61,861 bases of DNA, filler included, from Syncephalis fuscata S228 (GCA_025786725.1; 5 parts of 5 records of this genome joined end to end with filler, not necessarily neighbours in it); one strand, 5' to 3'. Positions 1-61,861 are shown, counted from the first letter of the whole stretch. Made by a program: numbers and translations. Notes: generated by a model from the sequence alone, not told the origin.

Positions 1-1313
1 TTCAGATAGCCTAATTGCTGGTCTCGTTGCTTGTTTATCTGATTCTCGAATGGAATCTCCCAGGCATATCTAGAAAAGCTGTTATCCAATGTTTGGTTTA
101 TATAATTACTATTACATACAGTTTTATCAATTCAATGCCTTCTAACAAGTCACCTATCCTAGAGATAAGTGTATCCTATCAAGATAAATCAGTTAACATT
201 AAATGTTGTAACACGGAATACCTACTCGAGTAGCACTAATTTCATCGAAAACGACCGTGTAATGGGCTAGCAGCCAGCCTTGAGCCGGTCCTGAAATGGC
301 GTACAAGGCCAATCCCACAAATATTGACCAGCCCAACTGCAGATATAGCCCAACGACAGATAGTATACTGGTAATAGGACTCATCCATAAATAGTGTAAG
401 TGCTCTGCCGTCATATCAAAGCAGCTCGCATCATTAGACACTAGGTTGACTATTTGGCCTGTGTGCGTTGAAGCTGTAATTGGTAGTTTTAAAGCCTTGC
501 GATACAGCATAGCTAGCAATAAATATAAGTTAGCTGTATCTAATACATAACTCTTCGCCTACTAATCATGCCTGTTTGGGCACGGAAGCCCAAACGAGCG
601 GTTGCAAACTCATATTGCCCAAACAAAATAGTGCGAAGCAACATAGATATTAAAAGACCTGCACCCATCCAAATGACTAACAAACCAGCAGTGAATGCGT
701 CAGCTGTATTAATCGGCAGACTATTACTACTACTTACCACACCGATGCTTTCATTCGGGGTTTCTACACTTTTGATAACCATCCTATATACAAAAATTAG
801 AATAACTATCTAATACTTAGGTTTAGCATAAATTACCAAAGCATAAAGACGTTAAGAAGGCGTACCATGCTCATAAAGAAGCATATGATACCAGAGATAA
901 CTATACGATATTTTAATGCTTTCGCGCACACCAGCCATAGACGCGGTTGCTTTTGATCAGCTATTCGGGTCTTTTCTATTTCCCATTGTATTTGTAAATC
1001 ATCAGCCAATTTATCACTGCTTTCCTTTTCACTATTATTCGAAAAAGCAGCAATGATTAGTTATTAATACCGATGTATTCTAATTATTTGCCATCATTTA
1101 TTTAACATATTATTACGCAAGATAAACCCACCTCAGTTTAGGCAAATCCTCGCTGGATAAGTCACGTTTTCGTCCAAGTAAGATAAGCGGCGTTACCCAG
1201 TGGAAAAACAGTCGAGAAATCCAATTGGCAGCATCCAAAGTAGAATGCTCAATAGCATCATTTAGCTTTGGTTTGCCGAGTTTTACGGCGTTTTTATCGC
1301 TTGAGTCTTTCAT
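1..1313 (-). CDS. ABCC/MRP-type ABC transporter, 5' part (multi-exon, runs off window start)
   Basis: Exon peptides ANWISRLFFHWVTPLILLGRKRDLSSEDLPKL (lasso motif), LYRKALKL..TGQIVNLVSND..HLHYLW and GIELIKLYAWEIPFENQI are ABCC TMD1 signatures; GT-AG introns. Confidence 0.9.
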
Positions 1314-1431
1314 CCTAAATAATGATATTCATAGATTGTTGTATAATTTTTGTGTAATAAACAGCAGTTTCGGGGTACAAATTTGATTTTAAGTACTATT
1401 AAGTAGGGCTTACAATAATAAGATACGCTGA

Positions 1432-1831
1432 TGGGGGACGTTGCTAGCCCAGTTGGTAAGGCAGCGTCTCCCGAGCTGAAGGCTCCGGGTTCAAACCTCA
1501 GTTTGAATCAATCCTTAAGTGGAAAATCCCCCCCTCCAGTTTTCTCTAGTTAACAAATTGCAAACCAGAACCCAATAAGTAGGTCCGGAAACAAGACCTT
1601 GGCCAGAATAGCCGAGGAAAACCCAATTGGGACCAACTTCAAGAGAATAGTGCTGTGTAGCACCATTTAAAGGAAGATGGCCCCCGTGTAAAATCTATAT
1701 GGACCAGATTTTGCGCAAAAACGTGGCAGTCCACCCGTTAAAAGTTTGGAAAAGTCCAAATATAGTGGGAAGCAGCGCAAATTCTTTAATTATGCGCAGC
1801 GGGGGCTCACAAGCTCTTCAAAATAAAATAA
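1432..1831 (+). mobile_element. tRNA-derived SINE, family A (400 bp)
   Basis: 18-bp TSD AATAATAAGATACGCTGA at 1414-1431 and 1832-1849; A-box-like TAGCCCAGTTGG; B-box GGTTCAAACC; (AAAAT)n tail; GC-rich island in AT-rich DNA. Confidence 0.88.
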
Positions 1832-2870
1832 AATAATAAGATACGCTGAAATACAAAAAATGAGAGTCAATTTTCGTATTTTAGAGAAAGATTTTTGTCC
1901 CATTTTATTGCTTCCGCCTTGACTCATTTTGAAAAAGCAGAGCTTCGCATTGGTGCATATTAAACTAAAATAGACACAGCCATTCAGCCAGTTTTTCCGT
2001 TATTCCCTTTGGTCTGATTGGTTTTAATGCTGTTGCTTCTCAAAAGTATGGTGCAGCAGGTGTGATTTTCGTGGCACAGTGCTGCATAATACAATATAAT
2101 GCGCTTTATTAAATTAGAAAATCATTCAAAATGACGGCATGAGTCATAAAATATACATAGTAGTTACGAAACAAAATAGCTTTTATTGGGAACATTTTAA
2201 TCAGTGCCTTTGTTATTCCGCCATAATTTATTTCCTGTATAATGACATGTGCCTAAAACAAATATGTAAAAATATAGCTGAAAACAAGCTAGAAATTCAA
2301 AGTAGATGGTTATAATTTAAAGAAATATTTTATATTTAAAATAATAATATTGTTAATGCTATATCTTTTTAAACCGCACATATTAAATACTAGGATGAAT
2401 AGTGAAATAATAGCAGACGTGCAGTTAATTTTATTTAAGCTTTTTTACATTGCTTTAAAACTTTGTTCTTATATAGGCACATGTTTCAAAACATCTTTGT
2501 AAACATATTTCTGTTAGTGTAGCTTATATATCATTTTAATTTATTATAGTTTGTAATTTGCAAATGTTAATTGCATGAATGCCGTATTCTATACAACGAT
2601 GCCACGTTTAATTCATTACCATTATTTTAATTTTAATATACGCCTGTACTGTTGAATACCAGCTAAATCAACATGTATTAGTACTATCAAATAACGTAAT
2701 TAACCACCTAAATGCTTTCATAACTCTGGCTTAACGCAATACATTAAAAATACACACATAAAATATAACAAAAAACAAAATCTAAACACTTTAAATTAGC
2801 TAATCCCAAATAATGCTCCATTCACATAATAATAATAATAGGCGTAGTTTATAGTATACAACAGATAACG

Positions 2871-4203
2871 CTATACAATTTTTATACGATTAATATCTTC
2901 TTCCACCTCTTTAATGGCATCTAATAACTCGCCATGTTCATTAGCAATTTGCACATATTCTACTCCGGCACTCTGATATTCATGCAGCTTGGCATTATCT
3001 TCACTAAACGCCTTTTGAATTTCTGCTTGCTGCATAAGTAGCTTATCTCTAAATGACAATCAGATTAGAAACTTTATCAACTTACGTCGATTATTAGCAC
3101 ATACCGAATACAGCGCAGTGCATCTGGTGCATGGCCCGAGTAAATCTGCCGTAGTACTTGCGCCTTTTGCACGCTAGTATCAACTAATGAGTACACACTG
3201 TCAGCAATGCAGCCTAATATTATGCTTACTTGAGCTTTCGCTTTATATTGTCAGCCACGCCAGAGAAATAGTCAGAAAAGGCCGTTAGTACCTCTGTCGA
3301 TTGAGGATCGGCCACCCGCTCTAACATGAGATTAAGCGTCTCTTCTTCTATCTAGCACCATTGGGTTAGTAATCAACAGATTATAAATCAAATAGTTATA
3401 TAATAGCTTACCTGGACACAACTCCATGTTTCATTTATCATCTGCATTTCCATTGCATCGCAGCGTTGTCTTAGTTCCAAACAAGCCGCTACTCGTTGCT
3501 CCACATCCTCGACAATATTCTCGAGCTGTTCTAGGCTTGGTGGTATTTCCATTGAATGATCGTCCGAATCATCATTATCAATATTTGCTATTTGCGCAAC
3601 AGTGTGCGACAAGTTCACCAGCCATTGCTCAAGCCATCCTTCGAATTCTATGGTCATTTCCTACTATTTTATTAGACATGAATAATGATTTTATACAACT
3701 CCTACCTTGGATATGGCCAAATGCCGTACATCTCGGCCAATCAGTGGATCTGAAGGCTGCACACCCAATGGACGTGTTGACTGATCCTGTTCGTCAATGG
3801 AGTTGATGTGCAATGGATCGGTTATTAAACGATAATCACTGCACTCATCCGCAACTAATCTCTATTTCTATCGATTAATTGCCAGGCTTATTACCCCTAA
3901 CTAAGTGCTTTTACCTGCCGTATACCTTCCAGCCATGTGGCGTAGTTTGTTGATGCACAAGCATTTTTTGTAAGCAATACATTATCCAACAATGCTTGAT
4001 ACAACAAACTTGCTTGATAATACAAGTGTCGCGTCTCGTTGTTTTCAGCCTAGTTATGTATTAAGTATTGCATCAAGCAAACAACTATTACTTACACGTT
4101 TGAGCTGGTCTGCAATTAAGCGTTGTGTACCATTAGCAGTTAGGAATCGTGTATAAATATCAGTGACGAGATGAGTTAACGAATTATCGTTTGGTCTCGT
4201 CAT
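2871..4203 (-). CDS. HAUS4: Augmin complex subunit 4 (HAUS4/Aug4)-like coiled-coil protein, multi-exon
   Basis: Spliced C-terminus KLSVQKAQVLRQIYSGHAPDALRCIRDKL...KLHEYQSAGVEYVQIANEHGELLDAIKEVEEDINRI resembles the HAUS4 pattern (recognised from memory); ATG at 4203. Confidence 0.6.
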
Positions 4204-4386
4204 TGCGCGCAGGATCAGTAGACATGTTAGTAAAAAATGGTAAGAAATAAAACAAAAAGCTATGATTTAATTGCTCTCTTTATTTTCTACATGTTCTATT
4301 GTCTATTTATCATGAATTTTAATAATTATTGATGCTACACTATAAATATTGTCTAATATGCAATGACGCGTCATAACAAACGCTAT

Positions 4387-4854
4387 TTATTCTTTTGGAT
4401 GATATGGACGGCCATACTAGTATTATCATTATCATTATTATAATAGTGTCAGTATACAGTTTAACATCCCTTATCCTCCTGCTATCATAGCTTACCGTCG
4501 GGAAAGGAGAGCGTTCCCATTTGGTGCCTCCTGGTGCCAAAGGAGCTAGCAAGTTTACAGCCATTGCAACAATGCAATTGTAGATATACAGATTAATACA
4601 ACTATGGCCATCGTGACAATATACCTACGTTTGTAAGGATCTGGATGTTGGTATTCCTTTAATTCCTTCTCAGCCTGCACGCACAGCTGCTCCGCTTCGC
4701 GTAGTGTGGCCACGTTACGATTAGCTTCAAAGCGATCGCGGATCTTGAGTGCCTGAGGACGCCATGTATCCAGTGTTAGATACCAATCCAAAGATGTTTT
4801 AAGGGCGCGTCTATAAAGACTTTTCACCCGGGCAACATGAGCAGCCTGCGACAT
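4387..4854 (-). CDS. NDUFB9: Complex I B22 subunit (LYR family), 3 exons
   Basis: VKSLYRRALK..DW..ALKIRDRFEANRNV..HPDPYK|PPLAPGGTKWER; last exon YGRPYHPKE*. Confidence 0.9.
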
Positions 4855-6067
4855 GATATCAGTATGGAATGTGTGTGTTGGTTAGCAAACAGTACTGAAT
4901 CAACGATAATAAGGCAATCAGTGCTGGTGTTAACAGACGTGATAATAATAGAACAAATAGGAACGGAGTTGTAACTGATAGAGGTGTGTGTTATGAATTG
5001 AATTTAAAATTGGATCCATCCACCTTCACTTCTATTTTACACAGCCCACATGCACACACACACACACACGATACACACACGTACATGCACACAGTAACAG
5101 CAATGCCAATCTACTCACAATGGTCGCTGTATGAATTATGCCTATGATCAAGCTGATTATAACAGGTTAGAGAATGGTTAAAGCTAAATCGTGGCGATGT
5201 TATCTTTAAACCTTGACAACAATAAAATGAAGTGAACAATCAAAACCTGCCAACTAAGAGTGAGAAAGTGTATTTACGAACACACGTGTATATAGACATG
5301 TATGCATGTAGCGTATATATGCGCGCGTCTAATCTCCTCTCCTCTTCTCTTCTTAATTCCACCGTCAGGAGGTGAGAATGGCCTAAAAGAGCCAAAATGG
5401 GACTCGTGGTCAAGGTTACACATTCTCCATTATACTGCTGCGCTTTTGCTCCATACACACACACTCACTCACTCACTCAATTACCGCCATTGATACTGCT
5501 TCGTTCATTCGCTCGTTCACCAGAGTAGATTACCATCTTTCTCTTCCCTTTACCTTTTAAACCACCACAACCTTAGTTCTTATTCACTCATATCAAGCTA
5601 GTTGGTCTTGTTTGACGCCATCCTACCCGTTGGCCGTTCATCTATTTGTTACTAGGCACATCGGGACCTGTGCACTACTGCTTTGTTAATCGTTCATCAC
5701 TAACTGTTCCTAGTGCTCGTACGTACCGCGACGAGCCGTGTATAAACGCTTGTCTAAGGTGTGTTTGCTTATCTGCTTACTTACGCCGCCATAGTTCCTA
5801 CCGGTCGAACTAGTTTCTCATTCGCGTGCGATTGCGCGCATCATTTATCTTTCCTTGCAGGTAAGCTGATCCCTGGCCAATCTATGCTTTGCTGGCCAAT
5901 AAGTTAGAAAAGTACCTATTTAGTCTGCACTTAGCCTTTAATAGCGAGCTATTGAAATGAGCATATAGCGATGTGAATGATGGCCATTAGAAGCAATTCT
6001 AACGCGTGTTTATTATTGGGTTACTATAGCTCTTATACTGGCGTCCAAATCGGACTAAGTTGTTTCC

Positions 6068-8823
6068 ATGATGAAAGGATTAAAGAATCGCATGGTAAGT
6101 GCATTGAAATGATAATGCTGAGTAGTTAGTAACAGCGATCTACTGTAACATATTAGCTTTCGCGAAAGAAACCAAACGAGAGTCAGGATGCCGCACAAAC
6201 CTCCGCCAATGTAGTAAGTGTTTTTGTTTGTTTGTTTGTTTGTTTGTTTGTTATTAGAGCATATGGCCATGTACTTGTTAATTTTAACCAATTATTAGAC
6301 GGCGGGTAATAATAATGGAGCGGCCGGTGTTCAGCAATCTCAATCGCAACAGCAATTATCGAGTGCTACGCAGCATACACCCAAGAAGGAGGTGCCAAAA
6401 AGTGCATCGTTGAGTCGTCTTAAACTGGCTCACGACTCGATTCCCATGTTGAAATCACCGGCACGGCAACCATCATCACGTTTCCACGCTGCCGGCCGAG
6501 TCGAATTAGAGCGTTTGCCTGGCCTGCATGGTAAATGATTTGCATACAATTTTAGAAACAGCCTCACTAATAACGGCAATAATGTTAAACGCACATTGAT
6601 GGCCATTTGTTGTTTAAACAGAGGTGCGGGACAATGACCGCCATGAGCTATTTATTCGCAAGATTCGCCAGTGTTCAGTGGTGTTCGACTTTACGGATCC
6701 GCTGGCGGATCTACAAGGCAAGGACATTAAACGCCAAACTCTTTCGGAATTGGTCGAATATATTACTACTCAGCGCAATGTTATCATTGAGCAAGTATAC
6801 CCAGAAGTGTTTTCAATGGTGCGTGTATAGCTTACTGGCTGTTAAAATAGCCATTATTGTAGTAGTAGTAGTAATAGTAGTAGTAAAACTGTTACTAATT
6901 GCATATAATATAGTTTGCTAGCAATTTATTCCGGCCCATTCCGCCACAAGTCAATCCTTCTGGCGATGCCTATGATCCAGAGGAGGATGAGCCTGTTTTA
7001 GAAATGGCTTGGCCTCACCTGCAAATGATATATGAATTCTTTTTACGCTTTGTTGAGTCACCTGAATTCAGTGCCAATGTTGCGAAAAAGTATATTGATC
7101 AGAATTTTATTCTTCAGGTAACTTGGTTTAAAAATGGCCATGCCATACTATAATTACACTCTAATGGCTAACTATTGTACAGCTACTCGATCTGTTCGAC
7201 AGTGAAGATCCACGTGAACGTGACTTTCTCAAAACAACATTGCATCGTATTTACGGCAAATTCCTTAACTTGCGTGCATTTATTCGACGTTCTATCAACA
7301 ACATTTTCTTCCAATTTATATATGAAACAGAACGGCATAACGGTGTAGCGGAGTTGTTAGAAATTTTGGGCAGGTAATGATCGCTAAACAGCCATAATGG
7401 CATTGGAGTCGTGGCAATTAACAGACTAGTTACTAATGAGCTAATATAGTATTATCAACGGATTTGCATTACCGCTTAAAGAAGAACATAAAATATTCCT
7501 TACAAGAGTGCTCATTCCTTTGCACAAAGTCAAATCACTAATTCTTTACCATCCTCAACTGGCCTACTGTGTCGTACAGTTCTTGGAAAAGGATCCAACA
7601 CTGACAGAAGAGGTGAGTGATGAGCGAGTATTATGGAAGAATAAAGGCTGATTTGCAATATTAGGTGGTAACAGGATTACTACGTTATTGGCCCAAGGTC
7701 AACAGTCCAAAGGAAGTTATGTTTTTAAACGAACTAGAAGAAATTCTCGATGTGATCGAGCCACAAGAGTTTACAAAGATTTGTACACCTTTGTTCCAAC
7801 AAATGGCACGATCTGTGGCTAGTCTTCATTTCCAGGTAAATAGATGAGCAAGATGACTGAGAAAGTATGTGACAGCTAATCCAATTTAACCGGTAATTAC
7901 TATTAGGTGGCTGAACGAGCTTTATATTACTGGAACAATGAATACATCGTTAATCTTATTGCAGAGAATATAAAAATTATTATGCCTATTATGTTCGGCG
8001 CATTGTACAAACATAGTAAAACGCATTGGAATAGGTAAATATTTTAGAACATAAGATGATGTACACATCTTTTGTTATAAATTGTTTAAATGCTAATGAC
8101 AACTCTATCAATAGCACAATTCACGGCCTTGTATTTAGCGCACTTAAGACAATGATGCAAATGGATCCAGTGCTGTTCGACGACTGTTCCGAAGAATACA
8201 AGGCTTCACGCGCCGAGTAAGTAGTTACTTACAGCTGATCTTGGTTTATTATAGCTAATATACGATAATAATTAGAAATCGAAAGAAACAAAAGGATCTT
8301 GATGACAGTTGGCGCAAATTGGAAGAGGCTGCAGCTAATAATGCCTCTAAAAACCCAGAACTTCAAGCCAAGAACGTTACTTTAATCAATCCCAACGCTT
8401 TCGATCACGGCCAATTGAATGGTAATGCTATAAATAATACGTATGAATCTGCACGTATTAACCTTATAATTAGGCGATACTCTCGAAAATGCCGATTCAA
8501 GTATGGATTCAGACAATGACGATAATGATGAGTTGGCAGCAGCAGACGATGACGACGGAGAAGAGGATGGTGATTTAATTGCTCAAGATTTGGTAAATAT
8601 TTATAAAAAATATGTATAACATGAGCATTTAAACTAACACCCAACACATCGGTTTTAGGAGCAATTTGAACCAACTGGACCACCTGGACCAATATTCCGC
8701 CGTAAATCGGTGCTACCGGTCGATGAACAAGTGGTGATTGAATTGTCGCGCCATAAAAGTTTGGACGAAAGAATTAACTCGCCAACAACGCCACAACACG
8801 ACGCGGACGCGGACGAGGATTAA
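6068..8823 (+). CDS. RTS1: PP2A regulatory subunit B' (B56), multi-exon
   Basis: [64 protein letters not shown], and C-terminal RRKSVLP. Confidence 0.96.
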
Positions 8824-10125
8824 ACATGAAAGAAGAATAGGATGAAGGCAACAGTGCGACTTGGCCCATATGATAATAGCGTAGTTATAATTTGAAATTT
8901 CAATTCGCACAATATACTGTCTGTGTTTTCGTATAATTAATAGCAACTTCAATAGTATAACTGGCACTGAGATTGCCTAATAATGTGCATAAGATGTGTT
9001 TGCAAATAGACTCAAGTATATTTGTTAATTTCAAGTATGACAAGGCTTCAAAATGATAAATACAGGCTATTGATTTGTTAATCATTAAAAGCAATAATTG
9101 ATATATTGATCTAATAATCGTAATAACGAATAGTTTATATTTATTTGGACTAATGATTAAGAAATTACGTCTATACTAACAATGCTGATATTCGACAATA
9201 CCAGTCTTGCACATTGTAGTATTAATAGCTAAGCAATCGTTTAATGTAATAACTTTTGATTAGTTATTTGATGAATTAAACATTGCAGTTGACTGTTTGT
9301 ACCACAGCTCAAATTGTGTTCTGCCAATTACTAATACTGATTTATTTAGTAATGAGTGTAACATGTGATGGATGTACAATATTTATTATAATCTCAATAC
9401 ACTACAATAAATTTGATAACATTCAATATCTACAATAATCATAGTGTTTATAATACTACACGATAACACAAATAGAATTATACAAGGTTTTTGTGACTGT
9501 ATTACTTTAAACAATGAATATGCAATATTTGTGTTTGTGTAATGTATAATTATTAATAGGGATTACAAAGCTGAAACTATTAGTAATTTATTTTAAGTAA
9601 AGCTGTTACTATATAGTAATGTGTTAGTAAACGGCTATAATCGCCCGTTAGCAAGTTTGTGCTATATATCACATTATAACAGTTCAAATGACAACGTTAG
9701 CAGCAAGTTAAACGCTACAATATTAGAATATCCCATATCTACTGCTTTAATCCACGCGTTTATATTTAGGCTATGCGATAATAGAAAGCAGATTCAAGAC
9801 CAGCTGCCGATATGGCTACATAGCTAGTGGAGATAGATATTGAAAAAAAGGAATAATAATGTAATATCCGCTACAGTTGTACTTGTTACAAATTTAAATC
9901 TACAAATAGTCATTAATACTATTTATTCATATTATTATTAAAGCAATACTATATATAATGGAATAGAGTGGTTATTTAATAGAAAAAAGTGAAAGATAAT
10001 CGTAGACTGTTTATAAATGTTACTCAATATTGTTTCATCTTTTAGTTCCGATTTAGTCCTTTTATTCAATTCACACTCACACCCGTACGACAACAATATC
10101 CATTAGGATTTTCACAGGAACTGGC

Positions 10126-10149
10126 CACACACACACACTCATACAATAC

Positions 10150-10184
<35 letters not shown>
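10126..10184. repeat. (CA)n microsatellite upstream of PBP1
   Basis: Direct reading. Similar CA runs occur at about 5050 and 38450. Confidence 0.9.
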
Positions 10185-10186
<2 letters not shown>

Positions 10187-10712
10187 TCGTTCACTCTTTT
10201 ATAACAGCCTCATCTCTCTCTCTCTTCTTCTTTAGTGCTTCTTCATTATAGCAAACTACATTGCTCTCTCGCTCTCTCGCTCCTTCTCTTACCCTCTATT
10301 TCATTGTCTTTGTCATATTCACACACTAGTTCAATTGAGCATACTACATATCATCGCAAATTGTGCTCTGAACCTTCTTTGTCCATCGCCAGTCTAGTTG
10401 CCAAACCACTGCTTTATCTCGTCTCCTTTTACGTCGTTGAGCGTCGCGTGCTATTGTCTCTGTTTCTCGGTCTTTCTCCTTATTACTCTTGTTCTTTGCC
10501 GACTATTTCATTCTTACGTTTTTATACTGTTAGCGTTCGTTTTCTTTCCTTTTCTTTGTTACAAACAGCAGTGCGTGTACGTGATTGTGTGCGTGTAGAT
10601 TGGGCCACGTGCTATTGTCTTCATTTGACTGGTCAAACTATACACGATTGAATAATCGTGCAGCTCAAACTCTACCAAAAAAGGACTATCATCCTGTTCA
10701 GTAATTGTTACT

Positions 10713-13700
10713 ATGTCAACCAGCGCGCGTGGTGGTCGGAATCGACACAACGCGTTTCCTATCGGGTAGGCATACAGCTGGCTTGGCAAACTAATGTATA
10801 ACAGTGGATCTATTTATGCAATCTAGAACGAATCGTACTGCCGGCGGAGGTGGAAATACAGGCGGCGGCGGCCATAATAACAATAACAACAACAGCAATA
10901 ATAGCAACAACGCTGGTGGAGGCGGAAACAATATGAATAAATCAAAATGGCACTCACAAGGGCCAAGCTCACCTGTCGATCGTTCAATGCAAAGTATGAT
11001 TTATAAATGATTAATATAACTAGCAAGAATTATAATAATAACAGAATAATTAATTTGATTTAATTTGATTTATTTAGACAAAGACAAAGACACGTATATG
11101 ATGCACCAGCATGATCGTGCTCTATTTCTTTTAATGCATTTAGTGGTAGGCTGTTAATATAGAAATTGTGACCATGCTTTAACCAGCTTATTCATTGCCT
11201 TGGCAGGGAACACGCGTAAAAGTGACTGTGAAAGGAGGCACTCAGTATGAGGGTCTTTTCCACGCGGCAGCCACCGAGAGTGAATTGGGCGTTGTTTTGA
11301 AAATGGCTCGTCAATTGCCGGGTAGTAAAACAAAGTCTAACGGGACAGCTAGCGATGAAGCGGATACAGACGCTAATAGCAATTCGCCTGTTCATACATT
11401 AGTCATTCTATCGAAGGATCTATTACAGATGGATGCTGTTAATGTTGATTTTACTGTACCGCAAGCATCGGCTGTCCCACTGCCTGTTAAAACGCCCAAA
11501 TCACCGGCCAGCGATGGTAAATGACATAAATGCGTTTAAATAAGCTATAACTAATTATTTTTTTGGTAATTATAGGTTTCAAGACTGATACAGCGATTAG
11601 TGGCAAAAAAGGAGAAGTACGCGAACGTACATTACGTAAATGGGCCGACTATTCAGATGATGAAGAATTGCCTGAGTTGGGATATCCTTTTAGTTGTTTG
11701 TTTGATATATGCACTAATAATAAGTATTGTATATATGCAGTTAAGCTTTAACCTTTAATGGCCAATGAATACAGATTGGGGCACATCCGAAGACGCGCCA
11801 GCAACTCAGCCATGGGATCAATTTGAGGCTAACAAGAAATTGTTTGGTCTTAAATCAGATTATAATGAAGAGATTTACACTACAAAACTGGATCGTAATA
11901 AGCCAGATTATAAAGAACGAGAGAAAGTGGCTATTAAAATTGCTAATGAGATTATGCGTGTAGGTAGATAGTGTTTATTATTATGCCTTTTAACTGATTT
12001 TACTATTAGACAACAACGGATAATGCACATTTAGCCGAAGAGCGTGGTCAAATTGCTCCAGATGATAATATGGATGAGGAAGATCGGTTAGTAAAACGAT
12101 CATTTAATAATGGCTATGACTAATGATTAATGATTAATTCAATAACTTAATAATTTAGATATGGTGCTGTATTGCGTGCTGCTAAAGGTCCAGTACCCGG
12201 TGCACTTGGCGGTGGTAAAGGTAAATATCAGCCACCTCAATCACGGGCCAAAATGTTACTTCAACAACAACAACAGCAATCTACTACTCAAACAAGTGGA
12301 ACCAGTGCTACAAGTTCCACTCCATTGGTAGTAAAAGCAACTGCAACGAGTACAACTACTCAATCTATCACACAAACTACTAGTTCCCTGCCTAAACAGA
12401 CGCATCCACTGGTAGAGAAGGCAGTACAGAGGCCGCCAGCCAATGGAGCTGTTAGTCCTGTTGCTAGTTCCAGTGCAGCTGCATCGGCTAGTAATCGTAA
12501 ATTGACTTCATCTTATTTGGCCAAACTTAAGAATGATCTACTTAAAGGCATGCCTAAAATTGAAGAGTCGCTAAAAAAGGTCGAATCAGAAAAGAAACCG
12601 TCGACTACAACGGCCGAAGATGCTAGTGCATCCAAATCTCCACCATTGGATTCATTACCGCCAAAAATGCGTCCATTAGCACCAGCACCATCGGCTCAAT
12701 CTGGCTTACCAATCCGCAACAAAGGTAAATAGTAATTATAAATGATTTAATACTAATACTAACACTAACACTAATACTAATAATGACAGATGAACAAACG
12801 GGTGCTACCATTCCCAAAATACCTTTGGATTTATTACGTCCTGGTATGATGGCTCGTAGTACAAGTTCTACTGATGCTTTAGGTGGTGTAACACTGAGCT
12901 CAGTAGCAGCGGATGGAGACAAGTCTCAAAAGGCTCTATTGCGTACAGCATTCCTGGCCAGATTAGATAAGAAAATACACGCAGAAAGAAGTAATAAAAA
13001 GCCAATTGAAGCTCAAGTCGTTGGCACTTTCCGTAAATTTGTATCAACCGAAAAGGAACGTTTACAACAAAAAAAACAAGCGTTAATTCGTAAAGAAAAA
13101 GATTCTCGTATTGCAGAACTGGTTAAATTTGGTCAATCCTTTAAGGTAAGTAATTAATAGTTAATAATATTAATTTAACAATTATTAACTAATAATGTAT
13201 TATTTAATTTATTTGTTTATTTAGTTAAAATTACCTATGCCAGAAGATTTGGTGGATATTGTAACAAATGATCCAAAGAAAAAGCAGCAAATCTTGGAAG
13301 AAAAAGTACATGCTGAAAAGTCTATTTCGACATCAACTACTACTACTAGTATTACTAGTACTACTACAGTTAGTACTACTACTGCTACTACGGCAGAAAC
13401 GACTAAACCAACAGTCAGTGCTACATCATCGACTTCAGAACCAGCAACGAGTAAAACAGAAGATACAAAAACTGCAGTATCGCCACCCGATACTAAGCAA
13501 TCATCTGAGTCAACTGAAACAACATCAGCATCAACTACAACAGTAACTAAAAAAGAGGATACTGAAGTAGAGGAAAAGACCAGCTCTACTACTGCTACAG
13601 CTGAATCAAAAGACAAATCAGCAGTAGTAAAGACAGAGGAAAAGAAACCAGTACTTAGTGCATCTAAATTAAATGCCAATGCAAGTGAGTTTCGTCCCAA

Positions 13701-15165
13701 TCCTGCAGCTGCACCATTTGTACCAGGTGGCAGTGCTAAAAAAACATTTGGTCATACATCAACCGATACAGCCTCAGTATTTAATCCATTCTTTGGTGAT
13801 AAAACATTAAAGAAAGGCAAACTATCAGTACGATCCCTCTTTAAAGAACTGCCTGACGAATTAGAGTCACCCGATGAAATAGGTAATACTAAAACCAGTA
13901 TTGATAACACTATTGACAATACTAATACTAACATCAATGTTAATAGGATCTACTTGGTCGCTTGGAGATAAACCATTCCAACAACAGTTCCAAATGGCTC
14001 ATATGATGGAAGAGGCTGAAATGTACGGTCTTCACGGCTTTCCTGGTATGATGCCCGGTATGGCTCATTTACATCATCCACACCAAGCAACACCGCCTAC
14101 TCATCCGCATCATCCTTCACACAGCCACCTTTACCGCCACCTGTACCACACCAGGCCGGTATGATGATGCCTCCACCACATCCACAATTTGGCTATGCTT
14201 ATCCAATGTCGCCATATCATCGATATCCACATCCAGGCCCACCTCAGCATCAACCGGGCATGATGATGGCACCGCCACCACCAGGCTCACTTCCCTATAT
14301 GACACCGGGCTATGTACCGCAGGGACCATTCTCGCCACCAGGCCCACATCATTTAAATCATCCTGGTATGCCACCTATGTATGGTAGTCCTCAAATGACC
14401 CCGGTCTACCTATGCGACCTGCCAATAGTAATGGCAATAACAATGGTGGCAATAATAGTAATAACAACAACAACAATAGCAATAGTGGTAATAAAGCAGC
14501 TCATCCATCAGGCTCTGCACCTGGATCTAACGACGTACAGTCATCAGGATCTACAACACCACAATTGGCCAATAGTATAGCCAGTAATAACAGCACGGCT
14601 ACAGCTGTTCAACCTGGCTTTTCACCTATGACGACAGCTATGCGACCACCATTACCACCACCATCCATGATGCCCATGCAAATGGCCCATCCCGTCTATG
14701 CCTATCATCCACACCAAGGCATGCCAGGTAATGACAGCATATATGATATGTTAACCGGCATTACTAACTAACTAACTAATAGGTGGCCCACCGCCACCAC
14801 ACTCTATGATGTTACGCTATCCACCACCTCCACCAGAAATGATGGCTGGTATGCAAGGACCTCCACCACCACACCAGCCAGGTATGATGATGGCCCCACC
14901 TCATGGCATGCATCCTCAAATGATGTCACCGTATATGTCACCAGGTAATCCTAATGGTTTAAATGATCCATCAGGTGCTATGGCAGGTAATATGCCACCT
15001 ATGCCGCATCATCCACATCCTATGATGATGCATCAACAGCAACAGCAACAACAACAACAACAGATGATGACAGCAGCAGCAACAGGTACGACAAACAATA
15101 CAACAGGTGCATCACCGCCCCTTCATTCTACACCTATGACCACAACGGATACCAATACAGAATAA
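10713..15165 (+). CDS. PBP1: Ataxin-2/Pbp1 (Lsm, LsmAD, PAM2 motif, Pro/His/Met-rich tail), multi-exon
   Basis: Lsm domain GTRVKVTVKGGTQYEGLFH; FKTDTAIS; LsmAD [34 protein letters not shown]; PAM2 SKLNANASEFRP. Two apparent 1-nt deletions at about 14120 and 14401. Confidence 0.94.
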
Positions 15166-15183
15166 TCGATGATCTTACTATTT

Positions 15184-15283
15184 NNNNNNNNNNNNNNNNN
15201 NNNNNNNNNNNNNNNNNNNNNNNNNNNTTAATTAATTAANNNNNNNNNNNNNNNNNNNNNNNNNNNNNNNNNNNNNNNNNNNN
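15184..15283. other. Artificial linker N44-TTAATTAATTAA-N44
   Basis: Identical 100-bp spacer with stops in all six frames, present four times. Confidence 0.97.
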
Positions 15284-15834
15284 TGTAGATTACTACTATT
15301 GCTATTAAAATAATAACACTATTATAACGACAAGTATTTAGGCGTCATATCTTTGCAATAGTTGTTTTTTGTTAGTAATTAGTGTTGACATTTGATAGAT
15401 AGATAGATATTATTATTGTAATTGTTCACCTGTGATTGTTTTTGATAATATGATAGTTTTTTAGGCGTGCTAGCACAGCAGTATGGCCATAATATTGGAA
15501 TGTAAGAATATGGCATTGTAAAAACGTAATATCTTTACTTGTATTAGCTTAAAATGCTAATAAAACGCTATTTATAAGTTTAAAAACGAAAATGCTGATT
15601 GGATGCTGTGAAATTATGCAGCGATATTAAAAAGTGATTCTAGTGTAATTAGATGGTAAAAGACAATAGCGGAGCTAATAATTAATTAATTAATAAGCGT
15701 TACTAAGATTATTTATGATTTTGCGTAAAATGAGACTGATTGCTTGACATTTTGTACAAGCATGCATATAGCATACATGGAACTATCGACAAAATATATT
15801 GCAATTGTATTGCTTTATGGGACAATGAGTGTGC

Positions 15835-16381
15835 TAATGCGTTAATAAATGTGCAAAATAGCAGGCTTTTACTGTTTATGGCTTGTATAACTAAAATATA
15901 GCAAAACGATTGCTGGATTCAAGTTCTCCATGCTTAAATAAACCGTTTATTATGGCTTGTAGAATAATGATTTTTGCAACAAAAGTTGGCCAAAAATACG
16001 ATTTATGCGATATAAACTAACGAAGCTTTACGTTATACATATGTGTATACGACATAAATTGTCATTGTATATCAGTATTTCTGCATAATAGCAAGCCATT
16101 ATGCTCGCTTTAGCGCTTTAGAGCGCTTGGATTTATCTTATACCAAATTTCGTTTAATATTGAGATTTTAAATCATAAGTTTAGTTGCTTTTTTGTTAGC
16201 TATTTACACGTAAATTGTTTTTTGGCTAACATTTATTGCAAAAATCGCTGTTCTATATTTTATACCAGACGCAGCACCTAAACATAAAAAACTTGAATCC
16301 GGCAATCGTTTTGCTATATTTTAGTTATACAAGCCATAAACAGTAAAAGCCTGCTATTTTTACGCATTTATTAACGCATTA
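15835..16381. mobile_element. Foldback/MITE-like palindromic element
   Basis: Arms 15835-15925 and 16290-16381 are near-perfect reverse complements; weaker pairing continues inward and outward (about 15750-16460). Confidence 0.75.
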
Positions 16382-18738
16382 TTGCAATAACTACATAACC
16401 ACACAATGTAATTATGATATATTTTGCCAATAGCTATCCATATATTATACGCTGCTACAGATGCACTAATAACTATATTAATTATATCAAAAAATCTAAA
16501 AGGTATTAAATACACATTAATATCACGTGGCCAGATATAATTATAAATACCGTTGATAAGTTACATGATTGATTGTTCCAACATGAGCTATCGAGCGTAT
16601 GGCATATCCGATACATATAGTCCAATGAAGTTACCAATATACGTGCGAATATTCGTAAGTATATAGCGGCATTAACTATTTCTAAGTATAGTCCACAGCA
16701 TCAATAATACAAATGATCTTTGAACCAATCTGCTATTCAACTTATAAAGTCAGTCATATGAACTGATAAGCGCCACATGAATGAAAAAAACGTTCAATTT
16801 TATTAAACAATATTTAATGTACACGCAGCATTTCAGCATAAATATGCGAATATTTTTATCATTCAAATAAAATATCATCAGTTACCTCATTTTATTTTTT
16901 CTAGTTTTAGCTACAAACATTATTCAGTTTATTGTTGTCAAACTGCAGTAGTCGCTAACTGCCAAAGAATCATTGTGGTTTACTTAGTCGTTACAAGTAA
17001 TAAACTAAGTAGTTTTTATTAACAATTGATCATTGGGAGACTGAGGAGACGCAATCGTGTAGGAAAATACGCTACGAGTAGCAATAATAATAATAAATTC
17101 ATCAGTTATTTTTATGAACAAATTGTGTAAATAATTTAAATAGTTTATAATGCTATAATATAAATAATCATTAATAAATTACTGAGCATAATAAAAATAA
17201 TCATTAGTTATAAATAAACGTTTATCTATTAATATGTTGGTATATTATAAAACATATTATAATTAATGGATGTAATAAAGTAGTTTATATCTAGTTACTT
17301 GGTATTATTATCATGTATATTAAATTTAACAATAGTAAACAATGTATAATGGATAAAGAATAAGCTTTATTTAATATAATTGTGTAAAATCATACATAAA
17401 GTTTACGGATATTAAATTAAAGTAACCGTGGGAAAATAGTTGTGTAAATATTTTTTTACGATTATTTTTTTGTAATGAATGACTATTCGTTACACTAAAT
17501 GCTATATACATGCTTGCTGCATAATGGATAAATGTAAACTTGCGTATAACTATTTAAATTTAGCATAATTAATTATCTATGCAATTAAATTGTTTTAGTT
17601 TTATTAAATAATAAATATTAATTTACTTTTACGTCAATTTTATTATTACAACACAACTAATAATTATAATAATTATAATGGATTTATTTACGCTGAATGA
17701 CTCTGGACTAACCATAATTATAACAAATACAAACTAGAACATTAGACAACATTATAGTTGCTATATCAACGTATAAAATGTATATTGTATTCAAGTGTAA
17801 AATTTGTAATAATATACGGAATCACAATGTGATGACAGCCAAAACATACATTATAATGTGATAAATTTACTAAATAATAATAAAATAATGCTGGCATAAA
17901 GACTGTTTTTTTATTAAAATACAAGCAATCATGCGCGTATTTATATTGAGCACATGCTACCCATGTGCCCTGAATATAGAAATTTTGTGTACCTTTTAAG
18001 GCTTAGTAGTCAGTCGGACTTTTGGTCCAGCACAAGACAATATTTTCACGTACCGATCAATATCACTTTCGAGATTGATATCTTCTTCGCATCCTTTTAG
18101 AATAGTCGTTTTCTATTTTTAAAATACAAAAGCTGTTGTGGCACGTTTGTAAAAATAGGACTATTTATCTACACGATAAAGTAAAAAGATAGAGGTGGTT
18201 GAATCTTGCCTTTTGCTTGTAATGTGTTGGGCAACTATGACTATTATTTTATCTGCGGGCACGTGGACATACTGCTTAAATAGGCAATGCCTAAAAAGCA
18301 AAAAATAGCGGATATTCAACTGCCGTCACTTAGTTAAAGCAATTTCAGTGTTCTATTCAAAGCAATAAAGCCAATTCGGGCGATCGCACGTGTGCTCTCC
18401 ATTTTTGATGAAGTAAATGAATAAAACCATATTAGTGAACATAATGGATAGTGGCTTCTAGCCCCACAGCTTTTCTTGATTCTTTTGTTTCCTAACGCAA
18501 TTTGACGTCTCATTGTATACGAAACCATACACGCTAACCGTGTTAACGAAACCGCGATATCATTAAATTCTACATTTCTGCGTTCTTAGTAATTATAACA
18601 AATTTTACGCATTTATCTGCCATTGTATGCGGATCTTTACTAGCTAGTTTTAAGTGACTGGGTGTATATGTGCGTTGACGCTATATTTCAGACCGCTTAT
18701 GTACTTGCGGATAGAGCATATACACACTGCTGCCAACG

Positions 18739-20184
18739 ATGCATTTTGATATACCTCCACCATTTGCGCCAGGATGTGACTGGGCCGTCAATCTAACTGA
18801 TTGCGAAAATGAGCTGTGGCACCACGGACTAGGCTATGCCGCTATTGCCATTCATTTGGCTGTAACAATGCTGGGTGGCTTTGTTCTTTGGAGGCGTCGA
18901 TATTTCTGGCGACGAAGCCATCAACACGATACACCTACCAATGTATCACATCGCTATATAGCACGACCTGTCGATGGCATGGTCGCTTGCTTTTCTGCGT
19001 TCCTTATGACGCGCACAATCTATATTCTTATTTGTCTGTTAGATGTTGCACCAAAATTAGCAATAAGAGAGCCACTTTCTAGCCTATCGTTTGTTTGTGG
19101 CTATTTCGGCACGTTGCTATTCACAGCCGGAGTAATTGAAACAGTATCACCTGTACTGGCCAACCTACAGGAAACTCGCTGGCAAGCCCCGCCGTACCAA
19201 ATGGTTCTTGGTGGACTTGGCGTTTTAGCAACGACCGTACCGCCTATTACAAGCGCTACAGCGTGGCTGGCCGGCCAATACGGTGATCGTGGCGAATGGT
19301 CACGCTACATATTTTGGAATCAAATTACGTGGTTTATTTGGTCTTTTGTTATGTTACTTATTGCAGTTGTAAGTGCTTGTTATTTTGGTGCATTGGCATC
19401 GTTGCTACGACAGCAAGAATATCTATTTCAGCAATCAACTTCAGCTCAAGCTATTACCGCCAACCATACAACACCTATACCTACTGCAGCAATGATTAAA
19501 TCGACAGGGTGTTATATAAATAAGCCAAGGTCATCCTCAATGTCGTCATGCACCATCAACTATCATAGCAATGCTATGGTGGCACGAGCTCGGACAATCC
19601 GTCAATTAAAACGCACGCTGCTTTTAGAATTAATACTAGTTGCTACCACAGCGGTTTCTGCCAGCATTGGTGCTTTCACCAAAAGAAAGATATTATCCAA
19701 TGAAGCGGCCAGTGGCATTCTTGAAATTTATACGCTAGTACTTTGTTGGCCATGCTTTATTATGGCGATTTTCAGTCGTATTCATGCTTCATCCACAATA
19801 GAATCAAATAGAAGTAGAGCCATTGAAACGGCTGTTACTTATTCTATTCATACGCGGCCTAGCATGGCACGTGAAACCAATGAATACAACAACGCAGCAG
19901 CCAGTGCCAGCCGATCGCAACTTGTATCAAAAACATCGCGGTCATCACTCAGGTCTACTACTCGGCCGTTAGTATCGCGTGGCCGCTCACCAACAAATCT
20001 TACGGAGCTTGTGGAAATATCCAGTCTAGATTCAACTGGTGCTTACTTTATGGCCCATTCTTTATCCGAACATAACGCCTCAGCCATGTCTAATGCAGTT
20101 TCAGTATTAAGCTATCATAACGAATATTCTTTAGAAACCATTGGTCAATATGGTTCACCAACAAATTCTTCTTATAACAAATGA
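18739..20184 (+). CDS. Orphan 7TM/GPCR-like protein, class 1 (intronless, 481 aa)
   Basis: Seven hydrophobic segments; N-terminal CDWAVNLTDC; long Ser-rich ICL3 and C-tail. Confidence 0.8.
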   Translation: MHFDIPPPFAPGCDWAVNLTDCENELWHHGLGYAAIAIHLAVTMLGGFVLWRRRYFWRRSHQHDTPTNVSHRYIARPVDGMVACFSAFLMTRTIYILICLLDVAPKLAIREPLSSLSFVCGYFGTLLFTAGVIETVSPVLANLQETRWQAPPYQMVLGGLGVLATTVPPITSATAWLAGQYGDRGEWSRYIFWNQITWFIWSFVMLLIAVVSACYFGALASLLRQQEYLFQQSTSAQAITANHTTPIPTAAMIKSTGCYINKPRSSSMSSCTINYHSNAMVARARTIRQLKRTLLLELILVATTAVSASIGAFTKRKILSNEAASGILEIYTLVLCWPCFIMAIFSRIHASSTIESNRSRAIETAVTYSIHTRPSMARETNEYNNAAASASRSQLVSKTSRSSLRSTTRPLVSRGRSPTNLTELVEISSLDSTGAYFMAHSLSEHNASAMSNAVSVLSYHNEYSLETIGQYGSPTNSSYNK

Positions 20185-20492
20185 ACAACCAACAAAATAG
20201 ATGTGTTTATTGTTTGTACAATGGTTGCCTTCATCGTTGCGTTTTATTAAGTAAAATTTAACTTGAAATATTTAGCATATAATTATTACAGACGTATTGT
20301 TTTTATTTATATCATTTATACGCTGTTGAGAATGTTTTGTTAATCATTGTACTTAAACAGTGATGATCAATATAAAAACATTACTACTATGCAACAGTTT
20401 AATGGTTTTGGTAATGACTAGTCTATCCATAGTCTTTCTATATATAGTACTTCATTTAGCCATTTTATTTATATGATAATATTATTATATTT

Positions 20493-21354
20493 TATTTAAT
20501 TATATTGTTTTCTGGCGGTCAAACGACTGTATTTAGTAATATTTAATCTATTAAACATGATGGCGGGTGAATGACATCAGCTATCAAATACTCATCATCG
20601 TAGATTCATTATCCAGTATGCATATATCCACCATTTACTTGTATCCTTTATCCGCCTATATAATTATCGCTGTAAATTTATACTATTATATATAGTTTTA
20701 TGCTATATTGAATACATTTGTTTGCTATAAATTTCAAGTACATATAAACTGATGGACGAATGACTGACACTAGTTGAAACATTAATAACTGAGCTAGAAC
20801 CAAACAGACAACAGCTACAGACAGCGCATGTTCAATATATAATAAAATAATATGCAATATAACGAAGATACAATATTGAACGGCGATTAGCTCTGTTAAA
20901 GCTATTGAGCATATATGCATGATCAATGAGCGGAACTAGTCAACATTTATAAATAATAAAGCTAGAACAAAAATAAAAGCAGTTTTGGATAGAGGAAGGT
21001 TAGATAATTATTGAATGGCATATAAAACGCTGTTGAAGTTATAGTGCGTATAATGTAATAAGTGAGGCGAGTGTAGTGCGTTGGAGTATATAATAAACGG
21101 AATGTGTCTAGTATATTGTAGAATGGTATATGGCGGTGTGGAATAGTATAGAAATGATATAGGTGAATAGAGGATATATGTATACTGAATATGTATACTG
21201 GATAATGAATCTACAATGATGAGTATTTGATGATTAATGTCACTCACCACCCACCATCAGTTCAATCAACTGAATGCTATTAAATGTAATCATTTGCCGC
21301 TAAATCACAATAAATGTGATGATGTGATGATTAAATAAAACTCACCACTTGTTC
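20493..21354 (+). repeat. Left copy of ~860-bp inverted repeat; itself a MITE-like unit with ~130-bp imperfect TIRs
   Basis: Reverse complement of 26309-27172; only about 2 substitutions and 2 indels seen. Confidence 0.95.
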
Positions 21355-21485
21355 CATGTTCAATAGATTGAATGTACAGTTCAATTGCGCGAATGTTATT
21401 AAATATAGTTATTGCATTTTAATAAATAGTTATTGATTTGTTTTAATTGCGTTATATTTATTATATTTTGGGCCTATGTGTCTGT

Positions 21486-22544
21486 TTATACGGCGGTAGC
21501 TTGATGTATACTATGGCACGGACTGGAAAACATTTCAGAAGCACCAGTTTTTGTAGCAGCGGCATGTGAAGTAGCACGGTGCACACGGACTTGTGAACTT
21601 TGGAAGATATTATAATATAATATCCATTGAATGCCCGGGAAAAATACGCCATAGCGTATAACGGAAAAGGTAACATTCCACCATAGAATTCGGCTGATTT
21701 GTTCGGATAATACATCGCTTAGCACGGCAAATGTGCAACCAAGAATGCAGGCTGCAATAACAGCTAGAAACATGTTTCGAAAGCGACGAGCTGCATCAAT
21801 TTCAGCGCCATTTACTAATCCTTGGCTGGAAGAGCGCTCAACGTGGCTGCAAAGGATTTTGTAAAAGCCATAACTGTAATAGCCATTGACAATGAACATG
21901 ATAAGAATGCTAATGGCAAGTGTAAACGCTACGCCTTTATGTGCGTTTTTTGCTACGGCGGCCAGCCCGTGTTCCTCGCCCCATCCGACAATTGCGCTTG
22001 TACAAAAGCCTAATAGCAAAATAAGAGTGCAGAACACAACAGTGGTCCAATAAACTACTCGTGTTGATGGTACAAATAGCTTGCATGGTCCCCCACATGT
22101 GACGGCTATTTTTGATTTGGACCAACTTGTGCGTGTAAACACAGGCGGGATATGAGCAATGATACCCGAGACAAACAGTGTAACGGCAAATACTAATAAA
22201 ATCAGCACTGCCATACCAAGAACATTGCGGAAAACCATACTTTTTGGCCAGTCAAGAAGCACTAGAATGTACATAATACATCTTAGCGCTTCTACTGGAC
22301 ATATAACAACAATAAGTATATCTAGCGGTACAGGTATCCAGTAGCCATTAACTCGACGAAACAGCTCAGTTAGAATACCATGATGCCAACGATAAAGAAT
22401 GACTACAAGGCCAAATAAAAAAGTCAAAGATGATACAGTAGCACATACGGCTGCTGCATAGGATAGTGGAATGTGACCAGCACAGTCATATAGATTGATA
22501 TGAGGTGTACATAGTACATCGGAAGATGGATAAAGAGCTTTCAT
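21486..22544 (-). CDS. Orphan 7TM/GPCR-like protein, class 1 paralog (352 aa)
   Basis: Seven TM segments; shares C-x4-NL-x-DC, P(V/L)D, R-x2-3-YIL-x-LLD and LF-x2-G(V/I)I with 18739-20184. Confidence 0.8.
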   Translation of the reverse strand: MKALYPSSDVLCTPHINLYDCAGHIPLSYAAAVCATVSSLTFLFGLVVILYRWHHGILTELFRRVNGYWIPVPLDILIVVICPVEALRCIMYILVLLDWPKSMVFRNVLGMAVLILLVFAVTLFVSGIIAHIPPVFTRTSWSKSKIAVTCGGPCKLFVPSTRVVYWTTVVFCTLILLLGFCTSAIVGWGEEHGLAAVAKNAHKGVAFTLAISILIMFIVNGYYSYGFYKILCSHVERSSSQGLVNGAEIDAARRFRNMFLAVIAACILGCTFAVLSDVLSEQISRILWWNVTFSVIRYGVFFPGIQWILYYNIFQSSQVRVHRATSHAAATKTGASEMFSSPCHSIHQATAV

Positions 22545-23391
22545 AGTGCAATTCGTTACAAAATAATACGCTACTTAAAGAGCAGTATATTTAATCAGTC
22601 ATAAAAATAGCAATTTCACGTGTATTCAGTGCTGTAATAATTGCTATAATCTTTGTAGCTATCGTAAAAAGTAAAAGATTCGTAAATAAAACAAGGCATT
22701 AGTCGAAAACTGTGGCGGCAGTTATGTTTAGTATTCCCGTGCTTTATGTAAAATTCATATGGCGCTATCACATTATTCTGTTACACACACAGAGGACTGC
22801 CATCATTAGTATTTTATTATCTGCGAATAGTCATTGTCTATTGATATTATTACCCCATTTCTTTTGAAGTTTGTATTGAAAACTGGTTTATTGCTGCCAA
22901 TTAACTTAAAACAATATGATGGCATGTTTAATTGTCACCTTGGCTCCATCTTATCAATCGGTCCTACCACATAAACGAGGCACCTCGGCAATTATAGCTA
23001 TCTCTGACCTATTCTCTAATATTAACAGAGTTTATTCATTGTCGTTATCGTTGCTGCTGTTGTCTGTGGTGTGCAATCTTTAAAGAAAAATTGATAGTAT
23101 GTTTTCCCTGCACTATTCATAAACTTGGGACTTTAAAAATAACTAGCTGTAGTGTTACAAAGTCTCAAACGGCCATGTGCTCCACGGGCTTCAAGTTAAT
23201 TTAAACTTTATTGGTGTATAATATCAATTGCAATAAAATCATCTGATTAATACCAATGGTAAATACGTGGATTCTTTTTCTATTTGGTATCTTTCTATTT
23301 GTTATTAGTTTATTTAGATAATCATTCCTTGCTTAAGGCCAGCTGCAAACCGGACCAGCAAAGTGAATACTTTTTTGCTTTTTCCGTAAAA

Positions 23392-26080
23392 ATGAGCTGG
23401 ACTTCAACCTTGGCGCTGCGTTGCGAGCCGAACAAAGGCGTACGTCCAGTTGTTGGCTTGCGGTTGACTGAGGAGACACTCGCCGCATTGCGCCGCGGTG
23501 ACTCCTGTACCGTGGTGTTTGAACAGGTAAAACCAATTTATACCGGGTAGCTAGAAATCTATAAACTGACCGGTTATACAGGGCGAGCCTTTTCTACATA
23601 TTGGTGAGGCCACATTCCGGCTAGATCGCCGCGTTCTAGCTGGGGATCGCGAAGTGCGTGAGGTTTATCGTAAAGTGCCCGGCGATACCTCGGCGCTCCA
23701 GCTGCTAGGAACGCAGCGACAAGTATATGCAGTTACCGGCCGATCGATGTCGGGATCGTCGGCGCTGCCAGCTGCCGCGAAACAGCCAGCGCAGCCATTC
23801 CGAACGCAGCGTGCTGTCGATACGGAGTCAGCCATACGACGGTAAGGTGGATTATAGTATCAAGTATTATGATACTGATAGGGTGTATGCATAAATAACA
23901 ATTAGTGCACCGTCTGTATCGCAGCTTGATAGTCGGCGACATCGGCACCAGCCTCCTGCCGCGGTTAGCATGCAGGCGCTGACACCTCAGCAAATTGCGG
24001 CCCGTGCGGCTAATACAGCACGATCACCAGTAAAACTGGCTGGCGGTAATGCTGGATCGTCGGCTTATGGTGTAGATTCACCTGCTGCACAGGCTGCTGC
24101 ACTTGCAGCGGTAGCCGCCAATCAAACTACGTCTGCGCCAAAACGACACGGTATGCCGCTACGTGCACGTCTGTTGAAACTATTAGCTATGGGTCCTATT
24201 GACATTGGCACACTACAAACACGAATGGCCCAGAGACCAGAAGCATTAACGGCTGATCTTTCACGGGTAATATTATGACTTAATATGCTAATTAATTGGT
24301 GTCTAATTATCATGATACATAGCTATCTGACAGACAAGGCTCAATCTACTATTTAAAGCCAGAGTGTTATCAAGATGTACAGATTTATGAATGGGATTAT
24401 ACGGACGAGGAACGGGCCATGGTTATTTCGCTAGCACAGCAAGCATTTGATAAACTTGGCTTATCAGAAGATGCACGGGAGCGTGTTATGCTTTTAGCAC
24501 CAGAGACACGTCCAGCTGGTTGGGATCACAAAGGCACATTAAAAGAGCGAGTAATACATGCTTTAGCGCTAAAGCCCATGGAATTTAAACAAGCACAGGA
24601 ACGAGCTGGTGCAACAGAAGACGACAGCTTTCGAGAGACATTACGTCAAGTAAGTAGAGCTAAATTGTGCATTAACTGGTATTTATTTATTTATGTTTAG
24701 GTGGGCCGCTTTACCAACAATGCTTGGGTACTACAAGATGCTAGCTATAGCGAAATACAGGTAGATACATGGCCTGGCTGGACAGAAGATGAACGAAAGA
24801 AGGTTGCATCGACAATGCGATCAGTCTTTGAATGTACAGGACTTTCAGAAGCTGATCCAGCATGGAGTAGATTAGCTAACTATCCATCTTTACCGTCTCC
24901 TGTTTCAACATCAGCCACTACATCGTCTACAGCTACACCCGGCAGTGATACTCTAGTAATAACAAATGATGCAAAAGCAGCAGCTACAACGATTACTGCA
25001 ACTACAACGCCGGCAACTAAGAATAAAAATAATAGTACATCTGGAGGAAAAAAAGGCGCTTCTACTCTTGCTAAATTAACAGCAATGTCCAAGCGACCAG
25101 GATCTACAACAGCTACTAGTACAAAAACATCAACTACTGCATCTGAAACAGAATCTACTACACAGGAAACGACACCTGTTAAGCCAAAACGTCAACGACA
25201 ATCCAAAAAAGCTGCCGCCGTCGCAGCAGCAGCAGCAGCAGCAGATACAGCAGCAACAAAGGCTACAGAACCAACAGAGCCATCTATCCCAAGTCCATGG
25301 GCGGCAGTGACACCAGCACCCACAGCCCATTTGGATATTGACTCGTCGCTGGTAGAAAAATCAGAAGGTCCAGGTAAATTATCGCTATCTTCAGAAGGCA
25401 ATGAATCGCTTAAACGATCACTGCCAGCGACAAAGTCAAAGAAAGCAGATGCTACAGCCTTACTAGCTTCTAGCAGCAGTAAACCATCGATAAAACGAAC
25501 TCGTTTGGCGACGCCTTCTACTACACCAACGACTAAGGTTGCTTCAGCACGACCAGCTGTTCCAGCTACAACACCAGCTACTCAACCAACAATATCCAAT
25601 GAAACAACAAGCATTATATCTACCACTAACAGTGCAGCTACTCCAAGTGCTACAACTACTACCACGGCTATAGCTACTTCAAATGCTACAGCTACCATGG
25701 CTGTTCCCACAGTATCGGGTAATAGAGAACCAATGCATAAGCCTGTAAAATTACCTGAACATCCACCGACTGTCACTACACGATCTGATCTACGACAACT
25801 ATATCGTCTATTTAAAGACGCTCACAAGGAACATCTACGTCTTTACCGGCGTCTAACCAGTGATGTTGAGCGATGTGAAATGGCAGAACGTACATGGAAA
25901 ATGGCTACTGATCGTGCTGTCCAAGAAGAAGCGGCCCAGGTATTAGAGCAGCTTATGACACGGGCCAGCGGGACAGCATCTCGTCGACGGCAAGAACGCT
26001 ATGAATTCCTTCGTACCTGGATTCAAGAAGCTAAACAAGAGGCACGCCGAGCAGTTGAAGAAAATGGCTGGGACGATTGA
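23392..26080 (+). CDS. ELL: RNA polymerase II elongation factor ELL-like, multi-exon
   Basis: N-terminal GLRLTEETLAAL; winged-helix motifs PLRARLLKLLAMGP and TLKERVIHALALKP; C-terminal occludin/ELL-like PPTVTTRSDLRQLYRLFKDAHKEHLRLY. Confidence 0.78.
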
Positions 26081-26308
26081 ATGTAATTTTTGAACTATAT
26101 AGATTAAAATGATTACAAAGATAATACTCCATTTGATTATTGTTTGTTTACATCCGTAAATAAAGCAAATTGCTGTAATATTGGTACTGTGAGTCAATAA
26201 GTTTGAAACAATAAAGTCTACTACATTAATATTAAACCGCTTATTGATTTTTAGTATAGGTTGGTGTTCAATGACAACATTCAAAAATATTCATTCTAGT
26301 AAATATAT

Positions 26309-27172
26309 GAACAAGTGGTGAGTTCTATTTAATCATCACATCATCACATTTATTGTGATTTAGCGGCAAATGATTACATTTAATAGCATTCAGTTGATTG
26401 AACTGATGGTGGGTGGTGAGTGACATTAATCATCAAATACTCATCATTGTAGATTCATTATCCAGTATACATATTCAGTATACATATATCCTCTATTCAC
26501 CTATATCATTTCTATACTATTCCACACCGCCATATACCATTCTACAATATACTAGACACATTCCGTTTATTATATACTCCAACGCACTACACTCGCCTCA
26601 CTTATTACATTATACGCACTATAACTTCAACAGCGTTTTATATGCCATTCAATAATTATCTAACCTTCCTCTATCCAAAAACTGCTTTTATTTTTGTTCT
26701 AGCTTTATTATTTATAAATGTTGACTAGTTCCGCTCATTGATCATGCATTATATGCTCAATAGCTTTAACAGAGCTAATCGCCGTTCAATATTGTATCTT
26801 CGTTATATTGCATATTATTTTATTATATATTGAACATGCGCTGTCTGTAGCTGTTGTCTGTTTGGTTCTAGCTCAGTTATTAATGTTTCAACTAGTGTCA
26901 GTCATTCGTCCATCAGTTTATATGTACTTGAAATTTATAGCAAACAAATGTATTCAATATAGCATAAAACTATATATAATAGTATAAATTTACAGCGATA
27001 ATTATATAGGCGGATAAAGGATACAAGTAAATGGTGGATATATGCATACTGGATAATGAATCTACGATGATGAGTATTTGATAACTGATGTCATTCACCC
27101 GCCATCATGTTTAATAGATTAAATATTACTAAATACAGTCGTTTGACCGCCAGAAAACAATATAATTAAATA
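26309..27172 (-). repeat. Right copy of ~860-bp inverted repeat
   Basis: Reverse complement of 20493-21354. Confidence 0.95.
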
Positions 27173-27414
27173 GTTTGCAGTAATAATCATGCTTAGCACT
27201 AACACTAATGCTAATGCTTAAACATATAATGTCAGTCATAAGTGCAGTTTAATTCAGTCTATAAACAATATTATGGTGATCGCGACTACAACAACACAGT
27301 GCTTCTATAGTAATGTGTAGATGCGACAATTAGTTATCTATCGTTGTGTTCTATAGCGTTAAAGGCTATACCGCTCTATAACTAATACTTTTTACTAGAA
27401 ACTAATTGTGATTT

Positions 27415-27505
27415 AATATGATTTGATGGTTAAATGACTAAAATATTAAAAACTACACATTTGTTCTATTGAACATGATGATGGATGGTAAGTCATATAG
27501 GTCAT
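27415..27505 (+). repeat. Diverged relic of the same TIR family
   Basis: TGATTTGATGGTTAAATGACTA...TATTGAACATGATGATGGATGGTAAGT resembles the TIRs at about 20505, 26355 and 41118. Confidence 0.55.
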
Positions 27506-27835
27506 CAAAGTATATGTATTGTAAATGCCGCCCTATCGCTGCATTTTCACAGTATCGCAATATTAATATTTGCATTGTTTTATTAGCTTTCTACAGTTTC
27601 ATACAGACTTATTTGACGTTAGCTAGTTTAGCAAGCAATAAACATAAATGGCCAGCATAATACATACTTTTAAGCAATCAATAAGTTTAGGTATACTTTT
27701 ATTGTTTGTTTATCTGTGTGTATAGTTCAACAAATGAAATGAATCAAGCTTATTGGTAATTGAAATAGAGACAAACGGATAGCAGTTATGAATAGTACTT
27801 AACTAGTACAATAAATAATATGGAATAATATGAAT

Positions 27836-27935
27836 NNNNNNNNNNNNNNNNNNNNNNNNNNNNNNNNNNNNNNNNNNNNTTAATTAATTAANNNNNNNNN
27901 NNNNNNNNNNNNNNNNNNNNNNNNNNNNNNNNNNN
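27836..27935. other. Artificial linker
   Basis: N44-TTAATTAATTAA-N44. Confidence 0.97.
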
Positions 27936-28026
27936 CTTCGGACATATTGTCGGGTACCGGCTCGTCAGTAGCCATTGCGGCTGCTGAGTTACGCGTACTA
28001 CGACCAGAACGGGTTATACTAGACAT
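27936..28026 (-). CDS. Probable start of a gene truncated by the linker (MSSITRSGRSTRNSAAAMATDEPVPDNMSE)
   Basis: GC-rich open frame from ATG 28026 to the gap. Confidence 0.4.
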
Positions 28027-28319
28027 GGTTATTAACAATGAACAATGAACAATGAGATGATTTGATGGAAGTGAGGTACGAGAATGAATATGAATGTTAC
28101 GATGGTAGAGACTATCAAATAGTGTTATATCTGTAGTATTGGGACTACGCGAACGGGCAGTTTATGGGCAAACTGCCCAGGTCCTCCACCAATTGTCGTA
28201 TTACTATTATGAAGGGGGACTGAGTAATACGGCAAGGTAGATAAAACACTAGGATCTTGTAATAAAAGGTTTTTCTTAGGATTGAACTACTTTATTAATA
28301 AATGTAAATATTCCAGCTT

Positions 28320-29423
28320 TTATAGCTGGCTTGACACATCGATTACGTGGTACCCGTGTACCACGTGTTCTGAATATGTCGCCACAGTACCTGATGATTT
28401 ACTGGCCTTTCGGAGTGATTGGTGAACATCTGTAGCTATGCGAGAATGACGACAATTCTGACTACTCTTTCTACTAATGTTTGATCGGCCAGAGGCAGTT
28501 TTATTTTCAGTTTGGTTAATTACTGCGTCATGATCTAATTTATTAGCATCAAGGCCATGAGTACTGCCATTATCATCATCATCATTATCATAGTTTTTGT
28601 TGTAGTCACTAATGAATGGAACTGCTTGAGCAGCCACAAGGGCCGAGCTACGCTTAGCCACTACTGTGTTCCCGCTGCTATTGTGGCCGACTGGTTGTGT
28701 GATAGACGGCTGAGTTGCTAATGAGTGAATTGCATTATCGTCTGTATCACGGCTTTGTCGGCCAACTGCTCGTATTGATATAGCACCGGATCCTGCCGGT
28801 CCTTCCAAAATCTCTGCTCTTCCGCTTTCATTCGACAAAGAGATTGCAAGCGGTGTGCCATGCGCAGCGATCGCGTGACTGTCGCCGTTGCCCATATTGG
28901 TCAGAATATTATTACAAGTAGCCTGGTCTATGGTGCGTGTCAGCGTGGAATAAGCGTCTATAGAAATGTCACTACTGTTGCGTTGACTACAACGTAACGG
29001 TTTTGAAAGGTAATTAACTTCGTTGTCAGAGTCTGCGACAAACGAAAGTCTCGAGGGTAATACGCGATTTGGAGTAGTTGACTGGTGAGTCAAAGAAAAA
29101 GTATTATTAGGTTCTATAATAGTTAAAGAATCGCTGCAGGGTGCAGGAGAGGATCGTTGCTGTTGTCGTTGCTGCTGTTGTAATAAGCGTAAAGAGGAAG
29201 AAGGACAAAAGGAGGTGCTGACTAATAGGGGCTGAGACAAGGAGGATATAGCAGCAGGAGTAGTATTGGTAGTGGTGGTAGAAGTAGCGGTACTAGTAGA
29301 AGTAGTAATATTGGTATTGGCAGGAGTTGTTGGCGGAGAAGTTGAAAAAGGCTGTGGCAATGGCGGTGATATTGCTGTTTCCATGGTTGTTAATGCCTTG
29401 AGGCGTCGAGGGGTACAAGGCAT
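28320..29423 (-). CDS. Ser/Thr-rich low-complexity hypothetical protein
   Basis: ~1.1-kb open frame with poly-Q/T tracts like those in neighbouring genes; no recognised domain. Confidence 0.5.
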   Translation of the reverse strand: MPCTPRRLKALTTMETAISPPLPQPFSTSPPTTPANTNITTSTSTATSTTTTNTTPAAISSLSQPLLVSTSFCPSSSLRLLQQQQRQQQRSSPAPCSDSLTIIEPNNTFSLTHQSTTPNRVLPSRLSFVADSDNEVNYLSKPLRCSQRNSSDISIDAYSTLTRTIDQATCNNILTNMGNGDSHAIAAHGTPLAISLSNESGRAEILEGPAGSGAISIRAVGRQSRDTDDNAIHSLATQPSITQPVGHNSSGNTVVAKRSSALVAAQAVPFISDYNKNYDNDDDDNGSTHGLDANKLDHDAVINQTENKTASGRSNISRKSSQNCRHSRIATDVHQSLRKASKSSGTVATYSEHVVHGYHVIDVSSQL

Positions 29424-29933
29424 TTGATGTTGATACACAGACTTCAATGGCCACGTGGTTCCAAGTTAGTATGGGAAATATACCAGCTTAATAATTATAG
29501 TAAACTGCAGTCCAGTATGGCCTATCTTGAAGCAAGAAAAATGTCTTAAAATAAAGATAGTTTTTTAAGCAACTGAACGCACAGCGATTATAAATGACAA
29601 GCGTCAAATAGACAGAAATAAAAACAAAATAAAAACTGGTAATAAATGAATGCACAAAGAAGCAAAATATCTATACTGAGCAAAAAAGAAGCAACAAGTT
29701 TTCAATATGATGGTGCTGTGCAATGATCAATAAAAATTGTCGACTAGACGTAATATTATCAAATGCAATTAGTTTTATAGCAAAATTAGTGTTGCTGTTG
29801 CTATTTTTGTTGTAGCATGCCTAGAACAATAGTTTGTATTGTGCACATTGTGGCTATCATCCAGCAAGATGGAATTGGCCGAATAGTAGCGCGCGTATAC
29901 ATGCATTAGTGATCAACAGCAACGGGCTACTTT

Positions 29934-30713
29934 CATTTCTCGGGTATCACCGCCGAAAGGTGACAGGTGCGCCAGTGAAACAAAAACTAACATCATGTTA
30001 TCTGCTGTCATTGCTCTAGAGCAGCGGCTAGAATAACAACCATGGCGTTACACACATAGCTGCATCCAGCAGTTACGCATGATTGAGTCTCCATCCCTAT
30101 AGCTATGTGGCGCGTGCCCACAGCTATGCATAGGTAGTCATGCGCTTCTATTATTGTATTTTCAAAGGCAAGCATCGTTGATACTTGCTGTTGAGCTGGT
30201 ATCACTATGCACAAGTAACAAAGGATCGATTGCACGTATCATAGTATGAAGTATTTGTGTTATGTTTGGCGTCATTCAAATGATCCTGACTAGTGCTTGC
30301 TTACACATAGTAGTTGTGCATGGATTTGTGCATGTTATGCTATCAAGCTGCATTCTGCTGCACATGTGTGATTTGAACAGCAAGCAGACAATAAACGACC
30401 ATTTTGGAGCATAGTAGTATGGCTTTTGCTAGCATGACGTGTGTACAGCAATATGTCATACTAGCGTGCCCTGTGGAGACCAGAGTATTAAGTGCTGCGG
30501 TATTTTCAATAATAGTATAGTTGGTAAGTTTCGGGCCGATCATAAAAACAAGCTATTGTGCAACAACACTATCATGCAGCGTAGCTATCAGTTATAAGCA
30601 TACCAATGCAACTATTGGCACTGACAGCACAAATAATCATGACGTTACTCAATGACCAACATGCCATTTAGTATTGTTATCGCCATACGTCATAGAATCA
30701 ATGATACTAATGC
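29934..30713 (+). repeat. 780-bp direct repeat, copy 1
   Basis: Matches 34142-34921 with about 4 substitutions. Confidence 0.95.
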
Positions 30714-32051
30714 ATGATAATTTTCGTCATAACTATTACCCGCTTATCAGTAATCTTAATGCTATGTTTTTTAAAATACATAGGGCATTAGCTGTAACTA
30801 TAATATTTATACAATGCTCTACATAATACAGTATTTCAGCAATGGCAGAAGGCGATAAATTATTATAACAATAATGTTACTTAGTGATAAATCATTTTTA
30901 ATATTAGATAGTAATATTTCTATTAATTATCAACGAGAATAGACAGTTATATTTTATTAAAACCAATTATATTTCATTTACGGCCATGCAGTAATTTATA
31001 TTTTGATATTGCTCAACAATACCATCACAAATTAGTAAACATGAACGTACAGCTAGGCAATAGATTGCTACAAAGGTTATATACTTTTACGTCCTTTCAA
31101 TTACCACATTACAAACAATATGATTTGTTGTGTTTAGTAAAATTAGTAAATAAAACGCTTTTTTCTTTGTTAACAGTAAGCTAGAATTTATAATTATCCT
31201 TATTAACAGTGTGAGCCACTAAATTATAAAAAACTATAAAATGTTATCAAGTGTAGTTATTTGATTATTAAATTACACCAATGAATTAATAATTTGCTTA
31301 ATAGTAGTGTAAAATAGTACAACTAGGATAACTAACTGGATTATTGCTATTATTGCTATTATTGCTAAATAAATATGATAATTGTGGTTATATCAAGTGT
31401 AATTATACTATTTTAATACTAATGAAGCATCTTGATTTCTTTCTGTAGTATTTTAGTACAAATCTGATAACTAAATATCGTATTATATACACTTTCATTA
31501 ATTATTGCCATATTTTTAGTAATGCTTTAAATACTTATTGTGTAAACCGTTTGCAATATATTGTTGTGAATAAAACAACTAACTGAAGGATAATATACTA
31601 ATAAAGCGAAGATCAATACTTTAAACAAATTGTATGTATATTTGTATTTAGCGCATGATACATAAATATCTGAATATATATGCTAAGTAATTTTTAAAAA
31701 CATGAAGATTATGAATCTATTTTTGAACTGCAATAATATAATTGTTAACGGCATAAGCACAATATCAGCCTAATAGATATTTTGCTATTTGGCCTTGTGT
31801 AATGAGCTAATGTCTAAACGGAAGTGCTATCTGGTTCTGGTTTCTATAAATAAATATCAGTTTTGAATCCTCAATGTGCATCTGGCTTGTGACGTGCAAG
31901 ATGTCAACTTCTTTCGCATCTTTACAATGATGCTTCGTTTAGTACAGCATATTTAAATATCTACACTACATTAATTGGCAGCATATTTGGCAGCACTGTT
32001 GCCTTAAAGCAAGCATGTTGCATTATAATAACACTACTGATTTATACCCGA

Positions 32052-32996
32052 TTGGTACTTATAAGTTTATGCAAAAGAATTCTTTGGTCTGAAAGAGAAA
32101 CGAGGAGAATTAACACACGGACGGACCGAACTCAAAGTTCATGTTATTATGAGCTATGTTCAAGCGCGCAATGCCAATATTGCTATTCGATTAGTTATGG
32201 AACAGTCGTTAGCACTCGCAAAATGGCGCTGTCTGATGTCTTCAGTTTTATATATTGGCATTTCAATACCTACAATTTTTTCCAAAGCTTTTCTATAACT
32301 TTGCCTTTCATTTAATTATATTAGCAATTTATTCTGAATTTGCCATTCCCATCTCCATTATGTGCTACAATACCATTTTGCTACAAAAAGCATACGCAAT
32401 GTCCAATAAGAGTCGCTGGGTACTTGTAATAGGCGTAATGTTAATTACTCTACAAATGACAGTCACCTTTATGATATTAGACGTATTACTCCTAGTAATA
32501 ATTTACGTAACTATGGCTACTTTTATTATTCAAAAATTGGATTCCGATCTGGGTCTGTACAGCTCTAGCTGTCAACCTATTTCTCTCGTTTGTATTTAGC
32601 TACACTGCCTATAAACAATATAATAAGTTTGGTTCTAAAACCTGAAGGCGCTTAGCTAGCGATGGCATTCAATTTATGTGCCTTGTTATGCTTTGCAATA
32701 CAATCTGTACCGTTGTAATGTCTTCTTGGTAACAAATGGTTTTTTTCACTTTCCTGTTTTATTGATTGGTAGGTTTAATCGGCTATATTATTTTGCTTCA
32801 TGTTCACTTAAACTATATTAACTCAATATGTTTAACTATTTTGATTGAAGACTACCGTAGGACACGCAATGTATTAAACGAGGTTAATCGCCCAAAAACC
32901 GAGAGAATGCTTCATATTTCACAAATACCGTTGCCAATGTATGAAGAGACAAACGCTAATACAGCCAAACAGCCACTTATATCGTATCATACTTAA
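32052..32996 (+). pseudogene. Decayed 7TM gene, class 2
   Basis: Fragments MSYVQARNANIAIRLV, CYNTILLQKAYAMSNKSRWVLVIG, *RRLASDGIQFMCLVMLCN and FIDW followed by an intron; stops and frameshifts. Confidence 0.7.
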
Positions 32997-34141
32997 TATT
33001 TTATAACTTTTAACAACTTTTGGCAATAGTTGCATTGTCTAATAAATTGACTTTGATGATTGCTAAAATGATTCAACACAAACTTTATTATAGCAAGCAG
33101 AGCATTTGCAAGTGCTTGATCATACAAATTGCTGCAAAGCTTTTATTTACGCACATTTAACTCGTGAATATTGCATAAAAACTATGCATGCACTATATCA
33201 TTTCACATTTTTAATACACTTAGAGGCATATTAATTATAAGAATAAATTATTTAATCACTTTAAACAATGATACTTTTTGATATTATTAATACGCAACAG
33301 TAGACAATTGACTAATTTAACAGTTTGTCATATACATTTAAAACAGGCAGCAAGTGCCATAAACTTTAATTCTGTTTATAGTTTATTTTTATATTATAAT
33401 CGAATAACAATTCAGCTATACTTTTGCGCGATTATGTTTTTTACAATTCATTAAATTACATAAATAGGCGGAGTTTTAAATTAAGCTTGCTGCATTATTG
33501 TACTTGAACTTCTTTCCATCCCACATTTTATACTATGTGCCTTACCAGAGTTTTAACAATGTTATGCATACTTGATATTGTTGCTCAAACAATAATAAAA
33601 TTAAATCTTCTTACTCTAGTTTACTTTAGCTTGTTGTCAGGGGTTATACAGTTGCAGCTTTTGTTATAAACCTACTAATTTGAAATATATCTAAATGTTA
33701 GTCATTTGCTTTCGATAACAATATAAAAATACAAGCTAAACAGCTAAAAATTATTATAATAGCATTAAATATTTTGTTTTAATAATGGAACTCTGCATAT
33801 GATAAATTAATTTAATCTGTAAATTGCGTGTAAAAAATGTATCACACTATTTTGACAATATATAAACATGCTACAAATTAATATAAATACGATAGGCAAT
33901 AAAATACAAGCTGAACTAATAATTTCTTACTTTTAGCTAATGTTTATGTGTGTTTATAATTTTTATCAAATACTAAAAATGAAAGAATACTATTGTATAT
34001 AATAACAAAATAAAAGTAACAATTAAAAAATATCAATAAAAATAATGATATTCGAGAAATACTGTGTGTAGCGGAGACATTTTTATTTCTGTTAGAATAT
34101 GATAGAGCTATAAGACAGCAATAATTTAGGTAATAAATAAC

Positions 34142-34921
34142 CATTTCTTGGGTATCACCGCCTAAAGGTGACAGGTGCGCCAGTGAAACAAAAACTAACA
34201 TCATGTTATCTGCTGTCATTGCTCTAGAGCAGCGGCTAGAATAACAACCATGGCGTTACACACATAGCTGCATCCAGCAGTTACGCATGATTGAGTCTCC
34301 ATCCCTATAGCTATGTGGCGCGTGCCCACGGCTATGCATAGGTAGTCATGCGCTTCTATTATTGTATTTTCAAAGGCAAGCATCGTTGATACTTGCTGTT
34401 GAGCTGGTATCACTATGCACAAGTAACAAAGGATCGATTGCACGTATCATAGTATGAAGTATTTGTGTTATGTTTGGCGTCATTCAAATGATCCTGACTA
34501 GTGCTTGCTTACACATAGTAGTTGTGCATGGATTTGTGCATGTTATGCTATCAAGCTGCATTCTGCTGCACATGTGTGATTTGAACAGCAAGCAGACAAT
34601 AAACGACCATTTTGGAGCATAGTAGTATGGCTTTTGCTAGCATGACGTGTGTACAGCAATATGTCATCCTAGCGTGCCCTGTGGAGACCAGAGTATTAAG
34701 TGCTGCGGTATTTTCAATAATAGTATAGTTGGTAAGTTTCGGGCCGATCATAAAAACAAGCTATTGTGCAACAACACTATCATGCAGCGTAGCTATCAGT
34801 TATAAGCATACCAATGCAACTATTGGCACTGACAGCACAAATAATCATGACGTTACTCAATGACCAACATGCCATTTAGTATTGTTATCGCCATACGTCA
34901 TAGAATCAATGATACTAATGC
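34142..34921 (+). repeat. 780-bp direct repeat, copy 2
   Basis: Matches 29934-30713. Confidence 0.95.
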
Positions 34922-37900
34922 TTAGTGTGTGTTTTATGGTTTCTACTCATTCAAAAGCAATTATAATGACTGGTTGACGCTGATAATCCAACTATTTAGC
35001 TAAAACTTTTTGCTTTGGCTGCTAATAAACGCAGTTAGCAATCGATTACCAATTGTAATTTGTAAAATTACAAAAACAAAAATAAAACAACTCAGATCAT
35101 TCACTGGTATTTGATTAATTTTATGTGTCTATTAGGCAATTGATTTGCTTCCACGTGAATCTTATACATAGCACGCCAATTCATGGGAACACAAAATTTT
35201 GCAGCCAATAGTTTATTGCCAGCTTACATATGTTTTGGCATTTAAAGCAGAATTTATGGCTTCTTTGTATGATGGACACGAGTAGAACACTCGCGCTCAT
35301 AGGTCAAATAATTATGATTTTGCAATAGTTGTGCTATGGTTGTGACATGTGGTTCAAAAGATGTGTGGACAAATAAGGAAATCAGCCTTATTGCTTCGCA
35401 CCACTCGCAAAAAGGGCCGAAACCGGAACCAATAAAAGTTTCTCAGATGATGAACAATAGACTGTACTTGTGAACGCACTCTCAGCAAGGATGGCGTGAG
35501 TGATATCGAGACCCATGCCGGTATTGTTGTTGTTATCCATGTGCCCACATGTAGGCTAATGTACAAGAGAAAATTTTACTTATTTACCGTCATTGTGACG
35601 ACAATAATAGCATGCCGATACACGCGACTGTCGTGTCTAGGCCAGATCTAACAACAAGCAGGGGATAACTGTAGCGCATATCGACCAATTATAGACAGTG
35701 TTAGACAAACGTACGGTCAATTTACTTTGAGTTCATTGGTGTTTGAAATAACTTGAAATAGGTATGGCTAAACAGCGCAACCTGCTCGTTTCATTTTCTG
35801 ATGAGTGGAGCATAACACGTAATCTCAATTTATTAGTAATTTAACATTGACACTAGTGGTTTATCGTTTTGCTTCAGAGGCCATCTAATTGATATTCAGT
35901 TAAGCTGCACGACAACAGTAAACAAAGACCATGGCATGCATTTAAATCATGATAAGAAATGCTAGGCATTTGCATATGAACAATATAATGAGTTTGCGCA
36001 ACATGGATTTCGACGCCAACCACCTTGTATCCTGTATTGATAGCGTAAATGGCAACCACATGGCAATGGCAGCAGGAATCAAGACGGCAGCAGCAGCAGC
36101 AGCAACAGCAACAGCAGAGACGGCATAGTCAGCGGCAGCAGAAACAAGAATAAAAAATACGAGCAGTCAAATAAACCCGGGAGCTAGTTATACCCGGCTT
36201 TACTGGCCAGCAAATTAAACCAGCTTGATACCAATGTTATCAAATTAACAGGGTTGCTAACATCAAACAATGTGTCGTCGGGACTAGAAGTATACGGCCA
36301 TCAAATGTTTATTTTTTATATAGCGTATATTTAATATAGCGTGGCTTTAAACCTGGTTGCATATTGACGCGAGTGGCAAATGTCCTTTATTCGTTGTGTA
36401 AATGAATAAAATGATGGTTTAAATAAACGTGGCGTGAAAACACTATACACACATGTACATCCGTAGAATTATATTGATTTTATTGTGAGGTCTAGAATTT
36501 GGAACAAGTACTGCTTCTATACAGGATTCGTGGCATCTCATCACGTCTAAGGTCTGCACGTATGCCATTCCTTTGGTTACACACAAGTCGACATTGATGG
36601 AGCAGAAATTTGCGAACAGACACTTTCAACGGGCACTCTGTACAGGAGAAATACATGCCAGGGCGCGTTATCCATGGATGCAAACGAGACTGCTCAATGC
36701 CTCCTTTCTACAGCGATGCTCATTCGCTCTCATTCTTCCTACCTTTTCAAGCTTGCTCCAAATTAGTCAATACTGGTATGACTAACTTATACACTGCTGA
36801 TTGCTACACTTGCGCATGCGCCAGTACCGCCTTAACAGCGCTGATCCCAAAACGACTGGATTCTTGTAGTTTGTTGATTTGAGTGATGTTGATGCTGGTA
36901 ATGGCAATGATGCTGCTGCTGCTGCTGCTGCTAATAATAATAATGAATGGCCGCCTTTGCTTGGCTTGTTAGATTTGTTTTCACTCCACTTGTTCTTTCG
37001 CTTCATCGTTAATGTCAGATCCTGTTCATCAAAAACGTCATATACTGTTTTAGTTCACCGGTCGTCCTAGCACTGCATTGCTTCCTCCGATTTGGTCATA
37101 TTGAGCACTCCGCTTCAGTAACGCGCCCATATCTTCTTGCTATTTTAACTTCTCCAAACTATACGCTCTACTTTCTACGATTATTAGTACTACCAATATT
37201 GCTATCACTAGTATCTTTGCTGTTTCCCGTTACTCAAAGATTATCCATCGCCCGATAACTAGTGGTGCTTATCCTCCACGTGCTCACAAACCTTTTCTTT
37301 CTTCTTTCCTTACTTCCGACGTATCACGCTAATTCCATCCTCACTCATCCAAGCCTTCAAACATCTACCCACTCACCCGCTCACCACTCATCCACCCATT
37401 CACATCCCTCACTACTCCTCAATTACCCCACTCAATATCATTTCATTTGCTGCTGGCACGCGACATTTGTTTTTGCCACCGCATGACCAAGTCGCGTAGC
37501 CACCTAGGATAATTCTTTCTACGATCAAACATCTCTCCTTATTCCGCCCCCACGATAGCTGCTCCACATCATTACCGTCGTCGTCCCCATATCATCATTA
37601 ACAACAACATCATTATTATTACTCTTGGCCACCATCTTCCCTGTATTCCCCTCCCCATTGCACCATTGCACATCGCTCAGTACTAGTTTGGTTCCATTCA
37701 CCGGCGTAACACTGCTCACTTGTGCACATTATCCTACATCAGCTTTTTTCCAGTGGTTCTACATAACCTTTAACGCCATTTTTTCTATTGCACTAAAACA
37801 CCTGAATTGTAGAAACTTGTTGGTGTTTTCTTGTAGTATCCTTTACCCTCCTTTCCTACTCTTTCTATTCGACTCCTCGTTTACTTCTACGATTCTATTC

Positions 37901-40900
37901 TTTGATACTTTAATCAATTATACTTTTTACTTTTGAAGGTGTATATTCATCGGTTGTATTGAAACTGTTCAAGGTATCTTGGTAAGTGTCGACTTGTGCT
38001 CGGTGTACAATAATCTGTAACCCTGGAATAGTCAGGACTATTTGTTATTATTGCTGCGCCATTGGCCACTCACACGCATACAAGTCAGCCTGGTATGCAG
38101 AGTGTAGTGCCGGGCCTGATTTATTTGTTGTTTGCCATTCATCCTTTCATCCATACTCTCACACATCCACACCATGTGCCATTTTACACTATCCTGGTTT
38201 TACAACAAATTTAATTTGTAAAATTTGTTGCTATCCCCGCTCTTTTGACTATAGGAGTCATTTTGACTTGTCTACTGCTTGGCACTTGCGTGTACTGTCC
38301 ACGTAGACAATGGTCGCACAACAGACTCACAACTTGAACGCTTTGATTTTTGTATTCTTTGTACTACTACTATTTTCGAGGTGTATAGTTTTATGTCCTC
38401 CAATGGTCATGGGGCATTTGTGATCGAACACGCCGACCCACTAAACGACACGCACACACACACACACGCACGCACGCACGCACGCATGACAACTATGGTT
38501 GGTTGACTGCCTAATTTGTCTTTGTTAGTAAATGTATGACTTTTCCTTTCCTTCTCCGCCCTCTCCTTGTCCTTGCACGTTCATGCATGTGCTTTGTCTG
38601 CCGATCACTCTACCAGTCACAATTGATAATAATAGCATGTTCATGTGTACATGTGAATTTCATATTATTAACGATGACATTACACTGCTTATTGTTACAT
38701 ATCCTCTACTTAGATTCAAGTTCATTATTCAAAATTTTAGTATATTGGTGTTGTCATTGACGCCAATATCGCGTGACATCTTTCTTATCCGATACAATAC
38801 TTGACTATACCGTTGATTCAATCTAAGGTAAGCTACTGAATTTGTTTAAGCGCATATCCATGATACTTGAGTCTGTCTCCTTCTATTGGTGATGTTACCA
38901 TGTGGTCATCTACACCTTCCTATTGTGTACCGTTTTGCAATTCCTACTATGGCAAGCCATGTTAATGGCATTGTCCTATTTTGTTAATTGGATTAATTTC
39001 TGGGCGTCTGTGTAGCCTTTGCTGTTGCGGCTGTTCAATTCTACTTAATTGGGCTTTTGTTGTGACTATTTCATTTATTTTCGATTTTAAGTAAAAATGG
39101 CAATAACAGCACGTGGAACAGCCACGATGTTTATTTAACATGTGCCTATCGGCTATCATGTAGTCATTTCTTCTGGTCTAGATGATCAGCCAGCACACGC
39201 CATAATGCATGTAAACCATCAATAGTTATCTATTTTCCATGCTTCTACAGTGCTTTATTTTTTTGCTTATCATTGCAAGCTATCAAAGATATTATCAATC
39301 ATTATTCCTTATTTGAATCTGTTTATTTTAAAATGTTGATACAATAATGGCCATGCTTTAAATGTAATTATTTGGCAAGGTCTAGCCTTTAAAGCTAGTT
39401 GCATTAGTACATTAATTGTACAAAGGAACGCACGGTGCATACAATTTTGTGTTACCGTCTAGGTAGTACTGGCTTCCTTGAAATATGTCATTTGAATATG
39501 TGCATTTACATTCACACCGGTTATCCAGCAAGGTGCATTCTAATACAGTACATTTTATCATTCTTATCCCCGCCACTATAGCTAACTACCATCGCTGTAA
39601 TGATAATGCTGACATTAACGATGGCTGGCATTTGTGATGATACTGATAACGATTGATAGCCATGATGATTATCATGGCTAATAATCGTCATAGCTAATAG
39701 CATACGATTAATGTTATTAATTAACAATTAATAGTGTACCTGATAAGCATGTGAATATTTGGAATCAAGGGCGAGACCAAGGGTCTATTATAATTTATTA
39801 TTTGATATCACACACACACACACACAGCACACATACATATTTACATACATTATGTCGTTTGAGGTATGCCTTGCCCCTCTTCGCACGCACACCTGCATGA
39901 CCAGATGTTATTGAGTTATGTTCGCGTGTTTAATATTTGCTACAAGCCAACTTTTGGTTTAACGTGGCTATCGGCGATCTTTTGCATGTTCCATTTGAAT
40001 TGGGATAATAATGGCACGAGTTGAAGCCACGTTTAAGTGTACAAGTGTGCACCTATACTTAGCGATAACACTATGTATCAGTTTTTGGTTATTCCTAGCA
40101 AAGGAAAGGCTTTGTACGCCTAGCCATTACTTTGTTTGGTGATCATTCATATTGGCAGTGAAAGGACGGCTATTATTATACAAACTAGTTGATTTTCGCC
40201 TTTTTCGCTTGCAAAGACCGAGGGGGGGGGGCGGCACGAATGGTAAGCGGAGTGAACCCAATTCGAGCATGACTTTTCACAACGCCTTGCCCTGCCTTGT
40301 TCGGCCGGTGCGGATGAAGTTCCAAGCCCCCGACTGCTAATTTCGTCTATTGTTTAATACTTTTATTTTTTTATACACAAACACGACATACAAGTTGAAT
40401 GACTCCCACGCGCGGACAGATTACGGCTGAAACCGGCAATTTTAGTTTGGTTTGGTCTACTTGAAAAAATAGTGTTAATTTACTAGCGCGTAAATACACC
40501 ACTATCATGCCTACTGTCTGTGCGTGGCCGCACGTGTCGATAGGTTGTAACAGCCATGACCTCCTATGGCACGTTGCCAATGTGTTTTTAAGCGTTTAGC
40601 CGGGCTTGGATTGAATCTGCCAGATGCAAATACGAGTTGTGGTCTTCCCATGATGTTTTTCTCTCTCCCTCTCTCCCTAGTCTCCACGCGTGCTTCGCCT
40701 TGTTGCCGATCCGTTCCTGCTTTTGGACTGACCGGTTTCGTTTGTGCGCTCTCTTTACTGCTTTCATTCTCCGATGACGAATTTACTTTTTAAAGATACA
40801 AAAACTCCGCCACTCTCGTTTCGCCTATTGTTGTCCATCTTTATTTTCCTATTATTACTACCTCATTCTCACTCACTCGCTCGCTCACTCCTATTCACAC

Positions 40901-40972
40901 CACAAAACAACAATCCCACTCACGCTTCTATTTATTCTAGTTCTTACTATCCATTCTCCGTTCATCTATTTC

Positions 40973-41072
40973 NNNNNNNNNNNNNNNNNNNNNNNNNNNN
41001 NNNNNNNNNNNNNNNNTTAATTAATTAANNNNNNNNNNNNNNNNNNNNNNNNNNNNNNNNNNNNNNNNNNNN
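40973..41072. other. Artificial linker
   Basis: N44-TTAATTAATTAA-N44. Confidence 0.97.
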
Positions 41073-41154
41073 TTTAACATTGTTATACAATATAATTGAA
41101 GCTATTAGCCATTTAGTATGATTTGATGTTAAATGACTAGATTTAATAATATTT

Positions 41155-41457
41155 GGATTTGGATTTATTAGCTTAAGTGAGACAACGGTCCGTAGGACCT
41201 AACCGCGCATTTGCAGCATTTGTCTGCCACCCCTAGGAGAATAGACGGTTCATTTCGAACCTATCCGCGCGCAACGCAGAACCTGCCATCTACAACTGAA
41301 ACCGTTGGTGGCTCTCCTCACGTGTTGGAATATCGACCATTTCTTCTACGGAAGGATCCCATCACGCATTTCCTGAAAACAAGATTCGAACTAGGCGAAC
41401 CAACATTTTCCTACTTTAGGGAAGACGCGTTGACCGTTTAGGCCACCACGCCTCCCC
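41155..41457 (-). mobile_element. tRNA-derived SINE, family B (303 bp)
   Basis: 20-bp TSD GACTAGATTTAATAATATTT at 41135-41154 and 41458-41477; minus strand begins GGGGAGGCGTGG; A-box-like TGGCCTAAACGG; B-box AGTTCGAATC; (AAATCC)n tail. Confidence 0.88.
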
Positions 41458-42019
41458 GACTAGATTTAATAATATTTATTTTATTGAACATGGCGATGGA
41501 TGGTGAGTGCCATTAAATATCCAATTATACTGATTTGAGTACTTACAAAAACAACACATGGATTAACATTATTATTACTATTATTTATCTATTTGTTATA
41601 TTTTAATAATGCTAAATACTATTTAGCATTTATTAATACTAATATCGAATATTGAAAATAGTACAGACTGATTCATTCAAACTAATTCAAATGTAGCTGA
41701 CATAGCACTGTTTTAACAACAGTTCTTTGTGTTGAAAACTGATTGGCAGTTTTATTACTATTATTTTGTTAAAATGGAATTACAAGTTCATTATTATAAG
41801 CCTGCACAATCGAATAGAAGCAACCAATTGTAAACTTGTTGATAGAATAATTATTTTATTGATTAAAGTGCATAAACCGGAGCATTGGCCAATATCTGGT
41901 ATATAAGTCGACTGAACGGCGTAGTTGCTAGATGCTTTTGCTTTTGACGAATATATATCTAAAGTGATCGGGATAGCGGTTTGGTTGCACTATCAATGCT
42001 AATGTCTTGAGATAATTGA

Positions 42020-42217
42020 TTATCCACACCATTCGCGACATTCCTTATAACGGCATTTGTCGTAGTCAAGCCTCCACCAACGAGTGCAGTCTTTAATGCA
42101 AGCTTTGCAATCCGCAGGCTTAATTAAAGATGAATCTGGTTTAGCATCCACCATGGTGGCTGTAGTGGCTATCAAAGCCACAACGACGGTGCAAACGACG
42201 GCAATAGAAAGCTTCAT
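42020..42217 (-). CDS. Small secreted Cys-rich peptide (65 aa)
   Basis: Signal peptide MKLSIAVVCTVVVALIATTATMVDA; ~40-aa mature part with 6 Cys. Confidence 0.8.
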   Translation of the reverse strand: MKLSIAVVCTVVVALIATTATMVDAKPDSSLIKPADCKACIKDCTRWWRLDYDKCRYKECREWCG

Positions 42218-42498
42218 AGTGATATTAATTTGTTAAAACAAACAAATAGAACAGGCAGTAGAGTATGTGATATAAAATGTATAGTAGTGTGTGTTTGGCA
42301 AGAAGTAGAGTGATGATGATATCGCAGTTGGTTGTGTATATTTTGTGGGCTATTTAAACTGATGGTTTACTGAGATGCTAGTATACTGTAGTATATGAGG
42401 TACACTATTGATGTGTAATATGAACCAATAGAGCAATCCAAATAATGGTTTAAGGTACACATGTCCAGTAGATTCAGGGTGTGATAGTGTGCTTCCTA

Positions 42499-42604
42499 GG
42501 CTTAATTTCAACTTGCTCTGTCTTGATTTAATCTGTCCGGTCTTGATTTTAGCCTGTCCGGTCTTGATTTTAGCTTGTCTGGTCTTTACTTTAATCTACC
42601 AGTC
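42499..42604. repeat. ~21-bp minisatellite (GTCTTGATTTTAGCCTGTCCG, about 5 degenerate copies)
   Basis: Direct reading. Confidence 0.8.
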
Positions 42605-43870
42605 ATGTACACAAATAACATAACAACGTTCATAATCCAGTACATATGTGATAAAAATAGTCATACTAGCCTGTATTTTTTGTTATACGATTTAGCTATT
42701 TGGTAAAAGCAGGTATATTGTTTGGCTTTGTAAAGCGATAATGATGTTTTGCTGCCATTTCCACTGATCTGGTCCTCAATATCTGCATACATACAAAAAT
42801 AGCACACAATACTGATACAAAACAAGTTTAATATATCAAACTGGTATTTTATACAGGTTTTTACAGCCATACATGGGTCAGCCATGATTTTTAAATTATA
42901 AGTGTTGATTGGTACATGTATGCATTTCATTCGACACTATACCCATTTTATGGGGCAATAGTTGTTTCAAATTCACAAATGCATCACATCCAGACATATC
43001 ATGCCACATGTGCAACTACGATCATTCAAACGACGGTTAATCTAAGTTATCTGAAGCTGCCTATACAATAAGTACTGTTTGTAGGATGATGCACCATGAA
43101 ATTCTGAGCAATGAAACATTCCAACAAGTTATTTTTATCAGTTTTTCAGCTGTAGACTAAATTGCATTGGTTAAATTATACGCAATGCGATATGTGGACA
43201 CTAAACTAGACGCTGTAGAAAGTCCTACCCAAATATCAGCAATTTCAAGTGCATAGTAGCTGTGGATTGTATATCAATTGGCAATCATCCAAGGCCTAAG
43301 TACTGCTTACATTTCTGAAACCAACTCTGACAACAAGTTAAACAAGATGGAGTGTAGAAGAACAAGCCGAAGCAGAACCAATAGAAAAACAATTAGAAGC
43401 TTGAAGGTTTACTGGTTTAACCTACAGCAAACCATTGTAGTTATGCTAAGCTGGACTGCGTTTATCATAAAGTTGACTGTTGCTGATGCAACCAGAACAG
43501 CAGCAACGTCAAATTGAGATAGCGCACAGAAAACAAAGAGTCATAAATAAAATTGAATCAATGAGTTTAGTTTGTAAATAGTTTATTATTGTCACTATAA
43601 TTTATAATCCTGGTTGTTTGTATAAATAAATATTTACAATCACGTTGTAACTTCTTATATACTCACATGTACACGACCACCAACTAAGCCAACTATTATA
43701 AGGCTTAATCTAATTATCTATCAGAGTAAGCAGCTAACATTATACATTATTGCAATAATAGAAAACAGATTAATTCTATTTATTGCCCATTAACAAAAGC
43801 TGTATAGCTATATTAAAATAAAACAAAACATTGGATTGAGCGAGTAATATTTATATGATCAAGTCATTTT

Positions 43871-44465
43871 TACTTTGACTCCCACATTTTGAGTTCTTAA
43901 AGTAAAATTCATTTTAATTAAAGTCGCACTATTATGCACAACACAATTATATTACTTCCTATTAAAATATTGTTAATAGATTGATTTGAATAAAAAATGT
44001 AACATACTAGTTGATTTCATTGAAACATTTGAGGTCGATTATTATTGTTGTTGGCCATGTGTAGAAAGATTGATTGAATATTAATAGAAGCCATATGATT
44101 GCGATTCCACATCGTTCCTCATTACTTCTGTTGCTTGTTTGTCATACTGCACATCAAACTGCTATATAGTCTATTTCTTTTCTATCTTGTTTCTGTTTAC
44201 TTGAACCACATTTGCATATTGTAACAATCATATTTAGTAATCGCAATTATTTTATTCTTTTTATACTTGTAGACCACTTCAGCAAATATGTTTAACAATT
44301 CAGTGTAAAAGCCTTTTATTTTATTAAATGTTATTTCAACTTCAACTAATACCGTAATGTGTATATTTAATTACACATGAGTTGATTAATGTTGGATGTA
44401 ATATTATACATGTTATAGTGATGAGTGAATGTTTAATTGTATTTAAAAATGTGGGAGTTAAAGTA
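43871..44465. mobile_element. MITE-like relic with 20-bp TIRs
   Basis: TACTTTGACTCCCACATTTT (43871-43890) versus AAAATGTGGGAGTTAAAGTA (44446-44465), 1 mismatch; related motifs near 33500 and 45010. Confidence 0.55.
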
Positions 44466-45164
44466 CAGTAGAAACATTAAGGCCATTTAATACTAAAGTT
44501 GTTGTTATAGAGCGTACTGCCAATAAATTAATGAGTGTAATAGGAGATACAATCAAAGTCAATGCTTCTTAAGACAAGTGTAGCCATAGAAGGTGTCATT
44601 ATTGAAATAATGAAATGTAATTATATTCTAAAAGATGGATCAATAAATCAATAATTTAAATGAATGAATAAATAGTGCGATGTTAATGCCAGCAGAAACA
44701 TGCACAGTATATTCAGTACAATGGCCAGTGGTGAACCAAGCCCTTCTGATTTCTTACCACCTGCTATTATAAGAAATCAAACTGACACTGTTGCATCAAC
44801 ATTACAATCAAATGTAGCATTTTATTGTAAGTAGCATGAAATACTACTTAATATCTATTTTGATATTGAAAATTGCGCAGATTAATTGACACTAATTAGT
44901 TCAATCGGAGTTGGTGGCACTGCTTCAACAAATAGCATTTTCCAATAGTAAAAACTGATTGACGGTTTACTATTCGAGTTATGGATCTTTTTATCCTAGT
45001 TTGAAGTTAAAGAGTCAAAGTACAGTAGCTTTGTTTATTAATCAAAAAATAATGAGTGCTATTCAGTAGACGCTACACATGAATGGCAGTGTGTGGTCCA
45101 CAGTGTGACGTTGACTATAGACAATGCTACACTCATTCATTGATAATAAGTAGGGTCATTTCTA

Positions 45165-46082
45165 TTATTGCTCGTCAGTATCATCCACGACCCAGTCCAT
45201 GGTAGATGGCATAGAGATTCTGATATGTCTAATAGGCATGTCAGCCTCTTCTTGCACCTTGAATTCGGCGGCCATTGCTGGTTCAACATCATCCTTAGTC
45301 TGTGCAGTCTCTACTGGCTCCACCTCCATCTTGGAATGAAAGGCGGGATGTGGGTCAATGAAGGGCAATTGATTCATTTGACGGCCATGATACGGGTGAG
45401 ATGGCTCGTCTCTTGAAAAAAAGTTAAAGAATTTACCGGCTGCACCAGAAATACCGGCACCAATACCATTTTCAAACATCGATCTTGATTCATCGTGATA
45501 TGATGGTGGTCGATTTCTCTCCTCTTGTTCCGCTTTGGCACGCTCCGTGTCTAAAATAAATCGTTCATTTGGATTATAGAATGGATCTTGGTTAAAGAAG
45601 AAGCGCTGTTGCTTCATAAGATTCATTCGGTCTTCTTCCGCGTCCTCGTCGATAGCATCTTCACTGGCGTCCATATCTTCTACGGCATCGGCATTGGCAT
45701 CGGCATCGGCGGTAGCAATGAGTGCTGCATCATTCTCGCTGACCGGAGCCAATGGTTCAGGACTGGTAAGAGCCGGTGTAGTGGATGGTAAACTAGCTGG
45801 TGTTGGTGGTGTAGCTACTGGTGCAACAGGTATTGGTTTGGCCACTACTGGAATAATAGACATGAGTGGTGTTAGCGAAGGTACTGCTGAATCCTTGTTA
45901 GGTACTACTGGGGCGGCCTTTTTCTCCGTGTTAACACCATGTTTGGGCATCCATGCATTCAATTCCAATGCATTTGGAGAAATGGACTGCAATAGCCGAT
46001 TATCAATTGGTGCTGCCTCAACGCCATAACTAGTGGCAGCAATTAATAGTAAGGTGATGTAGGTAATAGCTTGGGAATGCAT
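45165..46082 (-). CDS. Secreted hypothetical protein (305 aa; Pro-rich, then acidic)
   Basis: Signal peptide MHSQAITYITLLLIAATSYGVEA; intronless ORF. Confidence 0.8.
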   Translation of the reverse strand: MHSQAITYITLLLIAATSYGVEAAPIDNRLLQSISPNALELNAWMPKHGVNTEKKAAPVVPNKDSAVPSLTPLMSIIPVVAKPIPVAPVATPPTPASLPSTTPALTSPEPLAPVSENDAALIATADADANADAVEDMDASEDAIDEDAEEDRMNLMKQQRFFFNQDPFYNPNERFILDTERAKAEQEERNRPPSYHDESRSMFENGIGAGISGAAGKFFNFFSRDEPSHPYHGRQMNQLPFIDPHPAFHSKMEVEPVETAQTKDDVEPAMAAEFKVQEEADMPIRHIRISMPSTMDWVVDDTDEQ

Positions 46083-47675
46083 ATTGGCTATTCAAAAAGC
46101 GTCTAGAAGCAGTCAAATGGATAGTGTAATTGAGCACTTGTGTAGTAGTATTTACACCACAAACTAGGTGCTAATATATAGAAAAATGGATGCATAATTT
46201 GAGTATCGTGTTGGTTACCAGTAAGGGTTTGTTATGTTCATACCAAGATTGTTTATCCCTTACAATTTGTAAACATATAATATACATGAATTGTTAGGGT
46301 AGCACTAATTTAAGGAGTGGCTTGGAAGTCGGAATGTTATGTTTAGACGATCGAATTGACTTTTTTACAACTATTTTATTAGTTCAGCCGCTATTGTTTA
46401 TACTATTGCACAGATATTTTTCAAGTGATCTTATTAACAAAATGCTTATTGAAATAGCTAAATTATAACTTATTCAATACATCAATAAATTATCATTATT
46501 AATTATAATGTGTATGTATTATTACATTCATAATCATTTTTTAATTTATTCATTTATTGTTTCAAGCTTAATAGTGGATTAAGCTATTAATCAGAACTTT
46601 AATATAAGTACTCAACATACTCAATAATATCATAAATATCTAATTCACTATCTTTCAATATGTGTTATCTAGAATATCCATGACAATTTAACCATAAGGG
46701 GCAAACTCTAATCGGTTAGACCCCGCTTGCATTAAGCCCCTTGGATTAAATCATAGAATCAGTATCAATTCTAACATAAATGGTAAACTAGCTATTTGAT
46801 TCTATTCCTTTTACTAAGGTTATGCGGAGTTTTTAACGGCTGGGCAATGAACATGGCATGAGTAGTTAAATCGTAAATATATTAGTTAATTAATATTTAT
46901 GTTAATAGTCTTAATAGCTATATTACCCAATAATATTTAATATTCATTTTATAAATAGACACACACACAGCAATTATTTTTAATTCTGCACACGCTTATC
47001 TATTGCAAATCAACCACTGCATCTCCTTGCTGCATCGATATGCACTATTGGAATGCAGTCATTTACCACTAGTCCAAATCCACTCTAGCGCTTTAATAAT
47101 AGCTGTATAGTAGTTTGAAGTAATAAAACTAATCAATCAACAATTGTTCATTAGATCCTAAATTCTAATTGACTATGCTTATTACCAATCATCATCATCT
47201 ATACAGGTTGTAGTCAGGTGAGCTGAACAAATAAATCGCAATGACATCATAAATCGTCTTTATCGACATCGAATATCAACTCCGCAACTGCAAAAGGAGT
47301 CATGCGACTGCTGTACAGCCTCGATATCAATCTTTGGTATCTATAAACAAGGAGCGCAGATTAGTACGACATAGTCAGGCACGTGTCGGCCATGTTCCAT
47401 GACGGATAAATCGGCACCATAGTAACACACATATTATGGCGAAGTTTTGCGTGTTCGCACTTTCTCTTTCCTACTTACTTCTTACGCTTGCTCGTTCGTT
47501 CGTTCGTTCACTCCTCGTCCACTTACTCTTTGTAGGCGGTAGCAGCTATAGCTATTGTGTATTGAAACACCTTGCTCATTCGCCTGCACACACACACCCA
47601 CACCACACCTGTAATCGTAGTCATAGTCGCTTTTTCAAGCCTAGCTTTGTATATTCCGGTACCTGTCCCAATAAC

Positions 47676-50600
47676 ATGCCTGAACAACAACAACAGCAGC
47701 AGCAGCAGCAGCACAGTGACGAAAATAAGTCTACACCAACGCCGCCGTTATCTTCGTCGGTGCCGTCTTCACCTGCGGCGGTACCTGCCTCGCTTGATCC
47801 ATTGCAAGAGCTGGCCGCGCTACGACCGGAGCGTAGTGATTTCGCCCTCCATGTTCAGCGTGCCCAACGTCGACTTCGTAAAGCAGCCTTTACACGCTCG
47901 CATTATAGTGCCCACGGCCAAGTACATGCCTGTAAGTGGGCTATAGTATATAAATAGATGGATAGATAAAAGCTAATATGATATTAAATGTATTTATTAG
48001 CGGATTTCCCTGACTATTCACTGCCACAGAATGATCTTCGACAACAATCTGTAGCCATTGGTGGCCTCGAGATTCGTATGCCAGGCAATAATGGTGATCA
48101 TCGTATAAATCGACCCATATCAGCTGGTGATGGCCTTTCCATTTCTATGCCAGTTCGTATGAATGACGACTATCTACCACTGCGTAATTATGCCACTTCT
48201 GATGCCGTCACTACCTCCCGGCCTAGTCGACTACCTTTTATGCGTACCAACACCAATACCAGTTTACAATCTAATGCCACTACAGGTAATCTAGACGATA
48301 GTGTAGGACGGGAGAGGCGCACAAGTGACTATTGGTGGCAATTTCCCGGTCTATTATCATCAAGTGAAAGAACGAGAACGCGAGTAACACGGCCTGGTGG
48401 TGGTAATGGATTAGACACGCATGATGATACATCAATCGATAGCGATAGTGATATTGGTATACAAGATCAATTGGATGAACAAACCGATAAAGCATCGATG
48501 GAGGGTGACTTTGAGGACGATGTCATGGGTCATGGCTATGCTGATTATGTTAATATATCTGGATTGGCCGAGACTGAATCGGGTGAATTCCATGACGCGA
48601 TGGAACGAGCAGAAAGAAATCCACTATTAGATGCTCATCCAGGCTATGCCGGCTACAATGCTATTAGTCTGCCGTGGAATCCACGGGGTGCTCGTAAAAC
48701 ACGCAGTAATACACCCGAAGTATTAAGAACACTGGTTAAATCGGCGCCCGCAGTTATTGTTGGTACCATTATCAATGTATTAAATGCCGTATCTTATGGT
48801 TTGTATAATTAATCTATATTTAAAAGCTACTTATTTATATATGTATTTTTTATTAGGCATGATTATATTTCCATTGGCTATAAGCATATTTTCCGATTTT
48901 GCACTAGATGGTGTGGCATTATATTTAATCAGGTTAGTAAAGTCTTTAGCAATAATAATAATAATAATAGAAATGGAAGTTAATACATTAACGATTAACT
49001 AATAACTATTCAATTGTTACTGTTATAGTTCAATTGTCTCTCAGCTTGTCTATTCACTAGGTGGTAGTGCCTTTCCCGGTGCAGTAGGTGGTATGATTCT
49101 TGAAGGTAATATAAACAGATGTAAATGAATAATATCTAATAAATTTGATTTGATTTGATTTGATTTGATTTGATTAGTGGCACCATTTCTACACGCCATG
49201 TAAGTAATACAATAGCAATAAAGTAATTAGTTAATTAATATTAAACACAATCTATTATCAATCTAGTGCGTTTATTGTACTTGAAGAAGTCGGTGACAAA
49301 AATCCATCCGTAGTTACTGCTACTACTATGATAGCCTACGCAGGTAGCGCTATTGTTACCGGCATTGTATTCCTTTTAATGGGCTATTTAAAGTAACTAT
49401 AACATCCTATTTGACTATCCTGTATTAATAAGATTGATAGTTGGGCTCGTTAATTGGATTCTTTCCACGCACATTCTTGTAGGATGCATTGGTGGTGTAG
49501 GATGGTTTCTTGTACAGACTGGTATTGAAGTAGCCTGTGGCGTTAATCTAGAACATGACTCATGGTCTGAACTATTCACTTCACGGGCTATTCCTCTCTG
49601 GTCAACTGGTGTATTATTGGCTATCACACTGCAAATGCTACTACATCGAACAAATCACCCACTTACCGTACCAGGATTTCTTTTATGTATTCCTCTAGTA
49701 TTCTATATAATATCTGGCTCATTAGGCATTGATATGGATCAATTACGCGAGAATGGCTGGCTATTTAAACTACCTAGTCCAATGAAACCATTCTATGAAG
49801 TCTATCAACGATTTGGTAAGTATTTAAATCACTGGTTAGTTGTTGTTGTTGCTGTACTAATATTGCATCTAGACTTTACTAATGTGCAATGGTCGACACT
49901 GCCTAAAACATTCCCAGCCATGCTTGCTTTAACATTCTTTTGTAAGTGTACAATCACCATCAATTATAATTAATTAACCAATTTGTATTAATAACCTTAA
50001 TAGCTATATTGCACGTTCCTATCAATGTACCGGCCTTGTCAGTTACCATTGCTCAGGATGGTGTTGATCTAAGCCATGAACTATTGGCTCATGGTGTTTC
50101 AAATATTCTATCTGGCCTATGTGGATCTGTTCAAAGTAAGAAACTGGCTACCATTACAATGCAATACTAATGGATCAATCAATCGTTTAAATAGACTATT
50201 TGGTCTATTCTAATAGTGTATTATTTATTAGATGTGGTGGTAATAGCCGGGTGGCCGGTATTGCTCTAGCCTTGTGCACTCTAATGGCCTTCTTCATGGG
50301 TCCAGCCATGATTGCTTTTGTGCCAGTCATTGTAGTGGCAAGTCTTATTTTCCATCTTGGTATTGAGCTGCTTAAAGAAGCACTCTATCATCCATGGGGT
50401 CGTGTTCATCCCTTGGAATATGCCACTATGGTTGCCATTATCCTATCAATGGCCACAATTGGATTTATTGAAGGTGTCTTGGTAGGTAGCTTTTTGGCCT
50501 GTGTCTTCTTCGTTGTGCTCTACAGCCAACGACGTGCCGTAAGACGATGGATGACGGGCGGATCAGGCGGTGCCCGTAGTGCCGTAAGACGACCAGTACG

Positions 50601-51986
50601 CCAGCGACAGTATCTAGATGAGTTGGGTGAACAGGTTCATCTATTTGAACTACAAGGCTTTCTATTCTTTGGCACAGTCAATGCACTTGAAGAGACTGTA
50701 GAACGTATTGTTACTGGGAAGGCGGCACAGCTTTCAGACCAAACAACACTACCTGTTGAACCACACAGGGCATCACATACAGCACTAGGACCTATAGCTC
50801 GATTTATTATTATGGACTTTTCACTAGTAACTGGCCTTGACTTTAGTGCTGCTGAAGCATTGGTACGTGTTAAACGTGTCCTCGCCTCCAACGATGTATG
50901 CCTCGTCGTAGCCGGTGTAGCTGCAGACTCAGACATTGGCCATGCCTTGCAATCAGTCGGCCTATGGGGCGGCACCCGATTAGATGTGTATGTACAAAAT
51001 GCCCGTACTGCTCAACAAGCCATGGAATGGTGTGAGAATCAATTACTTAAATGTTATTACGATCATGCCGAAGAGCTTAATAACGTGTTACGACCACCGC
51101 CTGTTGACCCAATTATGATGCAATTAAGTAATTCGCGTCAAGCTGAGGGTAAGAGCATCTAATTACTGTATTCAATAGATGTATTATAACAGTGTTTACA
51201 GATACAGATAATGAACCACTCCAATTCGGTATGATGACCCCTCGAACCGAAATGATTGCCGAGGCTGCTCGCTATCTACTACCCGATGATACTGCTTCTA
51301 CTATAGATGATCAAGGACGGACGGGCAATACACCAAGGGCCCTTTTATGTATGGCATTGGCTAGAGATTTACGGTCATCTACTATTTTGCCACAAGATTT
51401 GATGAATGATACTAATGGCGATGACGATAATCTTGATAATCCACTAGACTTTGAATCGATAGCATTAAATACTATTGCTATGTCATTTACACGTTGTTTC
51501 TTACGACGTGGACAAATTGTATGGCAGGCCGATTCAATTCCTGACTCAATCTATTTACTCGACCGTGGTACATTAGTGCTACTAGAAAATACGGATACAC
51601 AACAACAACAACCTCCATCGTATGAACAATCAATTAGTGCACAGCCATTAAACTATAATGCTATTAGTACTATCCATGAACATCAATCATATAGACATAA
51701 TAGCAGTAGTGGTACATTTGATGTGCAATATGATCCACTACAAGCAATTAGTCGAGGTGAAGCAACTGTAGTCGAAACTATTCTACCTGGTGCTTTAACC
51801 GGCAGTGCTGGTCTTATTACAGGAAGACCATCTCCCTACCATTTAGTAGCTGATTCCGATGCTACTGTATGGCGTTTATCAGCCACTGCTTATCGTCAAC
51901 TATGCCATCAACATCCTAATATAGCACTATGGCTTGTATCGTCCCTTATGACTCTCCACACAGGTGATAGGTTTGTGCGGCATTAA
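47676..51986 (+). CDS. VSB1: SLC26/SulP transporter with STAS and cNMP-binding domains (VSB1/YGR125W-like)
   Basis: ILHVPINVPAL, ELLAHGVSN, YLVYSNSVLFIRCGG, LQGFLFFGT, MDFSLVTGLDFSAAEA, AMEWCENQLL, C-terminal cNMP fold; apparent 1-nt deletions near 49384 and 49470. Confidence 0.88.
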
Positions 51987-53018
51987 ATATATGTACATAC
52001 ATCAATAGATGGGTGTTTTATTAATCTAAAATTGTAAATAAATAGTCAATAATAATAATAATAATAGATAGTAATGAACTAATTAATTAGTTAATAAATC
52101 TAAAAGAGTAATAGTTTATTATTAGTTAATCGTTTCCACTTGTAATTACTTGTCTTTTTGTTTATCATTTGAAACACTTTTAACACATGACCGTTATTAT
52201 TATAATTATTATAATTCTACAAATTAATAAACACCAATTTGTTATCTTTAATCTCGCCTTTATCTTTCTTTCATGCTTTTATTCTCTTCATTCCAATCTG
52301 CACTTACTTGATTGTTATTAACATTGTTCATTACAAACGCATACATACACGTACTACTTTTACTACTACTACTACTACTACTTGCTGTTTCTCCTTTCCT
52401 CTCAATCTAGCGGTCTTTTGCCTTTCATACTCTATTCAACGCCTGGCCAAGACTATTTCAACTCTCATCTCCTATTCATCGTTTTATTTGTCTGTCGTTT
52501 ACTTTTCTGTCGTTAACCTATTCATTTGCACGTCTATAAGCATCTTGCCACGAAGTAGGCAGACGGACACTGTATGCATTGATACAAGGTGACTTGCCAT
52601 ACCTAGCAGTCACTCATCTTGCTTTTCTACGCACTCGTGTTATTCTTAACGCTGGCGTGACTCATTACGCAATATTTACCACTTTTTCGTCTTTTCTTCT
52701 ACACCTCACTGTTACCTACCACGACTGCTGCACGATCGGTTGGCGTATTGTGACTCTTAATATACTATTCTAACTGGTTTTTGTCATAAGAATCTATCTA
52801 TCTATCTATCTATTTACCTATTATCGTTGCGTTTTCTTTTTTTCTGTTGTTCGTTTCTGTATTACCCCTCTGTTGTCATTAACTTCACGTTTATTGTACG
52901 GCAGTCTGTACATGCAGTGGTGCTATTTGTGTATTGGTATTAGTCAATAAGCAGTCATTGGGTATTGGCCACTCTGATCGGTAGTGGCAGCCTATGTGAC
53001 TTTATTGCGCTCATTTAA

Positions 53019-54383
53019 ATGGCTCATCAGCAGGAATCGGAACGACGGGCCAGCCGGAGACGTGAACATGTCAATGGGCCTGTTCTGGTAGGCGACTATA
53101 TTGTCGGTTCCGAGATTGGCCGTGGTGCAACGGTGTATAAAGGTCGTCATCGAGTAAGTAGTAAAAGTTATGGCTATTCAATAGCTAATAGTAATTTATT
53201 TGTAGAATAACGGACAGCGAGTGGCTGTTAAAGCAGTATCACGGTCAAAATTAACGAAAAAGCTATTGGAAAACCTTGAAGCAGAAATTAAGATATTGAA
53301 ATCAGTACGCCATGATCATGTTGTGCATTTATTCGATTGCCAAGTAAGTTATAGTTGTATTAATGCTAATAATGATTGCTGCTGTAAAGTATGTTAATTA
53401 ACACCATTGGTACTATTAGAAATCAGAAAGACATATTTACTTGATTATGGAGTATTGTTCGTTGGGCGATTTAACAGATTTTATTAAACGGCGTGCCGAT
53501 CGTGTTGGACTTCGAGGTGCAGCAGGTGGTCTAAAGGAGCCTGTAGTTCGACATTTTTTTTCCAATTAGGCCGTGCTTTAGAGTTTCTGCGTTCTAAGAA
53601 TCTGATTCATCGTGATATAAAGCCACAGAATCTATTATTGCTTCCCAATCCATTGGCCGATTCAAGTGAAAGTGGCAATCCAATGGAGGCGTTGCCAACG
53701 TTAAAGATAGCAGATTTTGGATTTGCTCGTTTCTTGCCCTCACAATCATTGGCAGAAACGTTGTGTGGCTCGCCACTTTACATGGCACCCGAAATTCTTC
53801 GCTATGAAAAATACGACGCCAAAGCCGATCTATGGAGTGTGGGTGCCGTATTGTATGAAATGTGCTGTGGCCGACCACCTTTCCGTGCCCATAATCATAT
53901 TGAATTGCTGCATCGTATTGAAAAGAAAGCGGATAATATTTCATTTCCAGAAGATAGAGAGCCACCAGAGAATGGCGTGGTAAGTTTAATAAAGGCTATA
54001 AATAGGCAAGATAGAATAAATAACCATGTTTATTATAATAGCGTCCAGTTATTGCCGATGATATCAAAGACTTGATTCGTAAACTATTAAAACGTAATCC
54101 TGTTGAACGAATATCCTTTGAAGAGTTTTTTTTGCATCCATGTGTCGTAGGACATGCAGCAACAACGGTAGCCAGACCGATTGGTACTGGTAAGAAATAG
54201 CTAGCTAGCTACTAATTAATAGTAAACTAACAGCGGCAATAGGCCCCATTACACTAGCTGCTGAAGCATTTGCATTAAAACAACGAGAAAAGTTGCACGA
54301 TGCTACCCAAACATTGGCCGATGTGGCAAGACGACCTAGCAATCTTCAACACAATGAATATCACTACTGCCATGGAAGCACTT
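53019..54383 (+). CDS. ATG1: Atg1/ULK Ser/Thr kinase, 5' part truncated by the linker
   Basis: [77 protein letters not shown]; frameshift in the T8 run at 53554-53561. Confidence 0.95.
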
Positions 54384-54483
54384 NNNNNNNNNNNNNNNNN
54401 NNNNNNNNNNNNNNNNNNNNNNNNNNNTTAATTAATTAANNNNNNNNNNNNNNNNNNNNNNNNNNNNNNNNNNNNNNNNNNNN
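54384..54483. other. Artificial linker
   Basis: N44-TTAATTAATTAA-N44. Confidence 0.97.
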
Positions 54484-55387
54484 GTGGCAGATGCCTTTGA
54501 AGAAGGTTTAAGCTCAATGCAGCGAGTAAATTCTACTTGTAGCGTTATGATTAATAAACTAATAATATCACTATTAATAACCGTTTTAAAACAAAAAGTA
54601 GTCATGAACATTTTACATACCATTCTATCAAAATTACATCTAAAGTATGAACCGTAAATAAATTAAATACTGCTATCATAGCAAATATCAAGCGTATTGA
54701 TAAACTGCTAAATATTGCAATGAGTCCCTTAGTAGTAAGCTTGTTCCATTTAAATCCACAGCAGCGAGCATTGCTTCGATAAACAGTATAAACGAATGCA
54801 AGAAGAAATAGATCGGCTACAAATTCGGTGATAAATCGTATAAAAAGCACGACAGTAGGAAATTTTAAATAACATACTCCTGAGGGACCAAAATCATCTT
54901 CAGCTGTTTGCCAATAATACAAATAGACACCAATGCATGTTAGAACACAAAATACACCAGCTATAACCGGCTTTCTACAGCGATTATACACTAGATAAGT
55001 GTATTGTATCATAAAAACGCCACTGGTAATAGAGTTGATGCCGATATAAATAAGCCCAGCCTTCCCGATTAAATAGCATGATGGCCCATTTAAGAGTAAA
55101 AATGCTGAAAAGTTAAAGCCAATCACGGCAGCAGTACCGGTAAGACACGATATCGTACAGAATATAGCTGCAAATTTATGGCGGTTTGTATATAAGCACG
55201 GTAGGATACGAAATAAATTACGTAAAAATATCATAAACATCAATGCATTTATAACATTTGCTACAGCCAAGCTTTTGTAGCATGAGCGAGTACGCTCCAT
55301 ACTAGTATAGCATTTTTGCAAGTACTCATTTATATTCAAGTAAGGAGTAGCCGTGTCAGATGAAGGCATTTTGTTGGAATTGGTCAT
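54484..55387 (-). CDS. 7TM GPCR-like protein, class 2, array copy 1 (3' end truncated)
   Basis: Seven TM segments; Cys at the top of TM3 and in ECL2; phase-2 intron in the EW codon. Confidence 0.85.
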
Positions 55388-55751
55388 TAAATTGCTTGGG
55401 ATATTTAGTTGGTCGGTAAAGGTATATAATAACATTATATATTTAGATACATTAGCACAATTAGTTGGCGATTAATTACACTTTACGCCTTGGCTTATGT
55501 TTCAAAAAGAAAAGTTGCGTAAAAGGAAATGCAACCAAATACGGGGTACATGTTCGACCACTATACCATGATGTTTGAACCGAAACAACAAATGGCTTGA
55601 TTTGGCAAATAGCCTAGTGTTAAAAATATTTCTGTGTCACACTAATGTAGCAAAAATATTTTGGTTTTATATTATAGACATTCCGCTACCTTATTGCTAT
55701 TTTCCAATAATCCTGTAGCGCCAAAATGTTACACTGATATCGACACCATCT

Positions 55752-56507
55752 ATGGGATCCATTAATAGTAAATTATTATCAAATGGCAAAAAAGAAGGCC
55801 GTGTTTGGGTCACCACGCCTTCTCCAGACATGGAGCGCTCTGTGTCGTGCCCAGAAACAGTCTCAGTAGACAATACAGTTGAAGTAGATGAACCAAAGTC
55901 GTCATTATTTAAAAAAACCCGTTGGCAGTTTTGTCGCTTCAAAAAACCATTGTCAAAGCATTGGGTTGCTGCGCGTGCAAGCGACTACAACAACGATAGT
56001 CGCTCTCCATCTATTGTTCCAGCGGCTTATCAGGCAGAAGATTGGGCTTCAAGCAATCTATCTCCCAACAGATCATTTGCGAGCTCGGACGACAGCAGTA
56101 TTGGTAACGACCCTGAAATGGACGCATGGAGACCACACTCACATGAGCGCAGGTCTATGCAATTTGTCAGTGCCGATGACCTATTTCGGCCAAAAACTAA
56201 GCCGGTAAAGCGTCGCTCTTCCACAAGCACACTGAATGAAAGTCTAGGCCACGATGACCATCTGTCCATTATTCAAGAAAATACCTCAATAACACATTCG
56301 AAAATACCACTTGAGCGTTGCGAATTTGCATTGTTCAAACCCGAAACCGTTCTTCCAGCACAGCAAGTTAGTGTGCCGCAACTGGCCTCAGCATCTTTAT
56401 TCGGAGGTCCGCCTATTGTCACACCCAACATACAATGGCAAACTGCACACGCACCTGCGGATATGACACTTCCGAAGTTGTCCGAATCGCCTGGTATTTC
56501 AATGTAG
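55752..56507 (+). CDS. Ser-rich hypothetical protein, divergent partner gene, copy 1
   Basis: 251-aa ORF, repeated in each array unit. Confidence 0.65.
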   Translation: MGSINSKLLSNGKKEGRVWVTTPSPDMERSVSCPETVSVDNTVEVDEPKSSLFKKTRWQFCRFKKPLSKHWVAARASDYNNDSRSPSIVPAAYQAEDWASSNLSPNRSFASSDDSSIGNDPEMDAWRPHSHERRSMQFVSADDLFRPKTKPVKRRSSTSTLNESLGHDDHLSIIQENTSITHSKIPLERCEFALFKPETVLPAQQVSVPQLASASLFGGPPIVTPNIQWQTAHAPADMTLPKLSESPGISM

Positions 56508-57050
56508 GTCACAGGAGAAACTATTTGGTGAATAGCTAAGTTAGCGTGTTTAGTGCTTATGTTTCAGGTTTGCTTTTGCACTGCATGCTTGGTGGCGAGT
56601 ATATGGCGCCACTTCGACGACCTCGAACAATACTAGATGTATGTCTACGTGATTGCATCTGGATGCAGGTAGGTTAAATATGCTAAGCAAATTGTATATT
56701 CGCTACAACATGTGTAGAAAATGGCATTATCATTTCCAAAATGTAGAATTATTGGTAGCAGTTCCGTAAAATACTACATAGGGGCTGCTTGTACCCTCCC
56801 ACTAAATTGCCAAATTGTTTTCCAAAACTCACTTGATGGTAAGTATCAAAATAGATTATAAACGACGTTTCATGTAACTTTATGTAATAGATTTGCCAAT
56901 AGCCACTGATAGCATCGACTATATTCACCAACAAATGAACGTATTTTATTAAAAAAAAATTAATTTACCAATACACTTAACCGACTATCAATTTATACAG
57001 CATTGATGATAGCATGATTTACGTGCAGTGTGATTAAACTTGTACATTTA

Positions 57051-58067
57051 TTATCTTATGCGAAGGAGTTCAATAAAAGATGATACCCTGTTGATGGTAG
57101 TATTGTTTCGAGTAGTCAAATAAAGAGAAAACCTGGTTGGATTAGCACGACTGGCACATGTAGTTGTGGCAGATGCATCTGAAGAAAGTTCAAGCTCGAT
57201 GCAACGAGTAAATTCTACTTGTAGTGTTAGAACTAGCAACCTAATAGCATTACTATTAACAACTATGTTTAAAAATAGCAAAACTTTACTTTTTACTTAC
57301 CATTCTACCAAAACCATAACTGAGGTATAGTTTCCCAACAAATTAAAGCTTGTTATAATAGCAGATATCAAGCGTATTGACAAACTGCTAAATATTGCAA
57401 TGAGCCCCTTAATCGTAAGTTTTTTCCATTGAAATCCACGACAACGAGCAGTATTTCGATAAACAACATAAATGAATGCAAGAAGAAATAGATCGGCCAC
57501 AAATTCAACAATAAATCGTAGAAAAGGGACGATATTAGGAATAATTGCATGGCATACTCCTGATGAGCTACGATTATTTTTGATTAATGACCAATAATAA
57601 CAATAGACACCGATGCATGTTAAAACACCAAGTGCACCAACTATAACTGGTGTTTTACTGCGGTTATATACTAGGTAGATGTATTGCATCATAAAAACGC
57701 CACTAGTAATAGAATTGATAATGAGACAAACAAGTATTGCATTTTTGGCTAAATGGCACGATGAGTCGCTTAGAAGTAAAAAAACTGAGAATCTAAATCC
57801 AACCAAATCTACAATACCAGTAAGACACGATATCGTACAACATATGGCTGCAAGTTTATGACGACCAGTATGCAAGCATGGCATAATACGAAAAAGATTG
57901 CGTACAAATATCATAAACATCAATGTATATATAACAATTGATATAGCCAGTCTTTTATAGCATGAACGAGTATGTTCCATACTAGTATAGCATTTTTGGA
58001 AGTATTCAAACGCATTTAATCGATCTGTGGTGGTACTAAGTGGATGCATTTTGTTAAAACTGGCCAT
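57051..58067 (-). CDS. 7TM GPCR-like protein, class 2, array copy 2 (intron 57241-57300)
   Basis: GAATG|GTAAGT...TAG|GTTG splicing gives ...VEWLLVLTLQVEF...RIR*. Confidence 0.88.
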
Positions 58068-58429
58068 TAAAATTGTTTAAAATATTTAGTTGGTTGGCAA
58101 AGATATGCAATGGTATTATATATCCGGGTATATTAGCACACTTAGCTGATCATTAACTAAAGCTTTACAGATTGGTTCATGTTTCATAGACAATGCAGTA
58201 TAAGGGGCAAATACTCCAAATACGGAATGTATATCCGGCCAATACACTATGATGTATAAATTGAAACAATAAATGGCCTGATTTTGCACATTACCATTAT
58301 GTTAAAAATACTTGTGTCACATTATTGTAACATAAATGGCTCGGTTTTACACCATAGGCACGCTGTTATGCTGTTACCTTCTCAATAACCCTGTGCTACC
58401 AGCATGTTACATAAATACTGATACTATCT

Positions 58430-59180
58430 ATGAAATCTGTTAATAGTAAATTATTATCAAGTGGCAAGAAAGAGTGCCGTGTTTGGGTCATGTCCTTTCT
58501 AAACATGGGGGTGTTCTGTGTTTTGTCCAAAGATAGCTTTATTGATAATACAAATGAAGTAAATGAATCAAAGTTGTCTTTATTTAGAAAACCCCGTTAG
58601 CAATTTTATTGCTTCAAAAATCTATTAGCAAAGCATTGGGCTGCAGTGTGTGCAAGTGACTACAACAACAATAGTCGCTCTCCGTTCATTGTCCCAACTA
58701 ATAATCAAGCAGAAAATTAAGCCTCAAGCAACCTATTTTTTAAGAATTATTTGTGAGCTCAAACGACAGTAATATTTATAATGGGCCTAAGACAGATGCG
58801 TAAAAACCAAACTTATATAAGCGCAGGTCTATAAAATTTGTTAGTTTTTGGTTGAAATAAATTATTTGCATCAAACTAGTAAAGCGCCATTTTTCCATAA
58901 GCACACAAACAATGGTTTAAATTATGATTATTATTTGTTTATTATTCAAGAAAATACCTCAATAACACATTCGAAAATACCACTTGAGCGTTGCGAATTT
59001 GCACTGTTCAAACCTGAAACCGTTCTTCCAGCACAGCAAGTTAGTGTGCCGCAACTGGCCTCAGCATCTTTATTCGGAGGTCCGCCTATTGTCACACCCA
59101 ACATACAATGGCAAACTGCACACGCACCTGCGGATATGACACTTCCGAAGTTGTCCGAATCGCCTGGTATTTCAATGTAG
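58430..59180 (+). pseudogene. Partner gene copy 2: 5' part degenerate, 3' part nearly identical to copy 1
   Basis: Stops (for example TGG>TAG/TAA) and indels in 58430-58940; near identity resumes at 58941. Confidence 0.85.
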
Positions 59181-59722
59181 GTCACAGGAGAAACTATTTG
59201 GTGAATAGCTAAGTTAGCGTGTTTAGTGCTTATGTTTCAGGTTTGCTTTTGCACTGCATGCTTGGTGGCGAGTATATGGCGCCACTTCGACGACCTCGAA
59301 CAATACTAGATGTATGTCTACGTGATTGCATCTGGATGCAGGTAGGTTAAATATGCTAAGCAAATTGTATATTCGCTACAACATGTGTAGAAAATGGCAT
59401 TATCATTTCCAAAATGTAGAATTATTGGTAGCAGTTCCGTAAAATACTACATAGGGGCTGCTTGTATCCTCTCACTAAATTGCCAAATTGTTTTCCAAAA
59501 CTCACTTGATGGTAAGTATCAAAATAGATTATAAACGACGTTTCATGTAACTTTATGTAATAGATTTATTAATAGCCACTGATAGCATCGACTATATTCA
59601 CCAACAAATGAACGTATTTTATTAAAAAAAATTAATTTACCAATACACTTAACCGACTATCAATTTATACAGCATTGATGATAGCATGATTTACGTGCAG
59701 TGTGATTAAACTTGTACATTTA

Positions 59723-60739
59723 TTATCTTATGCGAAGGAGTTCAATAAAAGATGATACCCTGTTGATGGTAGTATTGTTTCGAGTAGTCAAATAAAGAGA
59801 AAACCTGGTTGGATTAGCACGACTGGCACATGTAGTTGTGGCAGATGCATCTGAAGAAAGTTCAAGCTCGATGCAACGAGTAAATTCTACTTGTAGTGTT
59901 AGAACTAGCAACCTAATAGCATTACTATTAACAACTATGTTTAAAAATAGCAAAACTTTACTTTTTACTTACCATTCTACCAAAACCATAACTGAGGTAT
60001 AATTTGCAAACAAATTAAAGCCTGTTATAATAGCGAATATCAAACGTATTGACAAATTAGTGAATATCGCAATAAGTCCTTTGATAGTAAGTTTGTTCCA
60101 TTGAAATCCACGACAACGAGCAGTATTTCGATAAACAACATAAATGAATGCAAAGGGAAATAGATCGATTACAAATTCTGTGATAAATCGTATAAAAGGG
60201 ACGATATTAGGAAAAAACGAATAGCATACTCCTCTGGGACTAAGTCCGCTTTTAATTGATGACCAATAATAAAAATAGACACCGGTGCATGTTAGAACAC
60301 CAAGTGTCCCAACTATAACTGGCGTTTTACAACGATTATATACTAGATAGGTGTATTGAATCATAAAAACGCCACTAGTAATGGAATTGATAACGATACC
60401 AATAAGCGCAGCCTTTCTGACTAAATAACATGATGGACCATTTGCAAGTAGAGATGTTGAGAATTTGAATCCAACTATATTTATAATACCAGTAAGACAC
60501 GATATCGTACAACATATGGCTGCAAGTTTATGACGACCAGTATACAAGCATGGCATAATACGAAAAAGATTGCGTATAAATATCATGAATATCAGCACAG
60601 TTATAAAAATTGATATAGTCGAGTTTTTGTAGCATGAACGAATGCGTTCCATACTAGTAGAACATTTTTGGAAGTGTTCAAATACATTTAATTGAGAAAT
60701 GGCGTTATCAAGTGGATGCATTCTGTTAAAACTGGCCAT
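59723..60739 (-). CDS. 7TM GPCR-like protein, class 2, array copy 3
   Basis: Same structure as copy 2, offset 2672 bp. Confidence 0.88.
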
Positions 60740-61158
60740 TAAAATTGTTTAAAATATTTAGTTGGTTGGCAAAGATATGCAATGGTATTATATATCCGGG
60801 TATATTAGCACGCTTAGCTGATCATTAACTAAAGCTTTACAGATTGGTTCATGTTTCATAGACAATGCAGTATAAGGGGCAAATACTCCAAATACGGAAT
60901 GTATATCCGGCCAATACACTATGATGCATAAATTGAAACAACACATAATTTAATTCGGCAAATAGCTACGATGTTAACAATATTTCTGTGTCACTTATTG
61001 TAACATAAATGGCTCGGTTTCACAGCACGGTATATTCGTTTTGCTTAGAACCTAAAGTCTCACTTTTGAGCTTTCACACCATAGGCATCCTGTTATCTTG
61101 TTACCTTTTTCCAATAATCCTGTAGCGCCAAAATGTTACACTGATATCGACACCATCT

Positions 61159-61861
61159 ATGGGATCCATTAATAGTAAATTATTATCAAATGGCAAAAAA
61201 GAAGGCCGTGTTTGGGTCACCACGCCTTCTCCAGACATGGAGCGCTCTGTGTCGTGCCCAGAAACAGTCTCAGTAGACAATACAGTTGAAGTAGATGAAC
61301 CAAAGTCGTCATTATTTAAAAAAACCCGTTGGCAGTTTTGTCGCTTCAAAAAACCATTGTCAAAGCATTGGGTTGCTGCGCGTGCAAGCGACTACAACAA
61401 CGATAGTCGCTCTCCATCTATTGTTCCAGCGGCTTATCAGGCAGAAGATTGGGCTTCAAGCAATCTATCTCCCAACAGATCATTTGCGAGCTCGGACGAC
61501 AGCAGTATTGGTAACGACCCTGAAATGGACGCATGGAGACCACACTCACATGAGCGCAGGTCTATGCAATTTGTCAGTGCCGATGACCTATTTCGGCCAA
61601 AAACTAAGCCGGTAAAGCGTCGCTCTTCCACAAGCACACTGAATGAAAGTCTAGGCCACGATGACCATCTGTCCATTATTCAAGAAAATACCTCAATAAC
61701 ACATTCGAAAATACCACTTGAGCGTTGCGAATTTGCATTGTTCAAACCCGAAACCGTTCTTCCAGCACAGCAAGTTAGTGTGCCGCAAACTGGCCTCAGC
61801 ATCTTTATTCGGAGGTCCGCCTATTGTCACACCCAACATACAATGGCAAACTGCACACGCA
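61159..61861 (+). CDS. Partner gene copy 3 (runs off window end)
   Basis: Essentially identical to 55752 onward; one extra A near 61788. Confidence 0.65.
   Translation, partial: MGSINSKLLSNGKKEGRVWVTTPSPDMERSVSCPETVSVDNTVEVDEPKSSLFKKTRWQFCRFKKPLSKHWVAARASDYNNDSRSPSIVPAAYQAEDWASSNLSPNRSFASSDDSSIGNDPEMDAWRPHSHERRSMQFVSADDLFRPKTKPVKRRSSTSTLNESLGHDDHLSIIQENTSITHSKIPLERCEFALFKPETVLPAQQVSVPQTGLSIFIRRSAYCHTQHTMANCTR

Follow-up and report, generated by a model that had tools for sequence, protein, structure and literature searches.

Probable patchy homogenisation around an old, diverged exon in a tandem array of receptor-like genes of Syncephalis fuscata

The window analysed here is a stretch of 61,861 nucleotides, filler included, in which five records of the Syncephalis fuscata S228 genome (GCA_025786725.1) are joined end to end, and its last 7,378 bp are one entire unplaced contig, which consists of repeat alone and ends inside repeats. 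This contig comprises three direct units of ~2.67 kb with a spacing of 2680 and 2672 bp, as determined from direct-repeat families and a three-way alignment, and a preceding reading of the sequence alone (hereafter the sequence-only reading) had recognised the same three units. Each contains one 7TM gene (R) of two exons and the 5' two-thirds of a neighbouring methyltransferase-like gene (P) (Table 1). We consider it probable that these units are old, that their flanks were homogenised recently by patchy conversion, and that exon 1 of R is not hypervariable but seems so only because the flanks next to it were homogenised. A 2.67-kb segment with R and the 5' two-thirds of P would have been duplicated in tandem long ago, and patchy interlocus gene conversion or unequal exchange would later have overwritten blocks that range in length from 92 bp to over 1 kb, the converting pair varying by block: units 2 and 3 around R, units 1 and 3 in the 5' part of P, and all three units in its 3' part.

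Table 1. Features of the 7,378-bp contig, in coordinates of the window
Feature	Position	Strand	Remarks
Unit 1	54484..57165		alignment register; contig start cuts left side
Unit 2	57166..59837		direct-repeat spacing, three-way alignment
Unit 3	59838..61861		contig end cuts right side
R1 exon 2, partial	54484..54570	-	leaves contig at its start; in-frame conservation with R2 exon 2
R1 predicted intron	54571-54620	-	50 nt; GT..AG positions; splice is a prediction
R1 exon 1	54621..55387	-	256 codons including split last codon; open frame; most diverged copy
R2 exon 2	57051..57252	-	TM7 end and 66-residue tail; stop 57051-57053
R2 predicted intron	57253-57300	-	between R2 exons
R2 exon 1	57301..58067	-	open frame; recurs in contig 5 at 97-100%
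R3 exon 2	59723..59924	-	100% identical to R2 exon 2
R3 predicted intron	59925-59972	-	between R3 exons
R3 exon 1	59973..60739	-	open frame; recurs in contig 5 at 98-100%
P1, truncated methyltransferase-like copy	55752..56952	+	KAI9590818.1 = P0062, 349 aa
P1 exons	55752-56503, 56554-56668, 56718-56838, 56891-56952	+	exon model equals deposited protein
P2, pseudogene copy	58430..59624	+	5' part to 58940 25-30% diverged
P3 exon 1	61159..61861	+	contig end cuts exon; essentially same as P1
Unit 1 = unit 3 block	55677..56275		equals 61084-61682; 9 differences, all within first ~50 bp
Homogenised block	56268..57329		P 3' part, spacer, R exon 2, intron, last 29 nt of exon 1
Homogenised tract in exon 1	57813..57904		92 bp; R2 = R3 except for 1 difference
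Homogenised promoter-proximal block	58052..58254		includes first 16 nt of R coding sequence

The units form a mosaic with sharp edges. The near-identity reported earlier for 56268-57328 and 58941-60000 is borne out, since 56268-57329 and 58941-60001 differ by seven transitions and one indel in 1,062 bp, and the first part of this block also matches 61675-61861. The ~200-bp identity at the promoter likewise stands, with one difference between 58052-58254 and 60724-60926, although the end proposed for it (58269) lies ~15 bp too far. Between those blocks, 57330-58051 holds 127 differences between units 2 and 3. Their exons 1 share 82% identity, and the adjoining blocks, as read from the long-read consensus, 99-100%. 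The diverged stretch stops short of the two exon-1 ends by 29 and 16 nt. Within the exon, a single homogenised tract covers ICL1 and the inner halves of TM1 and TM2, and both its synonymous and non-synonymous divergence are ~0. That this tract covers the conserved cytoplasmic part and that the borders hug the exon ends is not predicted by purely neutral conversion.

In the 5' part of P the pairing is a different one: units 1 and 3 match, and unit 2 is only 70-80% identical to either across the same block, while from ~56276 on all three units are identical. The sequence-only reading had overlooked this pairing and the decay of unit 2 in that part. Within exon 1 the site patterns cluster (runs test, p = 0.0005), and the longest fragments of identity have p = 0.02-0.03; roughly half of the unit remains unconverted. 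Sharp-edged, near-identical tracts between diverged paralogues, with pairings that differ by tract, are the pattern by which interlocus gene conversion is recognised, and the earlier suggestion that conversion homogenises the frame is the best reading of the block mosaic.

The copies of P, the “partner” of the sequence-only reading, are bystanders, namely pieces of a methyltransferase-like gene that the duplication breakpoint has truncated, and a functional pairing with R is not supported. All copies except the last are truncated because the duplicated segment holds only the 5' two-thirds of P. P1 ends ~15 nt beyond the duplication breakpoint, after residues DYIHQQM, and its protein P0062 ends ~180 residues earlier than the orthologues P0064 and P0066 and than P0065, the parent in S. 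fuscata; the counterpart of P3 in contig 5 runs on into the full-length gene. P2 joins a 3' part with 99% identity to P1 to a 5' part that has three in-frame stops in the aligned pieces, two frame changes and a lost Gly2. In a test of P as a class I SAM-dependent methyltransferase, the Methyltransf_25 profile gave E = 1.5e-4 and 22.8 bits for P0065, below the 27-bit cut-off, and 17 bits for P0066, with no match in P0062 or P0064. By our own reading of the position, S. fuscata P has the glycine-free ILDVCLRDC at the expected motif I. The truncation of the partner copies had passed unnoticed in the sequence-only reading, as had the high synonymous divergence of exon 1.

This divergence (dS) is 0.32 between R2 and R3 and 0.57-0.58 from R1 to either of them. 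Between P3 and the decayed 5' segment of P2, 166 of 591 sites differ and there are nine indel columns, which gives a Jukes–Cantor (JC) distance of ~0.35. Since the exon-1 dS of 0.32 matches the divergence of this neutral segment in the same units, exon 1 is old and the flanks are young. The heavy divergence of exon 1 described earlier therefore holds, and the epithet “hypervariable” does not, because the synonymous sites differ too and do so at the neutral level.

The diverged stretch is nearly coextensive with exon 1, as might be expected if this exon were diversified by a dedicated mechanism, either targeted hypermutation (RIP-like or retroelement-guided) or recent cassette replacement from diverged donors elsewhere in the genome, but we regard such a mechanism as very improbable. 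The exon-1 spectrum is balanced and background-like, with no strand or base bias (ts/tv 2.3-4, GC>AT about equal to AT>GC), and the unit-1 flanks, whose divergence is ordinary, show the same one. In P2, decay is AT-biased (2.7-fold GC>AT, in transitions and transversions alike), but even there no CpA/CpG preference is seen, the C>T frequency being 0.35-0.39 in CA, CC, CG and CT contexts; repeat-induced point mutation (RIP) was rejected on these two grounds. Neither a reverse transcriptase nor a template or inverted repeat was found within the 7,378-bp piece. Young units with a swapped exon conflict with the 28% difference between the 5' parts of P2 and P3, of which P3 stayed functional, and among 1.84 billion representatives none exceeded 50% identity with R1-R3. 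The cassette exchange suggested earlier is not supported either, as the neutral pseudogene segment remained unconverted as well.

Every copy of R comes with a promoter, an intron, an exon 2 and a stop codon of its own, and the copies are thus complete tandem genes, presumably expressed and spliced as predicted. The 256-codon frames of exon 1 are open in all three, even though they differ at many codons, as had been stated, and the peptide strings quoted then are all present. R belongs to a Zoopagales-only family that has no established name and includes 57 representative clusters, all those looked up being from Zoopagales or metagenome proteins. Besides the initiator Met, the only residues invariant in all 54 aligned members are C104 and C172, which lie on the outer side, one at the TM3 top and one in ECL2. 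The earlier claim that two putative disulfide cysteines are retained is thus upheld, and the pair probably forms a disulfide. The loops hold 10 K+R residues inside and 3 outside, which by the positive-inside rule indicates an N-out topology; N-X-S/T sequons occur in ECL2 and ECL3.

The AF2 model built from the 54-sequence input (pLDDT 87.5, pTM 0.82) predicts with confidence a GPCR-like fold, i.e., a seven-helix bundle in the GPCR/rhodopsin arrangement, in which exon 1 supplies six helices and the start of TM7, exon 2 completes the seventh helix, and ECL2 forms a beta-hairpin. VIA-align Z values are 12-14 against Ste2, TAS2R14, class A receptors, Frizzled and rhodopsins. The best match is Ste2 (7ad3_B) with Z 14.1 at 11% identity, although Z ~14 is common for helical bundles, and the Foldseek top 50 are nearly all class A GPCRs with weak E-values (5e-3 to 3e-2). 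The earlier view that this mycoparasite has receptor-like 7TM genes in a tandem array is supported, and R may act as a receptor.

In its seven helices, N-out orientation, ECL2 hairpin and TM3/ECL2 cysteines R resembles the GPCR superfamily, the nearest solved folds being those of Ste2 (class D), TAS2R14 (class T), class A receptors and microbial rhodopsins. Unlike known GPCRs, R1-R3 have no Pfam 7TM match, no sequence match in the PDB, no DRY and no NPxxY (TM3 of R2 ends in QYIYLVYNR, and the predicted TM7 lacks NPxxY), and coupling to a G protein is putative. In Pfam, R1-R3 and five relatives had no match at E values up to 10, and the whole set of 54 family members had none up to 0.1; in the UniRef annotation, one relative (P0002) carries a PROSITE family-1 profile label. 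Membership in the rhodopsin-like class A (Pfam 7tm_1) was rejected for lack of a profile match and of DRY/NPxxY, and membership by sequence in the STE2 family (class D) for lack of a Pfam STE2 match and of a match among solved structures. The best structural neighbours among predicted models, with TM-scores of 0.69-0.74 by query, are fungal 7TM families, namely DUF6533/DUF6534 (Basidiomycota) and ESM Atlas clusters from Ascomycota and Mucoromycota, and such families are also neighbours by language-model features. They are likewise uncharacterised and hence give no hint of a function, and no relation to R was detected in them at the sequence level.

Purifying selection acts along the whole of exon 1, with strong constraint on the cytoplasmic side and less on the outer one. 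By the Nei–Gojobori method, dN/dS is 0.37-0.48 for the whole exon, 0.51-0.62 for the outer side, 0.16-0.25 for the inner side and 0.42-0.66 for the three pooled outer loops, i.e., below 1 in every grouped partition, and on the inner side dN is far under dS (Fisher p from 2.6e-5 to 1.6e-8), which, like the family clusters and the AF2 model, speaks for R as a real gene family. ECL2 alone reaches pN/pS of 1.25-1.4, solely in pairs with R1 and over ~13 synonymous sites, which are too few. Replacements occur at 88 of 158 outer positions (56%) and at 25 of 98 inner ones (26%; Fisher p = 2.6e-6), in agreement with the earlier observation that changes are concentrated in extracellular parts. The further step, that selection diversifies the ligand face, is not sustained: the outer enrichment is suggestive, and positive selection there finds no support, as dN/dS of the outer codons does not exceed 1, in a set of three sequences that has little power.

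Perhaps selection purges conversions over the outer-facing parts of exon 1 and thereby keeps an island of divergence that includes synonymous sites, whereas concerted evolution continues in the promoter, on the signalling side and in exon 2. In this form the proposal of the sequence-only reading is defensible; it would add to the preferred explanation and not replace it, and we find it unlikely. It accords with the position of the diverged-stretch borders near the exon ends, with the inner location of the only converted tract, and with the asymmetry of replacements and of dN/dS, which is missing in a sister array of the same family and genome, K1-K3 (45% outer versus 34% inner, p = 0.14). The stem of the R1-R3 clade is also very long (1.15 vs 0.24 for the clade of R0, the conserved relative at this locus). 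However, the neutral, decayed 5' part of P2 escaped conversion equally and with an equally sharp border, about half of the unit is unconverted regardless, grouped dN/dS values stay below 1 with the ECL2 excess as limited as described, and site models are beyond the reach of three sequences. The K1-K3 array has a similar dS and flanks that are just 39-57% identical, and therefore the homogenised flanks are the unusual feature of the R array.

The flank identity or the unit order could also stem from consensus building or polishing with reads of several repeat copies, or from mixed haplotypes, in which case the true copies would differ more evenly. The contig is indeed a stand-alone, repeat-only one of 7.4 kb that ends within repeats, and contig 5, where the order is R0, array, full-length P, Vac_ImportDeg and IF4E, holds a second version of the locus with two units and 97% identity to the 7,378-bp contig. 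This version has about 70-72 indel columns, many of them 1-bp deletions, its R2' and R3' are broken, and its R3-type exon 1 carries seven single-base deletions. In its first unit, the left flank (exon 2 and intron) mixes unit-1 and unit-2 sequences on a fine scale, with deletions in the hybrid exon-2 region exactly at the differences between these units. Being two-unit, indel-rich and hybrid-flanked, it indicates that collapse or haplotype mixing occurs at the locus, and the assembly here is uncertain. Nevertheless, an artefact as the source of the mosaic appears quite improbable: the two versions agree in the main features, namely R2- and R3-type exon 1 (97-100% each), the identity of the P 3' part and the decayed P2, and in both the promoter block is 92-99% identical between units. 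Moreover, the 7,378-bp contig has P1 and all three frames of R intact, the diverged regions show coherent codon-level constraint unexpected from a chimeric consensus, and polishing homogenises only copies that are already more than ~90-95% alike. We infer that conversion, not assembly, produced the identity.

Mosaic concerted evolution with retained divergence is known from primate L/M opsins, RHD/RHCE, teleost protocadherin clusters and MHC genes; interlocus conversion with islands of retained divergence has reportedly been modelled by Teshima and Innan, and tandem arrays of Trypanosoma brucei are said to be a possible parallel. Like these systems, the R array has blocks of 99-100% identity that abut blocks of 70-85% with sharp borders, pairings differ by block, and the ligand-facing coding parts stay distinct. 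Unlike those examples, its island of divergence comes without demonstrated positive selection, and a neutral pseudogene segment escapes too; the comparison rests on three copies in one genome. A large variable exon 1 beside near-identical downstream sequence also recalls variable-first-exon clusters, but the R array has no shared constant exon, each unit being complete.

In S. plumigaleata and in a metagenome contig, the R0 orthologue stands head-to-head with P with no array between them. The R array is, we suggest, a clear example of the mosaic concerted evolution of fast-evolving tandem genes, though an ordinary one. Tentatively, and with a rather low probability, its products may be host-sensing receptors whose distinct ligand faces are preserved by selection while conversion unifies the promoter, the signalling side and the tail. 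If so, the “concerted frame, diversified face” evolution of protocadherin and MHC genes would have a counterpart in fungi, one that arose in a young, very fast-evolving offshoot of the conserved receptor gene R0.

The contig JAHLTZ010000323.1 (7,378 bp, assembly GCA_025786725.1) of Syncephalis fuscata, a mycoparasite of the order Zoopagales, carries three direct units with a start-to-start spacing of 2680 and 2672 bp. In each unit, a 7TM GPCR-like gene (R1, R2, and R3) on the minus strand lies head-to-head with a copy of a methyltransferase-like partner gene (P1, P2, and P3) on the plus strand. For R, a GT..AG intron of 48-50 nt is predicted after exon 1, and then an exon 2 encoding the rest of TM7 and a tail of about 66 residues. 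The deposited calls on this contig comprise only P1 (KAI9590818.1, 349 aa) and a partial P3, and none of the intact R1-R3 genes is annotated. They are therefore missing from the protein databases, which explains why the word-index protein search with R2 gave no match; by exact look-up, neither the R2 nor the R3 exon-1 product is on record in public assemblies.

Coordinates of the array, its mosaic blocks, and related loci (positions are those of the window unless a locus is named)
Feature	Coordinates	Strand
Entire contig JAHLTZ010000323.1	54484-61861	
R1, 256-codon open frame	55387-54621	minus
R2, 256-codon open frame	58067-57301	minus
R3, 256-codon open frame	60739-59973	minus
Near-identical block, units 2/3	56268-57329 vs 58941-60001	
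Diverged stretch, units 2 vs 3	57330-58051	
Tract within the diverged stretch	57813-57904	
Block adjoining R start codon	58052-58254	
R-P spacer, unit 3	60935-61083	
Conserved exon-1 end	57300-57302 and equivalents; L008 ~10748-10810	
Second version of the locus (contig 5)	L009 5059-9869 (~399.5-404.3 kb), matching 56992-61861	
Hybrid region, first-unit exon 2/intron	L009 5233-5417	
R0, neighbouring paralogue	L009 3772-4739	minus
R0 orthologues, S. plumigaleata and metagenome contig	L010 7284-8263; L001 4049-4801	
Further 7TM-family clusters	L008 8347-12577; L007 10001-12164, 16750-17732; L005 10001-10750, 17938-18644	

Three-way alignment of the units revealed a mosaic with sharp borders. Between units 2 and 3 there are 8 differences in a block of 1,062 bp and one in the 203 bp adjoining the R start codon, and the stretch between these blocks contains 127 differences, only one of them falling within a 92-bp tract. 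In the 5' part of P, the closest pair is units 1 and 3 (9 differences in 599 bp) and unit 2 is only 70-80% identical, while the three units are alike from about 56276 onwards. The observation made in the sequence-only reading is thereby confirmed, including its coordinates and peptide strings. The R-P intergenic spacer is the sole non-coding part that differs in all three units, being about 55 bases longer in unit 3 than in units 1 and 2. A two-unit higher-order repeat was rejected because R1 and R3 are only about 75% identical.

This pattern had been taken for a system of variable-cassette receptors with a hypervariable exon 1. However, Nei-Gojobori analysis of exon 1 gave dS 0.32, dN 0.15, and dN/dS 0.48 for R2-R3 (dS 0.57-0.58, dN 0.22-0.24, and dN/dS 0.37-0.42 for R1-R2 and R1-R3), and between P3 and the 5' part of P2, which has decayed and is presumably neutral, 166 of 591 sites are different (Jukes-Cantor distance about 0.35). 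Since this neutral distance is the same as dS(R2,R3), units 2 and 3 stand apart by about 0.3-0.4 substitutions per neutral site. The exon-1 spectrum is also that of ordinary divergence (ts/tv 2.3-4, GC>AT about equal to AT>GC), so that exon 1 does not deserve to be called hypervariable; these distances indicate that the anomaly is the similarity of the flanks and not the divergence of exon 1. RIP, CpG deamination, and targeted hypermutation were each tested and rejected. A young duplicate with a swapped exon is excluded as well, because P3 is functional and full-length, so that neither P3 nor the decayed P2 can have been copied recently from the other. In addition, site patterns cluster along exon 1 (runs test, p = 0.0005) and the longest pairwise-identical fragments exceed those in permutations (p = 0.02-0.03), which indicates that conversion acted inside exon 1 as well.

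The partner gene defines the extent of the duplicated segment. A four-exon model of P1, derived from conservation with a metagenome contig, coincides with the deposited protein P0062, and the conserved DNA located 3' of the P exon-1 frame represents P exons 2-4, for which reason an RNA gene was rejected at this place; a search of Rfam with either strand (E up to 1) gave no match. The orthologues P0064 (522 aa) and P0066 (499 aa) extend about 180 residues beyond the end of P0062, as does the parent P0065 of S. fuscata, and this extension has a weak, sub-threshold match to Methyltransf_25. Pfam returned nothing usable for P or for its single exons, and the word-index protein search with P exon 1 returned only the contig's own protein. 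Homology of the array copies to the parent stops directly after the codons for DYIHQQM, and a chance stop codon follows about 15 nt past this point in the truncated copies. Therefore, the duplicated segment comprises R and the 5' two-thirds of P, and P1 and P2 are fragments truncated by a breakpoint within P. The first ~160 codons of P2 are decayed, with Gly2 gone, three in-frame stops visible, and two frame changes; this decay is biased 2.7-fold towards GC>AT, to the same degree among transitions as among transversions, and favours neither CpA nor CpG. At the place where a glycine-rich SAM loop would be expected, the P sequences of S. fuscata (P0062 residues 262-290, alignment A4) have ILDVCLRDC, which is glycine-free, so P may be a pseudo-enzyme. 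The N-terminus MGxxNS of P0062 and P0064 is a possible N-myristoylation signal.

A second version of the locus, containing two units only, is present on contig 5 (JAHLTZ010000005.1) at ~399-405 kb and is 97% identical to JAHLTZ010000323.1 over 56992-61861. The two versions differ by 44 unique substitutions and 72 indel columns, R3' (the R3-type copy of contig 5) alone having 7 single-base deletions; many single-base deletions occur across the contig-5 version, and both of its R frames are broken. Its first-unit exon-2/intron region is a fine-scale hybrid of unit-1 and unit-2 sequence, with deletions where these differ, and looks like a consensus from reads of two repeat copies or of two haplotypes. 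The contig-5 array is thus probably a collapsed repeat or a haplotype mix. One may ask whether the flank identity itself is an assembly artefact, which we consider improbable; the contig-5 version shares the R2-type and R3-type exon 1 (97-100% each), its promoter block is near-identical between its units (92-99%), and it also has the identical P 3' blocks and the decayed P2. Gene conversion, which the sequence-only reading had proposed as homogenising the frame, is supported as the source of flank similarity.

The replacements in exon 1 are unevenly distributed. With helix borders taken from the predicted model, 88 of 158 residues are variable on the outer side and 25 of 98 on the inner side (Fisher p = 2.6e-6), with dN/dS of 0.51-0.62 and 0.16-0.25, respectively. 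The three outer loops pooled gave 0.42-0.66, and ECL2 alone reached pN/pS 1.25-1.4, only in the R1 pairs and over ~13 synonymous sites; across these partitions of three copies, positive selection on R exon 1 was not demonstrated. In K1-K3, a three-copy comparator array of the same family and genome in locus L008, dS (0.33-0.53) and dN/dS (about 0.4) are similar to those of R1-R3, but no outer/inner asymmetry was found (45% vs 34%, p = 0.14) and the flanks are only 39-57% identical versus 76-84% for exon 1, which argues that homogenised flanks and the outer-face bias are particular to the R1-R3 array. There is some room for selection shaping the diverged stretch, as each of its borders is no more than 30 nt from an end of exon 1 and the converted tract inside it covers the conserved cytoplasmic part; however, the neutral P2 5' segment avoided conversion equally well, which argues that selection is not needed. 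The idea of a diversified cassette thus found no support, and the data fit purifying selection overall, with evolution of the outer face that is relaxed or possibly diversifying.

An exhaustive profile search assigned 57 representative clusters to the R family. Among the 29 looked-up clusters, all those with a named source belong to Zoopagales (Syncephalis fuscata, S. plumigaleata, S. pseudoplumigaleata, and Thamnocephalis sphaerospora), and the rest are metagenome proteins. Pfam gave nothing usable for R1-R3 and 54 family members (R was searched as exon 1, and exon 2 was scanned separately), a profile search of PDB sequences gave chance matches only, and a related-locus search in a non-eukaryotic collection of bacterial and archaeal contigs gave nothing. 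The AlphaFold model of exon 1 built from 54 sequences (pLDDT 87.5, pTM 0.82; with three sequences only, AF2 gave an unusable pLDDT of 41) has six helices, the start of the seventh, and a beta-hairpin in ECL2. Its structural neighbours are Ste2 (Z 14.1), TAS2R14, class A receptors, Frizzled, and microbial rhodopsins; the top Foldseek rows are nearly all class A GPCRs with weak matches, and the ESM Atlas neighbours are uncharacterised fungal 7TM clusters (TM-score 0.69-0.74). An N-out topology agrees with the loop K+R counts (10 inside, 3 outside) and with the sequons of ECL2 and ECL3. Together with the fold neighbours, these features lead us to predict that R resembles GPCRs in both fold and topology. 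C104 and C172 do not vary in any of the 54 members. By sequence, R qualifies neither as class A nor as Ste2.

In every family member examined, exon 1 ends with (D/E)-TG at the border to GTAAGT, so the open frame always reads W and then stop. In annotated relatives, exon 2 starts with G and the tryptophan is retained; in R1-R3, the sole in-frame acceptor of the predicted splice yields cysteine in its place. A shared constant exon was tested and rejected. Other tandem clusters of this family in S. fuscata occur on contigs 5 and 31, and one copy in L008 and a portion of one in L007 are apparently un-annotated or split in the deposited gene calls.

The gene order on contig 5 is R0, the array, full-length P, a Vac_ImportDeg gene, and IF4E. 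R0, a paralogue on the same strand, shares 34% identity with R1-R3 and 56-58% with its orthologues from S. plumigaleata and from a related metagenome contig. Synteny is shared by S. plumigaleata, except that there the R0 orthologue directly adjoins P in head-to-head orientation, and the metagenome contig is arranged likewise; this looks like the ancestral arrangement. In the maximum-likelihood tree, (R1,(R2,R3)) with support 100/100 is sister to the R0 orthologue clade, and the stem lengths are 1.15 and 0.24 substitutions per site, respectively. This position and the long stem show the array genes to be a fast-evolving R0 offshoot, either specific to the S. fuscata lineage or lost from other lineages.

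The array thus arose when a segment with a fast-evolving GPCR-like gene and a truncated bystander was duplicated in tandem; its neutral sites show it to be old, and gene conversion has patched it recently. The phenomenon itself is of a well-known kind, and the main new content is the uncharacterised receptor family and the un-annotated R copies. The locus illustrates that a "hypervariable exon between identical flanks" can come about through homogenisation of the flanks, without a fast exon; the decayed P fragment of the same units serves as a built-in neutral clock that decides between the two. Since it has been assembled in two conflicting ways, repair is needed ahead of published evolutionary claims. 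The analysis also flags a lineage-restricted GPCR-like family without a Pfam model, tandemly expanded in S. fuscata, in which R1-R3 are a rapidly evolving branch whose replacements cluster on the outer face. If it is true that this mycoparasite senses its hosts via such receptors, the locus would be a reasonable first candidate.
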